Below, one piece after another: positions 1 to 15,240 of a stretch of 15,240 bases of DNA. Source of the stretch: Promethearchaeota archaeon. GTDB taxonomy: Archaea > Asgardarchaeota > Lokiarchaeia > Sigyniarchaeales > SOKP01. The notes under the pieces were generated by a model. The model saw only the letters and a list, made by a program, of their open reading frames with translations, was not told the origin of the DNA and did no database searches. The position numbers were made by a program, and so were the translations under genes. Where the stretch lies: assembly GCA_048938005.1 (NCBI GenBank), contig JBHLMQ010000052.1, positions 1-15,240 on the forward strand. Direction: 5' to 3'. Every line of letters starts with the position of its first letter. The stretch's first letter is position 1.

Positions 1-119
1 GCATGACCATGTTTCCCACTTTTTGATCTTTCAGTGCTTTTAATTTGGCATGGTTCTTCATCAACCATAATGTATTGACCCGCTTTTAATTTTTGTATCT
101 CTGTTCTCCTAATAGACAA
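1..119 (-). CDS. eif5a: Translation factor aIF5A/eIF5A, N-terminal part (runs off the left window edge)
   Basis: Manual translation of the - strand from TTG at 119 gives MSIRRTEIQKLKAGQYIMVDEEPCQIKSTERSKSGKHGHA. This contains the GKHG hypusination motif (Lys codon at 12-14). An in-frame TAG at 126-128 bounds the start. Not in the ORF track. Confidence 0.95.
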   Translation of the reverse strand, partial: MSIRRTEIQKLKAGQYIMVDEEPCQIKSTERSKSGKHGH

Positions 120-272
120 TTCCTTCTACACCTTAGTTTATTTATTTTTTATCCACAATATTTTTAATTTTGACATTTCTTTTAATTTATGATATATTAT
201 ATTTTTTCAAAAAAAAATATTAGTTTTTGAGAATTATTCAAAATACAATAAAAAATTTAAAGCTGGGATTGA

Positions 273-1646
273 ATGGTCTTAGAAAAGCTTGGTAGATCTT
301 TAGATAATGCAATTCGAAAAATTAGACGCCTCCCAACAGTGGATAAAGATGCTATAAACGCTCTTATTCAAGATCTACAAAGAGCACTATTAAGTGCTGA
401 TGTCAAAGTGGAACTTGTTTTCGAAATGACAGAAAATATTAAAAAAGAGGCAATGAATACTAAACTTCAGAAAGCAAGAAGGAGAGATTTCGTAATTAAA
501 TTAATACACGATGAACTCGTGCAACTTCTAGGAGGAAAACCTGCTCCTATAAGAATAAAACCTAATAAAAAGAACGTCATATTGCTTGTTGGCATCCAAG
601 GTTCAGGAAAGACAACAACAGTTGCAAAAATAGCAAAATATTATAAAAGTAAAGGATATAACGTCGCAACATTGACGACTGATACTTGGCGACCTGGAGC
701 TTATGAACAATTAGTCCAATTATCAGAACCATTAGGTATAAAATGTTATGGTAATCCCAATGAAAAAAATGCCATTAAGATTGCAATTCAAGAAACAAAG
801 AAAGCAATAAATGATGGAAATGATATTATAATCGCAGATACTGCAGGCAGACATAAAGAAGAAAAAGAATTAATGAAAGAAATGGCAATTCTAGAACAGA
901 AATTAAAACCAAATGAAGTCATATTAGTTGTTGATGGGACCTTAGGACAACAAGCTTATACTCAAGCAGAAGAATTCGCTAAAACTACAAATTTGGGAAG
1001 TATTATTGTCACCAAATTAGATGGAACCGCGAAGGGTGGAGGTGCTTTATCAGCATGCGCAGCTGTAAATGTAGGTATTCGTTTCATAGGTGTTGGTGAA
1101 AAAATTGATGATTTTGAAGGTTTCGAGCCATCTAATTTCGTAGGAACATTACTCGGCATACCAGATATTGAATCTTTAGTACAAAAGGTGCAAGAAGCAG
1201 AAGTTGACATAGAACCAGAAGTTATCAAGCGTATGGTACATGGTAAATTCACTCTTGATGACCTTTATTTACAGTTGAAAAGTATAAAGAAAATAGGAAA
1301 GTTTAAGCAAATACTAGCTATGATGGGTGGCGGGAATATCCCAGATGCTTTGAAAGAGGACGCTGAAGCGAATCTTGCAAAATGGGAAGTTGTTCTTAAT
1401 TCTATGACAAAAGAAGAAAAAGAGAGTCCAAAAATCATCAAAAAAACTAGAAAAAGACGGATTGCTATAGGAAGTGGAACTGATTACTCTGTAATAAACA
1501 AAATGCTTGCGCAATTTCAACAGATGAAAAAATTTATGAAAAGATTTATTCAAATGCAGAAAAAAGGAAAAGCAATACCAGGGATGCCTGGATTTCCTGG
1601 TGGAAAAGCTGCAGCTGATTTTATGAAAAAGTTAGGCAAATTTTAA
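273..1646 (+). CDS. srp54: Signal recognition particle 54 kDa protein (NG GTPase + M domain)
   Basis: MVLEKLG archaeal/eukaryote-type N-terminus, ALLSADV, G1 GIQGSGKTTT, DTWRPGA, G3 DTAGRH, G4 TKLDGTAKGGG, GVGEKIDD, and an M domain with FTLDDL, SMTKEE and RRIAIGSG plus a Met/Gly-rich tail. Confidence 0.97.
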   Translation: MVLEKLGRSLDNAIRKIRRLPTVDKDAINALIQDLQRALLSADVKVELVFEMTENIKKEAMNTKLQKARRRDFVIKLIHDELVQLLGGKPAPIRIKPNKKNVILLVGIQGSGKTTTVAKIAKYYKSKGYNVATLTTDTWRPGAYEQLVQLSEPLGIKCYGNPNEKNAIKIAIQETKKAINDGNDIIIADTAGRHKEEKELMKEMAILEQKLKPNEVILVVDGTLGQQAYTQAEEFAKTTNLGSIIVTKLDGTAKGGGALSACAAVNVGIRFIGVGEKIDDFEGFEPSNFVGTLLGIPDIESLVQKVQEAEVDIEPEVIKRMVHGKFTLDDLYLQLKSIKKIGKFKQILAMMGGGNIPDALKEDAEANLAKWEVVLNSMTKEEKESPKIIKKTRKRRIAIGSGTDYSVINKMLAQFQQMKKFMKRFIQMQKKGKAIPGMPGFPGGKAAADFMKKLGKF

Positions 1647-1662
1647 AAATCAATAATTATCA

Positions 1663-2337
1663 TTGAATTTGATTATATTGGTCAATTTTCTATTGTTAAT
1701 TGATAAAATTTTAAATTATACTAAAAGAGATATCGATCAAGGATATACTCCTCAAATTATTTATAAATTATGTTCTTGTATAAGAGAAGCTTTCTGTTTA
1801 TCTTATGACATAAGGAAAGACAATGTTTTATATTTATTTTTTCAAAAAGAGCATGTTTTAATTAAATTTGAAGGAACTAAATTACGTTATTTAGGTCCTG
1901 ATGAAAGATCTCAAGCATTACTTTTAGAGAAAGCTTTGAATAATGTGAAAAATAATTTCTTTATTGAAAATGATCAATGGAGGAAATCAACTCCTGGAAT
2001 TTTTTTCAGAAAATTTATTGATATCTCTTCTTTTATAAATTTCCTTAATTCAATAATGAAAGGAAGAAACTTTCTGATAATAGATAATCCACAAAATGTT
2101 AAGGAAAGTGTAGAAGACTTCAATTCAATTAAAATTTTTATCGGAAACATGCAAAACGACTTTTTTCTCATTCCTATATATTCTATATCAAGAGATAATT
2201 CTAAAATGATAGAATTATTCAAAGAACTGAAAAATATAAAACTTATATCACTTTCAAAAATTCAAGAGGTAGAAAATAAAATTTTATATATTAATTTTAG
2301 AAAAGATCAACAAGGAATTCCCTCTAAAAATTTGTAA
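1663..2337 (+). CDS. TrmY-like (tRNA pseudouridine-54 N1-methyltransferase, SPOUT/DUF358) protein, divergent; start may be TTG at 1678
   Basis: LCSCIREAFCLSYDIRKD, IKFEGTKLRYLGPDERS..LLEKAL and STPGI match TrmY signatures (AFxLSHxxRxD, LxPDERS, STPGI). The C-terminal FxLGDHxG and SLG motifs are not recognisable. Confidence 0.75.
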   Translation: MNLIILVNFLLLIDKILNYTKRDIDQGYTPQIIYKLCSCIREAFCLSYDIRKDNVLYLFFQKEHVLIKFEGTKLRYLGPDERSQALLLEKALNNVKNNFFIENDQWRKSTPGIFFRKFIDISSFINFLNSIMKGRNFLIIDNPQNVKESVEDFNSIKIFIGNMQNDFFLIPIYSISRDNSKMIELFKELKNIKLISLSKIQEVENKILYINFRKDQQGIPSKNL

Positions 2338-2338
2338 T

Positions 2339-3733
2339 ATGATTTTAAAAAACGCGAAAATTTATTCTGAAGGTTTAGTACATAAAGGGGCCATTCTCAT
2401 CGCTAATGGAATTGTAAGAACAGTTATATTTAAACCTCAAGAAAAAGATTTAAAAAAATTAGCTAAAAAAAATCAAGATAACAAAGAACTCGATTGTCAG
2501 AATAAATTAGTTTTACCTGGGATAATCGATATCCATTCTCATTTGCGGGATATGAATCAAAGTGAAAAAGAAACATTTTTAACTGGAACTAAAGCGGCTG
2601 CTTTTTCTGGGATTACGACTGTGTTTAATATGCCGAATACAAAACCTCCAGCAATTACATCTGAGCAGATTAAATTATGGATGAAAAAAGCAGAAAACAA
2701 TATTTATGTAAACGTTGGATTCATAGCGGGAGTCCCTAAAGGAATTGATAAAGATGAGATTAAAAAAATTGTAAATTTAGGGATTATAGGGTTTAAAATT
2801 TACCCACTTAATTCTTTAAACGAAATAAATTGGACAGATTCAAGGAATCTACAAAAAATACTTAAAATTTCATCTGAATTCCAAGTTCCAATATTTATAC
2901 ATGCTTCATATCCATTATCTAAGGTAGAAAGAACAAAAATTATTCAAGATTTCAATCACCAGAAATTAAATATTTTAAAACTTCATAATAGATTAGATCC
3001 AGTAAGAGCAGAAGAGAAATACGTTGAATTTGTCGTTAAAAATTATTTAGAATTAATTAGTAATAATGATTTGGATCCCACTACGTATCCAATTATCCAT
3101 TTCTGTCATATAAGTTGTATTGAAAGTTATCTAACAATTAAAAAAGCAATAATAGCAAATAAAAACTTAAAAATATCTTTTGAAGTTACGCCTCATCATC
3201 TACTTTTATCCAATAAAATTATATTAAGTAATAATAATTTCGGAAAAGTATTGCCTCCATTAAGAGAAGAAGAACATCCTAAATTTTTATTTAATGAACT
3301 AACAAAAGGGAGAATAAAATTAATAGGAACTGATCATGCTCCACATACTTTAGAAGAAAAATCACAAGATTATTTCAAGGCACCATCTGGGTTCCCCGGT
3401 TTTGAAACATATCCATTAGTGATACTTGATAAGGTATTTAATTTCCAACTTTCATTAGAAATTTTCGTTAAAACAACCTCAGAAAATCCTGCAAAATTTT
3501 TTAATTTAAAGAATAAAGGTTTTATTAAAGAGGGTTTTGATGCTGACTTAATTATTGTTGATAAAGTTCCAGAATACAAAATAAATTCTCAGAATTTTAA
3601 AACTAAAGCAAAATTTTCTCCTTTTGAAGCATATCCTACTTCTGTTCACATTTGGAAAGTATTTATAAAAGGAAATGAATTCAATTTGGAAAATTCTCTT
3701 CCAAGTGGAGAAATTATCAAGAGGATGTTATAA
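2339..3733 (+). CDS. pyrC: Dihydroorotase (cyclic amidohydrolase, amidohydrolase superfamily)
   Basis: PGIIDIHSHLRD (HxHxR), GITTVFNMPNTKP, GFKIY (candidate carboxylated Lys), HFCHIS, EVTPHHL, PPLR, GTDHAPH, SENPAKFF and GFDADL. ATG lies 1 nt after the upstream stop. Confidence 0.85.
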   Translation: MILKNAKIYSEGLVHKGAILIANGIVRTVIFKPQEKDLKKLAKKNQDNKELDCQNKLVLPGIIDIHSHLRDMNQSEKETFLTGTKAAAFSGITTVFNMPNTKPPAITSEQIKLWMKKAENNIYVNVGFIAGVPKGIDKDEIKKIVNLGIIGFKIYPLNSLNEINWTDSRNLQKILKISSEFQVPIFIHASYPLSKVERTKIIQDFNHQKLNILKLHNRLDPVRAEEKYVEFVVKNYLELISNNDLDPTTYPIIHFCHISCIESYLTIKKAIIANKNLKISFEVTPHHLLLSNKIILSNNNFGKVLPPLREEEHPKFLFNELTKGRIKLIGTDHAPHTLEEKSQDYFKAPSGFPGFETYPLVILDKVFNFQLSLEIFVKTTSENPAKFFNLKNKGFIKEGFDADLIIVDKVPEYKINSQNFKTKAKFSPFEAYPTSVHIWKVFIKGNEFNLENSLPSGEIIKRML

Positions 3734-3792
3734 AATATATATGTGTAAACGGCATAATTATATATAAACAATATGATTTTAAGATCTCTACC

Positions 3793-4425
3793 ATGTCTAA
3801 TGAAAATGAATTTAGCTTAGAAGAAGGCATAATATTAATAAAATTTGCCCGGGAAAATATAGAATTTTTTTTAAAAAATAATAGGCGTATTCCTATTCCA
3901 GAAGTTATAAAAGATAAATTTTCAGATAAATACGGTGCTTTTGTAACACTAAATATATACGATGCTATTGGCAATCCCTTAAGAGGGTGTATTGGCTATA
4001 TTGAACCAACTTACCCACTATATGATGTAATTCATAAAGTATCAGTCAGCTCAGCTATAGAAGATCCGCGATTTCCTTCCGTTTCACTTGAAGAAATGGA
4101 TAATATAGTAATTGAATTATCAATTTTAACTCCTCCTAAATTATTAGAAGTAAGTGATCCTAAAGAATATCTTGATAAAATTGTTATTGGTAGAGATGGA
4201 TTAATTGCAGAAAAAGGAATGAGAAGAGGGCTACTTCTTCCTCAAGTACCTGTAGATCATGGTAGAAATTGGGATGTTAAAACTTTTCTCTCTCAGACAT
4301 GTTCAAAAGCTTGGCTAGATAGTGATGCTTGGAAGGATCTGAATACAAAAATTTACTCTTTTCAAGCCATTCTTTTTGAGGAAAAAGAACCACGTGGCGA
4401 AATTTTTAGAAAATATCTTACTTAA
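3793..4425 (+). CDS. AMMECR1-domain protein (TIGR00296 family)
   Basis: GAFVTL, the hallmark LRGCIG, SAIEDPRF, IELSILT, GRDGL, GLLLPQV and C.KA motifs. Confidence 0.95.
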   Translation: MSNENEFSLEEGIILIKFARENIEFFLKNNRRIPIPEVIKDKFSDKYGAFVTLNIYDAIGNPLRGCIGYIEPTYPLYDVIHKVSVSSAIEDPRFPSVSLEEMDNIVIELSILTPPKLLEVSDPKEYLDKIVIGRDGLIAEKGMRRGLLLPQVPVDHGRNWDVKTFLSQTCSKAWLDSDAWKDLNTKIYSFQAILFEEKEPRGEIFRKYLT

Positions 4426-4506
4426 AAGTTTACTTTTATTTAATTATCTTTAACATTTTTTTATGAATAATTACTGTTTTACAATGATATAACGGGATAT
4501 AAATTT

Positions 4507-6012
4507 ATGGGAACTCCAGATAAAATACTCTCAATTGATATATCTTCTAAAAAAGTTAAAGTTGCTATTATTTCTGATAGATTAGAGTTAGAATCTGTTT
4601 CAGTACACGGATATGATATCATTGATGAGGATGTTGATGGTTTTGCTAAGCGATTTAATATGGATGATATGTGGGATAAAGTTATATTGGGTATAAAAAA
4701 TGTGATAAAAGAAAATAAACCAGAAAACATTATTGGTATATCTTCATGTGGTCAAAGAATAGCAACAGTTTTTTTAGATAAACAAGGAAATGAAATTTAT
4801 GGAGGGCCTAACACAGATATTAGGGGTATTGATTCAGCTTATCTAATTGAAGATAAATTCTCTGAAGAAGAATTATTCAAAATAACTGCCCATACCCCAT
4901 CGTTGATGTTTACATTAGCTAGGTTGTTATGGTTTCAAGAAGAGGAAGGAGACAAGTATGAAAGTATAGGTAAAGTATTAATGTTAGATGATTGGATTGT
5001 CTATAAATTCACTGGAGAATTTTATACCGACTATACATCGGTTGGAGAATCCCAACTTTTTGATATAAGTAAAAGAAATTGGAGTTCAGAGATTATTGAC
5101 ACTTTTGAAATAAAACCTGAAATCCTTCCTGAAATTGTCGATTCAGGCACAATTGTAGGAGAATTAAAGTCAGATCTAATAAATAAATTCGGCATAAACC
5201 AAAAAAATATTCCTGTATTAAAAGGATGCGGTGATACTCAAGCTAATTTATTAGGTATGGGAGTAATTGAGGAGGGGAATATCGGAATTAGTCTAGGAAC
5301 AACCGCCCCGGTGCATTTAGTTGTGAATAAACCGATAACTGATCCTGATCTGAATTTCTGGTCAGATTGCCACGTTATTAAGGACAAATGGTTAATTGAA
5401 GCTAATACAGGAGGTACAGGAAGGGTTTTTGATTGGTTCAAGGATGCATTTATATCAGATTCTAAAAGGGATGCAAATGAAATTATGAATAATTTAATAA
5501 GTAGAAGTAAACCTGGAGCAGGCTCGATTTTTGCATATTTGGGCCCAGAACTTATGGCTTTAAAAGATCAAACATCAATAAAGAGAGGAGTTTTTGTTTT
5601 TCCACCACCTAGCATGATTGGAGAAGAATTACCCAAATTAGAAAATTTTGCTCGAAGTGCGATTGAGAGTATTTGTTTTGGGATTAATGAAAATTTTCAA
5701 GCACTTCATCAATTTACCCAATCAGAAATAAATACATTTTGCTCAGGGGGTATGTCAAAATCGAGAGAATTTTGTGAAATTTTAACAAATATTTTAAGTA
5801 AAGAAATAATGGTGCCAATTGTTAGGGATTCTGCATTTATAGGAAATGCTATTATTACTCTATTAGGATTAAAACATTATTCCAATTATAAAGAAATTAT
5901 TAAAGATCTCATAAAGTATGAGACTTTCAATGTCGAAGCATCAATTTCTGAAGAATATAAAAGTATCTACACCCAATGGAAGAATCTGAAAAATAAAATT
6001 GACGATCTTTAG
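4507..6012 (+). CDS. FGGY-family carbohydrate kinase, YoaC/LsrK-like branch
   Basis: ILSIDISS (phosphate-1-like), SSCGQR, PNTDIRG, LARLLWF, DWIVYKFTGE, GCGDTQA, SLGTT, PITDPDLN, WFKDAF, RSAIESI and SGGMSKS; 501 aa is typical for the family. Subfamily assigned from recalled similarity only. Confidence 0.9.
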   Translation: MGTPDKILSIDISSKKVKVAIISDRLELESVSVHGYDIIDEDVDGFAKRFNMDDMWDKVILGIKNVIKENKPENIIGISSCGQRIATVFLDKQGNEIYGGPNTDIRGIDSAYLIEDKFSEEELFKITAHTPSLMFTLARLLWFQEEEGDKYESIGKVLMLDDWIVYKFTGEFYTDYTSVGESQLFDISKRNWSSEIIDTFEIKPEILPEIVDSGTIVGELKSDLINKFGINQKNIPVLKGCGDTQANLLGMGVIEEGNIGISLGTTAPVHLVVNKPITDPDLNFWSDCHVIKDKWLIEANTGGTGRVFDWFKDAFISDSKRDANEIMNNLISRSKPGAGSIFAYLGPELMALKDQTSIKRGVFVFPPPSMIGEELPKLENFARSAIESICFGINENFQALHQFTQSEINTFCSGGMSKSREFCEILTNILSKEIMVPIVRDSAFIGNAIITLLGLKHYSNYKEIIKDLIKYETFNVEASISEEYKSIYTQWKNLKNKIDDL

Positions 6013-6023
6013 ATTTTATTTTT

Positions 6024-6809
6024 CTATTTTTTTAAAAAGGGTTCGAGATTTTTTCCCTTTTTCCAATACCACTTAAAAAGTTCACGAGTCCAATTAGCAA
6101 ATGCCTCGTTATTATCTACTAAACATTGACTATAATCAATTTTTCCATCCTTACTTAAAAATAAAATTGCTCCCTTATCAGAAGCTATAACTGAAACATC
6201 AATATGAGGTAATACTCTTACGTTTTGAAAAACATCAATTTTATCATAAAACGCATGACGATCTCTAAACTGTTTTCCTACTTTTACAGAATCCATTAAA
6301 ATCGCTTTTTCTATAAGAACTTTAATTTCAATTGATTGGTTGTTGATTTTTCTTTCAACAATAGGTAGGATGGAATTTTGGAACTGATCTGAAATTGCAA
6401 GTATAAATTCTTCTGAATTTTTAACTAAATCTGACCACTTCTGGATATTTTTCATTGTTTGATTATTAATGGTAACCGTCTTCAGCTTTCCAAGTTGTAG
6501 AAATAAATTAATTGGAATTGAGCTAATATCATGATTATTTAAGAATTCTTCAAAATTTAAGATAAATTCAAAATAATTCAAAATTTCATAAAGAATTTTT
6601 CCAATACTCGTAATTTCATACTCATTGTCGATGGTTTTTGAAATTAACTTTTTGTTAACTAACCTTTTGAGATTTCGAGAAATCTCAGGACCCGGAATAT
6701 CTAATTCTTTCTCTAACTCACTATGTCTCTTATTTTCTTTATATATACATTTGAAGACTTCGTATCTCCCTTTATTTGTAAATTCTATAAGAAGGTTATT
6801 TAACTCCAA
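6024..6809 (-). CDS. Archaeal transcriptional regulator: N-terminal winged HTH (ArsR-like) plus DUF1724/FilR1-middle-like domain (COG4742-like)
   Basis: N..RYEVFKCI..HSELEKELDIPGPEISRNLKRLVNKKLISK..YEITSIG is a wHTH. It is followed by FLNNHDISSIP and a C-terminal FANWTRELFKWYW, both typical of this archaeal family. Divergent from the SCP2 gene. Confidence 0.82.
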   Translation of the reverse strand: MELNNLLIEFTNKGRYEVFKCIYKENKRHSELEKELDIPGPEISRNLKRLVNKKLISKTIDNEYEITSIGKILYEILNYFEFILNFEEFLNNHDISSIPINLFLQLGKLKTVTINNQTMKNIQKWSDLVKNSEEFILAISDQFQNSILPIVERKINNQSIEIKVLIEKAILMDSVKVGKQFRDRHAFYDKIDVFQNVRVLPHIDVSVIASDKGAILFLSKDGKIDYSQCLVDNNEAFANWTRELFKWYWKKGKNLEPFLKK

Positions 6810-6959
6810 TTGAACACAGTTCCTTAGATTTTATTCATACTCCTATTAAATATTAAAATATTCTTATTTAAAATGATTAGTAATTAGCTATAATCAATTA
6901 TAACAAGTTAAAACTGGTTTTTATAAAATCAAAATAATTCAAGGGATTGTTTAAATCTC

Positions 6960-7010
6960 GTTAAACTTATTTATCAATTAGAAATAAATATTATTAATTA
7001 AAATGAGGTA
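6960..7010 (+). promoter_or_regulatory. Candidate BRE/TATA promoter and Shine-Dalgarno site for the SCP2 / dehydrogenase-aldolase unit
   Basis: ttaaaCTTATTTAt at about 6961-6974 and GAGGT at 7005-7009, ahead of ATG 7019. The AT-rich background weakens the TATA call. Confidence 0.4.
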
Positions 7011-7018
7011 TTTAATTT

Positions 7019-7369
7019 ATGTCGAAATTTGAAGATATTCCAAGTTGTTTGAAAAATATTGAAGATAGATATAATAATACTGAAAAAATTAGAAAAAAAC
7101 TAGCAAACTATAATGAACCAATTCAAGTTACTTTTTTAGATACTGTACGTAAGATATTGATTTTAGTAAACGGAGATCAAGGAATTGAAGTAAAAGATAA
7201 TACAGGAGATGACTCTGCATCAGTAAAAATTGATTTTGCTACCGAAAAAACCCTTATGGATTTGTTTAATAAGGAAATTGGTGCTGTGAAAGCATATAGT
7301 TCTGGGCAAATAAAAGTCGTTGAAGGAAAAATTCGCAATTTGCTCAAACTAAAAAGTTTATTGTTCTAA
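7019..7369 (+). CDS. SCP2 sterol/lipid-binding domain protein (standalone)
   Basis: 116 aa. ASVKIDFATEKTLMDLFNKEIGAVKAYSSGQIKVVEGKIRNLLKL matches the SCP2 pattern (adv.i......f..l..g.l....Af..Gkikv.Gd....lkl). Confidence 0.82.
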   Translation: MSKFEDIPSCLKNIEDRYNNTEKIRKKLANYNEPIQVTFLDTVRKILILVNGDQGIEVKDNTGDDSASVKIDFATEKTLMDLFNKEIGAVKAYSSGQIKVVEGKIRNLLKLKSLLF

Positions 7370-7414
7370 ATGTTATTTTATTTAATTTAAGAAATGATAG
7401 ATTAAGTGAGGTTT

Positions 7415-9088
7415 ATGAAAGCTTTTGTAACAGCAAATTTAACTCCAGAAGTGCTAAATAAATTAAAAAGTTTAATGGAAGTTGTCTATGAACCATGGGT
7501 TAAGACTGGAGAGATTTATTTTGATGCAAAAGAATTAGCAAAAAAACTAGAAGGAGTGGATATTTTTATAACTGAAACTGATGATGTTAAAAAAAAGGAA
7601 TTTTTTGAACTCACTAATATAAAATTACTCATTTCATGCAGGGGAGATCCATTTAACGTTAATCTTAAAGCTGCGACAGAAAAAGGAATAGTTGTCCTCA
7701 ATACTCCATTAAGAAATGTTGATGCAGTTGCTGATTTAACAGTTTGTTATATTTTAATGCTTGCTCGTAGAATACAAGAAATAGATAGAATCCTCCATTC
7801 TGAGGATTTTGAAGTGTCAGATTTTGAAGATTGGGTTGGATATTTCGAAAAATTCAGAGGCATCGAACTGGGAGGAAAAACAGTTGGGATTATAGGTTTA
7901 GGTCAAATAGGAAGAAGAGTAGTAGATCGTTTAAGACCCTTTGGGGTTAATTGTCTTATTTATGATCCATTTGTCCCTAATGAAATAGCAAAAGATTATG
8001 GTGATATTGTTGATATTGATTTTCTCGTGAGGAATTCTGATTTTATAACTGTCCATGCAGCTGCAACGGATGATAATGATAATCTTATTAATGAAGACCG
8101 TATTATTTCAATGAAAAAAACTGCTTACTTAATAAATACTGCCAAAGGGAGTTTGATTGATTATGAGGCCTTAGAAGAAGCCTTAGAACAAAAAAAAATC
8201 GCTGGAGCAGCTCTAGATGTTTTTCCTTTAGAACCTATTGATGAAGATAATGAATTTTTAAAATTCAACACTGCAATCGTGTCTCCTCATATAGGGGGGG
8301 ATACTTATGAAATAATTAAGCGTCAATCAGAGATGCTTCTAAATGATATTAAATTATGGTTAGATAATAAAAATCCAAATCACTTAATGAATCCAGAGGT
8401 ACTTTCAGGAAAAAAAGTAATTACAAATGTTAGAATAAATAAGTTAAAAAAAGAGATTGTCGATCTTTGCAAGATCTTATTAAAAGAGAAACATGTAATT
8501 GGTTCTGCTGGAAATGTTAGTACAAGAGTAAAAGATGATGAGAATGAATTAATCCTTATAACACCTAGTAATGTTAATTACGCTGAAATGAAACCAGAAG
8601 ATATCCTTATCATCGACATGGATGGTAAAGTTATCGAGGGTGATAGAAATCCTTCTGTTGAAAAATATATGCATCTTAATGTATATAGAGAAAGAGATGA
8701 TGTTAATGCAATTATTCATGCTCATAGTATTTATAGTACCGTATTGAGTGCATTAAATCTCTCTTTACCACCAGTTATGGAAGAATTAGTACCATATATA
8801 GGTGGAGAAGTGCAATGTGCGGAGTACGGAGAAGCTGGCTCGGATGAGTTGGCTGAAACAGTTATTAATGCTTTGGAAGAAAAAAATGCTGTTCTTCTCG
8901 CAAACCATGGAAATTTATGTTGTGGGAGTCATCTAGAAGGGGCAAAAACTGTTTTAGATTATCTTGAAAGAGGAGCAAAAATTTATTACTTGGCCAAACT
9001 TGTTAAAGATCCTAATTTATTACCTGAAGATACAGTAGATTATGAAATGGAAATATTTGAAATCTTTAAAGAATCCAAAAAAATTTAA
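7415..9088 (+). CDS. Fusion of a D-isomer-specific 2-hydroxyacid dehydrogenase-family domain (YoaD-like) and a class II aldolase (FucA-like)
   Basis: N-domain (to about 8400): CRGDPFNVN, NTPLRN..AVA, GKTVGIIGLGQIG, YDP, ITVH, INTAKG, ALDVFPLEP and SPHIGG. C-domain (about 8440-9088): GNVSTR, ITPS, PSVE, HAHS and LLANHG. ATG 7415 follows GAGGT at 7408-7412; the ORF track uses GTG 7406. Confidence 0.92.
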   Translation: MKAFVTANLTPEVLNKLKSLMEVVYEPWVKTGEIYFDAKELAKKLEGVDIFITETDDVKKKEFFELTNIKLLISCRGDPFNVNLKAATEKGIVVLNTPLRNVDAVADLTVCYILMLARRIQEIDRILHSEDFEVSDFEDWVGYFEKFRGIELGGKTVGIIGLGQIGRRVVDRLRPFGVNCLIYDPFVPNEIAKDYGDIVDIDFLVRNSDFITVHAAATDDNDNLINEDRIISMKKTAYLINTAKGSLIDYEALEEALEQKKIAGAALDVFPLEPIDEDNEFLKFNTAIVSPHIGGDTYEIIKRQSEMLLNDIKLWLDNKNPNHLMNPEVLSGKKVITNVRINKLKKEIVDLCKILLKEKHVIGSAGNVSTRVKDDENELILITPSNVNYAEMKPEDILIIDMDGKVIEGDRNPSVEKYMHLNVYRERDDVNAIIHAHSIYSTVLSALNLSLPPVMEELVPYIGGEVQCAEYGEAGSDELAETVINALEEKNAVLLANHGNLCCGSHLEGAKTVLDYLERGAKIYYLAKLVKDPNLLPEDTVDYEMEIFEIFKESKKI

Positions 9089-9099
9089 AATTTTTTTTT
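9077..9099. terminator. Candidate bidirectional oligo-T terminator at convergent overlapping stops
   Basis: A7-TTT-AAAA-T9. The two stops share TTAA at 9085-9088. T9 (9091-9099) follows the + stop, and T7 on the - strand (A run 9077-9083) follows the - stop. Confidence 0.5.
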
Positions 9100-9927
9100 A
9101 AAATTGTTTCCGTTTTTTTTCCTATTTAATGATTTTAAGGCAATTTTGGTTGATTCCTCTGCTTGTTGCTTGGTAACCATTCCAATCGTTACAGCACATA
9201 TCTTATGATTAGCAATATATTCAAATGCAAAACTAGGTTTAATTTCTCCTGCTGCAAGAGTTTTCATACCTATAAAATAAAAATTTTTAGTACTATCTAC
9301 AATTTCTTCTAAATATTTTGCATTTCCCATTAAAAATCCATTTGCATTAAAAGGTATCAAAAATACTCTTACATTTAGATTATTTTCTATACTATATTTA
9401 ATTGTTGGAATTGGATCATGAGTTGCAATACCTGGAATAATTCCATAGCCAGAGATTTCATCTAAAAGTCTAACTAATTCTTTTCCTTTATTATCAGAAA
9501 TCACACCATGCACAAATATTAATTTTGCTCCAATTTCGATTAACGCTTTAATACCAGGATCCTTTTCCGGATTTGTAGATCCTGTTATAACATAATCACC
9601 ATACATTTCACTCATCATCTTAGCAGCTTCCATAATTTTACCATTGGGGATTACTTCAATACCACATGCTCCATTTAGATAACTAACCTTTAAAATCTCC
9701 AGCATAGCTTCTGGATTATATAAAAATCTTCTACGCCATTCAAATGCTTTAAATCCAAATTGTCCGGCACCTATAAATGGAGAAGTTCCTGTAGAAACTA
9801 GCGGTATATTTACACCATCAATATTACAAAAAATATTAATCCCCTCTTTGAGTGTAATATAAATTTTATTTAAATTTGATATGAGATTATTATTAACCGA
9901 ATTATAAATTTTTAAGTTTATTTCCAT
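9085..9927 (-). CDS. Uncharacterised aldo/keto-reductase-like TIM-barrel protein; start uncertain
   Basis: IPLVSTGTSPF (AKR beta-1-like), LIFVHG, PGIATHDP, LIPFNANG, IGMKTLAAG and AVTIGM..QQAEE follow the order of AKR-like barrel motifs. The AKR catalytic tetrad is not clearly identifiable. Confidence 0.6.
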   Translation of the reverse strand: MEINLKIYNSVNNNLISNLNKIYITLKEGINIFCNIDGVNIPLVSTGTSPFIGAGQFGFKAFEWRRRFLYNPEAMLEILKVSYLNGACGIEVIPNGKIMEAAKMMSEMYGDYVITGSTNPEKDPGIKALIEIGAKLIFVHGVISDNKGKELVRLLDEISGYGIIPGIATHDPIPTIKYSIENNLNVRVFLIPFNANGFLMGNAKYLEEIVDSTKNFYFIGMKTLAAGEIKPSFAFEYIANHKICAVTIGMVTKQQAEESTKIALKSLNRKKNGNNFKKKF

Positions 9928-10018
9928 TGAAATTTAATTTCAGAAACCATTTAAATATAAAAAGAATATTATTCATACAGTATAATAGAAATTCAACTTT
10001 ACTTCATATTTACTAAAT

Positions 10019-10023
10019 AGGAG
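10019..10023 (+). promoter_or_regulatory. Shine-Dalgarno-like site
   Basis: AGGAG 6 nt upstream of ATG 10030. Confidence 0.55.
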
Positions 10024-10029
10024 ATTAGA

Positions 10030-12108
10030 ATGCCACAAATTACTGGTGTTATTTGCGATGCTATCACTTTTTATAATCTAAATTTTGAAATCATCCATAA
10101 CTTAAATTCCCTTCTCATCCGTCATATTCTTACTAATGATGCGAGTTCTCTCCTTCTTTTTGGAAATATTGGTGAAGGAAATTTAATATCAATAACTGAA
10201 AAGATTAAACTTATTGAATTAGTATTAGAAATTACACAAAAAAAAATTCCTCTTCTTATAGGAATCTATGATGATCATATTGATGAAATAATAAATCAAA
10301 TTGAAAATTTGGGAAAAAAATTTGAAAATCTAAACTTTATGATTTCTCCACCACTTTTAGAAAAAAAATCAAAAGAAATGATAAAGTCTTATTTTGAAAA
10401 TATTTTAGGTTCGATTAATCCTAAGAATCAGATTTATTTGATAAATAATCCTCCTCAATTTGCTGGAAATGAGATCGAGCCAAATTTACTAAAAAATTTA
10501 ATGGAATATCCTAATTTGAAAGGATTAAATGATTCTTATTATAACATTAAAATCTGTAAATCCTATATTGAAAATTTAAATAATGATTTTTCCGTTTTTT
10601 GCGGGATGGAAGAAAATTTTCAGACATTTTTCCAACTTATCCCATTAAACCAGAGAAAATATAGCGGGATTGTCTCAGGTATCAGTAATTTAATCAATTT
10701 GTGCTCAAAACTATATAATTATGCTTTAGAAGACAATATCTTAGAACTTTTACAATTACAGGAACAAATAAATGATATCAGAATTAAAATCTATGATTTC
10801 AAAACCGATGGAGTTAAAAAATTAATTGGTTTAAAATATGCTTTTCTGCATTTATACAAGGATTTAATTTTAAGAACTAATAAAGATATAAATCTAATTA
10901 CTGAACAATTACAAACTCAAATTGATCCCATAACTAAAGAAAGAATTGAGGCAACTGTGAATTACTTACTAAACCGTAAGCAAATATATAAAATATATTT
11001 CATCGGTAAAAAAGACCTTTACCAATTTGAGGATATTATCGATAGATTTTCACAAATTGATGTTTTAGTCAAACAAGGTAAAGTAAAAAAAATCAAAGGG
11101 CCGTTTATTGTTGATGCCAATACACTCTACAGAGTAAAATTTGAAAATAGCCAATTGGTATTCAGATTTCGTACAAGCCAATTTTTCAAGTTTGAAAATT
11201 TAGTTAAGGAGAAGCTTTTATATCCATTTTTAGATACAAGCTTAAATCCTAATGACATTGACTTAATAGAGAAAGTAAAAGAGATCATTAATACAAAAAC
11301 AGGTATGTATATCTTCAGTAAAGAAAGACCTCCAATAATTCCGGTATGTGATTTAATTTATTATGATGAAACTAAGGAAACTGTTCCTTATATTTTTTCT
11401 GTGCAAGAATATATTAGGGGAAAACCTTTATTTCAACTCATAAACCAGTATATCAATGAAGGGAAAAACTTATATGCTAGAAAATTTCTGGATCTATTTA
11501 ATAATTTAGGTGAACATTTAGGAAATTTACACAAGATAAAATTTGATTCTTATTACAATAATATTAAGGATATAGGTAAAAAGAAAAAAAAAACTTATCC
11601 AGAATATTTTGAAAGTAAATTGGAGGAAAAAATACAAGAGGCATGGAAAAACAAAATAGATTTTTGCGATGAAATTAGGGATTTCTATCAAGATAATAAG
11701 GTATTAATCGATGATGAAACTGAATATGTTCTTTTACACAATGATTTTAAAAGCCAAAATATTATAGTTAAAGAAGAATTAGGTGCTATAAAAATTAATG
11801 GTATTGTAGGTTTTGATAATTGGAGTATTGGTAGCAGAGCTCAAGATTTTATTAAAATTGATTATTCGATACTGAAGCCTTTGAATAACCCCTCATTTTA
11901 TAGCTCTTTTTATAATGCATATTCAAAATTTTACACCGTGGATGAAGAATTTAAGAAAAAAATCGAATTATATAAACTATTATGGCTTTTAGATGAATAT
12001 AATTTTGAATCAGAGTTAATAAAAAAGGCAGATCACATGGATATTGTAGTTAAACCTACACCCACATTAGAGAATTATCTTTTTGAAATGAAAGCAATAA
12101 TTCGGTAG
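10030..12108 (+). CDS. Fusion of a DapA/NanA-like (class I aldolase) TIM barrel and an aminoglycoside-phosphotransferase/choline-kinase-like domain, with catalytic residues substituted
   Basis: N-domain: FGNIGEG, EK..LIE, KIPLLIG, ISPP, YLINNP, PNLKGLNDS, VFCG and GIVSGISN. C-domain: LVFRF, KEKLLY, IIPV, QEYIRGKPL, LGEHLGNLHKI, LLHNDFKSQNIIV, GIVGFD and QDF. Confidence 0.85.
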   Translation: MPQITGVICDAITFYNLNFEIIHNLNSLLIRHILTNDASSLLLFGNIGEGNLISITEKIKLIELVLEITQKKIPLLIGIYDDHIDEIINQIENLGKKFENLNFMISPPLLEKKSKEMIKSYFENILGSINPKNQIYLINNPPQFAGNEIEPNLLKNLMEYPNLKGLNDSYYNIKICKSYIENLNNDFSVFCGMEENFQTFFQLIPLNQRKYSGIVSGISNLINLCSKLYNYALEDNILELLQLQEQINDIRIKIYDFKTDGVKKLIGLKYAFLHLYKDLILRTNKDINLITEQLQTQIDPITKERIEATVNYLLNRKQIYKIYFIGKKDLYQFEDIIDRFSQIDVLVKQGKVKKIKGPFIVDANTLYRVKFENSQLVFRFRTSQFFKFENLVKEKLLYPFLDTSLNPNDIDLIEKVKEIINTKTGMYIFSKERPPIIPVCDLIYYDETKETVPYIFSVQEYIRGKPLFQLINQYINEGKNLYARKFLDLFNNLGEHLGNLHKIKFDSYYNNIKDIGKKKKKTYPEYFESKLEEKIQEAWKNKIDFCDEIRDFYQDNKVLIDDETEYVLLHNDFKSQNIIVKEELGAIKINGIVGFDNWSIGSRAQDFIKIDYSILKPLNNPSFYSSFYNAYSKFYTVDEEFKKKIELYKLLWLLDEYNFESELIKKADHMDIVVKPTPTLENYLFEMKAIIR

Positions 12109-12235
12109 CTTTTTTCTTTGTAAATCAAAAGCCTCTTTAGAAATTTTGGAAATTTCCAATTGTAATTAATAATTATAGAAAAATAAATTATATTTAATAT
12201 CATAATTTTATTTTTTTTAAAAAAGAATAGAGAAT

Positions 12236-13162
12236 TTGATGTTGAGATTTAAAAAGGAATTAAAAATAGCTATTGAACTAGTTCGGAAGGCAACAGAAAT
12301 TACAGAGTGGTTTAGAGTAAAAGCATTGGAATCCTTTTTAAAACCGGATCAATCACCTGTTACAATAGCCGATTTTGCATCTCAAATATATATAGTATCA
12401 AAGTTAAAAGCCCATTTCCCGGAGGATGAAATAATAGCAGAAGAAGAAAATATTGATTATATAGATCTCAAGTCAGAACATCTGATAAAACAATGTTTTG
12501 ATGAATTAGAAGTAGAAGAATTAAAGATAATTAAAGAAAACATTGGGTATCAAGGTAAATCTTCTGAGCGTCAATGGACAGTAGACCCTATTGATGGTAC
12601 GGCAGGATACCAAGAGGGATTGTCCTATTCAGTAGGGATTGGACTTATGATAAATTCCCATCCAAAGATATGTGCTATTGGTGTCCCAAATTATAATAGA
12701 AAATCCTTAGCAATATTTTCAGCAGAAGAAGGTCAAAAAGCTCATGTTTCATACGATAATAAGGATCTTAGACCGATTCGAGTTAGTCAAAAAGAAGATA
12801 TAAAGAATATCCGGTTATGTCATTCATTACATTATGATAAACCATGGGTTTTGAATTTTGCACAAAATATTGGTATAAATAACTTCATCCAAATTGATAG
12901 CATGGCAAAATTTTGTATGGTCGCTGATGGAAGTGCTGATCTTTATATAAAACCGTTGGATGCGGCACATTCTTTTACATGGGATTTTCTGCCAGGAGAC
13001 TTAATTGTAAGAGAAGCAGGAGGAGATATAACGGACTTAAATGGTAAACGTTTAAAATTTAAAAAAGAAAAATGTCTATGGACCGCACCTGGAATAGTTG
13101 CTTCAAATGGTTTAATACAAATAGAAATTATAGACTTAATTAAAAGAAACCGTCTAAATTGA
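12236..13162 (+). CDS. Inositol monophosphatase superfamily phosphatase, HAL2/SAL1-type 3'(2'),5'-bisphosphate nucleotidase-like
   Basis: KPDQSPVTIADFASQ, IIAEE, WTVDPIDGT, IDSMAKF, ADLY and WD..G.LIVREAGG.ITDLNG. Start is TTG 12236 or ATG 12239. Confidence 0.9.
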   Translation: MMLRFKKELKIAIELVRKATEITEWFRVKALESFLKPDQSPVTIADFASQIYIVSKLKAHFPEDEIIAEEENIDYIDLKSEHLIKQCFDELEVEELKIIKENIGYQGKSSERQWTVDPIDGTAGYQEGLSYSVGIGLMINSHPKICAIGVPNYNRKSLAIFSAEEGQKAHVSYDNKDLRPIRVSQKEDIKNIRLCHSLHYDKPWVLNFAQNIGINNFIQIDSMAKFCMVADGSADLYIKPLDAAHSFTWDFLPGDLIVREAGGDITDLNGKRLKFKKEKCLWTAPGIVASNGLIQIEIIDLIKRNRLN

Positions 13163-13176
13163 AAGAATTAATTAAA

Positions 13177-14265
13177 TTAAATATGCGTGTAGTTTAAAAG
13201 ATTTGTTTGTTTAGCTTTTTGATCTCTTAGAAAGTTTGATAATTTAATCCCGACAAGTCTAACTCTCTTATTATTATTTGAAAATTCTTTAAATAATTCT
13301 AAAATAATATTTATTACACAGTTTTCATCTTGAATATGAAAAGGAAGTGTTTTCGAACGAGTATACGTGTAAAAACCTTCAAATCTTATTTTTAAAGTAA
13401 TAGTCTTATAAGCTATCTGGTGTTTTTTTACTGATTTATGTATTCTTTTATTAATTTCTTCAAATCTAGATAATATTTCATTGAAATTATCGGTGTCCTT
13501 AAAAAATGTTCTTTCTGCACTAATCGATTTTCTCTCTTCATTGAATTCTTTCACCCTACGTTTATCTAAACCATTAACAACATTCCAGATCCACTTCCCT
13601 TGTTTTCCAAATAACTCAATCATTTTAGTTAAAGGTGTATTAATTATATCTCCAATTTTTTTCATTCCCTTTTTATAGAAAAATACTTTGGTTTTCTTAC
13701 CAATACCCGGAATGCGAGTAATATCCATATCTTTTAAAAAATTAGTAATATTACTAGGTTTTATAATTGTGATACCATTAGGCTTATTTTCATCAGAAGC
13801 AATTTTTGCTAAAGATTTGGTAGGAGCAATACCTACTGAGATTGTAATACCTACCTTTTTAAAGACTTCCTTTTGAATCTCTTTTGAAATTCTTTCGGCT
13901 TCCTCATAATCTTTAGTAATTTCTGTTAATTCTAGATATGCCTCATCTGCACCTATTCTCTGAAATTCATTACTATAAGTCTCAAGGATATTCATTACTT
14001 CTTTCGATACTCTTAGATATTTTTCTACATTAGGTCTTAGATATATTCCATGAGGACATCTTCTAAAAGCTTGAGATATAGGCATTGCAGAGTGTAAACC
14101 ATATTTTCTAGCTTCATAATTACAAGTAGATATTACTCCTCTTCCTTTCCCTTCTTTTGGATCTGCCCCTATTATAACAGGTTTGTCTTTATAATGTGGG
14201 TTATCTCTTATTTCAACCGCAGCAAAAAAACAATCAAGATCACAGTGTAAAATAAGACGAATCAT
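13177..14265 (-). CDS. dinB: Y-family DNA polymerase IV
   Basis: LHCDLDCFFAAVE, STCNYEARKYGLHSAMP, DEAYLE, SVGIAPTKSLAKIASD.NKPNG, IPGIGKKT, RKSISAERTF, TLKIRF and VRLVGI, with a C-terminal PIP-box-like QTNLLNY. Confidence 0.96.
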   Translation of the reverse strand: MIRLILHCDLDCFFAAVEIRDNPHYKDKPVIIGADPKEGKGRGVISTCNYEARKYGLHSAMPISQAFRRCPHGIYLRPNVEKYLRVSKEVMNILETYSNEFQRIGADEAYLELTEITKDYEEAERISKEIQKEVFKKVGITISVGIAPTKSLAKIASDENKPNGITIIKPSNITNFLKDMDITRIPGIGKKTKVFFYKKGMKKIGDIINTPLTKMIELFGKQGKWIWNVVNGLDKRRVKEFNEERKSISAERTFFKDTDNFNEILSRFEEINKRIHKSVKKHQIAYKTITLKIRFEGFYTYTRSKTLPFHIQDENCVINIILELFKEFSNNNKRVRLVGIKLSNFLRDQKAKQTNLLNYTHI

Positions 14266-14452
14266 TATTTACTGAGAATAGTTAATAGAATTCATTTATA
14301 AATAATATTTTTCAAATTTGATATTTTTCTATAATATTTAAAAAAAAAGACTTTCATGAATTAATGTAAATAGAAATTATATGATTTTTTATAGAAAATT
14401 AGGACCATCATTTTCAAAATATATTTTTAATGGACTTTTAATTATTTAATTT

Positions 14453-15133
14453 ATGGTTTTAAACAAAGAAGATCAGCTTAGGATCGAAGTTGTTAAAGGA
14501 GCAAAAGCAATATTCATGAAAGGATTAGTAGAATCTGGTGAAGGGAATGTTAGTGTGAGAAATGGCAAGAAAGAGGAGATTTTTATCACTCCTTCATTTA
14601 ACCAATATGATACTTTAAAAAAAGACGAAATAGTCAATCTAAATTTTGATGGGGAGCCTTTAAGTGCTGGAAAATTACCATCAACTGAAGCAAAAATGCA
14701 TATTGCTATCTATAAATCCAGACCAAAAGTTCAAGCGGTAATTCACACTCACTCGCCTTTTGCAACTATGCTCTCAATAGTAAGAAAAGGAATTCCAATA
14801 ATAATGGAAGAAATGTTCATATTTTTAGGCGGACCTATCAATGTTTCTGAATTTGGAGAAGCCCACACAGGAGAAATTGGTGAAGTTGCTCTTAAAGCTT
14901 TGGGTAAAAAAAATGCTGCTTTATTAGCTAATCATGGTGTTATTGTTTGTGGAAAATCATTAGACCATGCTGTAAAATTTGCTGAATTGGTAGAAAAACT
15001 TGCTAAAATGTATTGGGGGGCTTTACAAATAGGAGAACCCAAAATTATTTCAAAAGAACATCTTGATCGATTTCAAAAACTTTACGAGAGTTTGTTTGCT
15101 AACTATCCTCGACGTAAACATAAAACGACATGA
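14453..15133 (+). CDS. Class II aldolase/adducin family protein (L-fuculose-1-phosphate aldolase-like)
   Basis: GNVSVR, FITPS, PSTE..MH..IY, AVIHTHS and ALLANHG; the catalytic Glu and three Zn-binding His equivalents are present. Confidence 0.93.
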   Translation: MVLNKEDQLRIEVVKGAKAIFMKGLVESGEGNVSVRNGKKEEIFITPSFNQYDTLKKDEIVNLNFDGEPLSAGKLPSTEAKMHIAIYKSRPKVQAVIHTHSPFATMLSIVRKGIPIIMEEMFIFLGGPINVSEFGEAHTGEIGEVALKALGKKNAALLANHGVIVCGKSLDHAVKFAELVEKLAKMYWGALQIGEPKIISKEHLDRFQKLYESLFANYPRRKHKTT

Positions 15134-15240
15134 AAAGCAGTAAATATTGAATTTATTACGAAGATTCAATAAAAATTAAATTATTTCCTACGATATTATT
15201 AAATCGGAGTATAAATTTTATAATTAACTTTTATAATTAA

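Follow-up and report, generated by a model that had tools for sequence, protein, structure and literature searches.

Class I aldolases of the DHDPS/NAL superfamily (PF00701) share a (β/α)8 barrel with a C-terminal helical bundle and are recognizable by a Schiff-base lysine on strand β6 (G-x-K-D/E-S/A), a catalytic tyrosine in a YNxP motif and a carboxylate-binding G-[ST]-T-G-E loop. Kinases of the APH/choline-kinase/fructosamine-kinase type (PF01636 clan) adopt a common bilobal fold with a HxDxxxxN catalytic loop and a Mg-binding aspartate equivalent to that of DFG. Sugar-acid kinases and aldolases are found together in operon modules such as kdgK-kdgA of the semi-phosphorylative Entner-Doudoroff pathway and nanA-nanK, where the kinases are of the PfkB or ROK type and not of the APH fold. 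Loss of the metal-binding aspartate is likewise familiar from the pseudokinase CASK, which carries GFG in place of DFG, and kinases with this glycine can retain weak, Mg-independent activity, as CASK does. Here we analyze a 15,240-nucleotide stretch of Promethearchaeota archaeon DNA (the window), where a first-pass annotation made from the sequence had noticed an aldolase-like barrel fused to an APH-like kinase fold, both apparently impaired, in an architecture not known from any characterized protein; our literature and database search likewise found no paper or characterized protein with this aldolase-kinase arrangement. Our best explanation, which we hold somewhat more readily than not, is that the protein is a lineage-specific Asgard fusion derived from an aldolase and kinase pair and is now a selected pseudoenzyme that acts by binding and not by turnover.

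The gene occupies positions 10030..12108 of the forward strand, on which all features described below also lie, and encodes 692 amino acids plus a stop codon from an ATG start (ORF calling, translation and Pfam). A Shine-Dalgarno-like GGAG, read directly at 10020..10023, lies 6 nt before the ATG, and in a set of 30 orthologues most show the same GAGGAG box ahead of the corresponding start, also where ATA or ATT replaces the ATG. More than 100 full-length orthologues are 50-90% identical to the fusion protein. Annotated N-terminally truncated orthologues of 589-646 aa are gene-calling artefacts arising from ATA/ATT starts, not barrel decay, and a 946-aa fusion of the protein with the downstream phosphatase in one relative (L058) is an artefact of bases reading as X.

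Both domain assignments of the first-pass annotation are supported by Pfam. The N-terminal region (residues ~1-320, 10030..10989) is a DHDPS/NAL-type barrel with its C-terminal helical bundle, matching PF00701 over residues 5-254 (70.4 bits, cut-off 22.1), with a pLDDT of ~90 in the AF2 model and Foldseek matches to NAL/DHDPS structures at a target-normalized TM of ~0.83. Its nearest solved structures by profile are 4xky (Bacteroides thetaiotaomicron 'DHDPS', E 3.5e-25), 4uxd (the Picrophilus torridus KDG/KDPG aldolase, E 5.5e-25) and the 2-keto-3-deoxy-galactonate aldolase YagE. The remainder (residues ~321-692, 10990..12105) is an APH-fold, protein-kinase-like small-molecule kinase domain, matching PF01636 over residues 432-609 (35.7 bits, cut-off 23.2); AF2 models residues 301-692 with a pLDDT of 87.9 and a pTM of 0.85, and Foldseek ranks APH(2'')-IVa best (E 5.5e-11), followed by APH(9), YtaA, ethanolamine kinase, homoserine kinase and FN3K. 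Fructosamin_kin (PF03881) reaches 21.0 bits, below its gathering cut-off of 22.4, and no NCBIfam kinase model matches the protein at E <= 1. The fusion protein scores far under every NCBIfam equivalog cut-off, and at 76.9 bits against the 206.15 of TIGR00674 it falls outside the DapA equivalog, although public records name these proteins 'dihydrodipicolinate synthase family protein' or '4-hydroxy-tetrahydrodipicolinate synthase'.

Complex prediction between residues 1-300 and 301-692 scored 0.83, a mark that 58/80 solved complexes and 2/110 mismatched pairs attain, with the best of three controls at 0.00, at least 73% contact agreement between runs and a partner pLDDT of at least 81. In the model, residues 301-324 pack on helices 250-299, and all confident contacts of the kinase chain fall within this segment. 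Since residues 301-324 belong to the aldolase gene in sister families, where separate aldolase genes span residues 2-320 of the fusion protein, the score reflects the cut point and we do not take it as evidence for docking of the kinase on the barrel; the model only helps to place the domain boundary, probably near residue 320-325.

Alignments to solved homologues agree with the annotation that both domains are without canonical catalytic residues. In phmmer and profile alignments the GLNDSY segment of the barrel aligns with GVKDSS of 4uxd and GFKDSS of 4xky, and together with the family alignment this places N167 (AAT, 10528..10530) at the Schiff-base lysine. Lysine is absent here from 44/44 proteins of the source genus (the genus of the source genome), which carry asparagine (37), isoleucine (6) or aspartate (1). 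The catalytic tyrosine is placed at N139 by single-sequence alignment and at I138 (ATA, 10441..10443) by the family profile ('iylYnnp' against FLYNMP and LIYNIP); because the motif is [LYV]YNNP or LYHNP in each of the 11 Lys-bearing relatives, the second assignment holds, and isoleucine indeed stands in for the tyrosine of YNxP. The carboxylate-binding loop, annotated as GNIGE for GTTGE, is confirmed in the family alignment as a degenerate GNIGEG (residues 45-50, 10162..10179, within FGNIGEG at 44-50), where asparagine and isoleucine replace two hydroxyl residues; ten of the Lys-bearing relatives read G[ST]TGEG and one GNTGEG. Within the source genus the loop varies further (four commonest residues N19/S12/R7/D3 at position 46 and M14/T12/I8/L3 at position 47), and together with position 138 it is the least conserved part of the pocket, and the proposed keto-acid or sugar-acid-binding barrel is not supported.

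Other positions of the same barrel face have become newly fixed in the source genus, according to the family alignment and DSSP on the AF2 model. C9, in the C9-D10 pair at the end of strand β1 (10054..10059), is present in 44/44 proteins, where 25/25 other family members have V/A/C and then proline; S216 at the end of strand β8 (10675..10677) is serine in 43/44 and proline in 25/25 other members; and the family alignment identifies a YYNIK motif (residues 170-174, 10537..10551) in which position 170 is F42/Y2, 171 is Y43/N1 and 174 is K41/R3, against S/G/D/N-type residues outside the genus. Each of these five residues (C9, S216, F170, Y171 and K174) lies where a barrel strand ends on its C-terminal side, or shortly after, and the ancestral pocket neighbours N139, N140, P141, N147, D168, E194, N220 and N223 stay invariant or nearly so. 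Both observations would fit a barrel that is neofunctionalized and not simply dead, its rebuilt pocket having acquired a novel specific ligand or a novel reaction that needs no Schiff base. We regard this as rather improbable, given that no ligand or reaction can be named for it and that position 167 tolerates three different residues; to our knowledge, no member of the DHDPS/NAL superfamily works without the lysine. Judged by conservation and strand position, no neighbouring residue appears to replace those lost: K164, raised earlier as a possible substitute, varies in the source genus (K35/R8/Q1) and is mostly serine in the next clade.

Turning to the kinase domain, profile alignment shows an intact catalytic loop (HNDFKSQN, residues 570-577, 11737..11760), with H570, D572 and N577 matching HrDFhaQN of 3csv and HGDLHGTN of 6iy9, and a glycine (G594, GGT, 11809..11811) aligned with the Mg-binding aspartate of GvIDFqD (3csv) and GIVDFTD (6iy9), both as first annotated. 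Asp594 is kept in 35/44 proteins of the source genus and 22/24 outside, with glycine in 8/44 of the genus. For the first-pass annotation, orthologues keeping both this aspartate and the barrel lysine would have counted against its reading; most do keep the aspartate, whereas the lysine is absent throughout the genus. Two residues past the Mg-binding position, the family alignment places an ancestral aspartate, D596 (GAT, 11815..11817), found in 42/44 proteins of the source genus and 24/24 outside. In the separate kinases of sister families (5/5), the loop ahead of strand β2/3 reads GPFDGKIN; in the source genus it is GP[YF] followed by variable residues, and in the family alignment the window copy has GPFIVDAN (residues 357-364, 11098..11121). 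The probable β3 'Lys' position, assigned by strand pattern only, is R379 in LVFRFRT (11164..11166), which is R43/K1 in the source genus and arginine or lysine family-wide, separate kinases included.

To judge from contigs, neither substitution is an assembly error. The idea that mistakes in sequencing or assembly, or uncommon strain variation, put N167 and G594 into what is really a canonical enzyme can point to the single base that separates either codon from its canonical form (AAT versus AAA/AAG; GGT versus GAT), but it has next to no probability. Two other studies supply contigs, from four runs in all, that span codons 10528-10530 and 11809-11811, and none of the 40 of 61 differences listed for them falls on either codon. 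Asparagine at 167 is moreover the commonest state among the 44 species of the source genus, none of which has lysine, and the closest relative (L001, 90% identical) shares both N167 and G594, the latter recurring elsewhere in the genus.

Across the source genus, kinase catalytic residues are lost in 18/44 proteins against 2/24 elsewhere; the full H-D-N-D-D pattern (H570, D572, N577, D594 and D596) is intact in 26/44 and in 22/24 others. On a tree of 63 fused proteins, in which the source genus forms a 44-row crown clade, the crown (tree length 7.77) accounts for 12 changes at H570, D572, D594 or D596 and the rest of the tree (6.55) for 2 (one-sided binomial p = 0.015). The window protein has probably lost its kinase activity, as far as its residues can tell. 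The alternative is that it is still an enzyme, whose kinase is atypical (able to work without Mg, or relying on D596 or some other arrangement of metals) and whose Lys-less barrel serves as a substrate-binding, regulatory or oligomerization module. This account, which we rate as the less probable one while giving it real weight, draws on the intact HxDxxxxN loop and near-invariant D596, on the many source-genus proteins with all canonical kinase residues, on purifying selection over the kinase half (omega 0.09-0.39 across pairs), on the confident prediction of the kinase fold (pLDDT 87.9) and on the precedent of CASK. It is opposed by the independent loss of three catalytic positions (H570, D572 and D594), doubly so in two proteins (L018 and L020) that combine N572 with G594; by remodelling of the GPFDGKIN loop as well; by the concentration of changes in the clade with the dead aldolase (12 versus 2); and by D596 itself, an ancestral residue that did not arise to compensate. 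In the closest relative G594 coincides with N596, leaving aspartate at neither place, and the possibility that D596 substitutes for the missing aspartate is not supported. Because 26/44 source-genus proteins hold all canonical kinase residues, the kinase may nonetheless still be active in many species.

The origin of the fusion can be traced in living genomes. It is limited to one GTDB family of Asgard archaea, of roughly 135 genomes, and sister families f3 and f4 have adjacent, separate aldolase and kinase genes, overlapping or within a few codons of each other, with all canonical residues in 5/5 pairs (GSTGEG, YNNP and G[IFL]KDSS in the aldolases; HND....N and IDFDNW in the kinases). A single 776-aa frame considered in one genome (G280) was discarded, as two stop codons part the two genes. 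On the tree of fused proteins, the lysine is retained in a basal 4-row clade and in one further protein (L070), gives way once, to isoleucine, at the root of the other 56 rows, and is asparagine at the base of the 44-row crown; its loss predates the diversification of the source genus, which spans 44 species and a tree length of 7.8 substitutions per site. The kinase family is small and isolated: 22 cluster representatives out of 1.84 billion reach E <= 1e-30, and a gap then separates them from generic APH proteins. Its nearest sequence relatives beyond the family itself are 300-350 aa proteins that match both APH and Fructosamin_kin. Among the best 150 kinase relatives we found no other DHDPS and APH fusion, three long proteins (P0166, P0218 and P0235) being checked and free of DHDPS. 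A homologue search with the kinase alignment returned fused orthologues as its best 120 matches and was uninformative on distant relatives, and an ESM Atlas search with residues 320-692 gave only generic bacterial APH clusters and no Atlas structure of the protein.

The gene evolves under purifying selection. Between the window protein and its closest relative, dN/dS is 0.20 (barrel 0.15, kinase C-lobe 0.30), within the 0.12-0.29 of six neighbouring genes in the same genome pair, and it ranges from 0.10 to 0.29 over 16 close pairs. With its Shine-Dalgarno site and full 692 aa, the ORF is thus not a decaying pseudogene, as already proposed, and a protein that lacks essential catalytic residues while under purifying selection is operationally a pseudoenzyme. 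Lys-less lineages show omega of 0.12-0.29 against 0.10-0.13 for Lys-bearing ones, values obtained by simple pairwise NG86 on AT-rich genes with dS unequal between the groups, and the slight excess could reflect some relaxation. Of 53 source-genus genomes, 50 hold a long match (E <= 1e-200), two of these being incomplete or split across contigs, with no internal stops among the matches listed. The gene is deleted or a remnant in 2/53, a minimum of two losses: in one genome (G227) nothing but a piece covering residues 561-692, for which stop codons were reported, is left in the syntenic slot, and in the other (G229) the slot is empty. The fusion is also found in only ~19/42 genomes of the sister genus g12, and the gene is therefore dispensable in some backgrounds. 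The sequence occurs in sediment and mangrove habitats, and no RNA runs carrying the gene were listed.

It might then be that function is lost and the gene is drifting towards disappearance, with the catalytic substitutions as the earliest sign of decay in a gene that can be done without. The repeated losses of catalytic residues in both halves, the remnant and the empty slot, the patchy presence in g12 and the somewhat higher pairwise omega of Lys-less lineages are all in keeping with such drift. We nevertheless think it unlikely, considering that a long match without listed internal stops persists in 50 of the 53 genomes, that omega of 0.10-0.29 is the range of neighbouring housekeeping genes, that drift does not produce new fixation of several residues in 41-44/44 proteins, and that the lysine loss is older than the whole genus.

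Since purifying selection persists despite the losses, we interpret the protein as a pseudoenzyme acting through binding instead of turnover, with a present role that is most likely non-catalytic. In the model we propose, adjacent and translationally coupled genes for a class I DHDPS/NAL aldolase and an APH-fold small-molecule kinase would have fused into one gene, whose barrel afterwards lost its Schiff-base lysine. In the source genus constraint on the catalytic tyrosine and the carboxylate-binding loop has gone as well, and with all three affected the barrel would no longer be able to do aldolase chemistry; the same face has been rebuilt with the newly fixed residues. Phosphotransfer by the kinase may have become dispensable because its aldolase partner was dead, and kinase catalytic residues have been lost repeatedly in the source genus, the window copy lacking the Mg-binding aspartate and having a remodelled nucleotide loop. 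What such a pseudoenzyme might bind is a ligand at the rebuilt pocket, a nucleotide, a partner protein, or some combination of these. More speculatively, and with low confidence, the rebuilt face (C9, N167, F/Y170, Y171, K174 and S216, each fixed in 37-44/44) might be a new ligand-binding or catalytic site which, combined with a nucleotide-binding, non-transferring kinase fold, would constitute an undescribed type of archaeal metabolite sensor or regulator.

Genomic context offers limited clues. The first-pass annotation had placed the gene beside a sugar-phosphate locus; however, the FGGY/aldolase (sugar-kinase/aldolase) cassette is an optional insert, and what stays constant around the gene is a set of unrelated housekeeping genes (dihydroorotase, AMMECR1, a HAL2/CysQ-like phosphatase and DinB), leading us to reject synteny as a guide to function. 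Clade-specific neighbours comprise a 118-aa gene lacking a Pfam match, a metallophosphoesterase, a longin-domain protein and a membrane protein, and none of those specific to the Lys-bearing or Lys-to-Ile clades explains function. A true DapA (300 bits to PF00701) is encoded on another contig of the source genome, and the barrel is therefore not needed for lysine synthesis. As to the ancestral activity, the closest solved relatives of the barrel in a profile search are 4xky, the KDG aldolase 4uxd and YagE; a Lys-bearing stand-alone paralogue is flanked by a zinc dehydrogenase (with a glucose-dehydrogenase C-terminus match) and an MFS sugar transporter; and one separate pair comes after a BNR sialidase-like gene, opposite a GH2 beta-galactosidase. 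The ancestral pair most likely catalyzed consecutive steps in 2-keto-3-deoxy sugar acid breakdown, an assignment of substrate class that we infer from two single-locus contexts and best-hit similarity, in a superfamily where best hits predict function poorly.

Overall, living genomes within one archaeal order and at the same genomic slot hold every stage from enzyme to pseudoenzyme: separate genes for the two enzymes, both predicted to be active; a fusion predicted to be active; a fusion whose aldolase half is predicted to be dead; and one in which the kinase site is eroding too. They form a natural series for studying this transition, and suggest that the death of one fused half released constraint on the other. 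Asgard metabolic reconstructions that count these proteins as DapA or as aldolases would be wrong, and if the rebuilt pocket binds a ligand, the protein would represent a new type of regulatory protein in the archaeal group closest to eukaryotes. Compared with DHDPS/NAL aldolases, with which the Lys-bearing relatives have G-x-KDSS and YNxP in common (4uxd, 4xky), the window protein has asparagine for lysine, isoleucine for tyrosine, a degenerate carboxylate loop and a kinase fused on; compared with APH-type kinases, whose fold and HxDxxxxN loop it shares, it has glycine at the Mg-binding aspartate and arginine at the probable β3 position, within a small and isolated family. It resembles pseudokinases such as CASK in that a kinase fold stays under selection after loss of the metal-binding aspartate, with a presumed binding or scaffolding function, but differs in being archaeal, of the small-molecule-kinase fold and fused to a second dead enzyme, with losses that are sporadic among close species and not fixed. 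Finally, as in kdgK-kdgA and nanA-nanK, the sister-family aldolase adjoins and is translationally coupled to a kinase, with sugar-catabolic context at two loci, whereas in the window the module is fused and, to judge from its residues, catalytically disabled.

The fusion is encoded by a 692-codon ORF with an ATG start (10030-12108, + strand), preceded on the same strand by a GGAG 6 nt 5' of the start codon. Its product features a DHDPS-family domain at residues 5-254 (70.4 bits versus a Pfam cut-off of 22.1) followed by an APH phosphotransferase domain at residues 432-609 (35.7 bits versus 23.2), with the Pfam fructosamine-kinase model scoring just under its cut-off; in NCBIfam no equivalog cut-off is reached, dapA giving 76.9 bits versus 206. 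AlphaFold2 models the barrel confidently (pLDDT ~90), and the kinase domain likewise once the alignment includes the separate kinases described below (pLDDT 87.9, pTM 0.85). In Foldseek the barrel hits N-acetylneuraminate lyases, DHDPS and KDG aldolase (target-normalised TM ~0.83), and the hits of the C-terminal part are APH(2'')-IVa and further small-molecule kinases. Complex prediction between the barrel part (1-300) and the kinase part (301-692) scored 0.83 versus 0.00 for the best of three controls, a passing mark attained by 58/80 solved complexes and 2/110 mismatched pairs; because every contact came from the 301-324 segment, part of the aldolase's helical bundle, the prediction is uninformative on docking of the kinase onto the barrel, and such docking was not retained.

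Schiff-base Lys and YNxP Tyr are essential for aldolase catalysis, as is the Mg-binding Asp for that of the kinase. Alignments to solved structures and to the family bear out every residue call of the first-pass annotation, which had described both halves as apparently impaired in catalysis: N167 (AAT, 10528-10530) stands at the Schiff-base Lys position of the Picrophilus torridus KDG/KDPG aldolase 4uxd and of 4xky from Bacteroides thetaiotaomicron, the carboxylate loop reads GNIGEG, H570/D572/N577 form the HxDxxxxN loop as aligned with 3csv and 6iy9, and G594 (GGT, 11809-11811) occupies the position of the Mg-binding Asp of their 'IDF' motif. The Tyr position is I138, as given by the family profile and by [LYV]YNNP or LYHNP in 11/11 Lys-bearing relatives, which overrule the N139 suggested by a single-sequence alignment. 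The two possible stand-in residues that the same annotation raised for testing fared less well, as judged by conservation and strand position: K164 is not conserved and would lie on strand β6, three residues upstream and towards the bottom of the barrel, and D596 is ancestral, being Asp in 24/24 proteins outside the window's genus. Since the window's closest relative, L001 (90% identical), combines the same G594 with N596, position 596 is no reliable substitute. A sequence error would account for both substitutions and is improbable in the extreme: besides the sharing of G594 with L001, contigs from four runs of two studies distinct from the probable source span both codons, and no variant at either falls among the 40 listed differences, with 21 further differences unlisted. 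Judged from these motifs, the barrel would be unable to form a Schiff base and has lost the elements that hold a keto acid; the kinase half of the window's copy lacks its metal ligand and has a rebuilt nucleotide loop.

Word-indexed searching returned 168 relatives, the best 120 of which are nearly all ~690 aa long with both Pfam domains, 50-90% identical, and carry source names that are all Asgard; scanning prokaryotes at one genome per species gave 60 loci, all titled archaeal MAGs and most named Asgard lineages. In a 400-genome scan of the phylum, with genus counts read by us from the result tables, the window's genus has a long match in 50/53 genomes (E <= 1e-200), genus g11 a match in 10/10 (E <= 1e-100), g12 in ~19/42, and g3, g5 and g10 in a few genomes each, with nothing above DapA-level similarity in the remaining genera of the family. 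Within the same order, two sister families have the halves as separate adjoining genes (f3, 3/14 genomes; f4, G280-G282 of four, G279 showing only a partial kinase match), which either share a few bases or are kept apart by two stop codons plus a 7-codon spacer. When 1.84 billion cluster representatives were searched exhaustively with a profile of the kinase part, just 22 reached E <= 1e-30, comprising three fused forms, six stand-alone ones (385-419 aa) and fragments, followed by a gap and then generic 300-350 aa proteins matching APH and fructosamine kinase. A genuine DapA is encoded at another site in the window's genome, whose sole APH-family match is the fusion. Three g11 genomes (G170, G173, G175) have an additional stand-alone barrel paralogue that retains Lys and shares 40-44% identity with the window's barrel (for example L069:1365-2342, - strand).

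The order of the losses can be followed in a motif table of 63 fused proteins, five separate pairs and a single stand-alone barrel paralogue, and in a maximum-likelihood tree for which the three most divergent fused forms served as root. All five separate aldolases read GSTGEG, YNNP and G[IFL]KDSS, and all five separate kinases GPFDGKIN, HND....N and IDFDNW. Lys, Tyr and GTTGEG are kept in a basal clade of four fused forms and in locus L070, and Lys loss is placed at the base of the other 56 rows, with Ile at this position in 14/14 Lys-less proteins outside the crown. Asn replaces Ile at the root of the crown, a group of 44 rows equivalent to the window's genus (N37/I6/D1), where the Tyr position is variable (I22/Y10/H5/V2 for the four commonest residues) and the carboxylate loop degenerate. 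Five residues, C9, S216, Y171, F170 and K174, are newly fixed in the crown (each in 41-44/44) and sit in the AlphaFold2 model at or just past the C-terminal ends of barrel strands, on the catalytic face. New chemistry or a new ligand for the barrel could be read from such fixation beside the lost Lys, and is a doubtful alternative.

Kinase erosion is concentrated in the same crown. H570, D572, N577, D594 and D596 are all kept in 22/24 kinases outside it versus 26/44 inside, where D572 is Asn in eight, D594 Gly in eight and Asn in one, and H570 Tyr in three, some proteins carrying two catalytic substitutions. Across four catalytic positions, parsimony counts 12 changes on crown branches (tree length 7.77) versus two outside (6.55), with a one-sided binomial p of 0.015 that is to be read with two caveats: the barrel's state served to delimit the crown, and the sequences, being related, lack independence. 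Loss in the kinase appears to follow loss in the aldolase. An atypical kinase that is still active beside a non-catalytic barrel is a less likely but appreciable alternative, consistent with the intact HxDxxxxN loop of the window's protein; the independent losses at H570, D572 and D594 speak against it.

In 16 close pairs, dN/dS by the pairwise Nei-Gojobori method ranges from 0.10 to 0.29, with 0.10-0.13 at dS ~0.8 in the three Lys-bearing pairs and 0.12-0.29 at dS 0.05-0.77 in the 13 Lys-less ones. For the window and L001 it is 0.20 overall (barrel 0.15, middle 0.20, kinase C-lobe 0.30). Because these values match those of six genes nearby, compared between the same two genomes (0.12-0.29), the fusion is under the constraint of an ordinary gene, with relaxation mild at most. 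Two genomes from the window's genus count against constraint: in G227 the syntenic slot holds only a remnant of residues 561-692 with reported stop codons (L081, G227:C1:370500-379000, 3108-3503, - strand), and that of G229 is empty (L082, G229:C65:9000-17000, 5007-6447); a third slot, in G189, is obscured by an assembly gap and was left out of this judgement. A dispensable gene drifting towards loss would fit these two slots and is, given the dN/dS values, rather improbable. We consider it somewhat likelier than otherwise that the fusion is a pseudoenzyme acting through binding, without catalysis; maintained selection and new residues fixed on the old catalytic face would reflect a binding role in place of turnover.

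In 15/30 orthologues the position homologous to the window's ATG is ATA (11) or ATT (4), namely in L002, L004-L006 (for example L004:8001-8003), L008, L012, L018, L020, L024, L027, L029, L030, L054, L055 and L058, most of them 6-8 nt downstream of a conserved GAGGAG box. In public annotation the calls for these genes begin 42-104 codons further in and yield 'truncated' proteins of 589-651 aa; the triplets have the appearance of true non-canonical starts.

The fusion has housekeeping genes as neighbours within the window's own family. Between AMMECR1 and the fusion lies a cassette (4507-9927) of an FGGY sugar kinase, an HTH regulator, an SCP2-like protein, a 560-aa fusion of D-2-hydroxyacid dehydrogenase and FucA-like class II aldolase (7406-9088, +) and an unknown divergent gene; as its genes occur in 21-42 of 60 related loci and are missing where AMMECR1 directly adjoins the fusion, it looks like an optional insert. 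The dehydrogenase half of the 560-aa protein is phosphoglycerate dehydrogenase/glyoxylate reductase-like, and a second, stand-alone class II aldolase is encoded at 14453-15133. The 280-aa ORF divergent from the fusion (9085-9927, -) has no match in Pfam or NCBIfam and is 62-90% identical in 37/60 related loci. A HAL2-like phosphatase gene downstream of the fusion slot is absent in G227 and G229 too; in the Lys-to-Ile clade a 137-aa longin-domain protein (L047:10601-11014, -; Fuz_longin_1, E 2.6e-7; homologues in eight other loci) and a 247-aa membrane protein lie between fusion and phosphatase gene. A ~118-aa gene, convergent with and directly downstream of the fusion in the Lys-bearing and Lys-to-Ile clades (- strand; L037:2416-2772, L046:10121-10477, L057:10120-10476, L071:3066-3428, L072:3496-3876 and others), has no Pfam match in its L037 and L072 copies and is absent from the slot in examined loci of the window's genus. 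Near the separate aldolases, a same-strand 224-aa protein lies 5' of the gene (L075:8675-9349, +; L076:6257-6931, -; L077:9660-10334, -), adjoining it in two sister-family loci and ~1.5 kb off in the third, without a Pfam match for the L075 and L076 copies, and at least two of these loci have a CxxCxxCC-domain protein past the kinase.

Full-text literature searches found no paper on a DHDPS and APH architecture, nor on a DHDPS-family pseudoenzyme. The ancestral pair might, with a probability somewhat short of even, have catalysed consecutive steps on a 2-keto-3-deoxy sugar acid, as kinase then aldolase or lyase then kinase. The Lys-bearing paralogue of G170 is flanked by an MFS sugar transporter and a zinc dehydrogenase that has a glucose-dehydrogenase C-terminus match below threshold, and one separate pair starts 18 bases after a BNR sialidase-like gene, opposite a GH2 beta-galactosidase; other pairs have unrelated neighbours, in f4 the 224-aa gene and the CxxCxxCC protein, elsewhere GNAT and a deacetylase, or a NUDIX protein and ThiC. 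By profile alignment, the solved aldolases closest to the barrel are 4xky, the KDG/KDPG aldolase 4uxd and the 2-keto-3-deoxy-galactonate aldolase YagE.
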